This document shows, piece by piece, positions 1 to 64,000 of a stretch of DNA of 64,000 nucleotides; positions within the stretch are counted from its first letter, which is position 1, and each line of letters starts with the position of its first letter. The notes under the pieces were generated by a model. The model was not told where the DNA came from, did not search any database, and saw only the letters and a program-made list of their open reading frames with translations. Made by a program: the position numbers and the translations under genes. Origin of the DNA: Candidatus Poriferisodalaceae bacterium. Its GTDB lineage: Bacteria > Actinomycetota > Acidimicrobiia > Acidimicrobiales > Poriferisodalaceae. The stretch spans positions 1,909,521 to 1,973,520 of the forward strand of contig OZ243045.1 in NCBI GenBank assembly GCA_965212125.1. The letters run 5' to 3'.

Positions 1-526
1 CGGTGGGCTCCACGCCGATGGCCCGAGTAAGCGTGTGGCGCTGATCGTGAGTGGCCGCTTCGGCGGGTGTGAGAATGCCGTGGCGCAACATTTCCGCCAC
101 ACGATTGTGGTCTTCGGTGAGCTGCTCTAGCCGGCCGTTTTGGTGGCGGTACACCCGCGAGTCGCCGACGTTGACTAGCCCGATTTGGTGCCCCTGGTCG
201 GTTTTGATCACCGCAATCGCGCACAACGTTGTGCCCATGCCCGTCAGTTCGGCTTGCTCGATTGAGCGGTTGTGTACGACCTCGTTTGCGTGTTGAACCG
301 CCGCTACCAAATCGGGGGTGGTGGTCGGCGAGCGTGACGCCATGGCGCGCACCGCCAGGTTTGCCGCCACGTCGCCGCCAGCGGGGCTGCCGAGACCGTC
401 GGCTACCACAAACAGGTCGGCATCCGCGTACATGGCGTCTTGATTTTGCGCCCTGACGAGACCCTGGTCGGTGGCACCCGCCCAGGTAAGTCGCATCTCG
501 CGGGTCTCGCGAGCCTCGCGGGTCAT
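1..526 (-). CDS. PP2C-family Ser/Thr protein phosphatase (5' part, runs off the window edge)
   Basis: My own minus-strand translation from ATG at 526 reads MTREARETREMRLTWAGATDQGLVRAQNQDAMY..VVADGLGSPAGGDVAA..GTTLCAIAV..VNVGDSRVY..LTEDH. These are PP2C signature blocks. It is absent from the ORF track because it is open at the window edge, and it lies directly downstream of an FHA gene. Confidence 0.85.
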   Translation of the reverse strand, partial: MTREARETREMRLTWAGATDQGLVRAQNQDAMYADADLFVVADGLGSPAGGDVAANLAVRAMASRSPTTTPDLVAAVQHANEVVHNRSIEQAELTGMGTTLCAIAVIKTDQGHQIGLVNVGDSRVYRHQNGRLEQLTEDHNRVAEMLRHGILTPAEAATHDQRHTLTRAIGVEPT

Positions 527-536
527 GCCGGGTGCC

Positions 537-971
537 TCATGAGTTTCCCGCCGAGTTGCCTGTCGAGTTGCCTGCGGAGTTGCCTGCTGCCGCTGCCACG
601 ACCTCAAACACGGTCGTGCCGATTTGGATCTGATCGCCCAAGTGCAGCACGGCGGTGGCGCGGATTCTTTCGCGGTTTATGTAGGTGCCGTTGGCCGAGC
701 TGAGATCTTCCAACAGATGCTGGCCACCGCGCTTGTAAAGAACCGCATGCTGGTGCGATGAATAGCCGTCGTCAAGCACAACGTCGCATTCGGCGCCGCG
801 ACCGATGAGCAGCCGGTCGGTCAGCTTGTGGGCGCGGCCTTTGTCGGCTTGCGGCGTGCAGACCACGATCGAGCAAAGGGCGCTGGCGAGGTTGCCGTTG
901 GCAGCGGCAGAACTGGTGGCGACAGCGTGAGCGGGATTGCGCGTCAGCCGTTTCGCCCATCTGCCAGCCAT
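537..971 (-). CDS. FHA domain-containing protein (FhaB/FipA-like)
   Basis: 144-aa ORF. The FHA core reads LLIGRGAECDVVLDDGYSSHQHAVL...SSANGTYINRERI. The C-terminal NSAGNSTGNSAGNS comes from a 12-nt x3 repeat. The gene is upstream of and adjacent to the PP2C gene. Confidence 0.85.
   Translation of the reverse strand: MAGRWAKRLTRNPAHAVATSSAAANGNLASALCSIVVCTPQADKGRAHKLTDRLLIGRGAECDVVLDDGYSSHQHAVLYKRGGQHLLEDLSSANGTYINRERIRATAVLHLGDQIQIGTTVFEVVAAAAGNSAGNSTGNSAGNS
552..587. repeat. 12-nt x3 in-frame tandem repeat (FHA gene 3' end)
   Basis: cgagttgcctgt / cgagttgcctgc / ggagttgcctgc, read directly. Confidence 0.9.
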
Positions 972-1039
972 AGCCGCCGATTGTACGGATAGGCAAGCAA
1001 TCTGGTTTTGTGGCGGTGTCGGTAGCCTTCAAGATCAGC

Positions 1040-1123
1040 GCGCGAGTGGCGGAATTGGCAGACGCGCAGGCTTCAGGTGCCTGTGCCCGTAAGGGTGTGA
1101 GGGTTCAAGTCCCTCCTCGCGCA
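1040..1123 (+). tRNA. tRNA-Leu (anticodon CAG), long variable arm
   Basis: Hand-folded cloverleaf. Acceptor GCGCGAG/CTCGCGC with discriminator A. Anticodon stem CAGGC/GCCTG with loop TTCAGGT. T-arm GGTTCAAGTCC. CCA is not encoded. Confidence 0.9.
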
Positions 1124-1192
1124 CATAGCTGACCCTGAGTGGTTGGCAACGCGGCTAGCCGGAGTGGCTAGCCAGCCCCGTCGCGCAGCGCG

Positions 1193-1789
1193 CTAGCAAC
1201 TATCGCAAACGCTGTCGCCGCAGCAGGTGGCTTGCTGGCGGCTGTTCTCTAGGACAAGCACAAGGCTCTGTTCCAGGTTGAGCAGAAACTGCTTGGTGTC
1301 TAACCCGCCCGCTCCGCTGTAGCCACCAAGACCGCCGCCGCTGGCGACCACTCGGTGACAAGGCAGAACGATCGGCATCGGGTTGCGTCCGTTTGCGCTG
1401 CCCACTGCTCGCACGGCCTTTGGGCGGCCAATGCGGCGGGCTTGTTCGCCGTAGCTAGCGGTTTTACCAGCTGGAATGGTTGCCAGCGCTCGCCAGGCCA
1501 ACTGCTGAAACTCGGTTCCCCGCAGGTCAAGCGGCAGATCGAAGTCGCCACGCTGCGAGCCAAAGTATTCCTTTAGCTGGTTGACGGTTTTGGCTAGCAC
1601 CGGATGGCTTGTTGAGCGGGTGATGCTTTCAAGCGGCGGCAGTTCGGCGGCGTCAGAGCTAGTGCCTTCCCAGGCGACCGCTCGCAGGCCGTTGTCGGTA
1701 GCGATGAGGGTTAGCTCGCCGACCGGGCTTTGCCAGGTCGTCAGGTAATGCTCGTCGCCGGTTGTTGATGTTGCTGCTGTTGTAGGCAT
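1193..1789 (-). CDS. ogt: methylated-DNA--protein-cysteine methyltransferase
   Basis: The PCHRVV active-site motif and NGRNPMPIVLPCHRV are present. I trimmed the 273-aa track ORF to the ATG at 1789 (MPTTAATS...) because the upstream part overlaps the alkA 3' end. Confidence 0.9.
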   Translation of the reverse strand: MPTTAATSTTGDEHYLTTWQSPVGELTLIATDNGLRAVAWEGTSSDAAELPPLESITRSTSHPVLAKTVNQLKEYFGSQRGDFDLPLDLRGTEFQQLAWRALATIPAGKTASYGEQARRIGRPKAVRAVGSANGRNPMPIVLPCHRVVASGGGLGGYSGAGGLDTKQFLLNLEQSLVLVLENSRQQATCCGDSVCDSC

Positions 1790-1814
1790 TGCTTTCTTTC
1801 TATTTAGTTGGGAT

Positions 1815-3455
1815 TTAGTGGATGGGTTTGTTTGATTGCGATTTGGGCTGATTGCGGTTTGCCTGGCCGGGGCTTGCGGCGCTCCAGATGTGCTGCGCAG
1901 CCCAAGACCGAAACGGCCGCCAGTTGTCAGCGATGCGGATCTTGGCGGCGTTTTTCTCTCGGGCGCTCTTCTTGCTGATGCCAGTCTTGTTGATGCCAGT
2001 CTTGTCAATACCAAGCTGGCGTTCTAAACCTAAATCGCCGGGCGGCCAAGCGTCGTCGCGGCCCAACACTCTCATGGCAATCAGCTGCGCCGTCCAAGGA
2101 CCGATGCCGGGCAGGGCGCACCACTGCGCTACTACCTCGTCAAGGCTTGCCACCGACAACAAATCAAGCTCGCCGTCGGCGATAGCTCCCGCCACCGCAC
2201 GCAGCGTGTCGATGCGTTTCTGCGTCAGACCCAACCCCTTCAAGCTGTGCCTAGCCACTGCGTCGGCGGTGGGGAAGATGTGCGTAATGCCCTCGCCGTC
2301 GTGGGCGAACGGATCGTCGCCAGCAAACGGGCCGCCTCCGGCGAACGACTCACCGACCGCCGCGGCGATGCGCCCCGTCAAAGTTGAAGCGCCCTTGACC
2401 GAAATCTGCTGACCAACGATGATGCGCACCACGGTTTCAAATCGATCCCAGCAGCGCGGCACCCGCAGGCCAGGCTGGCGTTTTACCAATGACCCCAGCT
2501 GCGGGTCTGAGCTCAGATGCTTGTACGCAGGCTGCGGATTTTCGTCGGTCGCAAACAACGTCCGGCAGCGCTGCACGTCGTCAATCACACACTGATACGA
2601 AGGCAGATGCATTGTGAGCGCCAGATTCTTGCCGTCGCCGGCGTCGCTTACTTCAATAATGCCCGGCTGCCCGCACACGCTGACCGAGCGGCGATAACTG
2701 TCGGCGGACACAACTTCCACGCCAACCGTGGCACGCGGTCGCAGATGGTCAAGCACCTGCGCGAAGTTGTACGGCCGCACGTAGGGCACCAACAACCGCA
2801 AGCCGCCACCGCCTGCGGCGTCCTGCTCATCAGTTCGACGGTGTGCGTCAGTTCGGCGGTGTGCGTCAGGCTTGCCGCGCTTCTTGGCGCGCAGGTGGGT
2901 GGGGCTAAAGCCGAACACATCGGTGATCACACGCTGAAACTGGCGCTGGCTTCCAAAACCGGCTGCTGCGGCGATGTTGCAAAAGTTCAGGTCGGTGTCG
3001 TCGATGAGGCGGCGAGCAAAGTGGGCGCGGCGAGATCGCGCCAGGTAGTCGGGTGTTGCGCCGATGTGCAAATCAAACAGCCGCCGCAGTTGCCGAGCGC
3101 TGTAGCCAACCTGCGCGCCCAGCTCGTCTTCGCTATGTGAATCTAAGAACCCGTCGGTAATCAGAGCTAGCGCGGCTTCGACGGGTTGTGATCCCGTCGG
3201 GCTAAGCCACGACCCTGCCCGGCGCTCGGGGCGACACCGCAGACACGCGCGATAGCCCGCTGCTTCGGCGGCCGGAGCCGAGCTGTAGCGCGATGTGTTT
3301 TCGGGCTTGGGTTTAGCAGAGCAACCCGCTTGGCAATAAATCCCAGTGGTGCGCACCGCTGAAACGCTGGGCGGAGCTTTGGCTGTAGTAGTCCGCGCTC
3401 TCGCCGCTTCCGTTGCCGTTTTGGTTGCCGCGCTAGTTGCCGCTACAGGTGCCAT
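1815..3455 (-). CDS. alkA: Ada-type Zn-finger/AraC regulator fused to DNA-3-methyladenine glycosylase II (AdaA-AlkA)
   Basis: The N-terminal Cys cluster (CQAGC...CLRCRP) is followed by an AraC-type HTH (YSARQLRRLFDLHIGATP), then an AlkA_N/HhH-GPD region (IIVGQQISVKGA...LPGIGPWTAQ). The same fusion plus an adjacent ogt is known in Mycobacterium. Confidence 0.85.
   Translation of the reverse strand: MAPVAATSAATKTATEAARARTTTAKAPPSVSAVRTTGIYCQAGCSAKPKPENTSRYSSAPAAEAAGYRACLRCRPERRAGSWLSPTGSQPVEAALALITDGFLDSHSEDELGAQVGYSARQLRRLFDLHIGATPDYLARSRRAHFARRLIDDTDLNFCNIAAAAGFGSQRQFQRVITDVFGFSPTHLRAKKRGKPDAHRRTDAHRRTDEQDAAGGGGLRLLVPYVRPYNFAQVLDHLRPRATVGVEVVSADSYRRSVSVCGQPGIIEVSDAGDGKNLALTMHLPSYQCVIDDVQRCRTLFATDENPQPAYKHLSSDPQLGSLVKRQPGLRVPRCWDRFETVVRIIVGQQISVKGASTLTGRIAAAVGESFAGGGPFAGDDPFAHDGEGITHIFPTADAVARHSLKGLGLTQKRIDTLRAVAGAIADGELDLLSVASLDEVVAQWCALPGIGPWTAQLIAMRVLGRDDAWPPGDLGLERQLGIDKTGINKTGISKKSAREKNAAKIRIADNWRPFRSWAAQHIWSAASPGQANRNQPKSQSNKPIH
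1971..2000. repeat. 15-nt x2 (plus a partial third) in-frame tandem repeat in alkA
   Basis: cttgctgatgccagt / cttgttgatgccagt, encoding KTGINKTGI. Confidence 0.9.
2831..2866. repeat. 18-nt x2 in-frame tandem repeat in alkA
   Basis: cagttcgacggtgtgcgt / cagttcggcggtgtgcgt, encoding DAHRRTDAHRRT. Confidence 0.9.
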
Positions 3456-3578
3456 ATGTGAAGTATGCCAAGCTGCGCGAGCAAAGAAAGGACATATTAG
3501 GACATCGGCAAGACATATCTGGACATGTCTTTTTGGCGGGTTTGGCGGGTTTTCTGAGCTTTGCTAGCGGAACGCCAA

Positions 3579-4754
3579 CTAGCGGAACGCCGGAATGCCG
3601 GTGATCTCCTGCCCGAGAATGAGCCCGTGGATTTCTTCGGTTCCTTCATAGGTCATTACCGATTCCATGTTGACCGCATGCCGCATAGGCGAATATTCGG
3701 TGCTGACCCCGTTGGCACCCATCATTGAGCGTGCCTGGCGCGCCACGTCAATCGCCACCCGACAGTTGTGCCGCTTCGCCATCGACACCTGATGCGGCTG
3801 CAATGCGCCCGCCTCCTTTAGCTGCCCTAGCCGAATGGCTTGCAAGTTGGCGTTGGTTGTAGCGGTCAGCATGTCGGCGAACTTGACCTGATTTAGCTGA
3901 AACCCTGCCAGCGGTTTTCCAAACTGCGGCCGATCAAGCTGATAGGCGAGCGCTTCTTCGTAGCAGGCGCGCGCCACACCCGCCGCCCCGAAAGCAATGC
4001 CGAAGCGCGCCTCACTCAGGCAGCTCAGCGGCGCACCGATGCTGCTCGCGGCAGGCAGCCGCATGGCTTCGGGCACCTCCACGTCGTCCAAATAAAACTC
4101 ACCGGTAACTGAGGCACGCAGCGAAAGCTTGTTTTGAATCTTGCGGACCTCCATGCCCGGCGAATCGGTCGGCACCAGAAAGCCACGAAAACCCTCATCG
4201 GTGTTCGCCCACACGATTGCTAGGTGGGCAACGCCGGCATTGGTAATCCAACGCTTAGATCCGTTGAGCACCCAGGTGTCGCCTTTTTGGATGGCTCGAG
4301 TTGCCATCGCCGAAGGGTCGGAGCCGTGGTCCGGCTCGGTCAAACCAAAACAGCCGATCACCTCACCGGCCGCCATCTGCGGCAGCCATTGTTCTTTTTG
4401 CTCTTCGGAGCCGTACTTCCAAATGGGAAACATGCACAGCGAACCCTGCACCGAAACGAAGCTGCGCAGCCCGCTGTCACCCGCCTCCAGCTCACGACAC
4501 GCCACCCCATAAGCCATCGCCGATGCGCCCGCGCAGCCGTAGCCGTCAAGGTGCATGCCCAGCAGCCCCATCTCCGCAATCGTCGGGATCAGGTCCATCG
4601 GGAAGGTGCCCGCCTCAAAATGCTCCGCCACCACAGGGTTGAAATCGTTGGCGACAAACTTGGCGACGGTGTCGCGAATCAGCAGCTCCTCGTCGTTCAG
4701 CAGCTCGTCAAGGTTGTAAAAGTCAGCCAGCCCGGTCTCGGATTGTTTAGCCAT
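3579..4754 (-). CDS. acyl-CoA dehydrogenase, glutaryl-CoA dehydrogenase-like
   Basis: 391 aa. ACAD blocks are present: GCFGLTEPDHGSDP, WITNAG and YEGTEEIH. Confidence 0.85.
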   Translation of the reverse strand: MAKQSETGLADFYNLDELLNDEELLIRDTVAKFVANDFNPVVAEHFEAGTFPMDLIPTIAEMGLLGMHLDGYGCAGASAMAYGVACRELEAGDSGLRSFVSVQGSLCMFPIWKYGSEEQKEQWLPQMAAGEVIGCFGLTEPDHGSDPSAMATRAIQKGDTWVLNGSKRWITNAGVAHLAIVWANTDEGFRGFLVPTDSPGMEVRKIQNKLSLRASVTGEFYLDDVEVPEAMRLPAASSIGAPLSCLSEARFGIAFGAAGVARACYEEALAYQLDRPQFGKPLAGFQLNQVKFADMLTATTNANLQAIRLGQLKEAGALQPHQVSMAKRHNCRVAIDVARQARSMMGANGVSTEYSPMRHAVNMESVMTYEGTEEIHGLILGQEITGIPAFR

Positions 4755-4800
4755 AACACCATTATGACCGCCACCCGCCCAAAGACCTAACCTGCACAGC

Positions 4801-5541
4801 GTGACCGAGCAACGCTTGTATTTCCGTCAGCTTTTGTCTGGGCGTGATTTTGCTACCGACGACCAGATGGCTGCGCAGATGGTCAATTTCAGTTATCTGA
4901 TCGGCGATCGGGTGACCGGCGAGGCGGTGGTGGTTGACCCTGCCTATGACGTTGCGAAGCTGCTGGAGATCGCCGCAGCCGACGACATGAAACTGACCGG
5001 CGTGCTGGCGACGCACTATCACGCAGACCACGTCGGCGGCGACATGATGGGCTACAAGATTGAGGGCGTGGCGGAGCTGCTGGAGCTGGCCGGTCTGAAG
5101 ATTCACGTGCAAAAGCCAGAGGCGGAGCTGGTGCTAAAAACCACGACGATTTCGGCTGACGATCTAGAGCAGCATGATCCGGGCGACAAGTTGATGGTGG
5201 GTGAGATTCCGATTGAGTTGATTCACACGCCCGGGCACACGCCGGGTAGTCAGTGCTTTTTTGTCGGTGGCGCAGCCGCGACAGCGGGCGGGATGCTGAT
5301 CGCCGGCGACACTTTGTTTTTGGATGGCTGCGGGCGAACCGACCTGCCGGGCAGCGACCCTGCCGCCATGTACCACACGCTGCATCACACGCTGGCACGC
5401 TTGCCCGACGAAGCGCTGCTGTTTCCCGGCCATCGATATTCGTTTCACTCTTCGTCCACGATGGAAATAACGCGCGCCAACAACTACGTTTTCAAACCCA
5501 CATCGGAGGCGCAGTGGCTAACGATGTTCGGCAATAACTAG
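4801..5541 (+). CDS. MBL-fold metallo-hydrolase (glyoxalase II / persulfide dioxygenase-like)
   Basis: THYHADHVGG metal motif, HTPGHTPGS, GTG start. Immediately followed by a rhodanese gene. Confidence 0.8.
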   Translation: MTEQRLYFRQLLSGRDFATDDQMAAQMVNFSYLIGDRVTGEAVVVDPAYDVAKLLEIAAADDMKLTGVLATHYHADHVGGDMMGYKIEGVAELLELAGLKIHVQKPEAELVLKTTTISADDLEQHDPGDKLMVGEIPIELIHTPGHTPGSQCFFVGGAAATAGGMLIAGDTLFLDGCGRTDLPGSDPAAMYHTLHHTLARLPDEALLFPGHRYSFHSSSTMEITRANNYVFKPTSEAQWLTMFGNN

Positions 5542-5546
5542 GCGCC

Positions 5547-6410
5547 GTGCCCGATCAAACGCAGCCCAATCAAACGCCGCTGCCACCCGTCATCACGCCC
5601 GAGCAGGCGCGCAGCGGCGAATACGTCTTCTGCGATGTGCGCTGGTATCTAGACGGCCGCAGCGGACACGATGCCTATCTAGCCGGCCACATCCCTGGCG
5701 CAATATTTGTAGACCTTGACAAGGATTTGGCTGACCCGCCTAGCACTGAGCACGGCCGCCACCCGCTGCCGTCGGCTCAGCAGTTTTCGCAATCGCTGGG
5801 GGAGTTGGGGTTGGCGCCAGATGACGTGGTGGTGGCCTACGACGACACCGGCGGTCAGTCGGCGGGTCGGCTGGTGTGGATGCTGCGAGTGCTTGGCACC
5901 CAGGCGGCGCTGCTTGACGGCGGGCTGCCAGCTTGGGACGGTCCGTTGTCGACCACGCCGGTTGAGCGGCCGCGTATTGACGTGCCGGTGCGCGACTGGC
6001 CAGCCGAGTTGCTGGCCGATGCAGCCTTTACCGGCTCGCAAGCGCAGACGGCTACCGCAGTGGTGGCTGATACGCGCAACCCAGAGCGCTACCGCGGGGA
6101 GGTTGAACCGGTGGACACACGCCCCGGGCACATCCCCGGCGCGATCAACCTGTCGTGGGACGGCAACCTTGACAGCCAGGGGCGGTTTCTAAGCAAGGAA
6201 GCGTTGCGTGAGCGATTTGAAAGTGCTGGCATCAGCGCCGACGACGGGCAAGAGACGATTATGTATTGCGGCTCCGGCGTGAGCGCGTGCCACAACTTGC
6301 TCGCAATGGAGTACGCCGGGTTTGGCACCGGCACGAAGCTGTACCCGGGCTCTTGGTCGCAGTGGAGCGCGCGGCCCGAACTTCCGGCCGAGCTAGGCGA
6401 CCCAAGCTGA
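5547..6410 (+). CDS. sseA: tandem-rhodanese sulfurtransferase (thiosulfate/3-mercaptopyruvate type)
   Basis: 287 aa with two rhodanese modules. The active-site loop is YCGSGVSACH, and the conserved ERYRGE and GHIPGA blocks are present. Confidence 0.85.
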   Translation: MPDQTQPNQTPLPPVITPEQARSGEYVFCDVRWYLDGRSGHDAYLAGHIPGAIFVDLDKDLADPPSTEHGRHPLPSAQQFSQSLGELGLAPDDVVVAYDDTGGQSAGRLVWMLRVLGTQAALLDGGLPAWDGPLSTTPVERPRIDVPVRDWPAELLADAAFTGSQAQTATAVVADTRNPERYRGEVEPVDTRPGHIPGAINLSWDGNLDSQGRFLSKEALRERFESAGISADDGQETIMYCGSGVSACHNLLAMEYAGFGTGTKLYPGSWSQWSARPELPAELGDPS

Positions 6411-6423
6411 GCTGGGTGTGCGC

Positions 6424-6729
6424 CTAAGTAACCAGCCGAAAAAGCGCTGTAATCAACGCCGCCACACCGATTGTTACGTACATCGGCATCCGCCGCCAAG
6501 CACACACCAGCGCTGCGCCCACGCCCAGCACCCGCGCATCAAGCATCACCTCGCCGCTAGAGGTCAGCGTTTGCTCAGCGATTACCGCGCAGATGATCGC
6601 CACCGGCAACGCGTTCAGCAGCGCCGTCATCTTGGGGCCTACCCGGTTGAGGTCAATCAAGAACATGCCAGCTAGCCGCTGTCCGTAGGCACCAACGGCG
6701 AGCGCCCCAATAGCCGCCCAGGTCAGCAT
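6424..6729 (-). CDS. AzlD-like small membrane protein (branched-chain amino acid export accessory)
   Basis: 101-aa hydrophobic ORF overlapping the stop of the upstream AzlC-like gene by 7 nt. This is the typical azlCD arrangement. Confidence 0.65.
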   Translation of the reverse strand: MLTWAAIGALAVGAYGQRLAGMFLIDLNRVGPKMTALLNALPVAIICAVIAEQTLTSSGEVMLDARVLGVGAALVCAWRRMPMYVTIGVAALITALFRLVT

Positions 6730-7472
6730 TCTTCGCCGCCTGGTTCGGCCGCGCTTGGGGTGTCTTCGGTTTCGCCCGACCCGCTGCCCGACCCGCCGTT
6801 CGCTCCGCTTGGCTGCTTACCCAACAGCACTCCGAACGCCATCGTCGCCGCCAGCAAAGTCGACAATCCAGCCGGCAGCGGCTGAACTAGCGCAACCGCA
6901 ACGACCGCAGCGGCAAACCCAATGGCGGCAGATTTTCGCTCACGCATCCTCGGCCAGATGATCGCAATAAACAGCGCGGGCAGCATGGTGTCCAGCCCAT
7001 AGGTAGAGATGTCGCCCAAAGACTCACCAATGAGCACGCCCACCACCGTGCCGATCCAATAAGGCGGCAGCAGTGCCAAACTGGCGATTAGATACACCCG
7101 CCGTCCGGTGGGGCTGCCCGCCGGCTCATTCAATGCCAGCGCAACATTTGGATCAAACGTCACAAGGGCCGCAGCGGCTTTAGCGCTGCGTCGCGTCCAC
7201 AGCCGCGGGGCAACCGCTGCCGCCAACAACCCGAAGCGAGTTGAAACCAGCCAGCCGCTCAGCACTCCCGACACCAATCCACCACCGGCGACGGCGACCG
7301 CCGTGTAGGACAAGATTGCGGTGGCCGAAACGACTATCACGGAGCCTGCAATGACCAGCCAAGGGGGAGTGCCAATCTCAATGTGCACGACCGCTACCGT
7401 GATACCTAGCGTGAAATAGGTAATAGCAACGGTCGCTATTTCGCTTTTCGTCAACAACGGTCGCTGTGTCAT
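6723..7472 (-). CDS. AzlC-like membrane protein
   Basis: 249-aa polytopic membrane protein paired with a 100-aa partner. The family call rests on size, architecture and gene pairing, not on a motif. Confidence 0.65.
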   Translation of the reverse strand: MTQRPLLTKSEIATVAITYFTLGITVAVVHIEIGTPPWLVIAGSVIVVSATAILSYTAVAVAGGGLVSGVLSGWLVSTRFGLLAAAVAPRLWTRRSAKAAAALVTFDPNVALALNEPAGSPTGRRVYLIASLALLPPYWIGTVVGVLIGESLGDISTYGLDTMLPALFIAIIWPRMRERKSAAIGFAAAVVAVALVQPLPAGLSTLLAATMAFGVLLGKQPSGANGGSGSGSGETEDTPSAAEPGGEEC

Positions 7473-7564
7473 GGCAGCAGTGTTGCGCGCGGTGTGGTGT
7501 GCCAGGCGGTGTGCCAGGCGGCGCGCACGGTGCGGTTAGACATGCGATTAGACATAGTGGGGCA

Positions 7565-8494
7565 ATGGACCCGGTCAACTGGGAAATAAAGCCGACGCTG
7601 ACAAGCCCGCTGCTGCTGGTTGCGTTTGAAGGCTGGTTTGACGCGGGCAGTTGCGCGACGGGCGCATTGACGTGGCTGCGCGACAGCGCCGAAGAAGTTG
7701 AGCGGTTCGCAGAGATTGACCTGGAGCGGTTTCTGGATTTTCAAGAGACCCGCCCGATTGTGAGAAACGGCCCGAATGACAACCGAGTGATTGAATGGCC
7801 GTCGGTTGATTGCTATGCGGTCAAGGACAACATGCGGCACGATTTTGTGGTGATGCAAGGCGTGGAGCCACGCATGCGCTGGCGCACCTTCACCGAGGCC
7901 GTGCTGCAGGTAGCCACCGACACAAAATGCCAGATGATCGTGACTATGGGTTCCACCGCGGCCGGGGTGGCGCATTCGCGTCCGCACACCGTGAAAAGTA
8001 GTGCTGGCAACGCTTCGCTGGCGAAACGGATGGGGCTAGCGGCGCCGACCTACCAAGGCCCGACCGGCGTCATCGGCACGCTGCACGACATGGCCGACAA
8101 GGCGGACATCCCGGTCATTTCGCTGCGGGTTGGCGTGCCGCACTATGTCGCCGGTCCGCCAAATCCCAAAGGAACCCAAGCGCTGCTGGAGCAGTTTCAG
8201 TATCTGATCGGCGTGCCGACGCATTACGAGGAGCTTGACACCGAGGTAGCGCACTGGGAGTCGCGGGTGAATGAGGCGACCGAGAGCGACCCGGAGGTTA
8301 TGGCGTACATCGTGCAGCTTGAAAAGGAGTCGGACCGAATAGCCGAGGAGAACCTGCCGAGCGGCGACGATCTAGCTTCGCAAATCGAGCAGTTTCTGAG
8401 CGAGCAAGATTCCGACAGCCAAGATCCTGGCAGCCCTAATCTCGGTCCCGACAGCCCTGCCCAAGATCCCAAACCCCCCACCGACGGTCGCTAG
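7565..8494 (+). CDS. PAC2 (proteasome assembly chaperone 2) family protein
   Basis: [21 protein letters not shown]-terminal block and acidic C-terminal tail. I trimmed the track ORF to the ATG at 7565 (MDPVNW), since the upstream part lies in the divergent promoter region. Confidence 0.75.
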
Positions 8495-8496
8495 CG

Positions 8497-9597
8497 ATGG
8501 CTGGTAGCAAGTTTGGCGAGCGGTTTTCGGTAACGACGTTTGGCGAGTCGCACGGCGGCGCAGTCGGCGTGATCATCGACGGCTGCCCGGCTGGCATCAA
8601 GCTGGACGCGGCTGCCATCCAAGCCGACCTTGATCGCCGCCGCCCGGGGCAGAGCCGCCTGGTTACCCAGCGCCAGGAAGCCGACGAGGTGGAGATTCAG
8701 TCCGGGTTGTTTGAGGGCGAGACCTTAGGCACGCCGATTTCGCTGGTCGTGCGAAACACCGACGCGCAGCCCGGCGCTTATGAGCACATGCGTGACCTGT
8801 ACCGCCCCAGCCATGCGGATTACACCACCGAGGCAAAGTACGGAATACGCAACTGGCAAGGTGGCGGGCGGGCTTCGGCGCGTGAAACCGTCGGTCGGGT
8901 TGCCGCCGGTGCGGTGGCGCGCCAGGTTTTGGCGCAGCTAGGCGTCGGCGTGCTGGGCTGGGTCAGTTCGATCGGTGAGATTGATGCGACCGTGGACGCG
9001 GCGACCGTGCGGCTAGAAGACGTAGAGGCCGATCCGACGCGCTGCCCGGATTCAGCCAGCGCCGCGGCGATGACTAAAGCCATCGAGGCCGCCCGCAAGG
9101 CTGGCGACTCGTTGGGCGGGGTGGTTACGTGTGTCGCACGGGCGGTGCCAGCGGGACTGGGCGAACCGGTGTTTGACAAACTTGACGCCGAGCTAGCGAA
9201 GGCGGTCATTTCGCTGCCGGCAACCAAGGGAGTGGAGATCGGCAGCGGCTTTGCGGGCACGCGCCTGACCGGCAGCCAGCACAACGACGAGTTTGTACCA
9301 GGTGCGGACGGCAAGCCGGCGGTGGCCAGCAACAACAGCGGCGGCATCCAGGGCGGCATCAGCAACGGCGCCGACATCATGCTGCGGGTTGCGTTCAAGC
9401 CGACCGCCACCATTTCGTCGCCGCAAAAGACCGTGAATACAGACAATGAAGCCGCCGAGCTAGCAGCCACCGGCCGGCACGATCCGTGCGTGTTGCCGCG
9501 GGCGGTGCCGATGGTTGAGGCGATGGTTTGTTTGGTGCTGACCGATCATCTGCTGCGCCAGCAAACAACCCGTCTGGCGAACCCGCCGTCGGCCTAG
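8497..9597 (+). CDS. aroC: chorismate synthase
   Basis: [36 protein letters not shown] and GRHDPCV blocks. Confidence 0.95.
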
Positions 9598-9624
9598 CGT
9601 CGGCCTAACCACGAGCCAGTTCTT

Positions 9625-10428
9625 TTGAATCTGGGCCCAGACCTGCTGCTGGCCGCGGCTTGCGTTGTGGCGGGGATTATCAATGCGATGGCGGGCGGCG
9701 GTTCGCTGATAACGGTGCCGCTGCTGACTTTTTTTGCCGACCTGGGCGGGCTTGTCGCCAACGGCACTAACCGCATCGGCGTGCTAACGCAAAATCTTTC
9801 TTCTGCTTTTAGTTATCGCCGCTCCGGGGTGTCGGGCGTGCGCAAGGCGGTGTCGGTTTTGGTGCCGGTGTTTGCTGGGTCACTGGTTGGCGCACTTGTG
9901 GTGGCAAACATCAGCGAAACCGCGTATGAAATAGCGTTCGGTGCGCTAATGGTGCCGTTGCTGGTGCTGAGCTTTTGGCGCCCCAGGAAAAAGAGTGCGA
10001 CCGCGACCGAGCCGGCGGGAGCTTCGCCACAGTCCACCCCGCCACTCACTCAGCCTCCCAGCGCGGCGATTGCTTGGCCGCGCTATGTGACTATCCCGGT
10101 GTTTGTTGCCATCGGCATGTACGGCGGCGCTTTTCAGGCTGGTGTTGGCTTGGTGATCGTGTTGGCGCTGTCGCGTGCTGGGCTTGATTTGGTTAACGCC
10201 AACGCTGTGAAGGTGGTCGTGATCGCCATGCTGACTGCGGTGGCGATACCGGTGTTCATCTTTTCTGACCAGGTGCATTGGGGCTATGCGGTGATTGTCA
10301 GCGTGGGATTTGCCGTTGGCGGTTGGATTGGTGCGCATTTCGCGGTGCGGGGTGGCGAGCGTTTGATCCGGCCGGTCATGTTGGTGGCGGTGGTCGCCCT
10401 GGCTGGTCGAATGGTCGGGCTGTACTAG
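9625..10428 (+). CDS. TauE/SafE family anion (sulfite) exporter-like membrane protein
   Basis: 267-aa polytopic protein with the AGIINAMAGGGSLITVPLL N-terminal motif and an internal duplication typical of TauE/SafE. Confidence 0.85.
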   Translation: MNLGPDLLLAAACVVAGIINAMAGGGSLITVPLLTFFADLGGLVANGTNRIGVLTQNLSSAFSYRRSGVSGVRKAVSVLVPVFAGSLVGALVVANISETAYEIAFGALMVPLLVLSFWRPRKKSATATEPAGASPQSTPPLTQPPSAAIAWPRYVTIPVFVAIGMYGGAFQAGVGLVIVLALSRAGLDLVNANAVKVVVIAMLTAVAIPVFIFSDQVHWGYAVIVSVGFAVGGWIGAHFAVRGGERLIRPVMLVAVVALAGRMVGLY

Positions 10429-10464
10429 ATCGCTGGTTTTTCAGCACGGGTGTTTTTAGTCGGG

Positions 10465-10470
10465 TACAAT
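10465..10470 (+). promoter_or_regulatory. candidate -10 box TACAAT, possible leaderless transcript starting at ATG 10478
   Basis: TACAAT ends 7 nt before ATG 10478 and there is no SD between them. The identical element sits before copy 2. No convincing -35 box. Confidence 0.35.
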
Positions 10471-10471
10471 C

Positions 10472-11221
10472 GTGGGTATGGGACTAGTAAAGCTGTTTTC
10501 AATACCCGCTGTCGTTGTTCTGTTTGCTGTTGCTTGCGGTGCGACGGAAGCGTTACGCACAGAGGGCGCACCACAAGCTGATGCGGTTGGGCGGCTGGGC
10601 GCGGCTGGGATTGTTGCTGCTGCTGCGCCTGACGTTGAGCCTGAAACCGCTGAGGAGGAGGTTGCTGGGCCTACGCATTCACACGGTGAGGACACGCACA
10701 CGCATGAGGTAGCCGTTGAGGAAGAGGCTGCGCCTGAGCCTGAAGCCGTTGAGGAGGAAGAGGTGGTTGAGCCTGAGACCGATGGTGCGGAGGTTGAATC
10801 CGAAATCATTTATGAAGAGATTGTGGAGCTTGAGGATACTGATTTTGAGGATTTGTGGAACGAGATTGTTATAGGTACAACCGAAGAGGGGTATCCCATT
10901 ATTGATGAAAGCAACAGACCCAGAGTTTGGGATTTGCTTACGGATGATATGTGGGAGTTGACGTATGTTTTCTACGGGGAAGACACCAAAACCACTTCCA
11001 CAATCAGTAGTTCAGGCCCGCCTGGCGGCATCATAATTCCAGAGGGTACCAAAGAGGAAAGGGATGCCTGGTTCAGAGAGCAGGGCGTAGACCCGGATAG
11101 GGTGGTTCATAATCCAATAACTACTTACAAGTTTCCTGCTACTACTACCGAAGCAGAAGCAAAGGCTTGGCTTAGAAAACAAGGCATAGACCTCAGCCTG
11201 GCAAAAATTGCTTACGAGTAG
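10472..11221 (+). CDS. hypothetical lipoprotein with His-rich acidic linker (copy 1)
   Basis: Signal peptide plus lipobox-like LFAVAC. The linker contains THSHGEDTHTHE within an E/A/P/V-rich repeat. The C-terminal domain of about 140 aa belongs to no family I recognise. AGA/AGG/ATA codons are used. The start may be ATG 10478. Confidence 0.7.
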   Translation: MGMGLVKLFSIPAVVVLFAVACGATEALRTEGAPQADAVGRLGAAGIVAAAAPDVEPETAEEEVAGPTHSHGEDTHTHEVAVEEEAAPEPEAVEEEEVVEPETDGAEVESEIIYEEIVELEDTDFEDLWNEIVIGTTEEGYPIIDESNRPRVWDLLTDDMWELTYVFYGEDTKTTSTISSSGPPGGIIIPEGTKEERDAWFREQGVDPDRVVHNPITTYKFPATTTEAEAKAWLRKQGIDLSLAKIAYE

Positions 11222-11245
11222 CTGAGATTTGGCTTCCGTTTTCTG

Positions 11246-13252
11246 ATGCGTCTACGTTTTCTTTTCTATCTTTTTATTGCCGCTCTTGTCGTGTCGGGTG
11301 GGGCGTTTCTGTTTTCTGGCACAGTGGAAGCAGAGCATAGGGAATCTTCTACTTACATACACAGGAACTGGTGGGTGCTACCTGCAACAAACGAAAGAGT
11401 CTGTCATATTCCTGACACTAGCGTGGGCGAGAATGAATGCCACGATGTTTTTGTCCCAGAAAGGAAAGAAACAACCGAATGTGAAGGCAAGGGAAACTGT
11501 GGGCACGGGCCGCCAGAGCCTGGAATGATTTTGGATGTGAGGGAAGGCTGTGGGGATGGAATCTGCGATGGGCACGATGACATTGAAATACCAGGCGAAG
11601 AAAGACTACATTGCCCGACGCCGGGTAAGACACACTTAGATGCTGATGATCCTGAATGTGATAGCGCCCCTCCCCCTCCTTGCGATATGAGTGCTACCGC
11701 TACACATGAAAACAGGTGGGTTGCTGGAAGTTCCACTGCCGGACACACCACCATAAGAGGCCATGGCCCCGAAAGCTTTAATTACTGCAACCACAAGCAC
11801 ACAGACCCAATTGGTGGTGGCGGTATTGAGGAGGAGGTAAGATTTGTTTGTGATGACCGTAGGTGGGATAGGACTGATAGGCACGAGGAACAGGTACGAA
11901 CTCATCCAGGGCACTCTCACGAGTGGCGGAGACATAATGGCTATTGCAACCATGAACACAAACCTGCTTGTAATCGCAGTTTGACAAGCACTCACGCAAG
12001 GGTCGCAATAGAGGATCACCCTAACAACGGAAGACACGGAAATCTAAGTCACAGAAGAAACGACACTTCTTCTGCCTCAGTCAGCACGAGAGTGGGAAGC
12101 AGCTATGGCACCTATTGCCCTCATAGTCATCCCGTTCCGCAGCAATGTTTCCCTGTGAGCGTGGAGCATGCTGCCCTTCCGCGACACGACATAAACGGGC
12201 AATCCACACCTGCTGAGACTGTTATTTGGGCTAGCGACAACGATAGTCAGAACAGCCTTGTTGATCCTACTAAACCTCTTTATTGGGAAGTTAGAGATAA
12301 CCATAACTCCCACGACCACACTTACAATTCAACAACGTTTAAATTTCCGTGTCCTCACAGGCATGGGAAGCCTATTTTGGTTTGTGATTTGGTAGATGTG
12401 GATGATGGTGAGGATTGGGCTTCGGACATTGGGTATCAGTTATCTCACCAAGCTAAGTGGGAAATCCGTGATGGGAAGATACTACGGATAGAAAGGAAAT
12501 GGTCTGGATCGCAGCTAGCAAAGCGCTTATGGGGTAAAAATCCTAGTTTCCTCATAAGGAACGGAGGGGGGTTTGGAAGCGATAATCTAACTGTTTTAGG
12601 AATCCATCAAGATGGTTTGCTGACAGGCGATAGTGGTGGTGATAGCAGCGACCGAACTTTTTTCAACTCTGAGATTACTGAGGTTAGTCCGCATCCCATA
12701 ACTGGCCGCCAGCAAATGCGCTTATCGCACTTAGATCACACAGGCTCATTTCTCGCTGCTAACGGGATAACTTACAGGACATGGGGTGAAGTCGGTTTCT
12801 TATGGCTGGACTGGAACACTCTGTTCGGAAGCGATTGCCCCATCCCGGTGGATCTAATACCACTTCCACCACCCCCGCCTCCTCCACCTCCTCCTCCACC
12901 AGTCTGCAGCCCGTATCACACTGGAAATCATGTCTTCAACGCCTCGTGGTTTCCATATCTCTCATATCTGTTAAATCACACTGAGATAAAGCAACACGAC
13001 GACCAACTCAACGACGGAGTCCTACTCTGTGACCATAAACATCCTCCACCACCTCCCCCTTGCGATGATGCGGATCAGGCTCGCCTTGCAAGACATAAGA
13101 GGCTCGGGCATGTTTGGGATGTAAGTAAGAACCACACTGAAATAAAGAGCCATGGTTGGCTTCATGTGTGTGACCCGTCTCATAACCACACTGTGCCTGA
13201 GTTAGATCCAACTGATCAGGGTAGCGACGTCGAAGATAGCGACCCTTCTTAA
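11246..13252 (+). CDS. hypothetical secreted His/Cys-rich protein with C-x-H-x-H modules and polyproline tracts
   Basis: An uninterrupted 668-codon ORF in about 45-55% GC DNA. The N-terminal signal-like segment is LFIAALVVSGGAFLFSGTVEA|EH. By my count it has 51 His and 22 Cys. No family recognised. Confidence 0.7.
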   Translation: MRLRFLFYLFIAALVVSGGAFLFSGTVEAEHRESSTYIHRNWWVLPATNERVCHIPDTSVGENECHDVFVPERKETTECEGKGNCGHGPPEPGMILDVREGCGDGICDGHDDIEIPGEERLHCPTPGKTHLDADDPECDSAPPPPCDMSATATHENRWVAGSSTAGHTTIRGHGPESFNYCNHKHTDPIGGGGIEEEVRFVCDDRRWDRTDRHEEQVRTHPGHSHEWRRHNGYCNHEHKPACNRSLTSTHARVAIEDHPNNGRHGNLSHRRNDTSSASVSTRVGSSYGTYCPHSHPVPQQCFPVSVEHAALPRHDINGQSTPAETVIWASDNDSQNSLVDPTKPLYWEVRDNHNSHDHTYNSTTFKFPCPHRHGKPILVCDLVDVDDGEDWASDIGYQLSHQAKWEIRDGKILRIERKWSGSQLAKRLWGKNPSFLIRNGGGFGSDNLTVLGIHQDGLLTGDSGGDSSDRTFFNSEITEVSPHPITGRQQMRLSHLDHTGSFLAANGITYRTWGEVGFLWLDWNTLFGSDCPIPVDLIPLPPPPPPPPPPPPVCSPYHTGNHVFNASWFPYLSYLLNHTEIKQHDDQLNDGVLLCDHKHPPPPPPCDDADQARLARHKRLGHVWDVSKNHTEIKSHGWLHVCDPSHNHTVPELDPTDQGSDVEDSDPS

Positions 13253-13425
13253 GACGCACCCCAGACGCGCCTGCCAAACAGTGAGCGTGAGTCATTGCGC
13301 CCTCGCACAGCTGTGTCGTGTGCAAGGCAGGATCGCTGGTTGGTGCCTTAGAGAAAGGGTGCGGTTGAGGGCGAGCCAGCGAATGCCTCACTACAGCCCA
13401 CATCGCCATTCACCTAGCAACCGAG

Positions 13426-13566
13426 TGCGGTGATTGTCAGCGTGGGATTTGCCGTTGGCGGTTGGATTGGTGCGCATTTCGCGGTGCGGGGTGGCGAGCG
13501 TTTGATTCGGCCGGTCATGTTGGTGGCGGTGGTCGCTTTGGCTGGTCGAATGGTCGGGTTGTACTA
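13426..13566 (+). pseudogene. promoterless 3' fragment of a tauE/safE gene (last 47 codons)
   Basis: Colinear with 10287-10428. It starts abruptly in mid-gene, has no upstream ORF in frame, and ends with the same TAG. Confidence 0.8.
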
Positions 13567-13603
13567 GATCGCTGGTTTTTCAGTACGGGTGTTTTTGGTT
13601 TGG

Positions 13604-13609
13604 TACAAT
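13604..13609 (+). promoter_or_regulatory. candidate -10 box TACAAT (copy 2)
   Basis: Same element and same spacing to ATG 13617 as in copy 1. Confidence 0.35.
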
Positions 13610-13610
13610 C

Positions 13611-14339
13611 GTGGGTATGGGACTAGTAAAGCTGTTTTCAATACCCGCTGTCGTTGTTCTGTTTGCTGTTGCTTGCGGTGCGACGGAAGCGTTACGCACA
13701 GAGGGCGCACCACAAGCTGATGCGGCTGGGATTGTTGCTGCTGCTGCGCCTGACGTTGAGCCTGATGCCGTTGAGGAGGAGGTTGCTGGGCCTACGCATT
13801 CACACGGTGAGGACACGCACACGCATGAGGTAGCCGTTGAGGAAGAGGCTGCGCCTGAGACCGATGGTGCGGAGGAAGAGGTGGTTGAGCCTGAGACCGA
13901 TGGTGCGGAGGTTGAATCCGAAATCATTTATGAAGAGATTGTGGAGCTTGAGGATACTGATTTTGAGGATTTGTGGAACGAGATTGTTATAGGTACAACC
14001 GAAGAGGGGTATCCCATTATTGATGAAAGCAATAGAGCCAGAGTTGGTGATTTGCTTACGGATGATATGCGGGAGTTGACGTATGTTTTCTATGGTGAAG
14101 ATACTGTAACTACTGAAACAATCAAAGTACACGGCCCACCTGGCGGCATCATAATTCCAGAGGGTACCAAAGAAGAAAGGGATGCCTGGTTCAGAGAACA
14201 AGGCATAGACCCAGATACTGTGATTCGTAATCCAATAACTACTTACAAGTTTCCTGCTACCACTACCGAAGCAGAAGCAGAAGCTTGGCTTAGAAAACAA
14301 GGCATAGACCGCAGCCTGGCAAAAATTGCTTACGAGTAG
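13611..14339 (+). CDS. hypothetical lipoprotein with His-rich acidic linker (copy 2, paralog)
   Basis: 242 aa with the same signal/lipobox and THSHGEDTHTHE motif. It differs from copy 1 by linker indels and clustered substitutions in the C-terminal domain. Confidence 0.7.
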   Translation: MGMGLVKLFSIPAVVVLFAVACGATEALRTEGAPQADAAGIVAAAAPDVEPDAVEEEVAGPTHSHGEDTHTHEVAVEEEAAPETDGAEEEVVEPETDGAEVESEIIYEEIVELEDTDFEDLWNEIVIGTTEEGYPIIDESNRARVGDLLTDDMRELTYVFYGEDTVTTETIKVHGPPGGIIIPEGTKEERDAWFREQGIDPDTVIRNPITTYKFPATTTEAEAEAWLRKQGIDRSLAKIAYE

Positions 14340-14406
14340 CTGAAATTTAGCTTCATTTTTGTTGCCGACCTGTCTGCTTTAAGCGGCTAGTCCGCCAGCG
14401 GCTATG

Positions 14407-15555
14407 TCAGATGGCTTTTGCCATGGCTGTGATGGCTTGATTGACCATCTCGGGTGAGGTAGCGAAGTTAAGCCGTGCAAAGCCTTTTCCTTCAACTCCG
14501 AAGTCTGGGCCGGGATTAAGCGCAACCCGACCTTTCTCCAGAAAAACCTCAGACGGGTCGTCACCTAACTCCAGCGCGTTGCAATCAAGCCACGCAAAAT
14601 AAGTGGATTGCGGTATGTGATAGCGCACGCCTGGCAAATGCTCAGCCACCAGCTCAGCCACCAAATGGCGGTTGCTGTCAAGGCCAACAAGCAGTTCGTC
14701 CAGCCAAGGCTGGCCATGCTCCCAGCCTGCCACGGTGGCGACTTGGCCCAGCTCGCTGAGGCCACCGATCTTACGCTTCGGTGTTTTCAAAACTGCTGGC
14801 CCGTAACGCTGCGATGCGCTATGAACGAACGCAATCCGGGCGGCCGCCATGTTGAACGACTTGGTGGCAGCGGTAAGAGTGATCGTGCGCTGCGACGCCG
14901 TCTCGCTGCTAGCGGCCACCGGCAGATGCTTGTGTGGGGAGTACACGAGGTCGCAGTGGATCTCGTCCGAAATGATTACTAGGTCGTTCCGCTCGGCAAT
15001 GTCGGCGATGACGCCAAGCTCAGCTTCGGTCATGACAATGCCGCTGGGGTTATGCGGCTGGCACAAAAACAAAGCCTTGACTCCGTCTTGCGCTGCGACC
15101 GACTCAAGGTGATCCAGATCAAGCCGCCAACCCTGCTCGGTTTCTTTCAACGGGTTACGCACAACCCGGCGCCCGTTCTTTTCAACCGACGAATAAATCG
15201 GCGGATACAGCGGCGTCTGCAGCACAATGCCGTCGCCGGGTTCAGTGAGATTGTCAATCGCTAGCTCAAGACCCTGCATCACGTCGTGCACAACGAGGAT
15301 TTCAGCGGCGCTGGTCTGCCACCCGAAAGCGGTTTGCATGCGGTTCACAAAGGTTTCCAGCACCGGAATCGGCTTGTCGTAAAAGTCGTAGCCGAGCCCG
15401 CCAACGGATATTCGTTCGGTCAGCGCTTGTGCGATGCAAGGCGCAGGCTCAAGGTCCATGTCTGCAACCCAAGCCGCCAGCACGCCCGGCCCGTAGCGAC
15501 TCCACTTGGCGCCCGGTCGGTTGACGATGCGTTGCTGGTCAAGTTCAAAGATCAT
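14407..15555 (-). CDS. PLP-dependent aminotransferase class I/II, MalY/PatB-type C-S lyase
   Basis: RPGAKWSRY N-terminal block, LCQPHNPSG, TKSFNMAA (PLP-Lys region). Confidence 0.85.
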   Translation of the reverse strand: MIFELDQQRIVNRPGAKWSRYGPGVLAAWVADMDLEPAPCIAQALTERISVGGLGYDFYDKPIPVLETFVNRMQTAFGWQTSAAEILVVHDVMQGLELAIDNLTEPGDGIVLQTPLYPPIYSSVEKNGRRVVRNPLKETEQGWRLDLDHLESVAAQDGVKALFLCQPHNPSGIVMTEAELGVIADIAERNDLVIISDEIHCDLVYSPHKHLPVAASSETASQRTITLTAATKSFNMAAARIAFVHSASQRYGPAVLKTPKRKIGGLSELGQVATVAGWEHGQPWLDELLVGLDSNRHLVAELVAEHLPGVRYHIPQSTYFAWLDCNALELGDDPSEVFLEKGRVALNPGPDFGVEGKGFARLNFATSPEMVNQAITAMAKAI

Positions 15556-16387
15556 TTGTTTGCCTGTTCTGTTTTGGTTTTGCGTGTCTGATAATTACAA
15601 CCGGGTAGCCGATAAGTGCGACCGCCGCGAATGCGAAGTATTGGAATGTGTAGCCGAGATGCGGGCCAGCGCCCGGGCTTGGTGGCGCCAACGTCTGCAG
15701 GTCGCCTGTTGGCGGTGGTGACGGCGTGGCGGTTATCAGCTCAACGTAGACGGCGGGCAGGAGAGTCTGCGGCGTTTGCGTGTTGATGCGAGCAACGTCA
15801 ACTCTGGCTAGCGAATCCAGCCGACCGGTGGGCGGGTCGGTCGGGCCGAACAAGCCGCGGGTTTGGGTGAGGCGGATGCGGCCCTGCAGATTGGTGGTGG
15901 CGGTTGCGGGCAGGGCGGCGGTTGCGAACTGGGTTAGCTCCAGGGTTGGGTCGTCCGCGTTAGCGATCTCTAGGCAGGTTGCGCTTGCCAGCCAGCCGGC
16001 TATTACCAGCGCGGCGGCGTCTTGCGCGGCGTCAGTTGCGCCGTCCAGCTCAAGCGGCACCGCCAGGTGGCAGCCGCTCAGCCCGCTCAGGCTGCGATTG
16101 CGAATCAAAACCGATTCGCTGTGCGCCCAAGTGCCGTTCAGATCGGCAATGCGCCACTCCAGTTGTTCGGCTGCGGCTGTGGCACCTGCACCCGCCGCCA
16201 GCAACCCAGCCAGTTCCGATCCTCCCAAGACTGGCTCTTGTGCCCGTTCCAAGGTGGCGGTGTTTTTGTCTTGTCTTTCGTGGTGGCGATTTAGCTGCCA
16301 GATCCCGGCGATTATGAAAGCCACCAGCAAGGCGAGCGTCAGCAGATGTCCGAATATCCAGATCGGCGAACGCAAGAAGCCGTACAT
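15545..16387 (-). CDS. SURF1 family protein (cytochrome oxidase assembly)
   Basis: N-terminal TM segment followed by GIWQLNRHHE, and a C-terminal TM segment. This is the architecture typical of bacterial SURF1. Confidence 0.65.
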   Translation of the reverse strand: MYGFLRSPIWIFGHLLTLALLVAFIIAGIWQLNRHHERQDKNTATLERAQEPVLGGSELAGLLAAGAGATAAAEQLEWRIADLNGTWAHSESVLIRNRSLSGLSGCHLAVPLELDGATDAAQDAAALVIAGWLASATCLEIANADDPTLELTQFATAALPATATTNLQGRIRLTQTRGLFGPTDPPTGRLDSLARVDVARINTQTPQTLLPAVYVELITATPSPPPTGDLQTLAPPSPGAGPHLGYTFQYFAFAAVALIGYPVVIIRHAKPKQNRQTNDL

Positions 16388-16401
16388 CGCTGCGACGCTA
16401 A

Positions 16402-18621
16402 CTAGCGGTCTGCTTGGGGCTGTTTGGGGACCTGCCCTGAGATTTGCCCAGCGATCGGCACAGGGCTGATTTGGTCGGCTATCGGAAAATCCAGGACCTG
16501 GCTGAGAAACGACAGCTCGGCCTCGGCCGCCGCGACGATGTTGTGCTCGCTGCGAAAGCCGTGCGCTTCGCCTTCAAACAGCAAATAACAATGCGGCACG
16601 CCAGCCTGTGCTAACGATGCGATGAGCTGCTCGGATTGGGAGGGTGGCACAACTAGGTCTTGGTCGCCTTGCAGCACGAGCATGGGCGTGCGCAAAAGTT
16701 CGCTGCGATAAAGCGGCGAGCGCTTGCGGTAGAGGTCGGTCGCCTCGGGCCACGGACCGACTAGCGAGTCCAGGTAGCGGGACTCAAATTTGTGGGTGTC
16801 GCGCACCAGCGACTCCAGGTCGGCGACGCCGTAGCGGGTCAGACCAGCGGCAAAGATGTCGGTCTCAACTAGGGCGCACAGGGTTGTGTAGCCGCCGGCG
16901 GAACCGCCTTTTATGACCAGCCTCTGGGGGTCTGCCTTGCCTGCCGCTGCTTCGCTTGCCGCCGCCTCGCTGCCTTCGCTCAGATAGCGAGCGGCCGCCA
17001 CGCAGTCCTCCATGTCTGCGACACCCCAGAGCCCCCGCAGCGAGTTCCGATAAGCGGTGCCGTAGCCAGTACTGCCGCGGTAGTTGACGTCTACCACTCC
17101 AATCCCGCGGCTCGTCCAATACTGAATGCCTAAGTCCAGACAGCTGCGGGCGCGCCCGGTTGGTCCGCCGTGGCCTAACACAAGCAGTGGCGGCAGCTCA
17201 TCGGCGGGGCCTTGGTGGGTAGCGCTGGTGGGTGGGAAATAGAACCCGTGAGCGGTTAAGCGGTCTTGCGTGGGGAACTCAATGATCTGCGGCTGCGAAA
17301 CGGAGTGCTGTTTTAGCGGTGCGTTGGTTGGCTCGCTGAGCTGGCGGTGAGTTCCGTCGGGCGATATTTCCACCACGGCTGCTGGCGTCGTCCAACTGCT
17401 GGCGACGGTTACTGCGGTGCCGGCGGGCGTTGTTTCTAGGCGTCCGAACTCGGTGAAACCTGAGTGGACTTCTGTGAGTTGTGCGGGCGCTGGCGTGTTG
17501 GCGGTGTTGTTGGTGTTGTTGGCGGCGGTGCTGATAATGCCGATGTGGCCGATGCCGCGGTCAACCCAGGTGCACCAAAGCCTGTCCGCATCAGGATCAG
17601 GCGCCCACGCGTAGGTCTGATTGGCGAATGTCCAGCTAGGAACGCCGAACTCGATTTGGCTTGTCCAATCTTGGCGGCCGACAAGCCCCGCCGGCGTGTG
17701 GTTCGGCTTGACCTGATGATCAACTCGGACGATGTCCCAAAAAGAGTCACCGTGGCCGTCCGCAGTTTCAGATACCACATGAAGTTGGCCGTCGGGGCTC
17801 CAGCGAGGCTGCTGCAGAGCAAGCCCGTCCATGACAACTCCAGCCGTAGCATCTCTATCCATAGCAGCGCGGCCTTGCTCGGCCGCCGGCTTGTGCGCCG
17901 GCAGGTCAATCACGTGAAGGCGGGTGCTGTCCCACGGCATGTTGGGATGATCCCAACTAATAAAAGCCAGCCGAGTGCCGTCCGGACTCGGCTGCGGTGA
18001 TGCGTAAAAGTCCGCACCCTGCGCCAGCACAACGACGGTGCCGTCAAGCGCAACGGACACGATTTCATTTGCCGGTTGGCCGCCGTTGTTGCCTCCCTGT
18101 TCGCCACCAGCTTGGTGCGTTTCACGCACCCACACGGTCGTGCTGGTGTTCGGAACGAGCGCCGGGTCGGCGTACCGCCACTGCGTCTTTGCATCGGGGT
18201 CGGGCGCCGGTGAGATCGCACGACCGCCGCTGCGGTCAAACAGCCAGATTCGCTGTTGGTCTAGCGCATTGACACCCAGCACGGACAGGTCTGACCCCGA
18301 CTGATTTTGCTTTGCCAGGCTCACCTCCGGCAAGGGCAGCCACGCACCGCCGCCATATTCGTGAACACGCGTATTGACATCGGCCTGTTTCATGTCGGTT
18401 ACGTCACGCGGCTGCGCGTGCGGGTCAGTCAGATCGGCGCAGACCAGAGTGGTGCGGCCTTGATCGGCTGGCCGGCGCTCGGCCCAAACGACCAAGCTCC
18501 CGACCACGCGTGGCTCGCTGCGACTTATCGCTCCGGCCGCTAACTGAGCGGCGGGTAACGGCGATGGCCAGCTGCCGTATGGCTCAGTGATTTTCTCAGG
18601 CGGCGCTTGCTTTTCAGGCAT
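16402..18621 (-). CDS. S9 family serine peptidase (prolyl oligopeptidase / acylaminoacyl-peptidase type)
   Basis: N-terminal beta-propeller-like region and a C-terminal alpha/beta hydrolase with GGSAGGYT nucleophile elbow, DLVVP and EGEAHGF. I chose the start at ATG 18621 (MPEKQ); the track gives TTG 18630. Confidence 0.85.
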   Translation of the reverse strand: MPEKQAPPEKITEPYGSWPSPLPAAQLAAGAISRSEPRVVGSLVVWAERRPADQGRTTLVCADLTDPHAQPRDVTDMKQADVNTRVHEYGGGAWLPLPEVSLAKQNQSGSDLSVLGVNALDQQRIWLFDRSGGRAISPAPDPDAKTQWRYADPALVPNTSTTVWVRETHQAGGEQGGNNGGQPANEIVSVALDGTVVVLAQGADFYASPQPSPDGTRLAFISWDHPNMPWDSTRLHVIDLPAHKPAAEQGRAAMDRDATAGVVMDGLALQQPRWSPDGQLHVVSETADGHGDSFWDIVRVDHQVKPNHTPAGLVGRQDWTSQIEFGVPSWTFANQTYAWAPDPDADRLWCTWVDRGIGHIGIISTAANNTNNTANTPAPAQLTEVHSGFTEFGRLETTPAGTAVTVASSWTTPAAVVEISPDGTHRQLSEPTNAPLKQHSVSQPQIIEFPTQDRLTAHGFYFPPTSATHQGPADELPPLLVLGHGGPTGRARSCLDLGIQYWTSRGIGVVDVNYRGSTGYGTAYRNSLRGLWGVADMEDCVAAARYLSEGSEAAASEAAAGKADPQRLVIKGGSAGGYTTLCALVETDIFAAGLTRYGVADLESLVRDTHKFESRYLDSLVGPWPEATDLYRKRSPLYRSELLRTPMLVLQGDQDLVVPPSQSEQLIASLAQAGVPHCYLLFEGEAHGFRSEHNIVAAAEAELSFLSQVLDFPIADQISPVPIAGQISGQVPKQPQADR

Positions 18622-18701
18622 ATTCACCAAAATTCAACTATTTCGCAACATTTTTGCACCCCGACATAAAAGATCGCCAATTCACAGGTAGCGTTGATGA
18701 T

Positions 18702-18733
18702 GAGAGGGGGGAGTCCCACCACTCCTCCCTCTC
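18702..18733 (-). terminator. strong GC hairpin directly after the xseB stop (no U-tract)
   Basis: 12-bp stem GAGAGGGGGGAG / CTCCTCCCTCTC (one G-U pair) with an 8-nt loop, 4 nt from the xseB stop codon. It is followed by an AT-rich spacer before the peptidase gene. Confidence 0.5.
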
Positions 18734-18737
18734 ACTT

Positions 18738-19043
18738 TCAGAACGGCTCTTTCTCTGCGTCCGACTCTGTGCCCGGTTGAGTGTCTGTGTCTAGCTGAGC
18801 GACGATTTTTGTTACCGATGCTTCAGCGGCGGCTAGTCGGCCGCGGCAGTTATTGATGAGGGCGGCTGCGCGCTCCACTAGCGACCCAAGCTTGTCGATG
18901 TCGACGCTGTTTGAGTTCAAGTACGTCAGGATGGTTTCGATTTCTTGGAGAGCGTCGGCGTAGCCGAGATCGGTGTTGGCGGGCGCGGCGCCAGTCTGAG
19001 TGGGCGCGGCGTCGGCGGGTGGCATGGTGTTTGATTCGGTCAT
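18738..19043 (-). CDS. xseB: exodeoxyribonuclease VII small subunit
   Basis: 101-aa helical protein (ALQEIETILTYL...LVERAAALINNCRGRL) immediately downstream of xseA. Confidence 0.85.
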   Translation of the reverse strand: MTESNTMPPADAAPTQTGAAPANTDLGYADALQEIETILTYLNSNSVDIDKLGSLVERAAALINNCRGRLAAAEASVTKIVAQLDTDTQPGTESDAEKEPF

Positions 19044-19062
19044 TGGTTGATCTCGCTTTTTG

Positions 19063-20457
19063 TTAGTTGCTTACGGAGTCATTGACGGTGCTGCGAATGC
19101 TGCCAGCTTGCGTGGTGGTTACTAGCTCGTCGTTCGGCTCCGGCAACGTGCGAACGACGCTGCCGTCGGCGTTGCGGGTTATTGAAAATCCCCGCTCCAA
19201 GATCCGCTTCGGGTCGTGCGAATGGATCAGATCTTTGTAGTGCGTCAAGTCGGTCTGCGCCGCCGCCAGTAGGCGTGCGCTGGTCTGGTTCAGATTTTCT
19301 GCCGTCCTGGCCAGCGTGCTCTCGGCATTGCTGACGGCGAGCTCGGCGTTGCGGTGCAGCTGATTGAATGCGCCATCCAGGCGGATGTTCGCTTGCGCGA
19401 GATGATTGGTTACCGCCGAGCGCACCGAGTGTGAATGCTGGCGCATCGCCGCCTTGGCGGTTTGAGTTATGGCGGCGACACGGTGGCTGAGCGTTTGCGC
19501 GCTGTGGGCGAGGCTTGCGTTGTAGGCGGCGACCATTTCGACCAGCGCGTCCGCGCAAGCGGTGGGGGTCTTGTAGGTGCTGTGCGCGACGTGGTCAACC
19601 ACCGATTCGTCAATCTCATGGCCGATGCCGACCACCATCGGCAGCGAGCAGTTGGCGACTGCGCGAGCGACCGGTTCGGTGTCAAACGCCAGCAGGTCAG
19701 TGCGACCTCCGCCGCCTCGCACCATGGCGATCACGTCAAGCGGCGCGGCGCTTGACGCTTGGCGCGGCGCCTCAGCCGAATACCGCTCCAGCGTTGCGAT
19801 CGCTGCCACCAGGCTCGCTGGCGCATCGGCACCTTGCACCCTCGCATCGCACAGCACCACCTCAAAGGCGTAGCCGCTATTGCGAAGCTCGTCCAAGAAA
19901 TCCGCACAGGCCGCACTGCCGTCGGAAGTAACCAAGCCGACCCGCAGCGGCACCGGCGGCAGCGGACGCAGCTTGTTTTTCTCTAGCAGCCCGCCGTCGG
20001 CCAGCGCTTGCAGCAGCCGCTCACGACTGACGGCAAGCTGCCCGATCGTGAAGGCCGGATCGATGTCGCGCATGAGCAGTTGTGCTTGCGAGCGTTGCGC
20101 GTAGTAGGCGACGTCGCCCGCCACGCGGATTTCAATCCCGTCTTCCAGGTTGAGCCCAGTGCCGGCTAGGGCGGCATCAACGCTGCGGCGCGCACCAGCG
20201 AACAGGGCTACGGGGAGTTTGGCGGTGCTCTTGTCGGCCGAAGCGCCCTGCTCAATCAGCGTGAAGTAGGCGTGCCCGCTCGGCGCAGCGTGGAAGCCGG
20301 TTATTTCGCCGCGCACCCAGATGCGTGTTGGGAACGCCTGACTGAACGCTTCGGTGATGGCGTCGCTTAGCTCGGCGACGCTCCAGGTTGCGTCTGGCTG
20401 GTCGGCGCCGTTATCGGCTGGCGTATCGCCGGCTGCCGCGGCTTGGTCTGCGCTCAC
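19063..20457 (-). CDS. xseA: exodeoxyribonuclease VII large subunit
   Basis: OB-fold N-terminus (WVRGEITGF...GHAYFTL), catalytic core (VVRGGGGRTDLLAFD, GIGHEID) and coiled-coil C-terminus. GTG start. Confidence 0.9.
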   Translation of the reverse strand: MSADQAAAAGDTPADNGADQPDATWSVAELSDAITEAFSQAFPTRIWVRGEITGFHAAPSGHAYFTLIEQGASADKSTAKLPVALFAGARRSVDAALAGTGLNLEDGIEIRVAGDVAYYAQRSQAQLLMRDIDPAFTIGQLAVSRERLLQALADGGLLEKNKLRPLPPVPLRVGLVTSDGSAACADFLDELRNSGYAFEVVLCDARVQGADAPASLVAAIATLERYSAEAPRQASSAAPLDVIAMVRGGGGRTDLLAFDTEPVARAVANCSLPMVVGIGHEIDESVVDHVAHSTYKTPTACADALVEMVAAYNASLAHSAQTLSHRVAAITQTAKAAMRQHSHSVRSAVTNHLAQANIRLDGAFNQLHRNAELAVSNAESTLARTAENLNQTSARLLAAAQTDLTHYKDLIHSHDPKRILERGFSITRNADGSVVRTLPEPNDELVTTTQAGSIRSTVNDSVSN

Positions 20458-20517
20458 GGCCTAAAGGTACCCGCCGCCTCGGCTGCGTCTCTTGGAGTTT
20501 CCTTTACCCTCGCCTGC

Positions 20518-20607
20518 GGAAGGTTGCCAGAGCGGACGAATGGGACGGTCTCGAAAACCGTTGTGGCTCTCGGGTCACCGTGGGTTCGAATCCCACACCT
20601 TCCGCCA
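20518..20607 (+). tRNA. tRNA-Ser (anticodon CGA), CCA encoded
   Basis: Acceptor GGAAGGT/ACCTTCC. Anticodon stem ACGGT/ACCGT with loop CTCGAAA. Long variable arm. T-arm GGTTCGAATCC. 3' GCCA. Confidence 0.9.
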
Positions 20608-20635
20608 ACTTGCTGCCAGCGACGATCGGAGTGGT

Positions 20636-21163
20636 CTAGCGCCGGTCGGCGAAGAACAGCCGCAGCAGTTCGCCGCACTCTTCTTGCTTGATGCCGCTGG
20701 TCACCTCGCACTGGTGATTCAGCCGTGGGTCAACCAGCACGTTATATAGCGTGCCCGCTGCACCAGCTTTCGGGTCAAAGGCGCCAAACACCACTCGCTT
20801 CACCCGTGAAAACACCGCTGCGCCGGCACACATGGGGCAGGGCTCAAGCGTGGTTACCAGGGTCGTGTCGTCAAGATGCCAGGTGTCAAGCGCCGCGGCG
20901 GCATCACGCAGCGCCAGCACTTCGGCGTGGGCGGTGGGGTCGCCTGTTTGGCGGCGTTCGTTATGGCGAGCGGCGAGCACGCGGTCGCCGAGCAGCACCA
21001 CCGAGCCCACCGGCACGTTGCCGATCTCCGATGCCAGCCGAGCCTGCTCCAAGGCGAGCTCCATGGCATCCGCGTCGCTGATGATGTTGTTGCCACTGGC
21101 GTTGCTGCTGCCGCGATCGCTGCCACTGCTGCCGCTGCCGTCGGCGCCGTCGCCCGGCACCAT
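20636..21163 (-). CDS. tadA: tRNA-specific adenosine deaminase
   Basis: HAEVLALR and EPCPMCAGA zinc motifs. I trimmed the 207-aa track ORF to ATG 21163 because its 5' part is the tRNA-Ser gene. Confidence 0.85.
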   Translation of the reverse strand: MVPGDGADGSGSSGSDRGSSNASGNNIISDADAMELALEQARLASEIGNVPVGSVVLLGDRVLAARHNERRQTGDPTAHAEVLALRDAAAALDTWHLDDTTLVTTLEPCPMCAGAAVFSRVKRVVFGAFDPKAGAAGTLYNVLVDPRLNHQCEVTSGIKQEECGELLRLFFADRR

Positions 21164-21176
21164 GTCTTTCTTCACG

Positions 21177-21265
21177 CGGAGAGTGTGGGATTCGAACCCA
21201 CGGAGGCCGATAAAAACCTCACACGCTTTCCAAGCGAGCCCATTCGTCCACTCTGGCAACTCTCC
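21177..21265 (-). tRNA. tRNA-Ser (anticodon GGA)
   Basis: Reverse complement GGAGAGTTGCCAGAGTGGACGAATGGG...TTGGAAA...GTGGGTTCGAATCCCACACTCTCCG. One U-U mismatch in the anticodon stem. CCA is not encoded. Confidence 0.88.
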
Positions 21266-21271
21266 ATGTCA

Positions 21272-21396
21272 TCGCCCCACGAGGCGGCCAGGCGATCTGC
21301 GGCACACGACGAGTTCCACTGAGAGCTGCTGCCTTCCGGCCCTGACTCGGTTCGCGGGTCGCCGTTGCACAGGACCCGACCGCCACGAAGGGCGAC
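21272..21396 (-). ncRNA. ffs: signal recognition particle RNA (small/4.5S type)
   Basis: The minus strand contains GAGTCAGGGCCGGAAGGCAGCAGC, which matches the conserved domain IV motif GUCAGGUCCGGAAGGAAGCAGC. The flanks pair into a long hairpin (TCGCCCTTCGTGGCGGTC with GGCCGCCTCGTGGGGCGA). Ends are approximate. Confidence 0.75.
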
Positions 21397-21507
21397 GCAG
21401 CTAGCAGGGTAATGCTGCCGCCCAGCCAAACATCGCCCAGCCAAGCAGCCAACAGGCAGCCAAACGGTGCGGTCGCAGTGTCCTACCCATAACTAGGATC
21501 AGCAGGC

Positions 21508-23565
21508 ATGGCATACCAATCGCTCTACCGCCGATTCCGACCGCAGCGCTTTGACGAGGTCATCGGGCAGGAGCATCTGGTGCGTGCGCTACGCAACGCG
21601 CTGGTTGAGGATCGGGTGGGTCACGCCTATCTGCTGAGCGGGCCGCGTGGCACCGGCAAAACATCGACGGCGCGGATTCTGGCGAAGGCGCTCAACTGCG
21701 ACCAGCTGAGCGACGCCGCTGAGCCGTGCGGCGAGTGCGACCGCTGCGTCTCAATTGAGAACGGCTCCTCGCTGGAACTCATCGAGCTAGATGCGGCATC
21801 GCACAACTCCGTCAACGACATCCGTGATCTGGTCACCTCCGCCGCGCTGGGTGTGGCTGGCCGCCGGAAGGTCTACCTATTAGACGAGGTGCACATGCTG
21901 AGCGTCGCCGCCGCCAACGCATTGCTGAAAACTTTGGAAGAGCCGCCCGCCCACGTGGTGTTCATCTTGGCGACCACCGATCCGCAGAAGGTGCTCCCCA
22001 CCATCCGCAGCCGCACGCAACACATTGAGCTGTCTCTGGTCGGCGCTGCCGAGATAGCCGAGCATCTGCGCCACATCGCTGCACGAGCCGACATTGAGCT
22101 GACCGATGAGATGGTCGATTATTTGGTTGAGCGTGGAGCCGGCTCGGTGCGAGACGCTTTGTCGGCACTTGATCAAGTCGCGGCTGCTGGCGGCATCCCG
22201 ACGGGACGTTCCGATGCGACCGAGCTTGTTGGTGCCTTGGTCCGCGGCGACTTGGCGGCGGCGTTGGCAGCGATCGCAACGGCAGTGGCCGAAGGAGCCG
22301 ACCCGCGTGATCTGGCTGTGCGCACCACCACCCGATTGCGGGACATGTTTTTGGTGGCTAACGGCGCGGCGGTAAATCAAATGCTTGCCGCCGAGGCGGA
22401 CGAGTGCCGTGCGCTGGCCGAGCAGATGGGGCTGCGCGCCATAGTGCGGGCGCTTGAGTTGCTGGGTGTGGCGCTGGCGCAGATGCCTCAATCAACCGAC
22501 CGCAGGCTGACTTTGGAAGCGGCGATAGTGCAGCTGTTGGCTGACTTTGGTGGTGAGTCGTCGCAGCCGGCGGCTGCACGCCCCACGCAAGAGCCAGCGA
22601 CCGGAGCTAGCGCCACCGCGTCGGGCAACGCGACAACGGGCAATGCAGCAGCGAACGAGCAGCCGAGTTCGGAGTCAGCCAAGCAGCCCGCCGCGCAAGC
22701 CGCCGCTTCACCTACGCCCGCGCCCAAAGCAGCATCCGAGACAGTGCCCGCGCCAACGGCAAAATCAGCACCCGAATCAGCGGCTGGCACTTCACCGGTG
22801 GGGGAGATTCGATCCGCTGCCGCACCCGCGTCGGACTCAAAAGGCTCACTAACCGCAGAACAGATAAAGACAGGTAAAGAAGAAGCGGCGAAGGCGTTGG
22901 CGGCGCTGAAGAATGGAACGAAGGCAACACCGCAGGCGTCGGCGTCGCCCGCACCGGCAGAGTCCGTGCTGTCAGAGCCAGTGGAGCCAACCCCATCGCC
23001 CGCGCCGACTGCGCAAGCAGGATTAACCGCGACGGACATAAGTGGGCGCTGGAACGAAACGATGGAAGCGATTGCAAAAGCTGGTGACAAGGGCTTCTTC
23101 GCAGATGCGGTGGTCACCAAGGTTGAGGGTGAAAGTGTGTGGCTGGGGCTTTCGCCTGGAACTCCGCTAGACCAAGCGGAAGGCCGCGTGGACAGCTTGG
23201 TTCAAGCGCTGGGCGCGGTATTTGGGAAGCCCTTGACCGTGCAGCTTGCCGCGCCGCCGAGTAGCGGTTCGCCGGTCGGTCCATCGTCGGCTAGTTCGCC
23301 ACCGGCTAGCGAGCAGCCAGCAGCCAGTCCGGCGCCGGATAACACCACAACGACCACCACGATGACCGTCGCCACGGAACCTGCCACGCCGGCATCCACT
23401 GCCGCTCCGTCGCGTACCGCGTCTGCGGCCGCCGCTGAAGCCACGGCTTCATATGCGCCGGGGCTCATCCAGCAGCTCGCAAAAAACACCAGCGCGGCTG
23501 AGATGCAAGCAGTCCAAAAGGTGATGGATTTCTTCCCAGGATCGCGCCTCATACAAAACGACTGA
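21508..23565 (+). CDS. dnaX: DNA polymerase III subunit tau/gamma
   Basis: GPRGTGKTS Walker A, the Zn module CGECDRC, LLDEVHML, and a long Ala/Pro/Ser-rich linker. Confidence 0.95.
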   Translation: MAYQSLYRRFRPQRFDEVIGQEHLVRALRNALVEDRVGHAYLLSGPRGTGKTSTARILAKALNCDQLSDAAEPCGECDRCVSIENGSSLELIELDAASHNSVNDIRDLVTSAALGVAGRRKVYLLDEVHMLSVAAANALLKTLEEPPAHVVFILATTDPQKVLPTIRSRTQHIELSLVGAAEIAEHLRHIAARADIELTDEMVDYLVERGAGSVRDALSALDQVAAAGGIPTGRSDATELVGALVRGDLAAALAAIATAVAEGADPRDLAVRTTTRLRDMFLVANGAAVNQMLAAEADECRALAEQMGLRAIVRALELLGVALAQMPQSTDRRLTLEAAIVQLLADFGGESSQPAAARPTQEPATGASATASGNATTGNAAANEQPSSESAKQPAAQAAASPTPAPKAASETVPAPTAKSAPESAAGTSPVGEIRSAAAPASDSKGSLTAEQIKTGKEEAAKALAALKNGTKATPQASASPAPAESVLSEPVEPTPSPAPTAQAGLTATDISGRWNETMEAIAKAGDKGFFADAVVTKVEGESVWLGLSPGTPLDQAEGRVDSLVQALGAVFGKPLTVQLAAPPSSGSPVGPSSASSPPASEQPAASPAPDNTTTTTTMTVATEPATPASTAAPSRTASAAAAEATASYAPGLIQQLAKNTSAAEMQAVQKVMDFFPGSRLIQND

Positions 23566-23630
23566 CCAGGAACAACCAACCAGGAACAGCCGGCAACTTC
23601 CCAAGCAACTTCCCAACAAGCCAGATCTGC

Positions 23631-24221
23631 ATGTACGACGGACCAATCCAAGACCTCATTGACGAACTGGGGCGACTACCAGGCATCGGGCCGACCGGCG
23701 CGCAACGCATCGCATTTCATTTGCTAAAGGGGCCGCGCGCAGAAGCCGACCGCCTGGCCGAGTCCATCACCACCGCTATGGCGCGGGTGGGTCGCTGTCA
23801 GCTTTGCTGGAATATTTCAGAGCGAGACCCTTGCCAGCTGTGCTCCGACCCCAACCGGCAAACGGGTGCGCTTTGCGTTGTTGAAGATCCCAAAGGGGTG
23901 GTGGTGCTTAACCGTGCCGGGTTCACCGGCCGCTATCACGTGCTAGGTGGCACGCTCAGCCCGGTTGACGGAATCGGCCCTGAGCATTTGCGAATCCGTG
24001 AGCTGCTTGCCCGGCTGCGCCCCGAGCAGGTTGAAGAACTGATCGTCTGCACCAACCCCAACATTGAAGGCGACACCACCGCTATGTACTTGGCTAAGCA
24101 GGTTGAGCCGCTCGGCGTGAAAGTGACTCGCCTGGCGAGCGGGCTGCCGGTCGGCAGCGATCTGGAGTACGCGGACGAGCAAACGCTTGAGCGCGCGCTG
24201 GAGCACCGCCAGGTCTTGTAG
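23631..24221 (+). CDS. recR: recombination protein RecR
   Basis: LPGIGPTGAQRIAFHLL HhH motif, C4 zinc finger CQLCWNISERDPCQLC, and a Toprim region. Confidence 0.95.
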   Translation: MYDGPIQDLIDELGRLPGIGPTGAQRIAFHLLKGPRAEADRLAESITTAMARVGRCQLCWNISERDPCQLCSDPNRQTGALCVVEDPKGVVVLNRAGFTGRYHVLGGTLSPVDGIGPEHLRIRELLARLRPEQVEELIVCTNPNIEGDTTAMYLAKQVEPLGVKVTRLASGLPVGSDLEYADEQTLERALEHRQVL

Positions 24222-24292
24222 CCACCGCGGGTTCTGTTGCTGCTGCGATGGGCTGGAGCACCGCCGCAGCCACCGCCGCAGCCACCACATCC

Positions 24293-24311
24293 GCCGAGCA
24301 ACCAGCTCGGC
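24293..24311 (+). terminator. weak candidate hairpin downstream of recR
   Basis: GCCGAGC-aacca-GCTCGGC 7-bp stem, but it is followed by TAAAAATAATT rather than a T-run. Confidence 0.3.
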
Positions 24312-24393
24312 TAAAAATAATTCAAGACGACACGGCGACTTTTGAGTAGTGAAATGCCCTCAGTAGCAAAACGCCACCCAAATAGGAGAAGCC

Positions 24394-24840
24394 ATGTCGT
24401 CAAAACCGTCGTCAAATTCATCGTCAGATTCATCATCGTCAAAACCGTCCAAGCGCGAACTGAAGCGCCCAATAACCATCCACCTACCCGAATCCGACAC
24501 CGGCATATCGGTGAACACGCGATCCGAAGCACGTTGTCTGTCGCACACGGCCAATGCGCCCGGCGCGCAACTGATCGCCGTGCTGGCTGGCGAAGATCGC
24601 GAGCTGCGAGCTTTCGCCACCGGTCACGAAGACCTGATCCAGGCCATGATTGAAGACGCCTACCCGTTCGTGTGCCTCATCGACCTGCTCGAGGCGCAGG
24701 CAGTCTGGATTTTTGTGCCGGCAGATGATTGTGATGCGGTGCGCCGAAGCCTGCGAAACGCGCTTGAGCAACGCAGCGGAGTCATCGAGCTAGATGTGAC
24801 CGGCTTGGAGGAGTCGGCGCTGCCGCGTTCCGTCTGTTGA
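24394..24840 (+). CDS. hypothetical protein, Ser-rich N-terminus
   Basis: 148-aa ORF with a good SD (AGGAGA 7 nt upstream of the ATG) and an AT-rich upstream spacer. No family recognised. Confidence 0.5.
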   Translation: MSSKPSSNSSSDSSSSKPSKRELKRPITIHLPESDTGISVNTRSEARCLSHTANAPGAQLIAVLAGEDRELRAFATGHEDLIQAMIEDAYPFVCLIDLLEAQAVWIFVPADDCDAVRRSLRNALEQRSGVIELDVTGLEESALPRSVC

Positions 24841-24876
24841 TGTGATTCGGCGTAAGCCCACTAGCTTGCGCTACCT

Positions 24877-26235
24877 GTGGAGCACATTCTTGAAGCAATA
24901 AATGCCGGAGCCGACGGCACGGAGATAGCGGCGCTGCCGATCCCCGATCATTACCGCGCGGCTTATGTGCAGCGCGACGAGCAGACAATGTTTGAGGGCG
25001 TGCCTTCGGCCGACAAAGACCCGCGCAAATCGATCCACATCGGCGAGGTGCCCACACCCGAGCTTGCCCCCGACGAGGTCTATCTAGCGGTGATGGCCAG
25101 CGCGATCAATTTCAACACGGTCTGGTCGTCAATTTTTGAGCCGCTGCCGACGTTCGGATTTCTCGACCGACTAGGTCGCGAGAGCCGTTGGGGTGCCCGC
25201 CACGCTCTGGATCAGCACGTGCTGGGATCGGACGCCGCCGGGGTGGTGCTGCAGTGCGGCACGGCGGTGCGCAACTGGCGGCCGGGCGATCACGTAGCCG
25301 TGCATTGCAACTACGTCGACGATCAAGATCCCGCCGCCCACGAAGATTCGATGATGGCGTCAAACCAGCGCATCTGGGGATTTGAAAGCAACTTCGGCGG
25401 GCTGGCTGACCTGTCGATCGTGAAGGCAAACCAGCTAATGCCCAAGCCAAGTCATCTCAGTTGGGAAGAGTCGGCGGTCAACGCATTGTGCGCCTCCACG
25501 TCATACCGAATGTTGGTGGGCGATAACGCGGCGCGCATGAAGCAGGGCGACGCGGTGCTGATTTGGGGGGCTTCGGGTGGGCTGGGCGGCTACGCGTGCC
25601 AGCTAGTACTGAACGGCGGCGGCGTACCCGTCGGGGTCGTCAGCTCTGACGACAAGGCCGACCTGCTTCATCGGCTAGGGGTTGAGCACGTCATCAACCG
25701 CAAAGACGAGAACTTCCAGTTTTGGAAAGACCCAAACAACCAAGACGAAAGCGAATGGCGCCGCTTCGGCAAAAGGGTTCGCTCGCTCATCGGCGATGAT
25801 CCCGACATCGTGTTTGAGCATCCCGGCCGCTCAACGATGGGCGCATCCGTGTTCGTGGCGCGGCGCGGCGGGAAGATCGTTACCTGTGCGGCCACCTCGG
25901 GCTACATGATTGAGTACGACAACCGGCATCTGTGGATGAAGCTGAAGCAAATCGTGTCAAGCCATTTTGCGAACTACTCAGAGGCGTGGGAGATGAACCG
26001 ACTGATCGACCAAGGCCGCATTCACCCGATTCTGTCAAAGGTTTACGATCTGGTTGACACCGGCGAGGCTGCTCTGGCCGTGCATCAAAACGCGCACGAG
26101 GGCAAGCTGGGTGTGCTTTGTCTGGCAAAGGAGTCGGGGCAGGGCATCACCGATCCGGAAAAGCGTGAGCGGGTTGGGCCTGACGCGATCACGCTCTTTT
26201 CACAGCACGCCGCCGAGCTAGAGAAAGCCAGCTAG
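24877..26235 (+). CDS. ccr: crotonyl-CoA carboxylase/reductase
   Basis: 452-aa MDR-family enzyme with Ccr-typical blocks: MASAINFNTVW, RIWGFESNFGGLADL, GASGGLG. GTG start. Confidence 0.85.
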   Translation: MEHILEAINAGADGTEIAALPIPDHYRAAYVQRDEQTMFEGVPSADKDPRKSIHIGEVPTPELAPDEVYLAVMASAINFNTVWSSIFEPLPTFGFLDRLGRESRWGARHALDQHVLGSDAAGVVLQCGTAVRNWRPGDHVAVHCNYVDDQDPAAHEDSMMASNQRIWGFESNFGGLADLSIVKANQLMPKPSHLSWEESAVNALCASTSYRMLVGDNAARMKQGDAVLIWGASGGLGGYACQLVLNGGGVPVGVVSSDDKADLLHRLGVEHVINRKDENFQFWKDPNNQDESEWRRFGKRVRSLIGDDPDIVFEHPGRSTMGASVFVARRGGKIVTCAATSGYMIEYDNRHLWMKLKQIVSSHFANYSEAWEMNRLIDQGRIHPILSKVYDLVDTGEAALAVHQNAHEGKLGVLCLAKESGQGITDPEKRERVGPDAITLFSQHAAELEKAS

Positions 26236-26291
26236 GGCAAGCCAGCTAGGGCAAGCCAACCGGGCAAGCTGCTCCAGAGAAAGGCGCGCTG

Positions 26292-26693
26292 ATGTTGCTA
26301 ACCGAAATAGACCACGTGGCGATTGCCGTGAAAGACCTTGACGCGGCGGTGGCTTATTACCAGGCGGCGTTCGGGGCGGAAGTGTCGCACCGTGAAACCG
26401 TTGAAAGCGACGGGGTGGAAGAAGTGCTGCTGGCGGTCGCCGATAGCTACATCCAGCTCATCACCCCGACCCGCGCCGATTCACCCGTCGCCAAATACCT
26501 AGAAAAAACAGGCGAAGGCTTGCACCACGTCGGCTATCGGGTTGAGGACTGCGCCGCAGCATTGGCCGCGATGATCAGCGCCGGTGCCACGCCCATCGAC
26601 ACCGTGCCACGCCCGGGTTCACGCAACACAACCGTAGCGTTCGTGCACCCCAAAGGTAATCTCGGCACGCTTGTGGAGCTAGTCCAGGACTAG
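26292..26693 (+). CDS. mce: methylmalonyl-CoA/ethylmalonyl-CoA epimerase (VOC family)
   Basis: 133 aa with IDHVAIAV...GLHHVGYRV...VAFVHPK blocks typical of the epimerase. Confidence 0.85.
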   Translation: MLLTEIDHVAIAVKDLDAAVAYYQAAFGAEVSHRETVESDGVEEVLLAVADSYIQLITPTRADSPVAKYLEKTGEGLHHVGYRVEDCAAALAAMISAGATPIDTVPRPGSRNTTVAFVHPKGNLGTLVELVQD

Positions 26694-26812
26694 CTTGCGG
26701 GATTGCCGTGAGATTGTCTGCGCCGCCCTTGCCGCGCCGACTAGCTTGCGGCTAGATCGCTCAACTAGATCGCTCAAATAGATCAAGTCAAAAAATTCAG
26801 GAGAATCCATAA

Positions 26813-27967
26813 ATGACGCCAATTACTAAGCCAGGAAAATCGCGCAAGTCGCGTTCGCCGTTCTTTGCGTTACTGGCGGTGTTGATGTCGCTGGTGCTGT
26901 TTGCCGCTGCTTGCGGTAGCAGCGACGACGATGAAACCGTTGAGCCTGCCGACGATGCAGCGGAGACCGGTGGCGGTGCCGCTGAATCCGAAGAACCCGC
27001 CGCTGAGGAAGACGCTGAACCGGCGCCCCAGTATTCAATCGGCCTTGTAACCGACACCGGCAAGGTAGACGACAAGAGCTTCAACCAGTCCGCCTGGGAA
27101 GGTGTGCTAGAGGCTGCTGATGGCCTAGAAGACGAAGGTGTGGAGGTGTCGACTCGATTTATTGAGACCGAAGCCGCCAAGGATTACGAAAACAACATCG
27201 GCCTGTTTGTAGAAGACGGCGTTGATCTGATCGTTACCGTCGGGTTCGGCCTCGCCGCTGCGACGGCCGCTGCAGCCGAAGCTAACCCGGACATTTTGTT
27301 TGTCGGCGTTGACCAGTTCCTAGGCGACGATTCGCTTGCAAACCTGGCTGGCCTGATCTTTGAAGAAGACAAGTCTGGATTCTTGGCCGGTGCGCTGGCC
27401 GGGCTGCTGACCCAAACCAACAAGGTTGGTGCCGTGCTCGGTACAGACCTTGTTCCGCCGGTCGTGGCGTTTAAAGAAGGCTGGGAGAACGGCGCCCGCT
27501 ACACCAATCCTGATGTGGAGACGATTTCCACCTATCACCCAGGCGGCCTAGACACGGCGTTTGGTGATCCGGAGTGGGGAGCGACCACCGCCCGCCAAGC
27601 GCTAGATCAGGGTGCAGACATCATCTTCGGTGCTGGTGGTGCCACGGGCAACGGCGCACTTATTGAAGTCGCTAGCCAGGAAGGTGCGCTTTGCGTAGGT
27701 GTTGACACCGATCAGTGGCTCACCGTGCCAGAGTCGCGACCGTGCTTGGTGACGAGTGCCGTGAAGCGAATCGCACCCGGCGTTGCCAACCTCATTTGGA
27801 ACGGTTACGACGGAGCTTTCCCGGCGGGTAACTACGTCGGCACCGTTGGGCTGGCCGATCACTACGACTTTGAATCTCTCGTTACCGCCGAGATTCAAGC
27901 CACGTTGGATGAGGTCGAGGCTGGCTTGGCCGACGGCAGCATCGCCACGGGCTATCCGCTCCCATAG
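26813..27967 (+). CDS. BMP-family ABC transporter substrate-binding lipoprotein (nucleoside/purine type)
   Basis: Lipobox FAAACG. VTDTGKVDDKSFNQSAWEG block typical of the Bmp/PnrA family. Confidence 0.85.
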   Translation: MTPITKPGKSRKSRSPFFALLAVLMSLVLFAAACGSSDDDETVEPADDAAETGGGAAESEEPAAEEDAEPAPQYSIGLVTDTGKVDDKSFNQSAWEGVLEAADGLEDEGVEVSTRFIETEAAKDYENNIGLFVEDGVDLIVTVGFGLAAATAAAAEANPDILFVGVDQFLGDDSLANLAGLIFEEDKSGFLAGALAGLLTQTNKVGAVLGTDLVPPVVAFKEGWENGARYTNPDVETISTYHPGGLDTAFGDPEWGATTARQALDQGADIIFGAGGATGNGALIEVASQEGALCVGVDTDQWLTVPESRPCLVTSAVKRIAPGVANLIWNGYDGAFPAGNYVGTVGLADHYDFESLVTAEIQATLDEVEAGLADGSIATGYPLP

Positions 27968-28069
27968 CGTCTGATTATCTGACGCAGCGCTACTAGCGGC
28001 ATAGCTATTAGCACGCAAGAAGGCAGTGATTCGGGCAGTGATGCCCAGTCGCCAAGCCGCATAACAGCC

Positions 28070-29137
28070 TTGCTGGCCGTGGGAATACGGCCGGCGGTGG
28101 TTCCAGTGGTGGCCGTGCTGCTGGGCTTGGCGATCTCCGCGGTGCTGATCACCCTGCAAGGCAACTCGGTGGGAGTCGCATACAAGGCGCTGGTGCAAGG
28201 TGGTCTGGGCGATTCCGATGCCGTCTTGCGCACGCTGGAAAAAGCCACGCCGCTCATCTTTGGTGGCCTGGCGGTGGCGTTTGCTTTCAAGGCGGGACTA
28301 TTCAACATCGGCGGGCAGGGCCAGCTACTAGTCGGCGCGGCGTTTGCTGGCTGGGCTGGCTTCGGCATTACCGGTTTGCCAACTTTTATTCACCTGCCGC
28401 TGGCGATAGTTATCGGATCGTTGGCGGGTGCGGCCTGGGGCGGTATCGCCGGTGTTCTCAAGGCGGGCACCGGCGCGCATGAGGTGATCGTCACAATCAT
28501 GCTCAATTTCGTTGCTGGCAATCTCACGGATTGGCTGGCATCGGGTCCGTGGCAAGACGACACTCCGGGCAACATCGTCGCCCACACGTCACCGGTGGCG
28601 GACACCGCGATCGTGCCGACCTGGGGTGCGCTGCCGGTTGGATTTTTGCTAGCGGTGATAGCGGCGATCGCATGCTGGGCTCTGCTAGAGCGCACCACCT
28701 ACGGATTTCAGGTGCGCAGCGTGGGTGCCAACCGCCAAGCCGCCCGCTACGCGGGAATCTCTGTCGGGGTAATCTTGGCTTCGGCCATGGCGGTGGCGGG
28801 ACTGCTGGCCGGAATGGGCGGCGCGATGGAAACGCTGGGCGTGGATGGCAGATTTACCGCCGGCGTCAACGTCGGTTTGGGGTTCCAGGGCATAACCATT
28901 GCCTTGCTGGCGCGGGCGAATCCGATCGGCGTCATCCCGGCTGGTCTGCTGGTGGGCGTGATGGAAGCCGGTGCCGCAAAGATGCAGTTTGAGTCTGGCG
29001 TGCCGCCCGAAATCATTGACGTGATGCAGGCACTGATCTTGTTTTTCGTGGCGGCGCCGTTGGTCATCCGCTGGGTGCTGCGCATGCGCGAGCCCGACCA
29101 ACGACTGCGCCTAGGTGCAGGCTGGGGCGCTAACTAA
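28070..29137 (+). CDS. ABC transporter permease
   Basis: 355-aa polytopic protein in an operon with the BMP-family binding protein. TTG start per the ORF track. Confidence 0.85.
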   Translation: MLAVGIRPAVVPVVAVLLGLAISAVLITLQGNSVGVAYKALVQGGLGDSDAVLRTLEKATPLIFGGLAVAFAFKAGLFNIGGQGQLLVGAAFAGWAGFGITGLPTFIHLPLAIVIGSLAGAAWGGIAGVLKAGTGAHEVIVTIMLNFVAGNLTDWLASGPWQDDTPGNIVAHTSPVADTAIVPTWGALPVGFLLAVIAAIACWALLERTTYGFQVRSVGANRQAARYAGISVGVILASAMAVAGLLAGMGGAMETLGVDGRFTAGVNVGLGFQGITIALLARANPIGVIPAGLLVGVMEAGAAKMQFESGVPPEIIDVMQALILFFVAAPLVIRWVLRMREPDQRLRLGAGWGAN

Positions 29138-29175
29138 TGCGCGGCGGATCTAATGAGTAGGGGCGGATCTAACTA

Positions 29176-30177
29176 ATGCTTACCGGACTAAGCATGCGAG
29201 CGCGCTGGATGATTTTCGCTGGCGTGGCCGTGGTGATGGTTACCTGGGGCTTCTATATCTACGAAGGTGCGCAAACCACAGCGGTGGTTTCGGGCACCAT
29301 TCGCTCGGCCACCCTGCTGGTGCTGGGTGCTATGTGCGGCATGATCGGCGAGCGGTCGGGCGTGGTGAACATAGGCATTGAGGGGCAGTTCCTAATGGCC
29401 GCCTTCGTGTCGTTCACGGTCGCCTCCGTCACCGGCTCTTTAGAGCTTGGGGTTATTGCCGGGGTGGGCATGGGCTTGGCGATGGGCTGGATGTTGGCTG
29501 CGATGTCCGTCGGGCTGCGGGTCGATCAGATCATCGCCGGCACGGTTTTGAATATTGCCGCCCTCGGGCTTACTTCGTTTTTGTACGACCGCAGCCGATC
29601 GCTGGGCATTCCCAAATACGCGCCAATAGACATGGGGCCGCTGAGCGATCTGCCGCTGGTGGGCACGGCTTTCTTTAGCCGCCCGCCGCTCACCTACATC
29701 ACACTTTTGTTGGTGGTGGTTGTGCATGTGGCGCTGTTCAAAACCGTGTGGGGCATGCGCACGACCGCCATTGGCGAGCACCCGGGCGCAGCCGCCACCG
29801 TTGGCATAAGCGTGACCAAGATGCGCTACCTAAACGTGACCCTGGCAGGCGGAATAGCCGGATTTGGCGGCGCCTACCTGGCGTTAGAAGCGGTCGGCAC
29901 CTTTAGTCGGGCAATGACCGGTGGGCGTGGCTTCCTGGCGTTGGCGGTGATGATTTTCGGGCGCCGCTCGCCATTTGGCGCCTATGCGGCCGCCCTGGTG
30001 TTCGGGTTTACGACCGCGCTGCAAAACCAGTTCCAGCTCAACGGCACGCTGGACATTCCGCCACAATTTGTGGGGATGATGCCGTTCATTTTGACCATAG
30101 CAGTGGTGGCGATCAGCGGCCTGTTCGGAAGCACGCGTGACCCGGCTGCGCTCGGGCAGACATATGAGAAGGGCTAG
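29176..30177 (+). CDS. ABC transporter permease
   Basis: 333-aa polytopic protein, the second permease of the operon. Confidence 0.85.
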   Translation: MLTGLSMRARWMIFAGVAVVMVTWGFYIYEGAQTTAVVSGTIRSATLLVLGAMCGMIGERSGVVNIGIEGQFLMAAFVSFTVASVTGSLELGVIAGVGMGLAMGWMLAAMSVGLRVDQIIAGTVLNIAALGLTSFLYDRSRSLGIPKYAPIDMGPLSDLPLVGTAFFSRPPLTYITLLLVVVVHVALFKTVWGMRTTAIGEHPGAAATVGISVTKMRYLNVTLAGGIAGFGGAYLALEAVGTFSRAMTGGRGFLALAVMIFGRRSPFGAYAAALVFGFTTALQNQFQLNGTLDIPPQFVGMMPFILTIAVVAISGLFGSTRDPAALGQTYEKG

Positions 30178-30186
30178 GTCGCGCAC

Positions 30187-31836
30187 GTGAGCGAGACCGC
30201 GGCCCTGCCACCCCCGCCGACTTACACGACTGCGCTAGGGGCGCGCGGCGTTACCAAACGCTTCGGCGATCTGGTCGCAAACGACGACGTGTCGGTTGAG
30301 ATTGCTCCCGGCAAGGTGCTGGCGTTGCTGGGTGAGAACGGCGCTGGCAAAAGCACGCTTGTGAACATCTTGTTCGGGTTGTACCGACCCGACGAGGGCG
30401 AGGTGGTAATCGCCGATGAGGTGGTGCGACTAGCCAGCCCCAGCGACGCCATCTCGCGCGGCGTGGGCATGGTGCATCAGCACTTCCAACTGGTGCCGCC
30501 CATGAACGTTGTGCGCAACATCGTGCTAGGTGCCGAACCACACCGCGCCGGGATGATGCAACTCGGCACCGCCCGCGAAGAGGTGCTAGCCCTGCAAGAA
30601 AAGTTTGGGCTAGAGGTTGACCCCGACGCCAACGTTGAGGAGCTTCCGGTCGGAGCGCAACAGCGAGTCGAAATCCTCAAGGCGCTCTACCGCGACGCAC
30701 GGGTGTTGATCTTGGACGAACCGACTGCGGTGTTGACGCCGCAGGAGACGGAGCATTTGCTAAGCGTGCTGGCCGGGCTGGTAAAGAACGGAATGAGCGT
30801 GGTGTTCATCACGCACAAGTTGCGCGAGGCGCTGTCGGTGGCAGACGACATCATGGTGATGCGCGGCGGACGAGTGGTGGGCCGGACTACTCCGGCTGAA
30901 ACCAGCGAAGCGGCGTTGGCCGAGATGATGGTTGGGCGCAGTGTTTTGTTGCGCGTTCAGTCTGGCGAGGCGAACCCGACCGATGAGGTGTTGCGTATTA
31001 CCAACTTGAGCGTGGACAACGATCTGCGTCATGAAGCCGTGAAAGATGTGAGCTTGTCGGTGCGGGCGGGCGAGATCGTTGGCATCGCGGGGGTGGAAGG
31101 AAACGGCCAACGTGAACTGGTGGAGGCGGTGACCGGTCTGCGGCGGATCAACAGCGGTGAGGTGCAGCTAGGCAATGCCACGCTGACGGGTGCGACCCCG
31201 CGCCGAATTGCGAATGCCGGAGTTGGGCACGTGCCGGAGGACCGCCAAAAGCACGGTCTGATTGGTAGTTATTCCGTGGCTGAAAACTCCGTGCTCAACT
31301 GTTATCACCGCGCACCGTTTTCTTGGGCTGGCGTGATGCGCCACGATCAAATTTCGGAGCATGCGGGTCAGGTGGTTGGTGAGTTTGACGTGCGGACGGT
31401 GTCGCTAGGCGCGCTCACCGATCAACTTTCCGGTGGCAATCAGCAGAAATTAGTGGTGGGGCGAGAGTTCAGCCGCGAGGCCAGTCGCAAAGGTGGCGGC
31501 GAGCCCGGTAGGAAATCTGGTGATAAGTCTGGTCGCAAATCTGACGAAAGTGTGAATCTGCTGGTGATTGCGCAGCCGACACGCGGCGTGGACATAGGCG
31601 CGATTGAGTTCATCCATAGCCAAATAATCGAGCAGCGTGACGCCGGAGCGGCGGTGTTGCTGGTGTCGGCCGAGCTTGATGAAGTGATGGGTTTGTCTGA
31701 CCGCATCATCGTGCTTTATGAGGGGCGGGCGGTGGCCGACCTTGACGGCAAAACCGCTAACCGCGAAGAGATCGGCCTGCTGATGGCGGGCGCCAGCGCG
31801 GCCGAGCCCAGCCCTGCTGGCGCTAGTGCGGAATAG
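30187..31836 (+). CDS. ABC transporter ATP-binding protein (duplicated NBD)
   Basis: Two NBDs. The first has GENGAGKST Walker A, and the second has LSGGNQQK and QPTRGVDIG. The second NBD carries a K/G/S-rich insertion. Confidence 0.9.
31507..31542. repeat. 12-nt x3 in-frame tandem repeat in the ABC ATPase
   Basis: ggtaggaaatct / ggtgataagtct / ggtcgcaaatct, encoding [12 protein letters not shown]. Confidence 0.9.
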
Positions 31837-31852
31837 CTAGCGCGGCCTAGCC

Positions 31853-33967
31853 CTAAATAACCCGGTCGCTGCCGCCGTCAATCGGAATTTGCGCGCCAGT
31901 GGTTGCCGCGAAGGCCGGGCTGCATAGCTGGGCGATGAGTTGGCCCACATCGGCCGAAGTTATTTCACGGCTCAGCAGGTTGCGTTTGCGATATTGCTCA
32001 GCGGTCATGTCGTAGCTGCTTGCGCGCTGCTCAACAAGGTCGTCGTCCCAAAGCCCGGTGTCAAAAACCGCATCTGGGTGAATGGTGTTGACGGTGATGT
32101 TGTCGGCTGCCCATTCCAGCGCGGCTACTCGCCCAAGTTGCGTAACGCCTGCTTTGGAAGCGGAGTAGGCGCCAGCTTGCGTGCCGGGAGCCGGGACATT
32201 TTTTGAGCCCACCAAAACGACACGCCCACCAGCGGGTGATAGACGCAGGTACTGGTGAGCGTGTTTCAAGGTGTTGGCTACCGAACTGAGGTTGATGTCC
32301 AGCGTGCGCTGCCACTGCTCTAGATCGAGTTCGGAAACTGGTGCGGCGGGACCAAATATCCCCGCCGCCAGCACAACAATGTCAATGCCGCCGAAGGCTT
32401 CGACCGCGCCGACATACGCGGCGGCGAGCGCGTCTGGGTCGGTTACGTCTGCGGGCAATCCGAGCCAGTTGCGATGATCAAATGTCGTGGCGACGTCGGG
32501 GTTGATGTCGATGCCAGCCACCGCTGCCCCTTGATTGGCCAAAGCGTTTGCGGCGGCTTTGCCAATGCCAGACGCCGCGCCGGTTACCAGCGCCACCTGA
32601 CCGGTGAGGTCGGCGCTTCCGCCGCTGGCGGTGTTGCCGAGCCGCAGCTTGGCTTGCTCCAGCTCCCAATACTCCACGTCAAACAGATGTGATTCAGCCA
32701 GCGCGACGTAAGTGTCAAGTGCCTCGGAGTCGTCGATCACAGCGATGGTGTGCTGGTAGATGTCGGATGCGATCTTGCAGTCCGCTATGGATTTTCCTGC
32801 GCTAAGCAATCCCAGATCGCTATCAAGCACCACCCGTGGGGCCGGGTCAAGCATCGTTAGGTCGGTGTGGCGTGAATGGTTGCGCTCAAAATATTTCTTG
32901 TAGTCGCTGGCGAACGCTGCGACGTCGGTGGCGATTTCGCCGGCTGGCTCGCTGGCTGATTTGGTGGTTGATTTGCTGGCGGGCTGGTTGCGAACGCGAA
33001 CCAACGGAAACTGCTTGGTGCGGATTATGTGGTCGGGTGTGGCCGGGCCGCGTGTCGCCAACGATTTCACGTCGTCTCGCTGACAAAACTCAAGCGCGGC
33101 CGCACCCGCACTGCCGCCCAAGCGACTCAACAGCAACGGCCGGTCAGCCGTTATTGATATCTGTTGGCGTAGCTGCGCCATCGCCAGCGCTTGGTCCGGA
33201 GTTATTTCTGGGCTTGGCCCGGCAGCGGCATTTGCAGTGGCGCTTGCAACGGCTTGCCCATCGTGTCCAGCGTGATTGCCGGCGCCGTGCTTTGCCAGGT
33301 ATTGCTCCGCCTCGGTAATCAGCCGAATCATTGAGTCGTAAGCCTCACGCGTGGTTTCGGCAAACGTGAAAATCCCGTGATTCATCAGCACCATCGCTTC
33401 GGTGCCGCTGTGAGATTGCTTGGGAAACTCCTCGGCGCACACTTTGGCGAGGTCAAATCCGGGCATCACATAGTCAATGACCACCGCCCGCTTTCCCCAC
33501 ACCTGCTCAATGTGCTTGTAGCCGTCGGGGGTGTTGGTCAGCGACAAGACCGCATCGGCGTGCGTGTGCAACACAGATTTGTGCGGCAGGCAGGCGTGCA
33601 AAATCGCCTCGACCGATGGGTTTGGCGCGCTGGCGTTGGTCAGATTTATGCGCAGCTGGTTGACCATCTCGGTGTCGCTAAGTGCGGACAGCGTGGCAAG
33701 GCGACGCACCGGTTCCAGCCGCAGCGGCGCAAACCCGGGCGGCTCGATGGATGCCAGATCCCAGCCGCTGCCTTTCACATAGAGCAGCTCAACCGGCTCG
33801 CCGTGTGCGTCGCGCCCACTGCTTTTGATGGACGTGTTGCCGCCGCCGTGCAGCACCAGAGCTGGGTCGGATCCGACCAGCCGAGAGCCGTAGGTGATCT
33901 CGCCTAGGTCGCCGCCATATTTGGTGCTGTAGTCGGCTGCTTCGGTTTCATTCCAGAGGTTCTGCAT
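31853..33967 (-). CDS. bifunctional class II aldolase/adducin-domain protein fused to short-chain dehydrogenase
   Basis: 704 aa. The N-terminal class II aldolase region contains LVLHGGGNTS and HTHADAV. The C-terminal SDR has TGAASGIGKA and YSASKAG. Confidence 0.85.
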   Translation of the reverse strand: MQNLWNETEAADYSTKYGGDLGEITYGSRLVGSDPALVLHGGGNTSIKSSGRDAHGEPVELLYVKGSGWDLASIEPPGFAPLRLEPVRRLATLSALSDTEMVNQLRINLTNASAPNPSVEAILHACLPHKSVLHTHADAVLSLTNTPDGYKHIEQVWGKRAVVIDYVMPGFDLAKVCAEEFPKQSHSGTEAMVLMNHGIFTFAETTREAYDSMIRLITEAEQYLAKHGAGNHAGHDGQAVASATANAAAGPSPEITPDQALAMAQLRQQISITADRPLLLSRLGGSAGAAALEFCQRDDVKSLATRGPATPDHIIRTKQFPLVRVRNQPASKSTTKSASEPAGEIATDVAAFASDYKKYFERNHSRHTDLTMLDPAPRVVLDSDLGLLSAGKSIADCKIASDIYQHTIAVIDDSEALDTYVALAESHLFDVEYWELEQAKLRLGNTASGGSADLTGQVALVTGAASGIGKAAANALANQGAAVAGIDINPDVATTFDHRNWLGLPADVTDPDALAAAYVGAVEAFGGIDIVVLAAGIFGPAAPVSELDLEQWQRTLDINLSSVANTLKHAHQYLRLSPAGGRVVLVGSKNVPAPGTQAGAYSASKAGVTQLGRVAALEWAADNITVNTIHPDAVFDTGLWDDDLVEQRASSYDMTAEQYRKRNLLSREITSADVGQLIAQLCSPAFAATTGAQIPIDGGSDRVI

Positions 33968-33982
33968 GATTAGTTGCGTGCG

Positions 33983-35113
33983 TTATGGGTTGCTATGGGT
34001 GGTTGGCACTGGCCGATAACGGCTGGCGCTCTCAGATACGGCTTCAAGAATCGGCTGCTCATAAGGCGGCTCCAGCACACCCATTTCGGTGATGATCGCG
34101 GTGATTAGCCGAGCGGGTGTTACGTCAAAGGCCGGATTTGAGGCACCGACGTTGGCGGGAGTCAGCCGGTCGCCGCCGTGGGCGTGGTGAACCTCGGCTA
34201 GGTCGCGCTGCTCTATGTGGATGTCTTCGCCGCTGGCGATTGATGGGTCCAGCGTGCTGGTGGGCGCAGCAACATAGAACGGGATTTGCGCCTCGTGCGC
34301 CGCCAGTGCGTGCGGCAGGGTGCCGATTTTGTTGGCGGTGTCGCCGTTGCGAGCGATGCGGTCTGCGCCAACCACGAAGGCCTGAACGTTGCCCGCCAAA
34401 ATCAACGATGCCATTGCGCCGTCCGGCACGACCGTTACTTCAATGCCAGCGTCGGCTAGCTCCCAGGCGGTGAGGCGCGCACCTTGCAACAACGGACGTG
34501 TTTCGGACGCGTAAACGGAGATCGGTTCGCCCGCGCTGGCCTTGGTGTAGATCGGCGCAAGGGCGGTGCCGATGCCAGCGGTGGCGAGCCGTCCGGCGTT
34601 GCAGTGGGTTCCGACCGTTGTTGCGTCGTTCAGCAGATCGCGCCCTAGTCGGCCGATTTCTGCGCAAGCCGCTGCGTCTTCATCGGCGATGGCCAGTGCT
34701 TCGGCCAGCATCGCCGCGCGGATGTTGGCGATGCCGGAGTCCGCGTCTGCTGCGTCTGCGGTATTGCTCGCGCTGTTGGCGATGGCGGAGCCCTTGCCGA
34801 CGGTGCGGTTGACGGCCCAGGCAAGATTCACCGCAGTTGGGCGAGCGTTGCCGATGCGATCTCGCAGCGTTTCCAAAACCTGCTGGGCTTGCGCCAAATC
34901 TTTAGGCGCCGCTTCGTCCAGCCCGACCACAATCGCTAAGGCACCAAACGCTCCCAAGGCTGGTGCCCCACGAATGGCGAGGCGCTTGATGGCATCTACC
35001 GCTTCGTCAGTGCTGCGAATTTCAAGTTGCACGAGTTCGGCGGGCAGGCGTGTTTGGTCAATGATCTCAATCGATTCACCGGTCCAGCGGAACGGTTTTG
35101 TGGGTGATTTCAA
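33983..35113 (-). CDS. mtnA: S-methyl-5-thioribose-1-phosphate isomerase
   Basis: eIF-2B alpha/beta/delta family. IEIIDQTRLP, IRGAPALGA, THCNAG and VGADRIARNGDTANKIGT blocks. Confidence 0.85.
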   Translation of the reverse strand: MKSPTKPFRWTGESIEIIDQTRLPAELVQLEIRSTDEAVDAIKRLAIRGAPALGAFGALAIVVGLDEAAPKDLAQAQQVLETLRDRIGNARPTAVNLAWAVNRTVGKGSAIANSASNTADAADADSGIANIRAAMLAEALAIADEDAAACAEIGRLGRDLLNDATTVGTHCNAGRLATAGIGTALAPIYTKASAGEPISVYASETRPLLQGARLTAWELADAGIEVTVVPDGAMASLILAGNVQAFVVGADRIARNGDTANKIGTLPHALAAHEAQIPFYVAAPTSTLDPSIASGEDIHIEQRDLAEVHHAHGGDRLTPANVGASNPAFDVTPARLITAIITEMGVLEPPYEQPILEAVSESASRYRPVPTTHSNP

Positions 35114-35218
35114 TTGCTTCGCCTGCTGCTTGAACTTGCCATTTTGGCACTACAGCATGCCCGCAAACTATGGCGGTGCCAGCGTTGGCAGCCAGCCGAG
35201 CTAGCTAGTGTCGGGGCT

Positions 35219-36352
35219 ATGCCAGAACTAGTGGCTTTGGCGCTGAATGGCGGCTCGCACTTTGTTGATGAGTTGCGGCGCGCATGGGATGAGGGCAATG
35301 CCGTCATGCCGATTGATCAACGCTTGCCGGATATCGCACAGCAGCAGTTGGTGGCAAACATGGGGGCGGCTGCGGTTGTGGATGAGACCGGCCGCCATCG
35401 TTGCTCTGATTCTTGGCCGGTTGAAGTTGGCGATGCGTTGGTGATGGCAACTAGCGGCAGCACCGGTGAGCCGAAAGGTGTGGTGCTGACGCATGCCGCA
35501 ATCACGGCCAGCGCTAAAGCCAGCAATGCTTTTTTGGAGACGCAGCCGACGGATTGCTGGCTGGCTTGTTTGCCCCTTGCTCATGTTGGCGGTTTGGCGG
35601 TGGTGGTGCGCGCATTGCAAGCCGACCTGTCTCTTGAGGTCCATGACGGGTTTGACGCGCAAGCGGTGACAAAGGCCGCTGCGGGTGGCACCACGCTGAC
35701 GTCTTTGGTGCCAACAGCTTTGGCTCGTATCAACCCGGCGATATTTCGGGCGATTCTTGTGGGCGGATCGGCTATGCCAGCCGACCTGCCAGCCAACGCG
35801 ATCGCTACCTACGGCATGACCGAAACCTTCAGCGGAGTTGTGTATGACGGCTGGCCGCTGGATGGTGTTGAGGTGCGGGTGCTAGATGGGCAGATTCAGT
35901 TGCGCGGTGAAATGTTGCTGCGCTGCTACCGCGGTGTGGTGAGCCCAGCCGATTCGAACTCAACCGAGCTAAGCCCGCTTGACGCGCACGGGTGGTTTTC
36001 CACTGGCGACAACGGCGAGGTGTCGCCTGCAGGCAAGCTCAGCGTGTTCGGTCGCCGCGACGAGATGATCATCACCGGCGGGCAGAACGTCTGGCCCGTA
36101 GCGGTGGAGCGATCGCTAGCTACAGCTAGCGGTGTCAGCGAATGCGCAGTGGTGGGGCGTCCGCATCCTGAATGGGGTCAGATAGTGGTCGCATTGGTGG
36201 TTTCGAGCGATGCCACGCAACCGCCGCGCCTTGATGCGCTACGCGAACACGTCAAGCAGACCTTGCCGTCTTATTGCGCGCCGCGTGAGCTTGAGCTTGT
36301 GAGTGAGTTTCCGCGCACAGCCTTAGGCAAGATTTTGCGCCATCAGCTATAG
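35219..36352 (+). CDS. menE: o-succinylbenzoate--CoA ligase
   Basis: AMP-binding motif TSGSTGEPKGVVLTH, YGMTET, and location in the men cluster. I trimmed the start to ATG 35219. Confidence 0.75.
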   Translation: MPELVALALNGGSHFVDELRRAWDEGNAVMPIDQRLPDIAQQQLVANMGAAAVVDETGRHRCSDSWPVEVGDALVMATSGSTGEPKGVVLTHAAITASAKASNAFLETQPTDCWLACLPLAHVGGLAVVVRALQADLSLEVHDGFDAQAVTKAAAGGTTLTSLVPTALARINPAIFRAILVGGSAMPADLPANAIATYGMTETFSGVVYDGWPLDGVEVRVLDGQIQLRGEMLLRCYRGVVSPADSNSTELSPLDAHGWFSTGDNGEVSPAGKLSVFGRRDEMIITGGQNVWPVAVERSLATASGVSECAVVGRPHPEWGQIVVALVVSSDATQPPRLDALREHVKQTLPSYCAPRELELVSEFPRTALGKILRHQL

Positions 36353-36361
36353 AGCCGTCAG

Positions 36362-37672
36362 CTATAGATCAGCCGGTTCGTCAAGCGCAGCTAGCTCCTC
36401 AGGCTCTTTTAGCCCTGTTAATTCGGGTTTAGTTATTGAATCTGCCCTGGTTTTTATGGTTTGTGGCGAGGTGATTTCCTTTTTTGCGTGTGCGCCAAGC
36501 TCTTTAATTTTTCGGGCACTGGCCACGAAACGACTCTCAAGTGATCCAATGGCAGCGTTCTGGGCGTTGACTGCGTTGTTAAGCGCGTGGCTGACTTTAT
36601 TTACGTGCTCGACAAGTATCCCCAGCCGATCATAGAGTTCAGCGGCCTCATCTATTATCTCCTGTGCATTGTTATGTAGGTCATGCTGTTGCCAAGCTGC
36701 CGCGACGGTTTGTAAAAAAGCAATCAACGAACTCGGTGTGACAATAAGTACTTTGTGATCAATCCAGGCTCTTTCCAAAAGCTTCGTATCCCCGTCCAAT
36801 GCCGCGATCAAGAGCGCATCGCTTGGCAAAAACATCACAACAAAATCGGGTGAGCCGTTAACCAAATTTGCGTAATCACGCTCGCTCAGTTCTTTGGCCG
36901 TCCCTAGCACTGACCTTGCATGGGCTGCTAAGTACTCTTGCTGACTATTTTTGTCTTCGGCATCGTGAGCCCGCTTGTAATCCTCAATGATTGCCTTAGA
37001 ATCAATGACTACGTTTGACCCGCCAGGGATATACACAACCACGTCAGGGTCTTTGTGTTTTTTCTTGTTACTCGGTTCAACATTTAGTCGTACTTGCTCG
37101 TTAAAGTCAATGTGTTTACTCATGCCGGCAAACTCAAGGACATTGCGCAGGGTCTGCTCTCCCCACCTACCCCGATCACCCATCGATGAGCCCAGTATTT
37201 GGCGCAACGCTTCTGTTTCACTACTTAGCTTGCCGACCTGGTTGTTTACCCGCTCGTAAGCAGTGATGCGTTTTTCTTCTATATCGCCAACATGGCTTTC
37301 AAACTTCTTAAGCGTTTCGGCGATCGGCTTCAGCAGGCCATCAATCTTTGTGCTGCCGAGGTCGTGTTGTGTAGCAAACTGCTCTTTGGCTTGCTTTAGA
37401 AAAGCCTCCTGATTTGTTTGGGTGATTTCGGCGGCGATGCCCTTGAAGTGAGCGTCAAGGTCGTCACGTGTTTTTTCCATTTCTTCAATGCGTGCCTCAT
37501 GAGCTGCGGTAGCTGCCGCCAGTTCGGTTTCTAGCTGGTCTGTTTTTGCAGTTGCTTCGCGTGCCTTTGTATCTGCCTGATTACGCTGGTTGATGGCACG
37601 GATTAGCAGGACAACGGCAACGATCGCCGCTGCAGAAACAGCAATGATTATGGAGATTAGAACAGGAGTCAT
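36362..37672 (-). CDS. rmuC: DNA recombination protein RmuC
   Basis: N-terminal TM segment, a long coiled coil and a C-terminal RmuC nuclease-like region. GC is about 45-47% by hand count on two lines. Confidence 0.8.
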   Translation of the reverse strand: MTPVLISIIIAVSAAAIVAVVLLIRAINQRNQADTKAREATAKTDQLETELAAATAAHEARIEEMEKTRDDLDAHFKGIAAEITQTNQEAFLKQAKEQFATQHDLGSTKIDGLLKPIAETLKKFESHVGDIEEKRITAYERVNNQVGKLSSETEALRQILGSSMGDRGRWGEQTLRNVLEFAGMSKHIDFNEQVRLNVEPSNKKKHKDPDVVVYIPGGSNVVIDSKAIIEDYKRAHDAEDKNSQQEYLAAHARSVLGTAKELSERDYANLVNGSPDFVVMFLPSDALLIAALDGDTKLLERAWIDHKVLIVTPSSLIAFLQTVAAAWQQHDLHNNAQEIIDEAAELYDRLGILVEHVNKVSHALNNAVNAQNAAIGSLESRFVASARKIKELGAHAKKEITSPQTIKTRADSITKPELTGLKEPEELAALDEPADL

Positions 37673-37701
37673 ATCCGCACACTAGAGAACGGGTGGGACA
37701 T

Positions 37702-38856
37702 TTAAGGCTTGTCCGGCTGGCTCGGCCTGCTCGACCAACGCAAATAGCCGCCGTCAGGCATAACGTCCGCCGCCAGCGGCTGCGCATACAGCGCGCCCGT
37801 CCCTATGCCGTGGACCAGGTTCGGTGCAACCGCCAGCGCCACGTCACGCGCAATCCGCAGTCCGTCGGTGCCGCACATAAACGACGAAACCACTGCGCTG
37901 ACCCCCCTGACCGACGCCCGGCAAGCCAGGTCAAACGCCGCTTGCGGACCGCCCACGGTGGCTGGCTTCAGCACCGCTACTTCAATTGCGCCAGCTTCGA
38001 TCAACTGATCTAAAGCCTCCGCCGCTCCCGGTCCGCTCAGGTGTTCGTCTGCGGCGATGCGTGCTCCGGTGCGGCGAGCTAGTTGCGCCCAGTCGGCTGG
38101 CCGGCCGGTTGGCGTCTCAACGAAATCGATGTCAAGCCCTGCGACCGCCCGCAGCACTTTGCTTGCGGTGGACAGATCCCAACCGCCGTTGGCGTCGAGC
38201 CGCAGCGCAACCGCGGCTGGCAGGACGTGCCGAACCGTGGCGATGCGGATGATTTCGCTGCGGACGCTGCTGGGTTGCGAGCCGACCCCGGTGGGCGACG
38301 AGCCTGCCTTGCCCGGCGGCGCGCCGACCTTTAGTTTCACCGCTAGATGCCCGGCCGCCGCCGCTTCGGCGCTTTGCTGGCCTGCGGCCTCGGGGTCGCT
38401 TGCGCTGACTAGAGCCTGGACGGCAAGGCGCTGAGGTTCGTCGGCTGAGCTGGCACCGGGGCCGATTGGGCTGGCGCCAGAGCTAGCCGGGCTGACGCTG
38501 GGGTCGGAGCTAGCCGATGCCTGATCGCCAGCGACGGAACCGGCCAGCAGTTCTGTCAGGGTGATCGACTCCATCGCAGCGTCAAGGTTTGCCAAGGCAC
38601 CGGCTGCGGCAGCCCGAGCGACAGGCGTCTGCGGCAAATCTTGCTGGTTGCCCGGCTTGGCCCAGCGTTGCAGCTGCGTCAGTGCTTCCTCATAGGTTTC
38701 AAGCCCGAACCCCGGCAGCGGGGCGGCCTCGCTATGCCCGGCGTTGTCGTTTTCGGTGGCCGAGACCTTGATGATGCGCCGCGCCGACATCGTTCCGTGG
38801 GCGGTAGTCAGCGGAGCTTTTAGAGGCAGCTCAACCTCAGACAGGGTGATCTTCAC
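37702..38856 (-). CDS. menC: o-succinylbenzoate synthase (enolase superfamily)
   Basis: LRLDANGGWD and FVETP blocks, and location in the men cluster. It carries a low-complexity Ser/Ala/Pro insertion. Confidence 0.75.
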   Translation of the reverse strand: MKITLSEVELPLKAPLTTAHGTMSARRIIKVSATENDNAGHSEAAPLPGFGLETYEEALTQLQRWAKPGNQQDLPQTPVARAAAAGALANLDAAMESITLTELLAGSVAGDQASASSDPSVSPASSGASPIGPGASSADEPQRLAVQALVSASDPEAAGQQSAEAAAAGHLAVKLKVGAPPGKAGSSPTGVGSQPSSVRSEIIRIATVRHVLPAAVALRLDANGGWDLSTASKVLRAVAGLDIDFVETPTGRPADWAQLARRTGARIAADEHLSGPGAAEALDQLIEAGAIEVAVLKPATVGGPQAAFDLACRASVRGVSAVVSSFMCGTDGLRIARDVALAVAPNLVHGIGTGALYAQPLAADVMPDGGYLRWSSRPSQPDKP

Positions 38857-38886
38857 GGGACTAATAAGACGGCGAGCGGGTTGGCA

Positions 38887-39828
38887 CTAGCGAGATGGGG
38901 CTAGCGGGGCAGGGCTGGCGATCGCCAGAGCCAGATGGCTGAGTATCAGATCTGCCACCGCGTCGGGCTGTTCGAGGTGAGCGGCGTGGCCAGCCTGCGG
39001 CACGGCAATCGTTCGGCAGTTGGGCATTTGCTTGGACATGGTTTCGGTGATGCTGGCGAACTTGGTGTCTTCCTCGCCAGCCAGCGCCAGCGTTGGCATA
39101 GCAATGTCGGACAGCTTGTCCCACAGCGGCGTCATCGCGCCGGCCCCGGCTCCCCGCAAGCTGTGCGCCAGCCCGAGCGGATGGCTGCTCGCCCGCTGCG
39201 CAAGCGACGCTTGCCACGCATCTGGCCCGATGCGTTGGCGGAGGCTGTCCCATATAGGTAGTGCGGTCCATTCCTGCACGAACTTGTTGATGCCGTGTCG
39301 GGCGATGCGTTTCGCCAGGGCGTAATCGTCGCGGCGGCGCTGCAGGCGTTCGTTTGGGTCGGCGATTCCGGGGCTGGCGCCGATGAGAGTTAGCGAGGCG
39401 CAGCTTTGCGGCCGCTCGCTTGCGAACGTGAGTGCCGCCCGACCACCTAGTGAGTAGCCGACGATGTGGGCTTTGGGTGTCGCTGCGTCGGCTTGTGCTG
39501 TGCCGACTTGTGCCGTGCCCGCCAGCTCGGCGTCGGCCAACACCATGTCCAGCGATTTGCAAAATGAACCGAGCGAGTAGCGGGCAATGTCGGGTGGGGA
39601 TTTGGTGGCGCCGTGGCCGATCAGATCAACTGCGACGCAGCGGTGAGCACTAGCCAGGCGTTGCGTTAGCGGCTGCAGCGATTGGGCGTTGCCGGTGAAG
39701 CCGTGCAACAACAGGACTACCGAATCCGCGCCAGCGCCGGTACCGCTGACGGTTGCAGCGGGCTTGATCGCTGGCAGTTTGGTGGCGCGTGCAATCCATC
39801 CGCCCGTGTTCATGGGTTTGGTGATCAT
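38887..39828 (-). CDS. menH: 2-succinyl-6-hydroxy-2,4-cyclohexadiene-1-carboxylate synthase (alpha/beta hydrolase)
   Basis: LLLHGFTG and the GYSLGGR nucleophile elbow. Overlaps the menD stop by 4 nt. Confidence 0.75.
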   Translation of the reverse strand: MITKPMNTGGWIARATKLPAIKPAATVSGTGAGADSVVLLLHGFTGNAQSLQPLTQRLASAHRCVAVDLIGHGATKSPPDIARYSLGSFCKSLDMVLADAELAGTAQVGTAQADAATPKAHIVGYSLGGRAALTFASERPQSCASLTLIGASPGIADPNERLQRRRDDYALAKRIARHGINKFVQEWTALPIWDSLRQRIGPDAWQASLAQRASSHPLGLAHSLRGAGAGAMTPLWDKLSDIAMPTLALAGEEDTKFASITETMSKQMPNCRTIAVPQAGHAAHLEQPDAVADLILSHLALAIASPAPLAPSR

Positions 39829-41750
39829 GGGGCGGCGCTTTCGTCCAGGCTTTTATTCACTTCGGCTGCGATGCGTTTGCGCTGCTGGCTATCTGCTTCG
39901 GCATCAACCGACACTGTTATTAGACGAACACCTTCGGTCGGATTTGCCAGCAGATCGGCGAGTTCGGTGAGATCAGCGGAGACGCTGCCGTTTCTGCTTT
40001 CAGCTCCAGCGCTAGCGCTAGCGCCGAATTGATAGTGCGTAAACCCGAATGCATCCGCCAGCGCCGCCGCGATGCTGGCAGAGTTTGGCGTGGTTGGCGT
40101 TGCGAACAGCCGCTGAAACTGGTCAGCGCTAATGGCGGCAGCGATCGGCAAGCCGCTAAAAATCATGCCGCCGCCGTTGTCAATCACGAGCACCGTCAGC
40201 GAACCCGAAGCCTGCGCCGGGTTTTCGCACAATGCCGCTAGTCCGCCGAGGTCGTGCCGCAAGGCGAGGTCGCCAACTAAGACAGTGGTGGGCTGGCTGG
40301 CGGCTGCGAAACCCGCAGCGGTTGAGATCACTCCGTCGATGCCGCTGGCGCCGCGGTTGGCGTGAACGGCGAGTGGTTGATTGCGTGCCTGTAGGTGGGT
40401 GTTGACCGAGCGCACCGGCAGGGAGTTTGAGGCGACCAACGTGTGGTCGGCGGGCAGGCAACGACCCAGTGAGCGAACCACCACGGCTTCGGTCAGCGCC
40501 TGGCTAGTGGTGTCGCCAACAATGCGGTCGATCACTTCGCCGGCAGTGGCGTCGGCTTGTAACCAGCGACCTAGCCAAGCCTCCGCCCGGTCGGCCGAAT
40601 GGCTGGCTAGCTGGAGCTGATCAGCGACACCATCAAGCAGCGCCGCCGGGCTGTCGGCGAGAGTTGTTGTGGCGGTAAAGCTTGCGTCCGTCCAACTGCT
40701 GGCCGGATTAATCAGCAAGTGCTCCGGTTGATGCTTTTCAAGCCAGAGTCGCAGCGGTTTGGAAACAGGCGAATCGCCAATGCGCACGACGGCGGTGGGG
40801 GGCTGCGCACTTGCCCAGTCCGTTGCGAGCAGCAGGTCAAAATGATTGATCACGCCAAGTTGCGGGTGGCTTTTTTGTAGCCGCCGCAGCTGCGAGGTCG
40901 GCTCCGCCAGCAGCGGCCAACCTGTCGCACCGCAGAATCGTGCGACGGCTTCGCCTAGCTGGGCGGATGCTCCGTTGGCGATATGCATGGGCCCAGCAAC
41001 GACGACGCCTTGCGCGTGCTCGCTCGCCAAGCTGAGCAGCGCCGCGATGTTTTGGTCGGCGGGGGTTGAGGGATTGAAGCCCACCTGATTGGGGTTGCCG
41101 TCGCTGCGATCCGCTGTTGCGGTGCTAGGTAGATCAGTTAGCCAGTCGGCGGGCGGTTCTAACGGCTCACGAAACGGCCAGTTGATGTGCACCGGCCCTG
41201 GGTTCGCCCCGATACTGAGCGAAGTTGCGCGCCTTGCCAGGCTGCCCCACCAGCGTTGCGCAGTGCCACCACCCAGATCCATGTCTGCGCTCGCAACTGG
41301 CGCCTCAAAAAACCAGCGGACATGACCGCCGTAAAGATCTCGCTGCTCAATGGTTTGCCCGGCACCCCAGTCGCGCAGCTCTGGTGGCCGGTCGGCGGTA
41401 AGCACCAGCAGCGGCACTCCCGAAAAATGCGCCTCAACGACGGCTGGCAAATAGTTAGCCGCCGCAGTGCCCGACGTGCAGATCAAAATCGTTGGCGTGC
41501 CGGTGGCTTTGGCCAGGCCAAGAGCGAAGAACGCCGCGCTGCGCTCGTCTATGCGAATCCAACTGCGCAGCCCAGCGGTGGTGTCGGCACTCAGCGTTAG
41601 CGGAGTTGAGCGGGAGCCAGGTGAGATCACCGCATGCCGAACGCCTTGCCGCACGGCTTCATCAAAGAAGTGGCGGCACGCGCCATAGGTCGCAAGCGCG
41701 TGTTGGCTGAGTGAATCTTGTTGCATGTCTCGCCGCTTGCCGCTTGCCAT
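39825..41750 (-). CDS. menD: 2-succinyl-5-enolpyruvyl-6-hydroxy-3-cyclohexene-1-carboxylate synthase
   Basis: 641-aa ThDP enzyme. VISPGSRSTPL, CTSGTAAANYLPAV and NNGGGMIF blocks. Confidence 0.9.
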   Translation of the reverse strand: MASGKRRDMQQDSLSQHALATYGACRHFFDEAVRQGVRHAVISPGSRSTPLTLSADTTAGLRSWIRIDERSAAFFALGLAKATGTPTILICTSGTAAANYLPAVVEAHFSGVPLLVLTADRPPELRDWGAGQTIEQRDLYGGHVRWFFEAPVASADMDLGGGTAQRWWGSLARRATSLSIGANPGPVHINWPFREPLEPPADWLTDLPSTATADRSDGNPNQVGFNPSTPADQNIAALLSLASEHAQGVVVAGPMHIANGASAQLGEAVARFCGATGWPLLAEPTSQLRRLQKSHPQLGVINHFDLLLATDWASAQPPTAVVRIGDSPVSKPLRLWLEKHQPEHLLINPASSWTDASFTATTTLADSPAALLDGVADQLQLASHSADRAEAWLGRWLQADATAGEVIDRIVGDTTSQALTEAVVVRSLGRCLPADHTLVASNSLPVRSVNTHLQARNQPLAVHANRGASGIDGVISTAAGFAAASQPTTVLVGDLALRHDLGGLAALCENPAQASGSLTVLVIDNGGGMIFSGLPIAAAISADQFQRLFATPTTPNSASIAAALADAFGFTHYQFGASASAGAESRNGSVSADLTELADLLANPTEGVRLITVSVDAEADSQQRKRIAAEVNKSLDESAAP

Positions 41751-41762
41751 TCCCGCTTGCCG

Positions 41763-44066
41763 CTAGCTGCCGGACAGCTCGGGTTGGGCTACCGATAGCA
41801 GCGCCTCAAACTTGGTGTTGGTTTCTGCCAGCTCAGCGGTCGGTTCGGTGCCAGCGACGATCCCGCCGCCCGCAAACAAGGTCATGGTCGCATCGCTCAG
41901 CAAGGCGCATCGCAGCGCAACCCGGAAATCGCCACTGCCCGCCAGCGTGGTCCAGCCGATTGGTCCGGCGTACCAGCCGCGGTCAAACGTTTCGTGGCGA
42001 GCGATCCAGTCAAGCGCGGCGGCGGTGGGGGTGCCCGCAACGGCGGCGGTGGGATGCAGGGCTGCCACCAGGTCAAGGACGCGTGTGTTGGTTTGGGCGC
42101 CGCCGTCGATGGGTGTGTGAAGGTGCTGGATGGCGGGCAGCGTTCGCACGGTCGGCTCGGTCGGCGGAGCCAGCTTCACCCCCGCCTGGGTCAGAGCCTC
42201 ACGGATGCCCAGAGCGACAGCACGATGCTCGGCGCGCTCCTTGTCGCTGGTTACCAGCTCATCGGTTAGCGCTGCGTCTTGGGTCGGCTCCGTGCTGCGG
42301 GGGCGTGATCCCGCCAGCGCCTCGGTGTTGACGTTGGTGCCTTCCAGGCGGATGAGCAGCTCGGGGCTTGCGCCGAGGAAGGTTTGCGCGGCGGCGGTTT
42401 GGTTGGTGCCGGGCTGGTTGGTGCCGGGCTGGTTGGTGCCGGGCTGGTTGGCGAGGTGCTGGCTGACGCGGGTGAATGCGAAAATGGCGCACGAGCCGTA
42501 GCGATGGCGGAGGCGATTGAGCAAAACCGGCGGGCTGACCGAACACGGCTGCTGCGTCAGGCGGGCGGTGACGACCTTGGTGAAGAGCCCGTTGTTGATG
42601 CCGGCCATTGCTTGATCGACCAGGCTTAGGTAGTCAGCGTCGGTGCTGCCGTCGGTGTTGCCGGCGGGTGCGCTGGAATTGCTGGTACTGCCCGACTCGC
42701 CGTTTAGGCGCTCTTGTTTGTCGCGGTCGGCTAGTTCGGCGAGGTAGTCGTCCAGATCTGCACCGTCAGCGCGGGACTGAATCTCCAGTGCCTCCGCAAC
42801 TAGCTGCTGCGAACGCTCTAGCGCCGCCAGCTCAGCCGTTACATATGTCTCGCCGCCCGTTCGCACGACAAGTATCTCAGGCAGCGTTAGATCGCCAGCG
42901 CCGAATGCCGCCCAATCGGGTTTTGCGTTGGTGCCGTCGGGGTCGGTGCTGTGCGACGGCGGACTAGCTGGCGCCGGGCTAGCTGGCGCGGCGAATCTAA
43001 ACCCGCCCAACAGCAAGGGTCCTGTGGTTGGCGGTCCCGCCTCGCCCTCTATCACTACGTCAAGATTTTGCAGTGCGACGTCAATATCAGCGAAGCGAAC
43101 TTTGTGCTGAGTCGCCGTGAGGGTTGCGGCCGATCCGATGGCGGCGATTTCCAGGTCGTCGTTTGGTGTCGCCCAATATGCGCAGGAATCGCCGTGGGGG
43201 CTAGTGGGCGAGCCGGCGGTGGCGATTGCATAAATCAGCAAAGGGTCAAGGTCGCCCACCTTGGATCGCCGCAAGCGAATCGGCTGCTGGGTTTTGTGCA
43301 GCCTCTCGGTCGCCTTGGCGATCAGCGTTCGCTGAAAGTGCTGCGCCACCAGGTTGGTGATGAGCGGAACCAGCCGGCTGACGAGCTCGCCAAGATCTTC
43401 GTCCAAAGCACTGCCGGGGTCACCGTCTGGGGCATCGCCCTGGTCATCGGGCAGCAGGTGCTTGTCAAACAAGCTCACGGCCGACTCCGCCACCCGCTCA
43501 ATGTTGGATGCGTGAAACGCAGCCAGATCTAACAAGTCCTCCAGCGGGATGCCGGCTTCCAAAAGTTGCAGACCGACCTTGAGCATCTCGGCCGCGCTGG
43601 GGCTGAATCTGGGGCTAGCGGTTTCGCCGTCGGTCTCGCCCGCACTGCCAGCACCGTCTGCACCGCCGCCGCTGGCATCGCCGCCCACCACGCCGCTAAT
43701 CGGCGTTATCAGGCCAGCGGCAACTGCGATTTCACACACGCTTTGCTCCAGACCAGAAGCCTGCGCCAGCTCAGCCAAGGTCAGGCTGGTCTGATTATTC
43801 AGCGCCGCCAGCAACGGCTCCGAATCTGAATCGGAATAGGTCTCGCTCTCGCTCAGCTGCCCGATCTGCGCCAGTGTGAAGCCCTTCGCCGACAGGCTGC
43901 GAATCTCACCCAGCCTGGCGATGTGACTCTGGTCATATTCGGCAACCCGACCATTGCGCTGGGGCGAATGCAGCAGCCCGATTTTCTGGTAGTAGCGGAT
44001 GGTGTCAACGCTTACGCCACTCTCGGCAGCCAGCTGCTCAACCTGCATGCTTTCCGGCACACCCAC
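41763..44066 (-). CDS. menF: MerR-like HTH regulator domain fused in frame to isochorismate synthase
   Basis: The N-terminus MQVEQLAAESGVSVDTIRYYQKIGLL is a MerR HTH. The C-terminal half has chorismate-binding blocks: DRGWYAGPIGW and GGGIVAGTEPTAELAETNTKF. Confidence 0.8.
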   Translation of the reverse strand: MGVPESMQVEQLAAESGVSVDTIRYYQKIGLLHSPQRNGRVAEYDQSHIARLGEIRSLSAKGFTLAQIGQLSESETYSDSDSEPLLAALNNQTSLTLAELAQASGLEQSVCEIAVAAGLITPISGVVGGDASGGGADGAGSAGETDGETASPRFSPSAAEMLKVGLQLLEAGIPLEDLLDLAAFHASNIERVAESAVSLFDKHLLPDDQGDAPDGDPGSALDEDLGELVSRLVPLITNLVAQHFQRTLIAKATERLHKTQQPIRLRRSKVGDLDPLLIYAIATAGSPTSPHGDSCAYWATPNDDLEIAAIGSAATLTATQHKVRFADIDVALQNLDVVIEGEAGPPTTGPLLLGGFRFAAPASPAPASPPSHSTDPDGTNAKPDWAAFGAGDLTLPEILVVRTGGETYVTAELAALERSQQLVAEALEIQSRADGADLDDYLAELADRDKQERLNGESGSTSNSSAPAGNTDGSTDADYLSLVDQAMAGINNGLFTKVVTARLTQQPCSVSPPVLLNRLRHRYGSCAIFAFTRVSQHLANQPGTNQPGTNQPGTNQTAAAQTFLGASPELLIRLEGTNVNTEALAGSRPRSTEPTQDAALTDELVTSDKERAEHRAVALGIREALTQAGVKLAPPTEPTVRTLPAIQHLHTPIDGGAQTNTRVLDLVAALHPTAAVAGTPTAAALDWIARHETFDRGWYAGPIGWTTLAGSGDFRVALRCALLSDATMTLFAGGGIVAGTEPTAELAETNTKFEALLSVAQPELSGS
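42401..42445. repeat. 15-nt x3 perfect in-frame tandem repeat in menF
   Basis: ggttggtgccgggct x3, encoding QPGTNQPGTNQPGTN on the minus strand. Confidence 0.95.
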
Positions 44067-44128
44067 AGGCTACACCGTAAGAGTAATCACTCCAAGAGTG
44101 TTTAGTCTTACCCTGCCCAACGTTGGCG

Positions 44129-45676
44129 CTAGTTGATCTGCTTGTCCATGCCTTCCCAATAAGGCGAACGCAGCTTGAATTTTTGCAGCTTGCCGGTGGC
44201 GGTGCGGGCTAGCTCTTCTCTTATCTCAACGCTGGTCGGGCACTTGTAATGCGTCATCCGCTCACGGCAGTAATCAATGAGCTCCTGCTCAAAGGCCGCC
44301 GCCTCAGCGGTCTCACCCTCGGCCAGCACCACCAGCGCCTTCACGGTCTCGCCCCACTTTTCATGCGGCACGCCGATCACCGCCACCTCCGCAATCGCCG
44401 GATGGCTGAAGATGGTGTCTTCAACCTCAATGGACGAAACGTTCTCGCCGCCCGAAATAATCACGTCTTTCTTGCGGTCAGAAATAGTCAGATGATGCTC
44501 TTCGTCTAGAAAACCGCCGTCGCCGGTGTGGAACCAGCCGTCAACGATTGCCGCCGCAGTTTCTTTGGGCTGCTCCCAGTAGCCCTCTAACACAACGTTG
44601 GAGCGCGCCAGCACCTCGCCCTGGTCGTCTACGTCAAGTTTGACTCCGATAGCCGGTGCACCCGCCCGAGACAGTCGGCGCGCCTTGTCTTGCGTGTCCA
44701 ACTCATCCCACTCCGGGCGGCAGCGATTCATCGTCAGCAGCGGCGCTGTTTCAGTCAGCCCGTAGATCTGAATGAACTCCCAGCCGAGCTCCGATTGCAT
44801 CTGTTCAATGGTGCGAGTCGGTGGCGGCGCACCGGCGACAACCATCCGCAGCGTGCCAGCCCCGGGGATTGCACCTTTCCAGTCGGCCGCCGCGTCAAGC
44901 ACTGCGGCAACCACCGCTGGCGCACCGCACATCAGCGTCACGCCGTGCTCTTCAATGCGGCTCAAGATCTGCTCGCCTCGCACCTCTCGCTGCACGATGT
45001 GCTTGCCGCCCATGCCCGTAACTGCGTATGGCATCCCCCAGCCGTTGCAGTGGAACATCGGCAGGGTGTGCAGGTAGGTGTCCCGATCGCTGACGCCGGT
45101 GTGCCAGCCGAACGTGGTCGCATTCACCCACAGAGCACGATGGGTTTGCTGCACGCCTTTAGGGCGGGCGGTGGTGCCGGAGGTGTAGTTAATGGTGGCG
45201 GTCAGGTCTTCGTTCGGCTCCCAGGCAATCGGCTCGGCGTTGGGCAGATACATCTGATCGTCCGCATCGGTGCCCATCACCACGTAGCGCTCAACCTCAA
45301 GGTCTTTGAGGGTCTCTTCCAGCGACGGATCGATCAGCAGCATTGATGCGCCGCTGTGGGCGATGATGTAGGCGATTTCGTCGCGGGCGAGGCGGAAGTT
45401 GATCGGCACGAACACGCGGCCATATCCCGACACGGCGTAAAACGAGGTCATCAGGCGTCCCGCATTTTGCGACACCATCGCCACTCGCTCGCCCAGACCG
45501 ATGCCCAGTTCGTCCAGCTTGGCGGCCTGCGCACGCACAAGAGTGCCGAACTGGCTCCAGGTGACTTCGCCCAGACCGCCGCCCGGCGCGTCGGGTTCAT
45601 CAACCAGCGCCACTCGGTCGGGATAAACGTTTTCGGCTCGATACAAAAAATCTGAGACGGTGAACGGAACTTTCAT
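44129..45676 (-). CDS. acyl-CoA synthetase (AMP-forming fatty-acid--CoA ligase)
   Basis: YTSGTTARPKGV, YGLTET and GWFHTGD motifs. Confidence 0.85.
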   Translation of the reverse strand: MKVPFTVSDFLYRAENVYPDRVALVDEPDAPGGGLGEVTWSQFGTLVRAQAAKLDELGIGLGERVAMVSQNAGRLMTSFYAVSGYGRVFVPINFRLARDEIAYIIAHSGASMLLIDPSLEETLKDLEVERYVVMGTDADDQMYLPNAEPIAWEPNEDLTATINYTSGTTARPKGVQQTHRALWVNATTFGWHTGVSDRDTYLHTLPMFHCNGWGMPYAVTGMGGKHIVQREVRGEQILSRIEEHGVTLMCGAPAVVAAVLDAAADWKGAIPGAGTLRMVVAGAPPPTRTIEQMQSELGWEFIQIYGLTETAPLLTMNRCRPEWDELDTQDKARRLSRAGAPAIGVKLDVDDQGEVLARSNVVLEGYWEQPKETAAAIVDGWFHTGDGGFLDEEHHLTISDRKKDVIISGGENVSSIEVEDTIFSHPAIAEVAVIGVPHEKWGETVKALVVLAEGETAEAAAFEQELIDYCRERMTHYKCPTSVEIREELARTATGKLQKFKLRSPYWEGMDKQIN

Positions 45677-45766
45677 TTGCCTGTCGCTCCTGGCTGCTGC
45701 TTTGCGCTACCTGTTTGCGCTAACGGTCTAATGCTATTGCGTGCGTTCAAAGTAGTTTGCGGTGCC

Positions 45767-46711
45767 ATGGATGTGCATTTAGTGGACGGCACCTATGAGC
45801 TGTTCAGGCATTTTTTTGCGCTGCCGTCGAGGCAGACCGCTGACGGCAAAGAGGTTGGCGCCATTCGGGGCGTGCTAACCAACCTGGTGTTGTTGCTGGA
45901 GAGCGGCGCAACGCATGTGGCGGTGGCGACCGATCACGTGGTTGAGTCGTTTCGCAATGAGATGTGGGCTGGCTACAAAGATGGCTCGGAAATGGAGCCA
46001 GCGATTGCGGAGCAGTTTGGTCCGCTGGAAGAGGCTCTTGTCGCTATGGGGATTTGTGTTTGGCCGATGGTGGAGTTTGAGGCGGACGACGGACTGGCTG
46101 CCGGCGCGGCGATGGCGGCGGCCGACAAGCGGGTGAGTCGGGTGCTCATCTGCACGCCCGACAAAGACCTGGCGCAGTGCGTGGATGGTGTTGGCGCGGC
46201 GGCTGATGATGCTGGTGCGCAGGCCGGTGGTGCTGGCGCGCCAACCGGGGCGGCGGCGGGGAAAATATTTCAGTGGGATCGCCGCAAGGACGTGCTGTTT
46301 GACGTGGCTGCGGTTAAAGAAAAGTTCGGCGTGCTGCCGCAATCAATCCCGGACTATCTGGCGTTGGTTGGTGATCAGGCGGACGGGTTTCCTGGCCTGT
46401 CTCGCTGGGGACCCAAGTCAGCAGCGGCCGTGCTGAGCCACTACGTAAAGCTGGATGCCGTGCCCGACGATGCCGTCGACTGGGAAATGGAGGTGCGCGG
46501 CCGCGACAACCTGGCGGCGACCTTGGCTGAGAATCGCGAGCTGGCTTTGCTGTTTCGCCAGATCGCTACGGTGCGAATTGACGCGCCGGTGAGCAAGTCG
46601 GTTGATGAGCTGCGTTGGCAGGGGCCGGAGCCAGACTTCGTTGGCGTCTGTGAGCGGATACGAGCGAACTCTTTGATAGAGCGAGTTGAGGCGCTGGCGC
46701 AAGAGCGCTAG
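45767..46711 (+). CDS. 5'-3' exonuclease (FEN/Pol I N-terminal domain-like)
   Basis: HLVDGTYELFRHFF, EADD, PDKDLAQC and GDQADGFPG blocks. I trimmed the start to ATG 45767. Confidence 0.8.
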   Translation: MDVHLVDGTYELFRHFFALPSRQTADGKEVGAIRGVLTNLVLLLESGATHVAVATDHVVESFRNEMWAGYKDGSEMEPAIAEQFGPLEEALVAMGICVWPMVEFEADDGLAAGAAMAAADKRVSRVLICTPDKDLAQCVDGVGAAADDAGAQAGGAGAPTGAAAGKIFQWDRRKDVLFDVAAVKEKFGVLPQSIPDYLALVGDQADGFPGLSRWGPKSAAAVLSHYVKLDAVPDDAVDWEMEVRGRDNLAATLAENRELALLFRQIATVRIDAPVSKSVDELRWQGPEPDFVGVCERIRANSLIERVEALAQER

Positions 46712-46747
46712 ATGCGGGCCAATTGGCTCAGCGCTAGCAAGACTGCG

Positions 46748-47107
46748 CTAGCGCGGCTGGTTCAGCTCGATCATGTTGCCCGCCGGATCAAAAAAGAAAG
46801 TCTGACGCGCCGCGGTGCCTGCGATAACGGTCGGGTCACGCACCTCCACGCCCTGCGAACGCAGTTCGGCCACTACGGCATCAATGTCGCTAACCGCGAA
46901 CGCCCAGTGCTGCCCGGCTGGCGGTTCCCAGCCAGGCACTTCGATCAGATGCACCTCCGCACCTGCATCGTTGCGCAGCCAGCGGCCGTTGAATTTGAAA
47001 TCAGGCCGCTCCAAAACTTCCATCTTCAAGATGTCCGTGTAAAAGGGCGCCACCGCCTCAACATCGGCGACGTTGATCGAAACGTGGTGAACGGTGCCTA
47101 GCTCCAT
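46748..47107 (-). CDS. VOC (glyoxalase/bleomycin-resistance) family protein
   Basis: 119 aa with HHVSINV...HWAFAV...FFFDPAGNMIEL. Confidence 0.75.
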   Translation of the reverse strand: MELGTVHHVSINVADVEAVAPFYTDILKMEVLERPDFKFNGRWLRNDAGAEVHLIEVPGWEPPAGQHWAFAVSDIDAVVAELRSQGVEVRDPTVIAGTAARQTFFFDPAGNMIELNQPR

Positions 47108-47114
47108 GCGCCCA

Positions 47115-47144
47115 GGCTAGCTAGCACCGCTTCGGCTAGCTAGC
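47115..47144. promoter_or_regulatory. two copies of GGCTAGCTAGC(A/G)CCGC (core palindrome GCTAGCTAGC) with 19-nt period in a divergent intergenic region
   Basis: Copies at 47115-47125 and 47134-47144, read directly. They lie between the VOC gene start (47107) and the pccB start (47212). Candidate operator only. Confidence 0.3.
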
Positions 47145-47211
47145 GCCGCCGCAGCTAACTGCTAACTGGCAACTGGCAGTACGAACCCAGCGCCCGCAGT
47201 ACGCTGCGAAC

Positions 47212-48768
47212 GTGTCGCAGCACACGATGTCCGAACGCCTGGCCGAGCTAGAGAAACGTCGCGGCGAAGCCCTTCAGGCTGGCTCGGAACGTTCGGTTCA
47301 ACGCCAGCACGACAAAGGCAAGTTGCTGGCACGCGAGCGCATTGACTATTTGTTTGACGAAGGCTCGTTTCACGAAATTGACCAGCTAGCTCGCCACCGC
47401 GCACACGACGTCGGCCTAACCGAGCGCCCGTACACAGACGGAATCGTTACCGGCTGGGGAACCGTGGACGGTCGCAAGGTATTTGTCGCCAGCCAAGACT
47501 TCACCGTGTTCGGCGGGGCGCTGGGCGAGGTCTTCGCCGAGAAAACCCACAAGATCATGGATCTCGCCGAGTCGGTCGGCGCACCCATCGTGGGGCTGAA
47601 CGACGGCGCCGGTGCGCGCATCCAAGAGGGCGTGGCTTCGCTGGCGGGCTACGGCGGCATCTTTCGCCGCAATGTCCGAGCCTCCGGGGTCATTCCGCAG
47701 ATCAGCGTGATCATGGGGCCGTGCGCCGGGGGAGCGGTCTATTCGCCGGCCATGACCGACTTCATCTTCATGGTGCGCGACACCAGCCACATGTTCATAA
47801 CCGGGCCAGACGTGGTGAAAACCGTTACCGGCGAAGAGGTGTCCCTGGAAGATCTCGGCGGCGCGGGATCGCACAGCACAAAGTCTGGCGTCGCTTCGTT
47901 TGTTGCCGATAGCGAACACGCGGTGCTTGACGACGTGCGAGCGCTGCTGTCGTTTCTGCCGTCCAACAACCTGGCGACCCCGCCAGCGGTTGAGTGCCTA
48001 GACCCGGCTGATCGGGATTGCCCGGAGCTGACGACCTTGCTGCCCGACAGTTCAAACATTCCTTACGACATGAAACAGGTCATCGAGCAGACGGTCGACG
48101 ACGGCGAATTTATGGAGTACCACGCTCACTGGGCGAGGTCGATCGTGTGCGGGTTTGCTCGCATTGAAGGGCACTGCGTTGGCGTTGTCGGCAATCAGCC
48201 GATGATGATGGCCGGCGTGCTTGACATCGAGTCGTCCGAAAAGGCGGCACGGTTTGTTCGGTTCTGCGACGCGTTCAACATCCCGCTGCTGACGTTTGTG
48301 GATGTGCCTGGATTTTTGCCCGGCGTTGACCAAGAGCACAACGGCATCATTCGCCACGGGGCGAAACTGTTGTACGCCTACTGCGAAGCGTCCGTGCCGC
48401 GGGTGCAGGTGATCACGCGCAAGGCCTACGGCGGCGCGTATGTGGTGATGGATTCCAAAAGTGTTGGCTGCGATGTGTCTTTCGCCTGGCCCACCGCTGA
48501 GCTGGCGGTGATGGGGCCGCAGGGCGCAGTTGAGGTGCTGTATCGGCGAGAGCTGCAGCAAGCCGCCGACCCGGATGCCCGCAAGGTTGAGCTCGTCGAT
48601 GAGTACACCGAGAAGTACGCCAACCCGTATGTAGCGGCGGAGCGAGGGATCGTTGATGCCGTTATTGATCCGGTTGATACCCGGCGCAAGGTGGCCGCCG
48701 CGTTTGCGCTGATGCGAACCAAGCGAGAGAAACTGCCGCAGCGAAAGCACGGCAACGTTCCGCTGTAA
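47212..48768 (+). CDS. pccB: propionyl-CoA carboxylase beta subunit / acyl-CoA carboxyltransferase
   Basis: 518-aa carboxyltransferase with the GGARIQEG-like block GAGARIQEG, MGPCAGGAVYSPA and RKAYGGAYVVM. Confidence 0.9.
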   Translation: MSQHTMSERLAELEKRRGEALQAGSERSVQRQHDKGKLLARERIDYLFDEGSFHEIDQLARHRAHDVGLTERPYTDGIVTGWGTVDGRKVFVASQDFTVFGGALGEVFAEKTHKIMDLAESVGAPIVGLNDGAGARIQEGVASLAGYGGIFRRNVRASGVIPQISVIMGPCAGGAVYSPAMTDFIFMVRDTSHMFITGPDVVKTVTGEEVSLEDLGGAGSHSTKSGVASFVADSEHAVLDDVRALLSFLPSNNLATPPAVECLDPADRDCPELTTLLPDSSNIPYDMKQVIEQTVDDGEFMEYHAHWARSIVCGFARIEGHCVGVVGNQPMMMAGVLDIESSEKAARFVRFCDAFNIPLLTFVDVPGFLPGVDQEHNGIIRHGAKLLYAYCEASVPRVQVITRKAYGGAYVVMDSKSVGCDVSFAWPTAELAVMGPQGAVEVLYRRELQQAADPDARKVELVDEYTEKYANPYVAAERGIVDAVIDPVDTRRKVAAAFALMRTKREKLPQRKHGNVPL

Positions 48769-48971
48769 TGGGAGACGTACCGCAGCCGTTTCGCATTAAA
48801 CCCGCACCGACCGAAGAAGAAGCCGCCGTCATCGCGGCGGCGTTAGAGCTCATCGCCCCGCTGCTGATGCCTGCCGCAGCTCCCACCGATCAGCGAAACG
48901 ACACCCGCTGGCGTTTCAGCGGACGTTCATGGGCGAGCACCGATCGCTGGTCGGGCTGGCTACACCGATGA
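48768..48971 (+). CDS. acyl-CoA carboxylase epsilon subunit
   Basis: 67 aa with TEEEAAVIAAALE and RWRFSGRSW. It overlaps the pccB stop as TAATG, the typical position after pccB in actinobacteria. Confidence 0.7.
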   Translation: MGDVPQPFRIKPAPTEEEAAVIAAALELIAPLLMPAAAPTDQRNDTRWRFSGRSWASTDRWSGWLHR

Positions 48972-50128
48972 GTGAGCCTGCTGCGCCGCTGGCCGACCTG
49001 AAAGTCGTCGACATGTCCACGGTGTTCGCTGGCCCGCACTGCGCGCGTTACCTCGCCGACTTCGGGGCGGACGTAATCAAAGTGGAGCGCCCCACCGCAG
49101 ACACCGTTCGCAACATCGGCTGGCGTGACGAAACCGGCGAAACCCTGTGGTGGCGGCTGGTGAATCGCAACAAGCGTTGCGTCACCCTCAATCTGAAAGA
49201 GCCTGGCGACTTGGCGCAGATGCGAAACCTGCTGAGCGAGGCGGACGTGCTGGTGGAGAATCTTCGCCCGGGCAAGCTGGAGGCGCTGGGGCTTGTGCCA
49301 GCCGACCTGATCTCTGCCAACGCCAAACTTGTAATAACTCGCGTAACCGGTTTCGGCCAAGACGGCCCCTATCGCGATCGCCCGGGATTCGCTTCGCTGG
49401 CTGAGGCAATGTCGGGCTTTGCGTCCCTGAACGGCGATCCGAGCGGCGCGCCCGCGCTGCCGCCGATTGCGTTGACCGACGAGATCGCCGGGCTAGTGGC
49501 GGCTTTTGCGACGATGGTTGCCGTGCACAGCGGCATTGGGCAGGTGGTGGATGTGAGCCTGCTTGAAAGCATGATGCAGGTGATGGGGCCGCTGTTTGCG
49601 GCTTGGCACAGCGAGAAATACGAACAGCCGCGGCTGGGGTCGGGCATTCCCTACACCGTCCCGCGTGGGAACTACGAAACGGCCGACGGCAAATGGCTGA
49701 CGGTTAGCACCTCTAGCGATGCTGTGGCGCAGCGGGTCTTGGGGCTGTTAGGTGTTGCCGACGACGACCGCTTTGCGTCGTTTGAGGCGCGCACGCAGCA
49801 TCGAGCAGCGCTTGATGAAATTTTGTCGCAGTGGACCAGCGAGCGAACCTTGGCGACTGCACTAGCGGAGTTTGAGAACGCGCAGGCGGCTGCCGCGGCG
49901 GTGATGACTATTTCGGAGATCGTTGACGACGAGCACGTGATTAAGCGTGAGGCATTGGTGGAGGTGGAAGGGTTGCTGATGCAGAACGTGGTGGCGCGCT
50001 TGTCTGCCACGCCGGGCGAAGTCCGCTGGGCGGGGCGACCGCTTGGAGCCGATAACGCCGACTTGGCGGATCTGACAGAGCTGACTGATCGCCCGGCTAG
50101 TGGGTCAGCTAGCTGGCCGAGTCGTTAG
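48968..50128 (+). CDS. family III CoA-transferase (CaiB/BaiF)
   Basis: LKVVDMSTVFAGPHCARYLADFGADVIKVE block. I trimmed the start to ATG 48968, giving an ATGA overlap with the upstream stop. Confidence 0.85.
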   Translation: MSEPAAPLADLKVVDMSTVFAGPHCARYLADFGADVIKVERPTADTVRNIGWRDETGETLWWRLVNRNKRCVTLNLKEPGDLAQMRNLLSEADVLVENLRPGKLEALGLVPADLISANAKLVITRVTGFGQDGPYRDRPGFASLAEAMSGFASLNGDPSGAPALPPIALTDEIAGLVAAFATMVAVHSGIGQVVDVSLLESMMQVMGPLFAAWHSEKYEQPRLGSGIPYTVPRGNYETADGKWLTVSTSSDAVAQRVLGLLGVADDDRFASFEARTQHRAALDEILSQWTSERTLATALAEFENAQAAAAAVMTISEIVDDEHVIKREALVEVEGLLMQNVVARLSATPGEVRWAGRPLGADNADLADLTELTDRPASGSASWPSR

Positions 50129-50133
50129 CGGCG

Positions 50134-52197
50134 CTAGGCATCGGCGCGTTGCGCCTGCGCTAAATCCACTAGCTCAGACATAATCACCGTTAGCTCAAAA
50201 TCTTTCGGCGTGTACACGGAGGCAACGCCGGTATCTAGCAGAGCGGTTTGGTCGGCCGGGGGGATGATTCCGCCCACCACCACTGCAGCGACAACGCCGT
50301 TGGCGGCTAGCTCTGCTTGCACCTGCGGCACCAACTCCATATGCCCGCCAGACAAAATCGACAGCGCGACTATGTCCACGTCTTCGTCGCGCGCCACCGC
50401 TGCGATGTGCTGGGCGGTGACACGGATTCCGTCGTAGATCACCTCCATGCCTGAATCTCTGGCCGCCACCGCAATCTGCTCGGCGCCATTGGAGTGCCCG
50501 TCCAGGCCGGGCTTAGCGACAAGCAGTCGCGGCGGGCCGCCCGTCAGCGCCTTGCTGCGCTTGGCGATCTCAGCGAAGCCGTGCTGTATGTCGCCCGTGG
50601 CTGCGCTGGCTGAGTTGCCCGTGCCGCCCGTGCCGGTTACGCCGCTAGCACTAGCCGAGCTAGCGCCGATGCCGGTCGGAGCGCGGTAATCGCCAAACAC
50701 CTCGCGCAAGGCATTAGCCCACTCGCCAGTCGTTACTCCCGCATGGGCGGCGGCGATGGTCGGACCCATGATGTTGATGTCGCCGCTGATGGCTACGCGC
50801 AGGTCGTTTAGCGCAGCCACCACCGCGCTTGAGTTGCGGGCAGAGCGCCACTGTTCTAGGTCTTGCAGCGCGGCTTGTTGCACGGCGGGATCAACCTGCA
50901 AGAAGGCCGCCGCCGTGTCGCCGGACGCCGCGCCGCCGGGTGAGCCCGTAAGCGGGGAGTCTTCCGTTTCGGTGTACTTATTCACGCCGACCACCGTCTG
51001 GTTGCCCTGCTCAATTTGGCGCACCCGCGCGGTGTGGCTCGCAACCAGGCGCCCCTTCAGCTCTTCGATCGCGCTAAAAGCGCCACCCAGCGCCAGCACG
51101 TCATCAAGCTCGGCCTGTGCGGAATCAACCAGCTCGGCGGTTCGCCGCTCGACAACCTTGCTGCCGTCAAAAATGTCTTCGTGTTCCAGCAAGTCAGATT
51201 CTTCGGCCAGCACTTGCTGCATGCGCAGCGACCATTGCTGATCCCACGGCCGCGGCAGCCCTAGCGCTTCGTTCCACGCCGGCAGCTGCAGCGACCGCGT
51301 TCTGGCTCGCTTTGAAAGCGTCACGCCGAGCATCTCCAACGCGATCCGCGTGACGTTGTTTTCGGGCTGCGCTTCGGTTAGCCCCAGCGAATTGACCTGC
51401 ACGCCGTAGCGGAAGCGGCGCAGCTTCGGGTCGGTCACGCCGTAGCGCTGCTCGCAAATGGCATCCCACATTTGGGTGAAGGCGCGCACCTTGCAGACCT
51501 CTTCCACAAACCGAATCCCGCTATTGACGAAAAACGAAATAGCCCCCACCACATTGCTGAACCGCTCCGCCGGCACCTGGCCGCTGCGCTTCACCGCATC
51601 TAGCACGTCAATCGCAGTCGCCAGCGCGTAGGCGATCTCTTGCGTGGGGGTCGCCCCCGCCTCTTGCAGGTGATAGCTGCACACGTTGATCGGATTCCAG
51701 CGCGGCATATGTTGCGCGCAGTAACTGATGATGTCCACGGTTAGCCGCAGGCTCGGCTCGGGCGCAAATATGTAGGTGCCGCGGCTCAGATATTCCTTGA
51801 CGATGTCGTTTTGGGTCGTGCCCCGCAGCGTCTGCAGATCAACCCCGCTGTTTTGGGCGTTCGCTATGTACAGCCCCAAAATCCACGCGGCGGTGGCGTT
51901 GATGGTCATTGAGGTGTTCATCTGGTCTTGCGGAATGCCCTCTAGCAGCTCCGCCATATGACCCAAGTGAGTTACCGGAACGCCCACCTTGCCGACCTCG
52001 CCCTGCGCGAACGGGTGGTCGGGGTCGTAGCCGGTTTGGGTCGGCAGATCAAACGCAACCGACAGCCCCGTTTGGCCCTTTGCGAGGTTGGTTCGATAAA
52101 GCTCGTTTGACGCAGCCGCCGTGGAGTGCCCTGAGTAGGTGCGCATCAGCCAGTGCGGATCGCGCTGGGGTTGCGGCGTTTTCACGTTATGTGTCAA
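50134..52197 (-). CDS. ecm: B12-dependent acyl-CoA mutase, MeaA/ethylmalonyl-CoA mutase-like (fused catalytic and B12-binding domains)
   Basis: The N-terminus RDPHWLMRTYSGHSTAAASNELYRTNLAKGQTGLSVAFDLPTQTGYD resembles MeaA/Ecm rather than MutB (recalled from memory). The C-terminal B12 domain has GLDGHSNGA. The subtype call is less certain than the family call. Confidence 0.8.
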   Translation of the reverse strand: MTHNVKTPQPQRDPHWLMRTYSGHSTAAASNELYRTNLAKGQTGLSVAFDLPTQTGYDPDHPFAQGEVGKVGVPVTHLGHMAELLEGIPQDQMNTSMTINATAAWILGLYIANAQNSGVDLQTLRGTTQNDIVKEYLSRGTYIFAPEPSLRLTVDIISYCAQHMPRWNPINVCSYHLQEAGATPTQEIAYALATAIDVLDAVKRSGQVPAERFSNVVGAISFFVNSGIRFVEEVCKVRAFTQMWDAICEQRYGVTDPKLRRFRYGVQVNSLGLTEAQPENNVTRIALEMLGVTLSKRARTRSLQLPAWNEALGLPRPWDQQWSLRMQQVLAEESDLLEHEDIFDGSKVVERRTAELVDSAQAELDDVLALGGAFSAIEELKGRLVASHTARVRQIEQGNQTVVGVNKYTETEDSPLTGSPGGAASGDTAAAFLQVDPAVQQAALQDLEQWRSARNSSAVVAALNDLRVAISGDINIMGPTIAAAHAGVTTGEWANALREVFGDYRAPTGIGASSASASGVTGTGGTGNSASAATGDIQHGFAEIAKRSKALTGGPPRLLVAKPGLDGHSNGAEQIAVAARDSGMEVIYDGIRVTAQHIAAVARDEDVDIVALSILSGGHMELVPQVQAELAANGVVAAVVVGGIIPPADQTALLDTGVASVYTPKDFELTVIMSELVDLAQAQRADA

Positions 52198-52894
52198 GCA
52201 TCCGGAAAGTCATGGGCTGGCTCCAGATCTCAGCCAGCGGGCGACTTATTGCCTCATCCAGCAGTTCCAGGTAGCCGGCGCGCTCTATTTCAACCGCACC
52301 CAAACCCACCAGATGTGGAGTGTTCCACTGAACGTCAATCAGCGCGCCGCCGGTTACTTTCAGGGCGTCAACCAGGGCAACCAGAGCGACCTTGGAGGCA
52401 TCGGTTGCGGTGTGAAACATCGACTCGCCAGCAAACAATGCCCCGATGGCGACGCCGTAAAGACCGCCGGCGAGTTCGCCGTCTTTCCAGGCTTCAACGC
52501 TGTGCGCCCACCCCATCTTGTGCAACTGTTCGTAAGCGATTTTGATGTCGTCGTTTATCCAGCCATTCGGTCGAGCCGGGCTAGCGCACGAATTGACCAC
52601 ATCGCTGAAGCTGTGATCGATGCGAATCTCAAAATCGCGACAAGCCCGCCGCAGCGAACGACTGACCCGCATGTAGCTGAGCGGCAAGATGCCACGCGGG
52701 TCGGGCGACCACCAACCGATGGTGTCGCCTAGCGGCATAGGAAATAGCCCTGCGCGGTACGCGCCCAAAAGCGTTCCCGGTGTCAGGTCTGCCCCGGCAC
52801 CCACTAGGCCGTTTTCGTCAGCCGTGCTAGCTAGCGGAAACTCCCAAGTGCTGGCTGGCGGCTCCGCTGGCACACCTTCGGTCGTTGTTTGCAT
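52187..52894 (-). CDS. aat: leucyl/phenylalanyl-tRNA--protein transferase
   Basis: LLGAYRAGLFPMP, WWSPDPRGILPL and GESMFH blocks. The 3' end overlaps the mutase start by 11 nt. Confidence 0.85.
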   Translation of the reverse strand: MQTTTEGVPAEPPASTWEFPLASTADENGLVGAGADLTPGTLLGAYRAGLFPMPLGDTIGWWSPDPRGILPLSYMRVSRSLRRACRDFEIRIDHSFSDVVNSCASPARPNGWINDDIKIAYEQLHKMGWAHSVEAWKDGELAGGLYGVAIGALFAGESMFHTATDASKVALVALVDALKVTGGALIDVQWNTPHLVGLGAVEIERAGYLELLDEAISRPLAEIWSQPMTFRMLDT

Positions 52895-52973
52895 GCATCG
52901 CTCAGGTTACGCGATGACTGGCGGGCTGGCTAACTAGTCGGTTGTCTGGCTAGCTGGCTGGCTAGCTGACCGA

Positions 52974-53984
52974 CTAACTGGCGTCGTATGCGGTTTGGTC
53001 GTCTTCGGTTGCGTCGCGGATCGTTACCGACGTAACCACAACGTCTTCAATCGGCACGTCCCTCGCAGATGAGCCATTGGGGCGGGCACGCGTTTGCGTT
53101 GGAACGGCGTCAATGGTTGCGACCACGTCAAGGCCTGTGGTTACCACCCCGAGCGGTGAATAAAGGCTCGGCAGGCCCGCCCCGTCAGAGCCGGTGACGA
53201 CGAAGAACTGCGAGCCGTTAGTGGAGGGGTTGCTGCTGTTCGCCATGGCTACCGCGCCGATGCGGTACCAGTTATCGGGCGGGATTCGGCCGGTGAACTG
53301 GTAGCCGGGCGAGCCCGTGCCGAAGGAGTTTGCTACGTCGCCGCCCTGAATAACGAAGTTGCTAATCACGCGGTGAAAGATCGTTCCGTTGAAGGCGCCG
53401 TAGCGAGCCAGGAACACAAAGTTGTTAACGCTGTCCGCGTCTAGCGACGGGTCGAGCACCATCGTGAAATTGCCCAGGTTGGTTACGAAGTCGGCTGCGT
53501 AGAGCTGATCGGTGTTGATGCAGAGCGGCGGTGCTGATCTGAACTGGGTGGTTTGTGGGCTTGAACCATCTTCGGCCGGGCAGGTTTCGCTTGAGGTTGG
53601 ATTTGCTGGCGCACTGGTAGCGGGTGCGGCGGTGCCGCCGTCGCCACCGGTGCTGTCGCTGGTGTCTGCGTCTGAGCCGGTGTCGGTGCCGTCGTCGGTG
53701 CCAGCATCCGCGCCGCCTTCAGAGCCACCTTCATCTGTGCCACCAGCATCGTCGCCCGCATCCTCGCCAGCTTCGCCGTCGGTTTGCGTCGTCTGCGCTT
53801 CTTCGGTGGGGTCGTCGCTAGAGACGAACACGCTGTACAGAAACGCGGCACCTATCAACACCACGCCGATAACCACCACTCGTATCGTCAGCTTGATACG
53901 CCGACCACGCTGTTCGGATTTTTGTTCGTTCTCAGCTTGCAGCATCTGGTTTTGGCGCTGCCGCATACGTTTTTCACTTGGCAC
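52974..53984 (-). CDS. membrane-anchored cyclophilin-type peptidyl-prolyl isomerase
   Basis: N-terminal TM segment, acidic low-complexity linker, and FHRVISNFVIQGGD with MANSSNPSTNGSQFF. Confidence 0.85.
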   Translation of the reverse strand: MPSEKRMRQRQNQMLQAENEQKSEQRGRRIKLTIRVVVIGVVLIGAAFLYSVFVSSDDPTEEAQTTQTDGEAGEDAGDDAGGTDEGGSEGGADAGTDDGTDTGSDADTSDSTGGDGGTAAPATSAPANPTSSETCPAEDGSSPQTTQFRSAPPLCINTDQLYAADFVTNLGNFTMVLDPSLDADSVNNFVFLARYGAFNGTIFHRVISNFVIQGGDVANSFGTGSPGYQFTGRIPPDNWYRIGAVAMANSSNPSTNGSQFFVVTGSDGAGLPSLYSPLGVVTTGLDVVATIDAVPTQTRARPNGSSARDVPIEDVVVTSVTIRDATEDDQTAYDAS

Positions 53985-54061
53985 TGCGCACAGAGGCTAG
54001 CCAGCTTGGCGCGCTTGGCTTGGTCGCCCCAGGCCGGCCTTGATCGGTATGGTCTAACCAC

Positions 54062-55375
54062 GTGACGTTGCTTGTTCAGAAGTTTGGCGGCACGTCGGTT
54101 GCGAGCCCGGCGCGTATGGCCGAAGTTGCCGACTATGTGCGTCATTGCCGGACACGTGGCGACGACATCGTTTTGGTGCTGAGCGCCATGGGCAACGAAA
54201 CCGACGATCTGCTGCGGCTGGCGACCGACATCTCTAGCGACCCGTCCGGCCGCGAGATGGACATGCTGATTACCGCGGGCGAGCGCAAGGCCATAGCGCT
54301 CATGTGCATGGCGCTGCACGTCGTCGGCGTGGAGGCCGAATCGTTCACCGGCAGCCAAGCTGGGCTGGTAACCGACACCAACCATCGCAACGCAAAAATC
54401 CTGTCAATCGCACCCAAGCGCATCTTGGCTTCGTTGGCGGAAGGCAAGGTGCCGGTGGTGGCGGGCGCGCAAGGCGTGTCGACCGACAGCGACGTGACCT
54501 TTTTGGGGCGTGGCGGATCTGACACCACGGCCGTTGCGCTGGCGCACGAGCTTGGCGCCGAAGTGTGCGAGCTCTTTACCGATGTCTCCGGCGTGTTCAC
54601 CACCGATCCGCGGATCTGCTCCAAGGCACACCGCATAGCGACGCTCACATTTGACGAGCTGCTGGAGATGACAGCGATGGGTTGCCCGAAGCCGACGGCC
54701 CGATCCGTGGAGGTCGCCAGGGCTTATGACATGCGCTTGCATGTGCGCTCGGCGTTTACCTGGGAGCCCGGCACGTGGGTGCTGAAGCCAGACGACAACA
54801 TCCAGCACTTATCGTCTTTATTGCCGGACTTGATAGCGGATTCGTTGCCGGCAGATTCGGCATCAACAGATTCGCTGGCGAAGGAGCAGGACGGCGCTAT
54901 GGAACAAGCCATCATCAAGGGCGTAGTGCCTGACACCAGCCAAGCCAAGATCACGATCACCGGAGTCAAGGACGAGCCGGGCATAGCCGGTGTGGTGTTT
55001 CGCACGTTGGCCGACTCACAGATAAACGTCGACATGATCGTGCAAAGCGCCAGCGCCGACGGCGAGGCCGATATTTCATTTACCGTGCCGCAAGAGTCGG
55101 CGGAGCAGGCACGCCAAACGTGTGAGGCCATGTCTGACCGACTGGCGTTCAAGTCGGTCGTTTCAGATACCGCCATTGGTCGGGTGTCGGTGGTTGGCGC
55201 GGGGATGGCGACTCATCCGGGCGTGGCGGCGACCATGTTTGAAACGCTGGCAGCCCAGAACATAAACATAGACATGATCGCCACGTCGCCGATCCGGATT
55301 AGCTGCGTTGTTGCTGAAGAGCAGACCGAGCAAGCCACCATTGCGCTGCACACCGCATACGGGCTAGATCAGTAG
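54062..55375 (+). CDS. ask: aspartate kinase
   Basis: LVQKFGGTSV, LGRGGSDTTAVALA and C-terminal ACT domains. GTG start. Confidence 0.9.
   Translation: MTLLVQKFGGTSVASPARMAEVADYVRHCRTRGDDIVLVLSAMGNETDDLLRLATDISSDPSGREMDMLITAGERKAIALMCMALHVVGVEAESFTGSQAGLVTDTNHRNAKILSIAPKRILASLAEGKVPVVAGAQGVSTDSDVTFLGRGGSDTTAVALAHELGAEVCELFTDVSGVFTTDPRICSKAHRIATLTFDELLEMTAMGCPKPTARSVEVARAYDMRLHVRSAFTWEPGTWVLKPDDNIQHLSSLLPDLIADSLPADSASTDSLAKEQDGAMEQAIIKGVVPDTSQAKITITGVKDEPGIAGVVFRTLADSQINVDMIVQSASADGEADISFTVPQESAEQARQTCEAMSDRLAFKSVVSDTAIGRVSVVGAGMATHPGVAATMFETLAAQNINIDMIATSPIRISCVVAEEQTEQATIALHTAYGLDQ
54899..55375 (+). CDS. possible aspartate kinase beta subunit from an in-frame internal start
   Basis: In-frame ATG at 54899 (MEQAIIKGV...) preceded by AAGGAG at 54881-54886. 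It sits at the position where Corynebacterium/Mycobacterium lysC-beta starts. Confidence 0.45.
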   Translation: MEQAIIKGVVPDTSQAKITITGVKDEPGIAGVVFRTLADSQINVDMIVQSASADGEADISFTVPQESAEQARQTCEAMSDRLAFKSVVSDTAIGRVSVVGAGMATHPGVAATMFETLAAQNINIDMIATSPIRISCVVAEEQTEQATIALHTAYGLDQ

Positions 55376-56497
<1,122 letters not shown>

Positions 56498-56571
56498 CCC
56501 CACGCGGCAGTGGCGGTGCCGCCGGGTTGAGTTGGCCTATGCCGGGCTGGCCTATGCCGGGTTAGCAAGAG

Positions 56572-56645
<74 letters not shown>

Positions 56646-57029
56646 CTAAGTAACCGACGCTATCGGCGGCAGCAGTTGCTCAACAGCGCGTCTGATGCTC
56701 AGCGCATCCAGCGGCTTGTTTACCCAGGAGTCGGCTTCGGAGTGCTTCGCCATCCACTTGTCGGCCGCGCGGTCTAACAGCAACAGCACGGGCACGCGCG
56801 CCAGCCGGTTCGCACCCGACTCCAAACGCAAGTCCTTACAAATTGCCATGCCACCCATTGATCCGACCTGAAAATCAACGACCACCAGGTCGGGATTGTC
56901 GCTGGCGACGCGCTTAAGAACGGCGCGACCGTCGCTGATGGTGCTGACGCTCACTCCGGAATCTGCGAGCGCGTCGTTGACGGCTTCTTGTACCCAGTCG
57001 GCTTCCGTGACTAGCAATACCTCAATCAC
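56646..57029 (-). CDS. stand-alone response regulator receiver (CheY-like) protein
   Basis: REC-domain landmarks are present: an acidic pocket (TEAD), the phospho-acceptor context LVVVDFQ, and WVNKP. I chose the GTG start at 57029 to avoid overlap with the upstream small gene; an ATG at 57083 is possible. Confidence 0.7.
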   Translation of the reverse strand: MIEVLLVTEADWVQEAVNDALADSGVSVSTISDGRAVLKRVASDNPDLVVVDFQVGSMGGMAICKDLRLESGANRLARVPVLLLLDRAADKWMAKHSEADSWVNKPLDALSIRRAVEQLLPPIASVT

Positions 57030-57039
57030 GGCCGCAAAG

Positions 57040-57222
57040 CTAGCTGCGAGCCTTCTTGCCGTAGCGGCGAGCGAATCTGTCAATCAATCCGCTAATGATC
57101 GCGACGACCGCGCCAACTAGCACACCATCCCAGAATCCACCACCGATAATGGCGCTTAGGATTCCGCCGATAATGGCTCCTATCAGCGCCTTAATAAATA
57201 AACTGATTAGTCCTTCAATCAT
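57040..57222 (-). CDS. small Gly-zipper membrane protein (GlsB/YeaQ/YmgE-like?)
   Basis: 60 aa, two hydrophobic GxxxG-rich segments and a basic tail. Lower GC than its surroundings. The family call is tentative. Confidence 0.45.
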   Translation of the reverse strand: MIEGLISLFIKALIGAIIGGILSAIIGGGFWDGVLVGAVVAIISGLIDRFARRYGKKARS

Positions 57223-57334
57223 CTCATCTCACTTGTTACACAATTTCTTATACAGCTTCTCTCACCAAGGCGGCACAATAACTACCGCTACGGCGATGAT
57301 TCAGGTTGGATAATAGCTAATACGGACGGCGATT

Positions 57335-58663
57335 TTGTTCAAACGACTACTGCTTAGATTGGTTGCGACGCTGCTTGTCGCGGCGGCGTGTTTAGTTGTC
57401 ATCTTGGTTGTTTTTTCTTCCAAGGCCATGTCTCAGGCTGGGCTAGCCCAGGCCGAGCTAGCCCAAGCTGAGCTAGCCCAGGCCGATGAAGATTCGCCGC
57501 AAACCACCCCGTCGTTGTTGCTGGTGGTGGCGGAGGTCAACGGGCTGATCGACAGCACCACCGCTTCTTATCTAAAGGAGCAGATCGCGCTCGCAGCCGA
57601 CAACCAAGCCATAGCGCTGGTGTTGCAACTTGACAGCCGCGGCTCAACTCTCAGCGACGCAGACCTGGCGGAACTTTTGGATGTAGTCGCAAACGCCGCC
57701 ATGCCCATCGGCGTGTGGGTCGGACCTAGCGGCGCAACCGCTCGTGGCGGCGCCGCTCAACTAGTAGCCGTTGCGGAGTTCTCAGCGCTAGCGCCGGGCA
57801 GCACGATTTTGTCCGAGGGCACGCCCGGACGGTCGCAGCAGCAGAGCGACACGGTGCTATCAGACAGCGAAGCCTTCGCGGCTGGCGTCACCTCAGCCAC
57901 CGCCCCCAGCATCGGCGATTTCTTGCTGGCGATCAGCGACGCCGAAATCATTCCGCCGATCTCCGCTGAGATCACCAACGACGCTGGCGAACCGCAGCGC
58001 ACCATTTCCGAAGAGGTGTCGGTGTCGTTCGTGCAGCTGTCGCTGCTTGACAGCCTCTTCCACACCGCCGCCAGTCCGGCCATTGCGTATCTGCTCTTGT
58101 TGATCGGCTTGTCGATGGTTTTGCTGGACTTCTTTACCGGCGGCGTTGGCGTAGCCGCCGCGGTCGGGGTAGGCGCACTGGCGCTCAGCGCTTACGGATT
58201 AGGCGAGCTGGACATCCGGATCTGGGCTTTGGTGGTGCTGGTCGGCGCGTTCTGCGCATTCGGGATTGACCTACAAGCTGGCATTCCCCGGTTTTGGACC
58301 GTGATCGGCTGTATTGCGCTAGTGGTCGGCTCGCTGTTTGTGCTGAGGGAGCATTCTTTGAATTGGCTCCCGTTCGTAACCGGCGTGGGGCTGGCGGCGG
58401 TGTTCGTGCTTTTCGGCATGCCTGCGTTGATTCGCACGCGCTACGGCACGACCGCCGTCGGGCGAGAGTGGCTGGTTGGTGCGGTTGGTGTGGCGGTGAC
58501 CGACATAGACCAGCACGGCACGCAAGGCGTCCTTGAAATTGACACGGCACAGTGGAGCGCACGCATCAGTTCCGCCAGCCAGAAGCCGCCGTTGCGAGCC
58601 GGCGAAACGGCGGTGGTTACGGGACTATCCGGTGTGGTGTTGGAGGTGGAACCGCCCGGCTGA
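57335..58663 (+). CDS. NfeD-family membrane-bound ClpP-class protease
   Basis: Signal/TM segment, a ClpP-like domain, a polytopic middle region and a C-terminal OB-like NfeD domain (GETAVVTGLSGVVLEV). TTG start per the ORF track. Confidence 0.7.
   Translation: MFKRLLLRLVATLLVAAACLVVILVVFSSKAMSQAGLAQAELAQAELAQADEDSPQTTPSLLLVVAEVNGLIDSTTASYLKEQIALAADNQAIALVLQLDSRGSTLSDADLAELLDVVANAAMPIGVWVGPSGATARGGAAQLVAVAEFSALAPGSTILSEGTPGRSQQQSDTVLSDSEAFAAGVTSATAPSIGDFLLAISDAEIIPPISAEITNDAGEPQRTISEEVSVSFVQLSLLDSLFHTAASPAIAYLLLLIGLSMVLLDFFTGGVGVAAAVGVGALALSAYGLGELDIRIWALVVLVGAFCAFGIDLQAGIPRFWTVIGCIALVVGSLFVLREHSLNWLPFVTGVGLAAVFVLFGMPALIRTRYGTTAVGREWLVGAVGVAVTDIDQHGTQGVLEIDTAQWSARISSASQKPPLRAGETAVVTGLSGVVLEVEPPG
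57442..57486. repeat. 15-nt x3 in-frame tandem repeat in nfeD
   Basis: gctagcccaggccga / gctagcccaagctga / gctagcccaggccga, encoding LAQAELAQAELAQA. Confidence 0.95.
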
Positions 58664-58746
58664 TCGGGTTTGCTAATCGCACTTTTTGCGCCGATTTCCT
58701 TTTGAGGGGGTTGCGCGCATAGAGTGCCAATCAATAAGGGGGAAAT

Positions 58747-59022
58747 GTGAGCGCACTGCTCAATGAAGAGTGGCAAGACAAGGCTGCGTGTAGGGGACCG
58801 CATGTTGACCTTTTCTTTCCGCCAGTGATAACTGAGCGCCGTGAAGAAAAGCGCGTGCGTGAGCTCAAGGCCAAGTCGATTTGCGCGCAATGCGCGGTTA
58901 CCGATGATTGCCTAGGTCACGCACTTGAGGTTGGTGAGCATCACGGCGTGTGGGGTGGAACCAACGAGATCGAGCGGCGACACATGCTGGCGCAACTTGA
59001 ACTTGACCAGGCGGGCGCTTAG
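58747..59022 (+). CDS. whiB: WhiB-family Fe-S transcription factor
   Basis: C-X29-C-X2-C-X5-C pattern (CRGP...CAQCAVTDDC), followed by GVWGG. Good SD (AAGGGGGA) before the GTG. Confidence 0.9.
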   Translation: MSALLNEEWQDKAACRGPHVDLFFPPVITERREEKRVRELKAKSICAQCAVTDDCLGHALEVGEHHGVWGGTNEIERRHMLAQLELDQAGA

Positions 59023-60821
59023 CTCAGCTCGGGCAAGCGCGGTCCGGCGATGCGCAGATCGTCTCGCCGGCGTGTAACGCCGGTGCTATCCAGGCGCCCC
59101 ACCAGCGGCAGAGCGAACTTGCGGGTGGTGCCCAGGGCGTCTCTGATTTCCGCCATCGTTACGCCCGCTGGCTTTGACGCCAGCAGCGCGGCGACTCGCT
59201 GAGCAGCCAGATCCACTGCGCTGGCCGCAAACCAAATGCCGTCGGCCTTGACGATCAGCCCGCGGCGTGCCAGCTGTGCCAGCTCGTCCGCGGGAACCTT
59301 GAAATCCTGGTTAGGGGCAAACGGCTCGGCGGCTAGCTGTTCGATCAGCTGGTGCTGCGCCAACGGGTCGGCCTGATCTCCAAAACGGGCTTTGCCCTCG
59401 GCCACCACTACCCCTTCAACCAAATCCAACGCCAGTCGCTGCCGTTCGTCAAGTTGAGACACTTCCAAGCCAAGCGCACCAGCCTCGGTGATCGTCGCCG
59501 TCAGCGACTCAACCAGCTCGCTAAGAACCGCTGGCGGTGCGACCCAGCGTCCCAGTACTGCCGGCCGTCGCTCGCCGGTCAGCCGTTCAAGCTGCGCGGT
59601 GTCAATCCAGCCTCGCTCAGCGATCACGCGCTCAACGCTCAGGTCGGGCGCAGCAACGGCGGCGGGCAGCTGCGGGTCAACGTCCAAAATAGTGCCGCCG
59701 CCCACGGTTTCGGTGCGGCCGAACTCGCGCAGCACGAAACGATCGCCAGCCACCAGCGGCAGGGCTTGGTCAAAATGCAGCCGCACGTTGCCGACGGCGC
59801 CGGGCGCCAAGCGGTCTTTGCCGAGCACTCGCATCTTCACCGGCCATTCGCCCGACCCCACATACATCGCAAAGGCGCCCCGCCTGGAAACATCGTGGGA
59901 AAGCTCGGGCAGCACCGTTAGCTGGGTGTCTAGCGTGCGCGTGAGGTGCCACTGATCGGCGCGCACCAGCGCAGTGCCGCGCTGCGATTGCTCAACGGCG
60001 CGTGATTGTCCGGCACCACCGCCGGTCAAATTGAGCGCCACCCGGTGGCCGGGGCCAATCTGGTCGTGCTCTTGCCCCTGGCTTTGAATGGCTCGCACGC
60101 TTACCTGCGCGTTGCTTGCCGTGGTGCCCGTCGTGGCGCCCGGCGCTAGCAGCAACGTTTCGCCGACGCTGATGGAGCCGCCCGTCAGCGTTCCCGTTAT
60201 GACCCGTCCGGTGCCATCCACGACAAAAGAGCGATCGATCCACAGGCGCGGGCGGTCTTTGTCGGCGGCGGTTGGTGCCGTGCTCGTTAGCTGATCTAGC
60301 GCGGCTGCTAGCTCGGGGATGCCTTCGCCAGCGGGGGCGTTGGTGGCAATGATCGGCGCCCGCTCCAGGAAGGTTCCGGTCGTGTGTTCTGCCACTTCTA
60401 GCTGTGCTAGCTCTAGCGCTTCCGCCGCCGCTTTGTTGCTGGCACTGTCGTCAGCACTGCCGCCCGCAAGAGCATCCGCGTGTGTCAGCACCACCACTCC
60501 GGCGGACACGTTCAGGAGTTGCAGAATGGCCAGATGCTCGGCCGACTGCGGCTTCCAACCTTCGGTGGCGGACACCACAAACATGACCGCGTCAATGGCA
60601 CCGACACCGGCCAGCATGTTTTTGATAAAGCGAATGTGACCTGGCACGTCAATAAAGCTGACCTGACGACCCGACGGCAAAGTGGTGAAAGCAAAACCCA
60701 GCTCAATCGTCAGGCCGCGCTGCTGCTCTTCTTTGAGGCGGTCGGGGTTGGTGCCGGTTAGAGCACGAACGAGGGTTGATTTGCCGTGGTCGACGTGGCC
60801 GGCGGTTGCAATGATGTGCAC
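59019..60821 (-). CDS. selB: selenocysteine-specific translation elongation factor
   Basis: AGHVDHGKSTL G1 motif, DVPGH, and C-terminal winged-helix repeats. I trimmed the start to GTG 60821, 4 nt after the selA stop. Confidence 0.85.
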   Translation of the reverse strand: MHIIATAGHVDHGKSTLVRALTGTNPDRLKEEQQRGLTIELGFAFTTLPSGRQVSFIDVPGHIRFIKNMLAGVGAIDAVMFVVSATEGWKPQSAEHLAILQLLNVSAGVVVLTHADALAGGSADDSASNKAAAEALELAQLEVAEHTTGTFLERAPIIATNAPAGEGIPELAAALDQLTSTAPTAADKDRPRLWIDRSFVVDGTGRVITGTLTGGSISVGETLLLAPGATTGTTASNAQVSVRAIQSQGQEHDQIGPGHRVALNLTGGGAGQSRAVEQSQRGTALVRADQWHLTRTLDTQLTVLPELSHDVSRRGAFAMYVGSGEWPVKMRVLGKDRLAPGAVGNVRLHFDQALPLVAGDRFVLREFGRTETVGGGTILDVDPQLPAAVAAPDLSVERVIAERGWIDTAQLERLTGERRPAVLGRWVAPPAVLSELVESLTATITEAGALGLEVSQLDERQRLALDLVEGVVVAEGKARFGDQADPLAQHQLIEQLAAEPFAPNQDFKVPADELAQLARRGLIVKADGIWFAASAVDLAAQRVAALLASKPAGVTMAEIRDALGTTRKFALPLVGRLDSTGVTRRRDDLRIAGPRLPELS

Positions 60822-60825
60822 TGCG

Positions 60826-62208
60826 TTAGTGCGTTGAGTTGCTGCTAGCGCTCTCGCTAGTCGTGTCGGCCGGAGCGACTGCCGCCGCGGTTGCTGCCGC
60901 AGAAATTGCCGCCGCCAGAACCGTGTCATCGCTGGGTGCGACCGTGCGCAAATCAATCACGGTGAGATCGTCGCGAACGCGTGCGATCACGGGCGGGTTG
61001 TGCGCGCGCAACGCCGCGGTTATGTCGCCCGGCAGCTCCACTCCAGCCGATGGGATGGCTTGGTCGGGCAGTGATCCAGCCCCTGCTAGCGCTTCCGTTG
61101 AGACGACTCGGCCGGCGCCCGCCGCGGCCACCAGGTTTTTTGCTCGCTGCTCTAGCTCAGCCAGCGGCACCGCAGCCATCGCCCAAAAAGGAATGGATGC
61201 GCCGTCGCGCCGCAGGTAAGCCAACGCGGTCTGCTGCAACGATGACAGAACCAAACCGCCTGGTCGCAGCGCTCGCATGAGCGGGTGCGCCGCACATTTG
61301 CTGATCAAATCTGCTTGGCCACAGATGATCCCGGCTTGCGGACCGCCAAACAGCTTGTCGCCGGAGAAGGTAACGATCGCCGCCCCGGCCGCCAGCGTCT
61401 GACTCACGCCCGGCTCATTGCGCAGCCAGTCCGGTCGCACGCCCAGCCAGTCGCACCGTTCGTCGATCAGCCCGGAACCCAGATCGACAACAACGGGCGG
61501 GCCAATCTGGGCTAGCTCAGCGACGGAGGCGGTCTCGGTGAAACCGCTTATCCGATAGTTAGAAGGGTGAACCTTTAGCAGCAGCGCCAGGTTTTTGTCT
61601 TGCGCGGCGGCTGCGTAGTCAGCGGCTCTGGTGCGATTAGTGGTGCCGACCTCGACCAGCTGCGCCCCCGATTGAGCCATCACGTCCGGCACGCGGAAGC
61701 CGCCGCCGATCTCAACCAACTCGCCGCGTGAAACCGCCACGCCTTTGCCCTTGGCCAGCGCAGCCAGCACCAACATGACCGCGGCGGCGCAGTTATTGAC
61801 CACCAGGGCGGCTTGCGCGCCGGTTAGTTGCGCCAACAAGCGAGAAGCGTGGACGTGGCGCGAGCCGCGCTTGCCGCTGGCCATGTCGAACTCCAGATTG
61901 CTGGCACGCGCGGTGCTTGGCTGGTCGGCGGGCGTATCGGCCGAGCTGCTTCCCTGAGGCGCGCCCATCTGAAAGGGCGCCAGCGGGGAGCGCCCCAAGT
62001 TTGTGTGCAGCAAAACCCCCGTTGCGTTGATGACCGGCCCCAGCAGCGACTTCTGCATCTCCAGCGCGATGGCGCGTGCATCATCGGGCGCACTCCTGGC
62101 GATGGCGTCGCGTGCGGCTTCAACCAGCAGCGGTTGTGGCAGATCAACGTCGGCGATCGACAACGCAAGTTTGTTAACCGAAGGCGGCCGTTCGGCTAGG
62201 TCGTTCAC
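60826..62208 (-). CDS. selA: L-seryl-tRNA(Sec) selenium transferase
   Basis: 460 aa. VINATGVLLHTNLGRS and FSGDKLFGGPQAGII (PLP-Lys) blocks. Confidence 0.9.
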   Translation of the reverse strand: MNDLAERPPSVNKLALSIADVDLPQPLLVEAARDAIARSAPDDARAIALEMQKSLLGPVINATGVLLHTNLGRSPLAPFQMGAPQGSSSADTPADQPSTARASNLEFDMASGKRGSRHVHASRLLAQLTGAQAALVVNNCAAAVMLVLAALAKGKGVAVSRGELVEIGGGFRVPDVMAQSGAQLVEVGTTNRTRAADYAAAAQDKNLALLLKVHPSNYRISGFTETASVAELAQIGPPVVVDLGSGLIDERCDWLGVRPDWLRNEPGVSQTLAAGAAIVTFSGDKLFGGPQAGIICGQADLISKCAAHPLMRALRPGGLVLSSLQQTALAYLRRDGASIPFWAMAAVPLAELEQRAKNLVAAAGAGRVVSTEALAGAGSLPDQAIPSAGVELPGDITAALRAHNPPVIARVRDDLTVIDLRTVAPSDDTVLAAAISAAATAAAVAPADTTSESASSNSTH

Positions 62209-62214
62209 GGCTGT

Positions 62215-63501
62215 CTATGCACTGCTCCCGTGTGCTCCGCTTGGCAGCGTCAGCGTCACCTCACTCGGACCAGCCAGATCGGGGTAGGCGCTGCAGGTTG
62301 ACAAATCAATCGGCGGAGCTATTTCGGAGACCAACAGATCGATGATCTCGTCGAAGGCCGCCGCCGCGGCGCTTTGTCCGCTGTTCTGTCCACCAGCCTG
62401 CCCATCAGCCTGCCCCCCAACTTGCCCATCAGCCAACCCAGCAATCGTCAGCGGTGCACCTTCGTCGCCGCCCTTGCTAATCGCAGCCTCCAGCGGGATA
62501 GATCCGATCAGCGGCACATCTAGGTCGGCAGCCAGACGAGCACCACCGCCTTCGCCAAATATCGGGAAGCTCTGCCCGTCGGGCGCAATAAACGCAGACA
62601 TATTTTCAATCACGCCGGTGATCGGCATGTGGCTGCGGCGAGCCATGTCCGCCACTCGCACCGCAACCTTTTGAGCGCTGAGCGCCGGCGTCGTAACGAC
62701 CAGCATTTCCGCCTGCGGCAACAGGCGCGACAAAGCCATCTGCACGTCGCCGGTGCCGGGCGGCATGTCAATCAGCAAATAATCCAGCGCACCCCACGCC
62801 ACGTCGTGCAAAAACTGCTCCACGGCCTTAGCCAGCATCAGGCCGCGCCACATCAGTGCTTTTTCTTCGGTGTCGACCAGCAGCCCGGTTGAGACCACCT
62901 TGAGCAGGCCTTCCCCGACGGCCACCTCAATGGGGACAATTTTGGAGCCAGCCTCGCCGTCCATTGCCGGGCGAGCCGAAAGGCGGCCCTCAACGTTCAA
63001 CATTCGCGGCACGCTGAATCCCCATATGTCGGCATCAAGGACACCGACGGTGAAGCCTCTTTTGGCTAAGCCCGCCGCCAGGTTCACGGTGATTGACGAC
63101 TTGCCGACACCGCCTTTGCCCGAAGCGACCGCCAAGATGCGCGTGCCCGGAGGCACCTGGGTGGGGTCGGCGTGGTCGCGTGCGTGCTTGCGTGCCCGCT
63201 CCATCACACGCGCTTTTTCTTCGGGTCGCAGCTCGTCCCAATGCAGCTTCACCGCGTCAATGCCGGGCAGGGTGCGCACCCGTGACTCACAGTCGCGCTT
63301 GATGGTTGCGCGCAGCGGGCAGCCGGCTGTGGTCAAGGCAATGGTGATGTGCGCGGTGTTGCCCTCGCGGTAGGCGTTGCGAACCATTCCCAGGTCAACG
63401 ATGTTGTCGTGCAACTCAGGGTCAATGACGCCACGCAAAACACCCAGCACGGCCTCATCATCGCCGCCTTGTGGCTGCGTGCCCGTTGCTGTAGCGGTCA
63501 C
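62215..63501 (-). CDS. Mrp/ApbC Fe-S cluster carrier ATPase with N-terminal DUF59/MIP18 domain
   Basis: VIDPELHDNIVDLGM (DUF59), ASGKGGVGKSS, and the CxxC-equivalent region. I trimmed the 520-aa track ORF to GTG 63501 because its 5' part runs through the erpA start. Confidence 0.85.
   Translation of the reverse strand: MTATATGTQPQGGDDEAVLGVLRGVIDPELHDNIVDLGMVRNAYREGNTAHITIALTTAGCPLRATIKRDCESRVRTLPGIDAVKLHWDELRPEEKARVMERARKHARDHADPTQVPPGTRILAVASGKGGVGKSSITVNLAAGLAKRGFTVGVLDADIWGFSVPRMLNVEGRLSARPAMDGEAGSKIVPIEVAVGEGLLKVVSTGLLVDTEEKALMWRGLMLAKAVEQFLHDVAWGALDYLLIDMPPGTGDVQMALSRLLPQAEMLVVTTPALSAQKVAVRVADMARRSHMPITGVIENMSAFIAPDGQSFPIFGEGGGARLAADLDVPLIGSIPLEAAISKGGDEGAPLTIAGLADGQVGGQADGQAGGQNSGQSAAAAAFDEIIDLLVSEIAPPIDLSTCSAYPDLAGPSEVTLTLPSGAHGSSA
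62386..62433. repeat. 12-nt x4 in-frame tandem repeat in mrp
   Basis: ctgtccaccagc / ctgcccatcagc / ctgccccccaac / ttgcccatcagc, encoding ADGQVGGQADGQAGGQ on the minus strand. Confidence 0.9.
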
Positions 63502-63609
63502 ATCAGTCAGGGTACTTGCCTGGATAGCGCTCAGAGTTCGTTGGCGGTAGTATTGATTTAAGCAAGCTATACAAGCAGGCTGTACCCGAACCAGAACAGG
63601 GGCTAGCAA

Positions 63610-63930
63610 ATGATCACTCTTACTGAGATTGCAACTGAGAAGGTGCAAGAGTTGATTGAGGCCGAGGGCGACCCCGGCCTGGCACTGCGCGTGGCTGTGC
63701 GCCCGGGTGGTTGTTCGGGATTCAGCTACGAGATGTTTTTTGACAGCGAGGTCAACGCCGACGACAAATCGCAGCATTACGGCGCGGTAACGGTGGTGTC
63801 GGACACGATGAGCGCGCAGTTGCTAGATGGTGCGACGCTTGATTTCTCCGACGGCTTGATGGGCTCAGGATTTGCGATTGACAACCCCAACGCCCAACGA
63901 ACCTGCGGCTGCGGAAACTCTTTTAGCTAG
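63610..63930 (+). CDS. erpA: HesB/IscA-family Fe-S cluster insertion protein
   Basis: 106 aa. GCSGFSY and C-terminal CGCGNSF motifs. Confidence 0.9.
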   Translation: MITLTEIATEKVQELIEAEGDPGLALRVAVRPGGCSGFSYEMFFDSEVNADDKSQHYGAVTVVSDTMSAQLLDGATLDFSDGLMGSGFAIDNPNAQRTCGCGNSFS

Positions 63931-64000
63931 CCGTTCCACCAAGCGCGCCGAGCCGAGGTCGGGCATAAGCCGTGAGTGAGCCGCCGAGCGAGGCGAAGCT

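Follow-up and report, generated by a model that had tools for sequence, protein, structure and literature searches.

The window analyzed here is a 64,000-nucleotide stretch from an Acidimicrobiales genome related to Ca. Poriferisodalis; the relatives of this organism are sponge-associated Acidimicrobiia. An intact gene of the sulfite exporter TauE/SafE family (tauE, positions 9625–10428, forward strand; Pfam PF01925, E = 3.5e-40; GC3 0.69) is followed on the same strand by a lipoprotein gene (lipoprotein gene 1, 10472–11221, 249 amino acids from a GTG start), an orphan open reading frame of 668 amino acids (big668, 11246–13252) and a spacer of 173 nt with host-like GC content (13253–13425). 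Downstream of the spacer, also on the forward strand, are a fragment of tauE comprising 46 codons and a stop codon (the tauE' stub, 13427–13567, 141 nt) and a second, intact lipoprotein gene of 242 amino acids (lipoprotein gene 2, 13611–14339). The right border is a class I/II aminotransferase gene on the reverse strand (14407–15555; Pfam PF00155), with 45 nt of unique DNA (14362–14406) between the last repeated base and the aminotransferase stop codon. The genes flanking the island are housekeeping genes, and the nearest tRNAs, at 1040 and 20518, are ~6 kb or more from either of its edges.

Two colinear direct repeats on the forward strand define the layout, which is denoted A-B-A'. Copy 1 (A, 10287–11243) contains the final 46 codons of tauE, a 43-nt intergenic stretch, lipoprotein gene 1 and 22 nt past its stop codon, and copy 2 (A', 13426–14361) has the same content and is ~94% identical to copy 1, with in-frame indels of 18 and 3 nt. 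A repeat search of the window returned the similarity as four blocks, 10287–10586 with 13426–13725 (97%), 10601–10764 with 13722–13885 (92%), 10750–11006 with 13868–14124 (94%) and 11015–11242 with 14133–14360 (92%), whereas MAFFT aligned the two copies over 957 columns with 58 substitutions and 21 gap columns. A blastn comparison of the island with the window gave 92.3% identity over 957 nt with E = 0, indicating that the similarity is far beyond chance. Between the copies the offset falls from 3139 nt at the 5' end to 3118 nt at the 3' end. The repeat of about 0.95 kb and the offsets proposed in the sequence-only reading are confirmed. That reading also placed an abrupt start of copy 2 at codon 222 of tauE and the end of similarity 1–2 nt before the ATG of big668. 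Both placements agree with our analysis, in which copy 2 starts at the base preceding codon 222 (the codon itself lies at 10288 in copy 1) and the similarity ends at 11243 in copy 1 and 14361 in copy 2, 2 nt short of the ATG at 11246.

The novel joint lies at 13425–13426, where the end of the spacer (...AACCGAG) abuts codon 222 of tauE (TGCGGTG...). At this joint the spacer end shares no microhomology with the bases 5' of position 10287 in copy 1 (...GGGGCTA). The segment between the copies (B, 11244–13425) consists only of big668 and the spacer, and there is no second copy of either anywhere in the window; the layout is thus different from a simple tandem duplication, which would run A-B-A-B head to tail with one novel joint. 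Neither the window nor 80 related loci contain a match to the spacer, whose RNA fold is no better than that of shuffled sequence (z-score 0.24). An Rfam search of 9000–16500 gave no credible hit, the one sub-threshold hit being within tauE, and scans for sigma-70 promoters and terminators were at or below chance.

The island is compositionally distinct from its surroundings. GC content per 1 kb is 0.50 and 0.49 at 11–13 kb compared with ~0.60–0.65 elsewhere; the low interior value had been anticipated, whereas the 65–67% originally given for the flanks is slightly high relative to the window mean of ~0.62. The suspected departure in codon usage is borne out by computation, with GC3 of 0.47 for lipoprotein gene 1, 0.44 for big668 and 0.41 for lipoprotein gene 2 compared with 0.63–0.77 for the other genes, an RmuC-like gene excepted. 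AGA and AGG together make up 64–75% of the arginine codons in big668 and lipoprotein gene 1 and 56% in lipoprotein gene 2 against a background of 5%, ATA accounts for 31–48% of the isoleucine codons in the island genes against 12%, and a CAI-like index is 0.43–0.51 for the island genes compared with 0.66 ± 0.03. Low GC3 starts at the first lipoprotein codons, and tauE is host-like throughout, including the tail that forms the first 141 nt of the repeat; the remainder, by far the larger part of the repeat, is foreign-like. Because all three island genes have GC3 values of 0.41–0.47, the whole of 10429–14361 is atypical and not just the bracketed gene, and the earlier view, in which a host repeat surrounds a low-GC gene, needs correction, since the lipoprotein genes in the repeats are equally atypical. 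The segment 10429–14361 is a lineage-specific, compositionally foreign island of 3.9 kb. From their translations, its three products are predicted to be exported, two as paralogous lipoproteins and one as a Cys/His-rich orphan protein.

Lipoprotein 1, which begins at the ATG at 10478 in the public protein P0001 (247 amino acids), is comprised of a signal peptide, a lipobox (LFAVA-C), an acidic linker of E, A, P and V residues that bears the motif HSHGEDTHTHE, and a C-terminal domain of ~135 amino acids with an internal helix-strand repeat. The translations of both copies contain MGLVKLFSIPAVVVLFAVA-C-G, which matches the lipobox pattern [LVI][ASTVI][GAS]C and makes both proteins putative targets of lipidation. 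Lipoprotein 2 (public protein P0002) shares 87% amino acid identity with lipoprotein 1 and lacks two of its tryptophans (W153G and W161R). A candidate −10 box, TACAAT, is located at 10465–10470 on the forward strand, 7 nt 5' of the ATG at 10478, and is kept in copy 2 at 13604–13609. If it acts as a −10 box, the lipoprotein mRNA would be leaderless; a consensus promoter scan that needed both −35 and −10 hexamers did not report it. Among 5.8 billion clusters the only homologues of the lipoprotein were itself and copy 2, scans of metagenome and viral contigs with the lipoprotein gave no relatives, and Pfam, NCBIfam, PHROGs, PADLOC and PDB gave no match for either copy. An AlphaFold2 model of the C-terminal domain, calculated from an alignment of the two sequences, is of weak confidence (pLDDT 57), and a Foldseek search against the PDB resulted in noise only (E ≥ 0.09, TM ≤ ~0.23).

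The big668 protein has an N-terminal hydrophobic signal or anchor and is rich in histidine (51 residues), cysteine (22) and proline (60, including poly-Pro runs). It contains eight HxH motifs and five CxHxH motifs, four of the latter with a second cysteine 3–6 residues on. A word-indexed search with big668 gave no hits, probably as a result of poly-Pro words swamping the candidate list, and an exhaustive HMMER search of 1.84 billion representatives was therefore used. It returned a single hit (E = 1e-6), P0003, a paralogue encoded elsewhere on the same 2.07-Mb contig. In a pairwise BLASTP comparison the two proteins match with E = 5e-16 and have the common motif LDWNTLFGSDCPIP. With the poly-Pro part of P0003 removed, only P0003 itself was returned as a match to the query, and scans of metagenome and viral contigs with the big668/P0003 alignment gave no relatives. 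Neither Pfam, NCBIfam, PHROGs nor PADLOC had a match for big668 or a credible one for P0003, sequence searches of the PDB gave nothing for the island proteins, and an AlphaFold2 model of big668 from the two-sequence alignment is of unusable confidence (pLDDT 32). A literature search on Poriferisodalis and CXHXH found nothing useful.

To place the island in context, the tauE–aminotransferase interval was compared in 15 related genomes (Acidimicrobiales and Ca. Poriferisodalis MAGs), which are distant, with TauE identities of 59–65%. All 15 keep the aroC–tauE backbone and have none of the island genes, so that the A-B-A' layout, whose presence in relatives would have spoken for an ancient vertical locus, is not shared. 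The aminotransferase gene was found at the locus in 14 relatives, and in eleven of these it is 35–182 nt from tauE. In three relatives the site is taken up by other, unrelated genes for secreted proteins or lipoproteins: an 817-residue Beta_propel lipoprotein in L007, an open reading frame for a 149-residue coiled-coil protein in L004, and at least four tandem paralogues with 76–91% identity and a host-like GC of 0.67 in L008. These differing inserts indicate that the tauE–aminotransferase interval is a hotspot, with conserved core flanks, variable content and no integrase, at which the window presents a fourth type of insert. Hotspots without mobile elements that recombine at flanking core genes are common (PMC5635113), and the present site resembles them in having variable, strain-specific and atypical cargo between core genes and no mobility genes, although its status here is derived from 15 distant relatives and not from a within-species pangenome. 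The aminotransferase gene is on the tauE strand in 14 of 14 relatives and on the opposite strand in the window, as determined by tblastn, and is thus inverted; its start and the SURF1 stop codon now overlap by 11 nt, and the inverted repeats around it are short pairs at chance level.

Atypical composition and direct repeats around a cargo gene give the island a superficial resemblance to a mobile element, be it a composite transposon, an integron-like cassette, a prophage remnant or an integrative element, with the repeats as its ends or att sites. The gene content speaks strongly against such an origin, which we consider highly improbable. No transposase, integrase, recombinase or reverse transcriptase is encoded in or near the island, and the absence of an integrase, transposase, tRNA and terminal inverted repeat at its edges, already stated in the sequence-only reading, holds. 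The repeats are comprised of protein-coding genes and a host-gene stub and are not IS elements, and there is no match in phage, plasmid or viral collections, including tblastn searches of phages and plasmids; a scan of viral contigs with the exact joint sequence also gave nothing. That copy 2 opens with a stub of the host tauE instead indicates that it was templated from a chromosomal tauE–lipoprotein junction by host recombination and not delivered by a mobile element. Several named systems were rejected individually. A composite transposon or IS would bring a transposase, terminal inverted repeats and a target-site duplication, a combination not seen here; an integrase-mediated genomic island or prophage was set aside for lack of an integrase, a nearby tRNA and PHROGs, phage or viral hits, and an integron for lack of its defining parts. 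A diversity-generating retroelement is excluded by the missing reverse transcriptase and by differences between the copies that are not adenine-specific, and antigenic variation from a silent cassette by copy 2 being a complete gene with its own upstream region.

An assembly artefact was considered in which two strain haplotypes, with and without big668, were concatenated in a metagenome contig, or in which a chimeric read joined them. All relatives are MAGs and the public proteins lie on one 2.07-Mb contig, suggesting that the window is probably metagenome-assembled, and strain mixtures are common in such assemblies. The copies differ by ~6–8%, as co-existing strains might, and big668 is missing from the public protein collection in which its neighbors P0001 and P0002 are present. 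Against this, the joint at 13425–13426 connects non-homologous sequences, whereas graph mis-joins arise inside shared sequence, and a random chimera would be unlikely to fall in register and within 3 kb of the same locus. Linearization of a de Bruijn bubble was rejected, because it would require the last part of the spacer to be repeated 3' of copy 2, which it is not. The open reading frames of tauE and both lipoproteins are intact, and both lipoproteins appear in the public annotation of the contig. Taken with these observations an artefact is improbable, and the favored conclusion is that the layout is real and that ordinary recombination of the chromosome at a variable site, rather than a mobile element of a new kind, produced it.

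The divergence between the two copies bears on how such recombination may have proceeded. The substitutions are of all types, mostly C/T and G/A, and are unevenly spread, with 2.7% divergence in the 5' 620 nt and 12.6% in the 3' 330 nt (Fisher p = 6e-9). This two-phase pattern needs an extra event whether the copies were once alleles or were duplicated in place. The lipoprotein genes have an overall dS of 0.12 and a dN/dS of 0.33–0.43 (0.43 overall), indicating that both copies are maintained. At variable sites copy 2 is more AT-rich than copy 1 (35 versus 16, p = 0.011). The protein sequence of the tauE' stub is identical to the C terminus of TauE, and the four nucleotide differences are all synonymous, copy 2 having T where copy 1 has C in each case, as expected if the stub diverged inside a working tauE. 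The stub dS, estimated at ~0.12 (4 differences, ~37 synonymous sites), is the same as the overall value for the lipoprotein genes.

The stub pattern is consistent with a model in which two diverged alleles were joined by one-ended homologous recombination, an origin that we favor and to which we give about an even chance; integration of a circularized fragment by a Campbell-type crossover would have the same outcome. The resident allele would have been tauE–lipoprotein 2–aminotransferase and the incoming allele, from a related strain, tauE–lipoprotein 1–big668–spacer. On the homologous side the crossover could have been anywhere in or upstream of A, and on the other side one illegitimate joint would have linked the spacer end to codon 222 of tauE at 13425–13426, rebuilding an intact tauE and pushing the resident tauE-3'/lipoprotein 2 module downstream. 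Each lipoprotein copy would keep its own upstream 185 nt, including the candidate leaderless promoter, with both under purifying selection. The near-identical 5' 620 nt and the ~13% diverged 3' 330 nt could be the result of subsequent partial gene conversion or of an allele that was already mosaic. Only one novel joint is needed under the allelic model; the point 2 nt before the big668 ATG at which homology stops would be a presence/absence difference between the alleles. The allelic origin of the copies is inferred, and the donor is hypothetical, since none of the collections searched contained a second strain or allele. With in-situ duplication and a neutral stub as the alternative, the synonymous-only pattern has p ~0.04–0.2 depending on the mutation model, a range calculated from four substitutions.

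Alternatively, the lipoprotein gene and big668 may already have been resident, with the 0.95-kb tauE-tail/lipoprotein segment duplicated within the chromosome, either by a copy being set 2.2 kb downstream or by insertion of B between the arms of a staggered-break or template-switch duplication. The copies would then have diverged in place while gene conversion kept the 5' 620 nt similar. The tandem array of at least four paralogues in L008 is evidence of active local duplication at the site, two-phase divergence would result from linked repeats undergoing partial gene conversion, and the AT shift and the two lost tryptophans of copy 2 are as would be expected for a redundant copy. No donor allele was found, which also fits. 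The layout is less accommodating, as this origin requires two novel joints (13425–13426 and 14361–14362) or insertion of B exactly at the junction of A and A', and without a second B it is not a simple tandem duplication. At the repeat dS of ~0.12, an estimated ~3–5 non-synonymous changes would be expected in a neutral stub compared with the 0 observed, a pattern with a conditional p of ~0.04–0.08, or ~0.2 when only C>T changes are counted, and the dN/dS of 0.33–0.43 indicates that copy 2 is not freely decaying. Duplication in place is a tenable but tentative explanation, and in the form with partial gene conversion it is nearly as likely as allelic recombination. Further observations also count against the allelic model: the AT-shifted copy 2 with its lost tryptophans fits decay of a redundant in-situ copy under AT-biased mutation, and L008 shows plain tandem duplication in operation at this site.

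The allelic model has a documented counterpart in homology-facilitated illegitimate recombination, which has been demonstrated experimentally (PMC3240628) and described in Acinetobacter, Streptococcus pneumoniae, Pseudomonas stutzeri and E. coli (PMC3240628; references in PMC5361080). As in those cases, DNA of foreign or allelic origin is added beside a conserved anchor gene, homology runs through A on one side and ends at an abrupt, dissimilar joint at 13425–13426 on the other, no recombinase is involved and the resident downstream sequence is retained. The present case differs in that its history is inferred from one genome and its donor is hypothetical, and in that the insert overlaps the resident allele, resulting in a diverged duplication of 0.95 kb. 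A Campbell-type single crossover, the mechanism first put forward, fits the A-B-A' layout, in which both homology copies span the same interval and one joint closes the structure. The 3.1-kb circle it invokes remains hypothetical, with B containing no replicon, integrase or att functions or other features of a circular replicon, and linear DNA could give the same layout by one-ended homologous plus illegitimate recombination, as could in-situ duplication. In T6SS effector-immunity, Rhs and CDI arrays, a displaced downstream gene is preceded by a stub from the 3' end of the conserved gene upstream, an arrangement attributed to homology-facilitated illegitimate recombination (PMC5361080). The window is like these orphan-module arrays in that an older module is left downstream behind a 3' stub, with direct repeats of stub plus gene. 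It is unlike them in that the stub is from the transporter gene tauE and not from a toxin gene, only one displacement step is present and the island proteins have no toxin, immunity or defence signature in Pfam, NCBIfam, PHROGs or PADLOC. The surface-protein paralogue array of L008 at the same site likewise reflects local duplication of exported-protein genes with their upstream regions, but it is head-to-tail and host-like in GC, in contrast to the dispersed A-B-A' arrangement and foreign composition of the genes in the window.

Structurally, the locus is a well-documented but ordinary case of hotspot turnover and segmental duplication. A more far-reaching reading, which we regard as speculative and rather unlikely when its two parts are taken together, is that the 3' flank of tauE is a recombinase-free "cassette displacement" site at which surface modules are stacked and tauE stubs left behind, as in Rhs, CDI and T6SS loci, and that big668 and P0003 form a new, plausibly metal-binding family of exported CxHxH...C repeat proteins so far confined to one genome among ~15 billion public proteins. 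If the allelic model is true, surface-protein genes could be stacked without obvious mobile elements, through ordinary recombination anchored in a core gene, with the host-gene stub as a datable scar of the event. Should the organism be a symbiont of sponges, as its relatives are, the three predicted exported orphan proteins, found in one genome only, could as strain-specific envelope components have a role in host interaction or metal handling.

Between aroC (8497-9597, + strand) and the aminotransferase gene (PF00155, 14407-15555, - strand), the window carries a direct repeat whose two copies, copy 1 at 10287-11243 and copy 2 at 13426-14361, each consist of the 3' end of tauE and a lipoprotein gene. 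The full-length tauE (PF01925, 9625-10428, +) and the first lipoprotein gene (10472-11221, +) are followed by an ORF of 668 aa, here called big668 (11246-13252, +), a spacer of 173 nt (13253-13425), the tauE stub that heads copy 2 (13427-13567, +), the second lipoprotein gene (13611-14339, +) and 45 nt of unique DNA (14362-14406). This gives an A-B-A' layout, with big668 and the spacer as B. The repeat, which the sequence-only reading had placed at the same coordinates, is real: a repeat search of the window gave four colinear blocks of 92–97% identity, from 10287-10586/13426-13725 to 11015-11242/14133-14360, blastn supports it with E = 0, and when the copies are aligned globally, 58 of the 957 columns are substitutions and 21 are gaps. 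The gaps represent one 18-nt and one 3-nt indel, both in-frame, and the copies are offset by 3139 nt at their 5' ends but by only 3118 nt at their 3' ends, as that reading had counted. Its abrupt start of copy 2 at tauE codon 222 was likewise borne out; the copy starts one base upstream of this codon, the homology ends at 11243/14361, 2 nt 5' of the big668 ATG, and the sequences flanking both boundaries are unrelated. An assembly chimera would be one source of such a layout, and an unlikely one, as the joint at 13425|13426 falls between non-homologous sequences, the end of the spacer does not recur downstream, and the contig's public annotation contains both lipoprotein genes.

The base composition shifts at this locus, with a GC content in 1-kb steps of 0.50 and 0.49 at 11–13 kb compared with ~0.60–0.65 elsewhere. 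The GC3 values are 0.47 for lipoprotein 1, 0.44 for big668 and 0.41 for lipoprotein 2, against 0.67 for the tauE stub and 0.63–0.77 for the other genes analyzed, except an RmuC-like gene. This gene (DNA recombination protein, 36362-37672, -; NF007686, E = 1.3e-38) is a second compositional outlier with a GC of 0.49, a GC3 of 0.49 and a CAI-like index of 0.535. AGA and AGG make up 64–75% of the Arg codons in big668 and lipoprotein 1 and 56% in lipoprotein 2, compared with a background of 5%, and ATA provides 31–48% of the Ile codons in the island genes against 12%. The CAI-like index of the island genes lies 5–7 standard deviations under that of the window's genes. Within each lipoprotein gene a GC3 of 0.40 is reached already over the opening 30 codons, indicating that the compositional island begins at the tauE stop codon and ends with copy 2. 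The low-GC island of the sequence-only reading thus holds as a shift in composition; its extent is larger than was thought, with the lipoprotein genes included. Foreign-like DNA makes up most of the repeat, which starts with a host-like head of 141 nt.

In both lipoproteins a signal peptide with the lipobox LFAVA-C precedes an acidic linker, in which HSHGEDTHTHE occurs. The C-terminal domain, ~135 aa long, contains an internal helix-strand repeat (EERDAWFREQG-DPD / EAEA-AWLRKQGID). The two helix-strand units are ~33 aa each, and their DNA is 77–79% identical over 47 nt (11047-11093 versus 11146-11192 in copy 1, 14165-14211 versus 14264-14310 in copy 2). Among 5.8 billion protein clusters the only lipoprotein matches are the two copies themselves, and both public entries map to one NCBI/ENA contig of 2,071,822 bp. 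A hydrophobic helix lies at the N-terminus of the big668 protein, whose sequence includes 7.6% His, 22 Cys, runs of poly-Pro and five CxHxH motifs; a second Cys lies 3–6 residues downstream of four of these motifs. Exhaustive HMMER searching of 1.84 billion representatives identified a single relative, the 534-aa paralogue P0003 (E = 1e-6), which is the only one among ~15 billion public proteins and is encoded on the same 2.07-Mb contig outside the window; no relatives of P0003 other than big668 were found. The two proteins have in common CxHxH..P.C modules, present in P0003 as four almost perfect repeats of ~42 aa (WCEHSHERPACLPVTAAHLAEADPSHLESSATEIESGFRF), an HCP-GK-HLDADD-C motif followed by poly-Pro, and the exact motif LDWNTLFGSDCPIP. 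The public protein collection lacks big668, although it holds both flanking lipoproteins of the same contig, so either the depositor's gene caller skipped this ORF or the public record differs here. The lipoproteins, big668 and P0003 gave no family, PDB or fold match, and AlphaFold2 models of the island proteins are of low confidence. Composition leads us to guess that these proteins are exported to the cell envelope, with metal binding by the one rich in His and Cys. The His-rich motif THSHGEDTHTHE is identical in both lipoprotein linkers (10660-10700 and 13778-13818), and its echo of the HxH/CxHxH motifs of big668 may point to a common role related to metals.

When 185,579 species-representative genomes were scanned with TauE, none was identical to that of the window. 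The relatives closest to it are Acidimicrobiales and Candidatus Poriferisodalis MAGs, with identities of 59–65% for TauE and ~76% for AroC, and the PAC2-aroC-tauE backbone is kept in fifteen of these genomes. None of the fifteen has anything similar to the lipoproteins, big668 or the spacer; the island is missing from all of them, and the A-B-A' layout is shared by none. The aminotransferase follows tauE on the same strand in all 14 relatives where it was found at the locus, with a gap of only 35–182 nt in 11, and in most of the 14 SURF1 and the peptidase come next on the opposite strand. Three relatives carry other cargo at the exact position of the island, indicating a recurrent hotspot for genes of exported proteins at the tauE 3' flank: an 817-aa Beta_propel (PF09826) lipoprotein at locus L007 (10897-13350), a 149-aa coiled-coil ORF at L004 (10773-11222), and at L008 (10710-20600) at least four tandem paralogues in units of 2.4–4.5 kb, 76–91% identical, which are large secreted proteins with Calx-beta/LapA-like parts. 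Relative to all 14 of these loci the aminotransferase of the window is inverted, placing the island exactly at one inversion breakpoint; no inverted repeats were found flanking the inverted gene. Its ATG overlaps the stop codon of SURF1 (15545-16387, -) by 11 nt, and it now resembles the last gene of an operon with SURF1 and the S9 peptidase (16402-18630, -). Nothing at the island edges suggests a mobile element. As the sequence-only reading had claimed, the edges have no mobility genes, tRNA or terminal inverted repeats: the neighbors are Ada/AlkA, an acyl-CoA dehydrogenase, a metallo-beta-lactamase-fold protein, a rhodanese, AzlC and PAC2, and further the S9 peptidase, XseA, DnaX and RecR, the closest tRNAs lie at 1040 and 20518, and PHROGs, PADLOC, phage, plasmid and viral-contig searches gave no match.

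The tauE piece in copy 2 indicates that this copy was templated from a chromosomal tauE-lipoprotein junction of this lineage or a close relative, and it rules out that a mobile element repeatedly delivered a lipoprotein cassette. On the most economical reading, a single recombination event would have joined two diverged locus alleles, of which only one had big668, through homology at one end and a single illegitimate joint (13425|13426) at the other. Such an event would belong to the class of homology-facilitated illegitimate recombination (PMC3240628), and its outcome is the same as that of the Campbell-type integration of a circle put forward earlier; the A-B-A' layout fits a single-crossover or one-ended event, although the event itself is not proven. 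Recombination between alleles would explain the tauE rebuilt in frame and would ascribe the right end of the homology at the big668 start to the presence/absence difference. The main rival is duplication in situ, followed by divergence and partial gene conversion, which is favored by the tandem array at L008 and by the two-phase divergence of the copies: divergence is 2.7% over the first 603 aligned nt (16 substitutions) but 12.6% over the last 333 nt (42 substitutions; Fisher p = 6e-9). Lipoprotein dS climbs from 0 in codons 1–40 to 0.27 in codons 170–249, and a dN/dS of 0.43 overall and 0.33 in the C-domain indicates purifying selection on both copies. Within the C-domain, 11 positions of an 18-nt patch (10997-11014 versus 14115-14132; STISSS versus ETIKVH) are different, a much higher density than in the repeat around it; the patch may represent a micro-conversion tract or else a hypervariable loop. 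Also in keeping with the rival, copy 2 is AT-shifted (35 variable sites with G/C in copy 1 and A/T in copy 2, 16 the reverse; p = 0.011) and lacks two Trp residues of copy 1. Duplication in situ requires, however, that two novel joints formed or that an insertion hit the duplication joint exactly, and it fits the stub less well. The stub differs from the tauE tail by four C-to-T differences, all synonymous, leaving the 46 encoded residues identical; for a neutral pseudogene since an in situ duplication, the chance of four synonymous changes in four is ~0.04 if all mutation types are allowed, 0.07–0.08 for transitions and 0.2 for C>T changes alone, which is suggestive but not decisive. Recombination between diverged alleles would explain both the synonymous differences and a stub dS similar to that of the lipoprotein gene.

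If produced by such recombination, the locus would share the architecture of T6SS effector-immunity, Rhs and CDI orphan arrays (PMC5361080), where a new module precedes a stub left by the conserved upstream gene, behind which lies the displaced older gene. Hotspots without mobile elements, driven by recombination in the core flanks, are common (PMC5635113). The locus represents a known phenomenon: its island is strain-specific, occupies an integrase-free hotspot and contains a diverged segmental duplication, the cargo being orphan proteins predicted to be exported.

Follow-up and report, generated by a model that had tools for sequence, protein, structure and literature searches.

X668, a 668-residue ORF with an ATG start (11246–13252 including the stop codon, + strand), lies in the window (the whole stretch of 64,000 nucleotides analyzed here) and, judging from its sequence, is an intact gene under selection. 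We tentatively read its product as an array of disulfide-closed His clamps, exported via Sec, that would bind divalent metal, resembling the streptococcal Pht/AdcAII system without homology to it; this reading has a substantial chance of being right, though somewhat short of an even one. The modules themselves probably bind metal, as predicted from their motifs and from the analogy. As its sole known relative is probably another copy within this genome, any function given to X668 is predicted only.

Coding capacity and composition of X668

At the base composition of the segment, a stretch of 668 open codons has a probability of ~7.5e-15, and the longest ORF over 300 shuffles of the segment has 213 codons. 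Five exact C-x-H-x-H cores are present against 0.128 expected (Poisson P 2.5e-7), and none of 20,000 composition-preserving shuffles contains five (maximum 3). These statistics on the ORF and its motifs exclude a chance origin of X668. Synonymous DNA differences are found among its internal repeats (NHTEIK and YCNH.H), and Cys and His residues are kept in the relative P0001, as described later. The claim of an earlier note on this DNA that X668 is a real coding gene is therefore upheld. The 51 His (7.6%) and 22 Cys counted there, as well as every listed Cys position, are correct on recount, and the translation further contains 60 Pro. The product is probably an acidic protein of ~71 kDa, predicted from the sequence to be Sec-exported.

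The GC content of X668 is 49.5% (~49% vs 62% for the genome), and its GC3 is 44%, compared with 77% for the neighboring aroC. The 12–14 kb bin is indeed the GC minimum of the window, as had been stated.

It is very improbable that X668 is a non-functional relic, whether as foreign DNA still open by chance or as a never-expressed gene. A 15-billion-protein collection lacks X668 but includes the two flanking lipoproteins, which appear to derive from the contig of X668, no obvious Shine-Dalgarno sequence was found ahead of its ATG, and the locus is rearranged, all of which would fit a relic. The length of the open frame, the selective Cys/His conservation with the likely paralogue, and the synonymous changes between the repeated motifs point the other way, as does a neighboring pseudogene fragment whose identity has fallen to as low as 68% beside an intact X668 ORF.

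Predicted export signal and domain layout

A Sec-type signal peptide is predicted at residues 1–29 (11246–11332, + strand), consisting of MRLR, a hydrophobic segment, and TVEA|EH, where the cleavage site was placed by eye. By inspection and hydropathy, residues 5–23 form the sole hydrophobic segment of X668 (KD19 maximum 2.35), and the subsequent VEA|EH obeys the −3/−1 rule. The AF2 model has a helix at residues 2–22 with pLDDT >70. The secretion signal suggested in the earlier note thus stands as far as these features make export likely. A Tat signal was ruled out, since twin arginine is absent.

The signal peptide is followed by a Cys-rich region with nine Cys (residues 30–150, 11333–11695, + strand), which includes CGDGICDG and HCPxxGKxHLDADDxxC (11609–11659, + strand), the latter being conserved in the paralogue. 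The string CGDGICDG...HCP at residues 102–124 resembles the secreted CGDGxC repeats of the Myxococcus cysteine-rich repeat type, but it is single in X668, absent from P0001, and unmatched by Pfam and NCBIfam. The first module array (residues 151–380, 11696–12385, + strand) holds 25 His and 8 Cys, with module cores at C181 (11786–11800), C234–C242 (11945–11971), C291–C301 (12116–12148), and C369–C380 (12350–12385), and a degenerate one at C202. Next to it is a His/Cys-poor core domain (residues 381–535, 12386–12850, + strand), weakly predicted to be β-rich, which ends with LDWNTLFGSDCPIP (12806–12847, + strand), identical in the paralogue. A run of 12 Pro with mixed CCN codons (P541–P552, 12866–12901, + strand) is read as a linker. 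It had been described as a 13-residue tract, Pro540–Pro552; residue 540 is Leu, and 13 Pro are found among the 14 residues 539–552. The C-terminal extension (12902–13249, + strand), which is missing from P0001, contains two further modules, NHTEIKQH...C595-DHKH-P6-C606 (13028–13063) and NHTEIKSH...C642-DPSHNH (13169–13189), and then an acidic tail.

The repeated Cys-His module

The exact C-x-H-x-H cores start at C181, C234, C291, C369, and C595, closing Cys residues follow at 242, 301, 380, and 606, and C642-DPSHNH is a variant of the core. The consensus of the module core is [aromatic]-C-x-H-x-H-x(2-6)-C-x2-[V/L]-[S/T]-x2-H. Six occurrences had been reported at these positions, which holds for the five exact cores and the C642 variant, but a degenerate seventh module at C202 (RFVCDD, without HxH) had been overlooked. 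NHTEIK, found at 577 and 629, had been regarded as a repeat of its own; it is instead the upstream half of a module of ~40–55 residues, and the paralogue reads ATEIES...WCEHSH. HxH occurs eight times in X668, and literal HxxHxH occurs twice, at 220 and 353.

The number of Cys residues in X668 is even, and they are paired at spacings of 8–11 residues, which suggests structural disulfides. The redox scaffold put forward as an option in the earlier note is unsupported, because CxxC, CxxxC, and CxxCH are all absent and the Cys pairing suggests such structural disulfides instead. A motif scan confirmed that CxxCH is lacking and that HEWRRH is HExxxH, not HExxH. Accordingly, the tests for a zincin (HExxH absent from X668), a c-type cytochrome (CxxCH absent from X668 and P0001), a thiol-disulfide oxidoreductase or Sco-type copper chaperone (no CxxC, no CxxxC, and no Pfam match), and a multicopper oxidase or cupredoxin (no Pfam match, HCH motif absent from the translation) were all negative.

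An aromatic residue is located immediately before the Cys in 9 of the 11 full modules. This feature would suit a self-modifying or precursor protein, in which [W/Y]-C-x-H-x-H units act as copper sites driving side-chain cross-links or are released as peptides, and the perfect 40-residue tandem units of P0001 resemble a multi-core precursor. Such a protein would loosely recall plant BURP-domain peptide cyclases with their repeated CH motifs (four, fixed in spacing), but BURP (PF03181) was unmatched in the Pfam scan. Moreover, the island contains neither a maturation protease nor a modifying enzyme, and the repeats are not separated by cleavage motifs. We consider such a protein extremely improbable.

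A single relative in protein databases

Among 1.84 billion representative proteins, scanned exhaustively with HMMER, X668 had a single relative, P0001 (E=1e-6), and the pairwise BLASTP E-value between the two is 5e-16. P0001 has six modules, three of which are perfect 40-residue tandem repeats. It is without HxxHxH and, as annotated, without a clear signal peptide. The Cys/His positions, whose conservation in homologues had been chosen beforehand as a test, are preferentially kept in this single homologue: 14/15 Cys (93%) and 25/36 His (69%) are identical, compared with 36% overall, where the figures come from one pairwise alignment, since the family has only two members, and may be inflated by MAFFT gap placement. 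Because P0001 apparently shares a 2.07-Mb contig with the two lipoproteins of the window, it is probably a paralogue of X668 elsewhere in the genome.

The longest identical stretch between X668 and P0001 (14/14 residues) lies in the His-poor core, outside the modules. Its position would suit an extracytoplasmic metalloenzyme, in which the core, residues 381–535 ending with LDWNTLFGSDCPIP, would be a catalytic or substrate-binding domain with a new fold and the modules would hold a cofactor metal or bind substrate. HxH pairs are classic ligands of Zn and Cu enzymes. However, the catalytic signatures HExxH and HxHxDH were not found, no HMM or PDB match was obtained even by a two-sequence profile, and the variable number of tandem modules would be unusual in an active site. 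A metalloenzyme is therefore quite improbable.

The earlier description of X668 as unclassifiable agrees with the absence of matches in Pfam, NCBIfam, PHROGs, PADLOC, and PDB sequences. Pfam gave nothing for the whole of X668 at E ≤ 1 and nothing for three of its sub-regions at E ≤ 10, and scans of X668, its three sub-regions, P0001, and both lipoproteins against Pfam, NCBIfam, PHROGs, and PADLOC were without significant match. A PDB sequence search with X668 and the two-sequence profile returned noise only (IL-11 via the polyproline tract) or nothing. When 5.8 billion clusters were searched by a word index, X668 retrieved none, and the P0001 query returned P0001 alone. Genome, metagenome, and viral contigs were also scanned for back-translated patterns of X668 and of an alignment; these scans, which hinge on few peptide patterns, gave no relative, nor did tblastn of plasmid and phage collections give a match. 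Module and full-length HMMs searched against six-frame translations of 80 related loci detected the window only. Exact look-up in the contig index or collection recovered no record of X668 (in any of nine start variants), TauE, P0001, or P0002. A literature search on CxHxH gave WRKY zinc-finger usage only, and a search for literature on Poriferisodalis found none. X668, the flanking lipoproteins, and the likely paralogue make up a family that was seen solely in this lineage. For now X668 chiefly illustrates the isolation that a well-formed gene family can reach: two members were found in ~15 billion predicted proteins, apparently in one genome.

Comparison with known His-rich proteins

Streptococcal polyhistidine-triad (Pht) proteins are surface proteins having five HxxHxH units with one Zn each (PMC3842936). 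The units are short and of β structure, the operon includes the lipoprotein gene adcAII, and Zn is passed to AdcAII (PMC3842936). X668 is similarly large and exported, with several short His-motif units and variable linkers between them, and its gene adjoins a same-strand gene for a lipoprotein with its own His-rich stretch. Contrarily, sequence homology to Pht is absent, and PF04270 is unmatched. The recurring C-x-H-x-H in X668 is shut by a second Cys, whereas Pht units are without Cys, and X668 and P0001 have two and no HxxHxH triads, respectively, against the four to six that characterize Pht. The adjoining lipoprotein is not recognizable as a ZnuA/AdcA-type solute-binding protein, and the bacterium is an actinobacterium rather than a firmicute. 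No signs of a Zn regulon were found for X668, unlike Pht.

The His stretches of ZnuA/AdcA loops, Hpn, HypB, and SlyD are low-complexity tracts on recognizable domains. Alternating His/acidic clusters are shared with them (THSHGEDTHTHE in the lipoprotein and DNHNSHDH in X668), but the His residues of X668 are at fixed spots in a conserved Cys-bracketed module, with no known domain.

His-rich composition is found in non-metal contexts too. Glassin, a His-rich animal protein associated with sponge silica, consists of His/Asp-rich, Pro-rich, and His/Thr-rich segments (HD, P, and HT domains), to which the His/Asp-rich, polyproline, and NHT segments of X668 are similar in composition (PMC10772126). 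Both come from a sponge setting; the likeness is compositional only, glassin is not Cys-structured, and no sequence similarity was found. X668 might serve life in a sponge as a surface protein, structural or adhesive, that binds host matrix or a mineral such as silica. The modules would then be disulfide-knotted repeats, and the His residues would not traffic metal but lend the protein pH-dependent or material-binding chemistry. The lineage of the bacterium is associated with sponges, the repeat number varies between X668 and P0001, and perfect tandem repeats such as those of P0001 are common in surface proteins. At this genomic junction, other genomes have surface or lipoprotein genes of other kinds, and a metal-homeostasis context is absent: no metal transporter or metalloregulator gene was found near X668, and no riboswitch by an Rfam scan of the island. 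Nevertheless, no similarity to adhesins, ELP, or glassin was found in the 1.84 billion representatives, and motif and hydropathy scans of X668 revealed no cell-wall anchor (neither LPxTG nor a C-terminal TM). The strict HxH conservation in a Cys-closed loop also suits a ligand site better than bulk composition. We judge a surface protein of this kind unlikely.

Putative metal-binding mode

In the favored metal-binding array, the two Cys residues of each module would form a disulfide outside the cytoplasm and close a small hairpin. The His residues at i and i+2 would lie on one face of a strand and, with a downstream His, would offer three ligands to a divalent transition metal (Zn, Cu, or Ni). 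With six to seven of these sites around the β-rich core domain and the rigid polyproline linker, X668 would scavenge or buffer metal at multiple sites outside the cytoplasm. The hairpin and the three-His geometry are purely what we infer, since AF2 with a two-sequence alignment gave no usable model of X668 (pLDDT 31.9). The missing metal-homeostasis context, the lack of a recognizable cluster A-I solute-binding protein in the lipoprotein, and the unclear signal peptide of P0001 as annotated also count against the metal-binding array. X668 is probably co-transcribed with the upstream lipoprotein gene, lipoA, and may swap metal with its product as PhtD does with AdcAII.

C-x-H-x-H-x(2-6)-C may further be an undescribed disulfide-stapled three-His module, and X668, P0001, and the orphan His-motif lipoproteins may constitute a new extracytoplasmic metal-capture system, confined to the sponge-symbiont Acidimicrobiia lineage, horizontally acquired, and kept at a variable genomic hotspot. 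This wider proposal is somewhat doubtful. Should the module be a genuine metal site, the compact ~40-residue motif would join the known extracellular metal-binding units and would help the annotation of other His/Cys-rich orphans and protein design, and metal capture would be suggested as an accessory trait in uncultured sponge symbionts.

Flanking lipoproteins

lipoA (247 residues, 10478–11221, + strand; identical to P0002) is an orphan lipoprotein with a lipobox (LFAVAC), the motif THSHGEDTHTHE, an acidic linker, and, at the C terminus, a domain of ~130 residues. lipoB (240 residues, 13617–14339, + strand; identical to P0003) is a second copy. Both have the lipobox ...VVVLFAVAC|GATE as a match to the pattern [LVI][ASTVI][GAS]C behind a hydrophobic stretch. 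They share 91% protein identity with a dN/dS of 0.43, showing mild purifying selection. The stop codon of lipoA is 24 bp upstream of X668 on the same strand, a simple scan of the gap found no terminator-like site, and lipoA is foreign in GC3 (41–47%) like X668. The functional link to the flanking lipoproteins proposed in the earlier note is plausible on these grounds.

TACAAT, a −10-like box read from the sequence and unreported by the consensus scan, is located at 10465–10470 (+ strand) and ends 7 nt before the ATG of lipoA. A second copy, also read from the sequence, precedes lipoB (13604–13609, + strand). These boxes may mark a leaderless promoter.

As candidates for metal solute-binding proteins of cluster A-I (ZnuA/AdcA type), the lipoproteins gave no significant match in Pfam and NCBIfam, the best being the Btc22 model (E=0.4). 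The AF2 model of lipoA from a two-sequence alignment was unusable (pLDDT 46.9), and Foldseek of this low-confidence model against the PDB found nothing at E ≤ 0.001. A diversity-generating retroelement was rejected as the origin of the lipoA/lipoB differences, since the mismatches are not adenine-specific by eye and no reverse transcriptase ORF is nearby.

A low-GC island between direct repeats

X668 is in a 4-kb low-GC island that is missing from 14 syntenic Poriferisodalis-like genomes, the nearest genomes being Ca. Poriferisodalis MAGs. The island is inserted at a variable TauE|aminotransferase junction and is flanked by direct repeats of ~950 bp, each with an orphan His-motif lipoprotein gene. 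Copy A (10287–11242) consists of the last 142 bp of TauE, an intergenic region, lipoA, and 21 bp beyond, and copy B (13426–14360) is 92–97% identical to it. A TauE pseudogene fragment occupies 13340–13567 (+ strand). Its part at 13340–13425 is ~68% identical to TauE 9975–10061 (z=14 vs shuffles) and meets the 97%-identical TauE 3′ end at a GCGG[C/T]GATTG microhomology. Since this adjacent fragment has decayed so far while the 2-kb ORF is still intact, X668 has long been resident in the genome. The locus documents an insertion hotspot and an old duplication whose copies gene conversion has kept alike. Both the genome-specific island with its 950-bp direct repeats and the likely paralogue had been overlooked in the earlier reading of this DNA.

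Sequence and architecture of X668

The ORF at 11246–13252 (+) consists of 668 codons from an ATG start and encodes a protein, designated X668, with 51 His (7.6%), 22 Cys, and 60 Pro residues. The sequence C-x-H-x-H starts at Cys181, Cys234, Cys291, Cys369, and Cys595, followed by a variant, Cys642-DPSHNH. The length, the His and Cys counts, and the modules agree with the earlier note, which also considered a chance ORF very unlikely. At this base composition, 668 codons would stay open with a probability of approximately 7.5e-15, and the longest ORF among shuffles of the segment has 213 codons. In composition-preserving shuffles of the protein, C-x-H-x-H occurs 0.128 times per protein (maximum of three in 20,000), giving a Poisson probability of 2.5e-7 for at least five. 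The ORF and its motif set are not due to chance. The GC content of the gene is 49.5%, and its GC3 is 44%, whereas that of the neighboring aroC is 77%. Nowhere in the window is GC lower than in this region, as had been noticed, and the gene stands out as foreign by its base composition.

The putative signal peptide (residues 1–29) consists of MRLR, the only hydrophobic segment of the protein, and VEA/EH, consistent with the signal-like segment described before. The mature protein (~71 kDa, pI 5.7) begins with a Cys-rich region (30–150, nine Cys), followed by a first module array (151–380) with four full modules, one degenerate module, and 25 His residues. A His/Cys-poor core (381–535), β-rich by weak prediction, precedes a polyproline linker (541–552). 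The linker is an unbroken run of 12 prolines rather than the 13 counted previously, residue 540 being Leu. The C-terminal extension (553–668) contains two further modules, a second proline run (600–605), and an acidic tail. Long proline runs need EF-P for translation. N-x-[S/T] sequons number ten in X668 (residues 243–649, all three NHT motifs included), where a rough hand calculation from composition gives ~4.

A motif search of the protein found no CxxCH, HExxH, CxxC, CxxxC, HxHxDH, or LPxTG. The absence of CxxCH and HExxH had been recognized from the sequence, and the proposed redox scaffold finds no support, with CxxC, CxxxC, and CxxCH all missing. That X668 is an unrecognized metalloenzyme centered on the conserved core is improbable. 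The AF2 model of X668, built on a two-sequence alignment, is unusable (pLDDT 31.9).

Relatives and the repeating module

X668 has no match among Pfam, NCBIfam, PHROGs, and PADLOC models or PDB sequences, so that its description as unclassifiable holds. No match was obtained in a word-indexed search of 5.8 billion clusters, by scanning genomic, metagenomic, and viral contigs for patterns, or by tblastn against plasmid and phage collections. Exhaustive HMMER search of 1.84 billion representatives gave exactly one relative, the 534-aa protein P0001 (E = 1e-6; pairwise BLASTP E = 5e-16). P0001 is a singleton in the protein collection, comes from an NCBI/ENA contig, and is not encoded within the 64-kb window. 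The lipoprotein domain encoded beside X668 has only two relatives in the database, P0002 and P0003, which show 100% identity to the products of the two flanking genes, lipoA and lipoB. Since the source contig of P0001 appears, from its matching length and source, to be the same as theirs, P0001 is probably a paralog of X668 in the same genome. X668 is missing, in any of nine start variants, from a collection of ~15 billion proteins that includes P0002 and P0003; it was either not called by public annotation or left out.

P0001 and X668 share HCPxxGKxHLDADDxxC, the module, and the terminal LDWNTLFGSDCPIP, in which 14/14 residues are identical. P0001 carries six module copies, three of which are perfect 40-aa tandem repeats, WCEHSHERPACLPVTAAHLAEADPSHLESSATEIESGFRF. 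In X668, Cys202 (RFVCDD) belongs to a degenerate seventh copy. Alignment of all 13 modules of both proteins gives the consensus T-E-I-[E/K]-x(3-8)-[F/W/Y/L]-C-x-H-x-H-x(2-6)-C-x2-[V/L]-[S/T]-x2-H. NHTEIK (577 and 629 in X668), which the earlier note took for a repeat of its own, thus makes up the module's upstream half. Within X668, the copies of NHTEIK and of YCNH.H differ at the DNA level by synonymous substitutions. At aligned positions, Cys is kept in 14/15 cases and His in 25/36, versus 36% identity overall; Cys and His are selectively kept between the two homologs, so the non-conservation of these residues in homologs, which the earlier note had named as a refutation, was not found. X668 is a real gene with Cys and His at fixed, conserved positions. 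P0001 contains two sequons.

As a sequence family, X668 is new to all libraries searched; it counts two members, which apparently belong to one and the same genome. MAGs commonly encode orphan secreted proteins.

Direct repeats and lipoprotein genes flanking X668

Direct repeats at 10287–11242 and 13426–14360, 92–97% identical, bracket X668. A lipoprotein gene lies in each, together with the intergenic region and the final 142 bp of TauE, and the homology stops 3 bp short of the X668 ATG. The products of lipoA (10478–11221) and lipoB (13617–14339) both carry a lipobox and a THSHGEDTHTHE stretch as well as an acidic linker and a ~130-residue C-terminal domain. The pair is mosaic, with dS of 0.04 over codons 1–100 and 0.20 beyond them, and has an overall dN/dS of 0.43. 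Amino acid differences concentrate at residues 148–179 (W150G, W159R, SSS to KVH). The C-terminal domain holds an internal two-fold motif, KEERDAWFREQGVDPD and TEAEAKAWLRKQGIDLS. The AF2 model of the lipoprotein (pLDDT 46.9) is little better than that of X668 and gave no Foldseek match.

A TauE pseudogene fragment lies at 13340–13567. Its left part (13340–13425, just left of the second repeat) is a decayed, ~68%-identical piece of the TauE central-loop coding region (local alignment score 28, the best of 1,000 shuffles reaching 17; z = 14), fused at a GCGG[C/T]GATTG microhomology to the 97%-identical TauE 3′ end. This structure would imply an old duplication and an internal deletion, with later gene conversion limited by the breakpoint. 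The TauE′–lipoprotein segment was probably duplicated long ago; its TauE part decayed, and gene conversion held the rest similar. The 2-kb frame of X668 stayed open throughout, which speaks for its maintenance by selection; a non-functional relic is very improbable.

The lipoA gene, whose product bears a His motif, adjoins X668 on the same strand with a gap of 24 bp, in which a simple scan found no terminator-like site. Each lipoprotein ATG is preceded by a TACAAT box (10465–10470 and 13604–13609) that ends 7 nt from it, and lacks a Shine-Dalgarno sequence. These boxes suggest a leaderless lipoA–X668 transcript. Leaderless transcripts are common in Actinomycetota.

Possible function of X668

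The Cys count of X668 is even and redox motifs are missing, suggesting that both Cys residues of each module would pair as a disulfide after Sec export. In the hairpin closed by this disulfide, His i and i+2 would face one side of a strand and, together with the downstream His, might form a site of three His ligands for Zn, Cu, or Ni. That X668 is instead a self-cross-linking or precursor protein is hardly to be expected. By analogy, we tentatively regard X668 as a multi-site extracytoplasmic metal scavenger or buffer. The nearest functional precedent for X668 and its lipoprotein is streptococcal PhtD with AdcAII. PhtD, built from short β units, has five HxxHxH units that each bind one Zn, and its gene shares an operon with that of the lipoprotein AdcAII, to which Zn is passed (PMC3842936). 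However, the relation is analogy and not membership, because X668 does not match PF04270, its repeating unit differs, and the adjacent lipoprotein is not recognizable as a solute-binding protein.

A structural or host-matrix surface protein seems rather unlikely. The His/Asp, Pro, and His/Thr composition of X668 recalls sponge glassin (PMC10772126), but the likeness is one of composition only. The most likely kind is already known, namely a protein that is exported, repeats a His-based metal site, and has a lipoprotein gene next to its own, so X668 is not a categorically new system. Its module is unusually clean and well conserved, the host organism is uncultured, and the metal role is a prediction.

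Host lineage and the variable junction

Pfam assigns the genes around X668 to ordinary housekeeping families: AzlC, PAC2, chorismate synthase, TauE/SafE, class I/II aminotransferase, SURF1, and S9 peptidase. The nearest genomes are MAGs of Acidimicrobiales/Candidatus Poriferisodalis (TauE 62–65% identity, AroC ~76%). Candidatus Poriferisodalis, placed in Acidimicrobiia, family Poriferisodalaceae, is presumably a sponge-associated lineage. Fourteen syntenic relatives have the order PAC2-aroC-TauE-aminotransferase-SURF1-peptidase in common, and in most of them the TauE–aminotransferase gap is only 36–183 bp. None of the 80 fetched loci encodes an X668-like or lipoprotein-like product. Two relatives have other genes at exactly this junction: an 817-aa Beta_propel (β-propeller) lipoprotein (L007, 10897–13350) and a 149-aa coiled-coil-like ORF (L004, 10773–11222). 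For these reasons, 10429–14406 (~4 kb) forms a low-GC island specific to this genome, and the variable junction where it sits is an apparent hotspot of variable surface genes.

The aminotransferase gene in the window (14407–15555, −) is inverted relative to the 14 syntenic genomes, all of which have it after TauE and in the same orientation. In the window, the start of the aminotransferase gene overlaps the stop codon of SURF1, and the left end of the inversion coincides with the right end of the island. A second GC dip (~54%) at 36362–37672 (−) covers an ORF for a 436-aa protein that has a TM segment at its N terminus as well as a coiled coil and by eye resembles the recombination protein RmuC.
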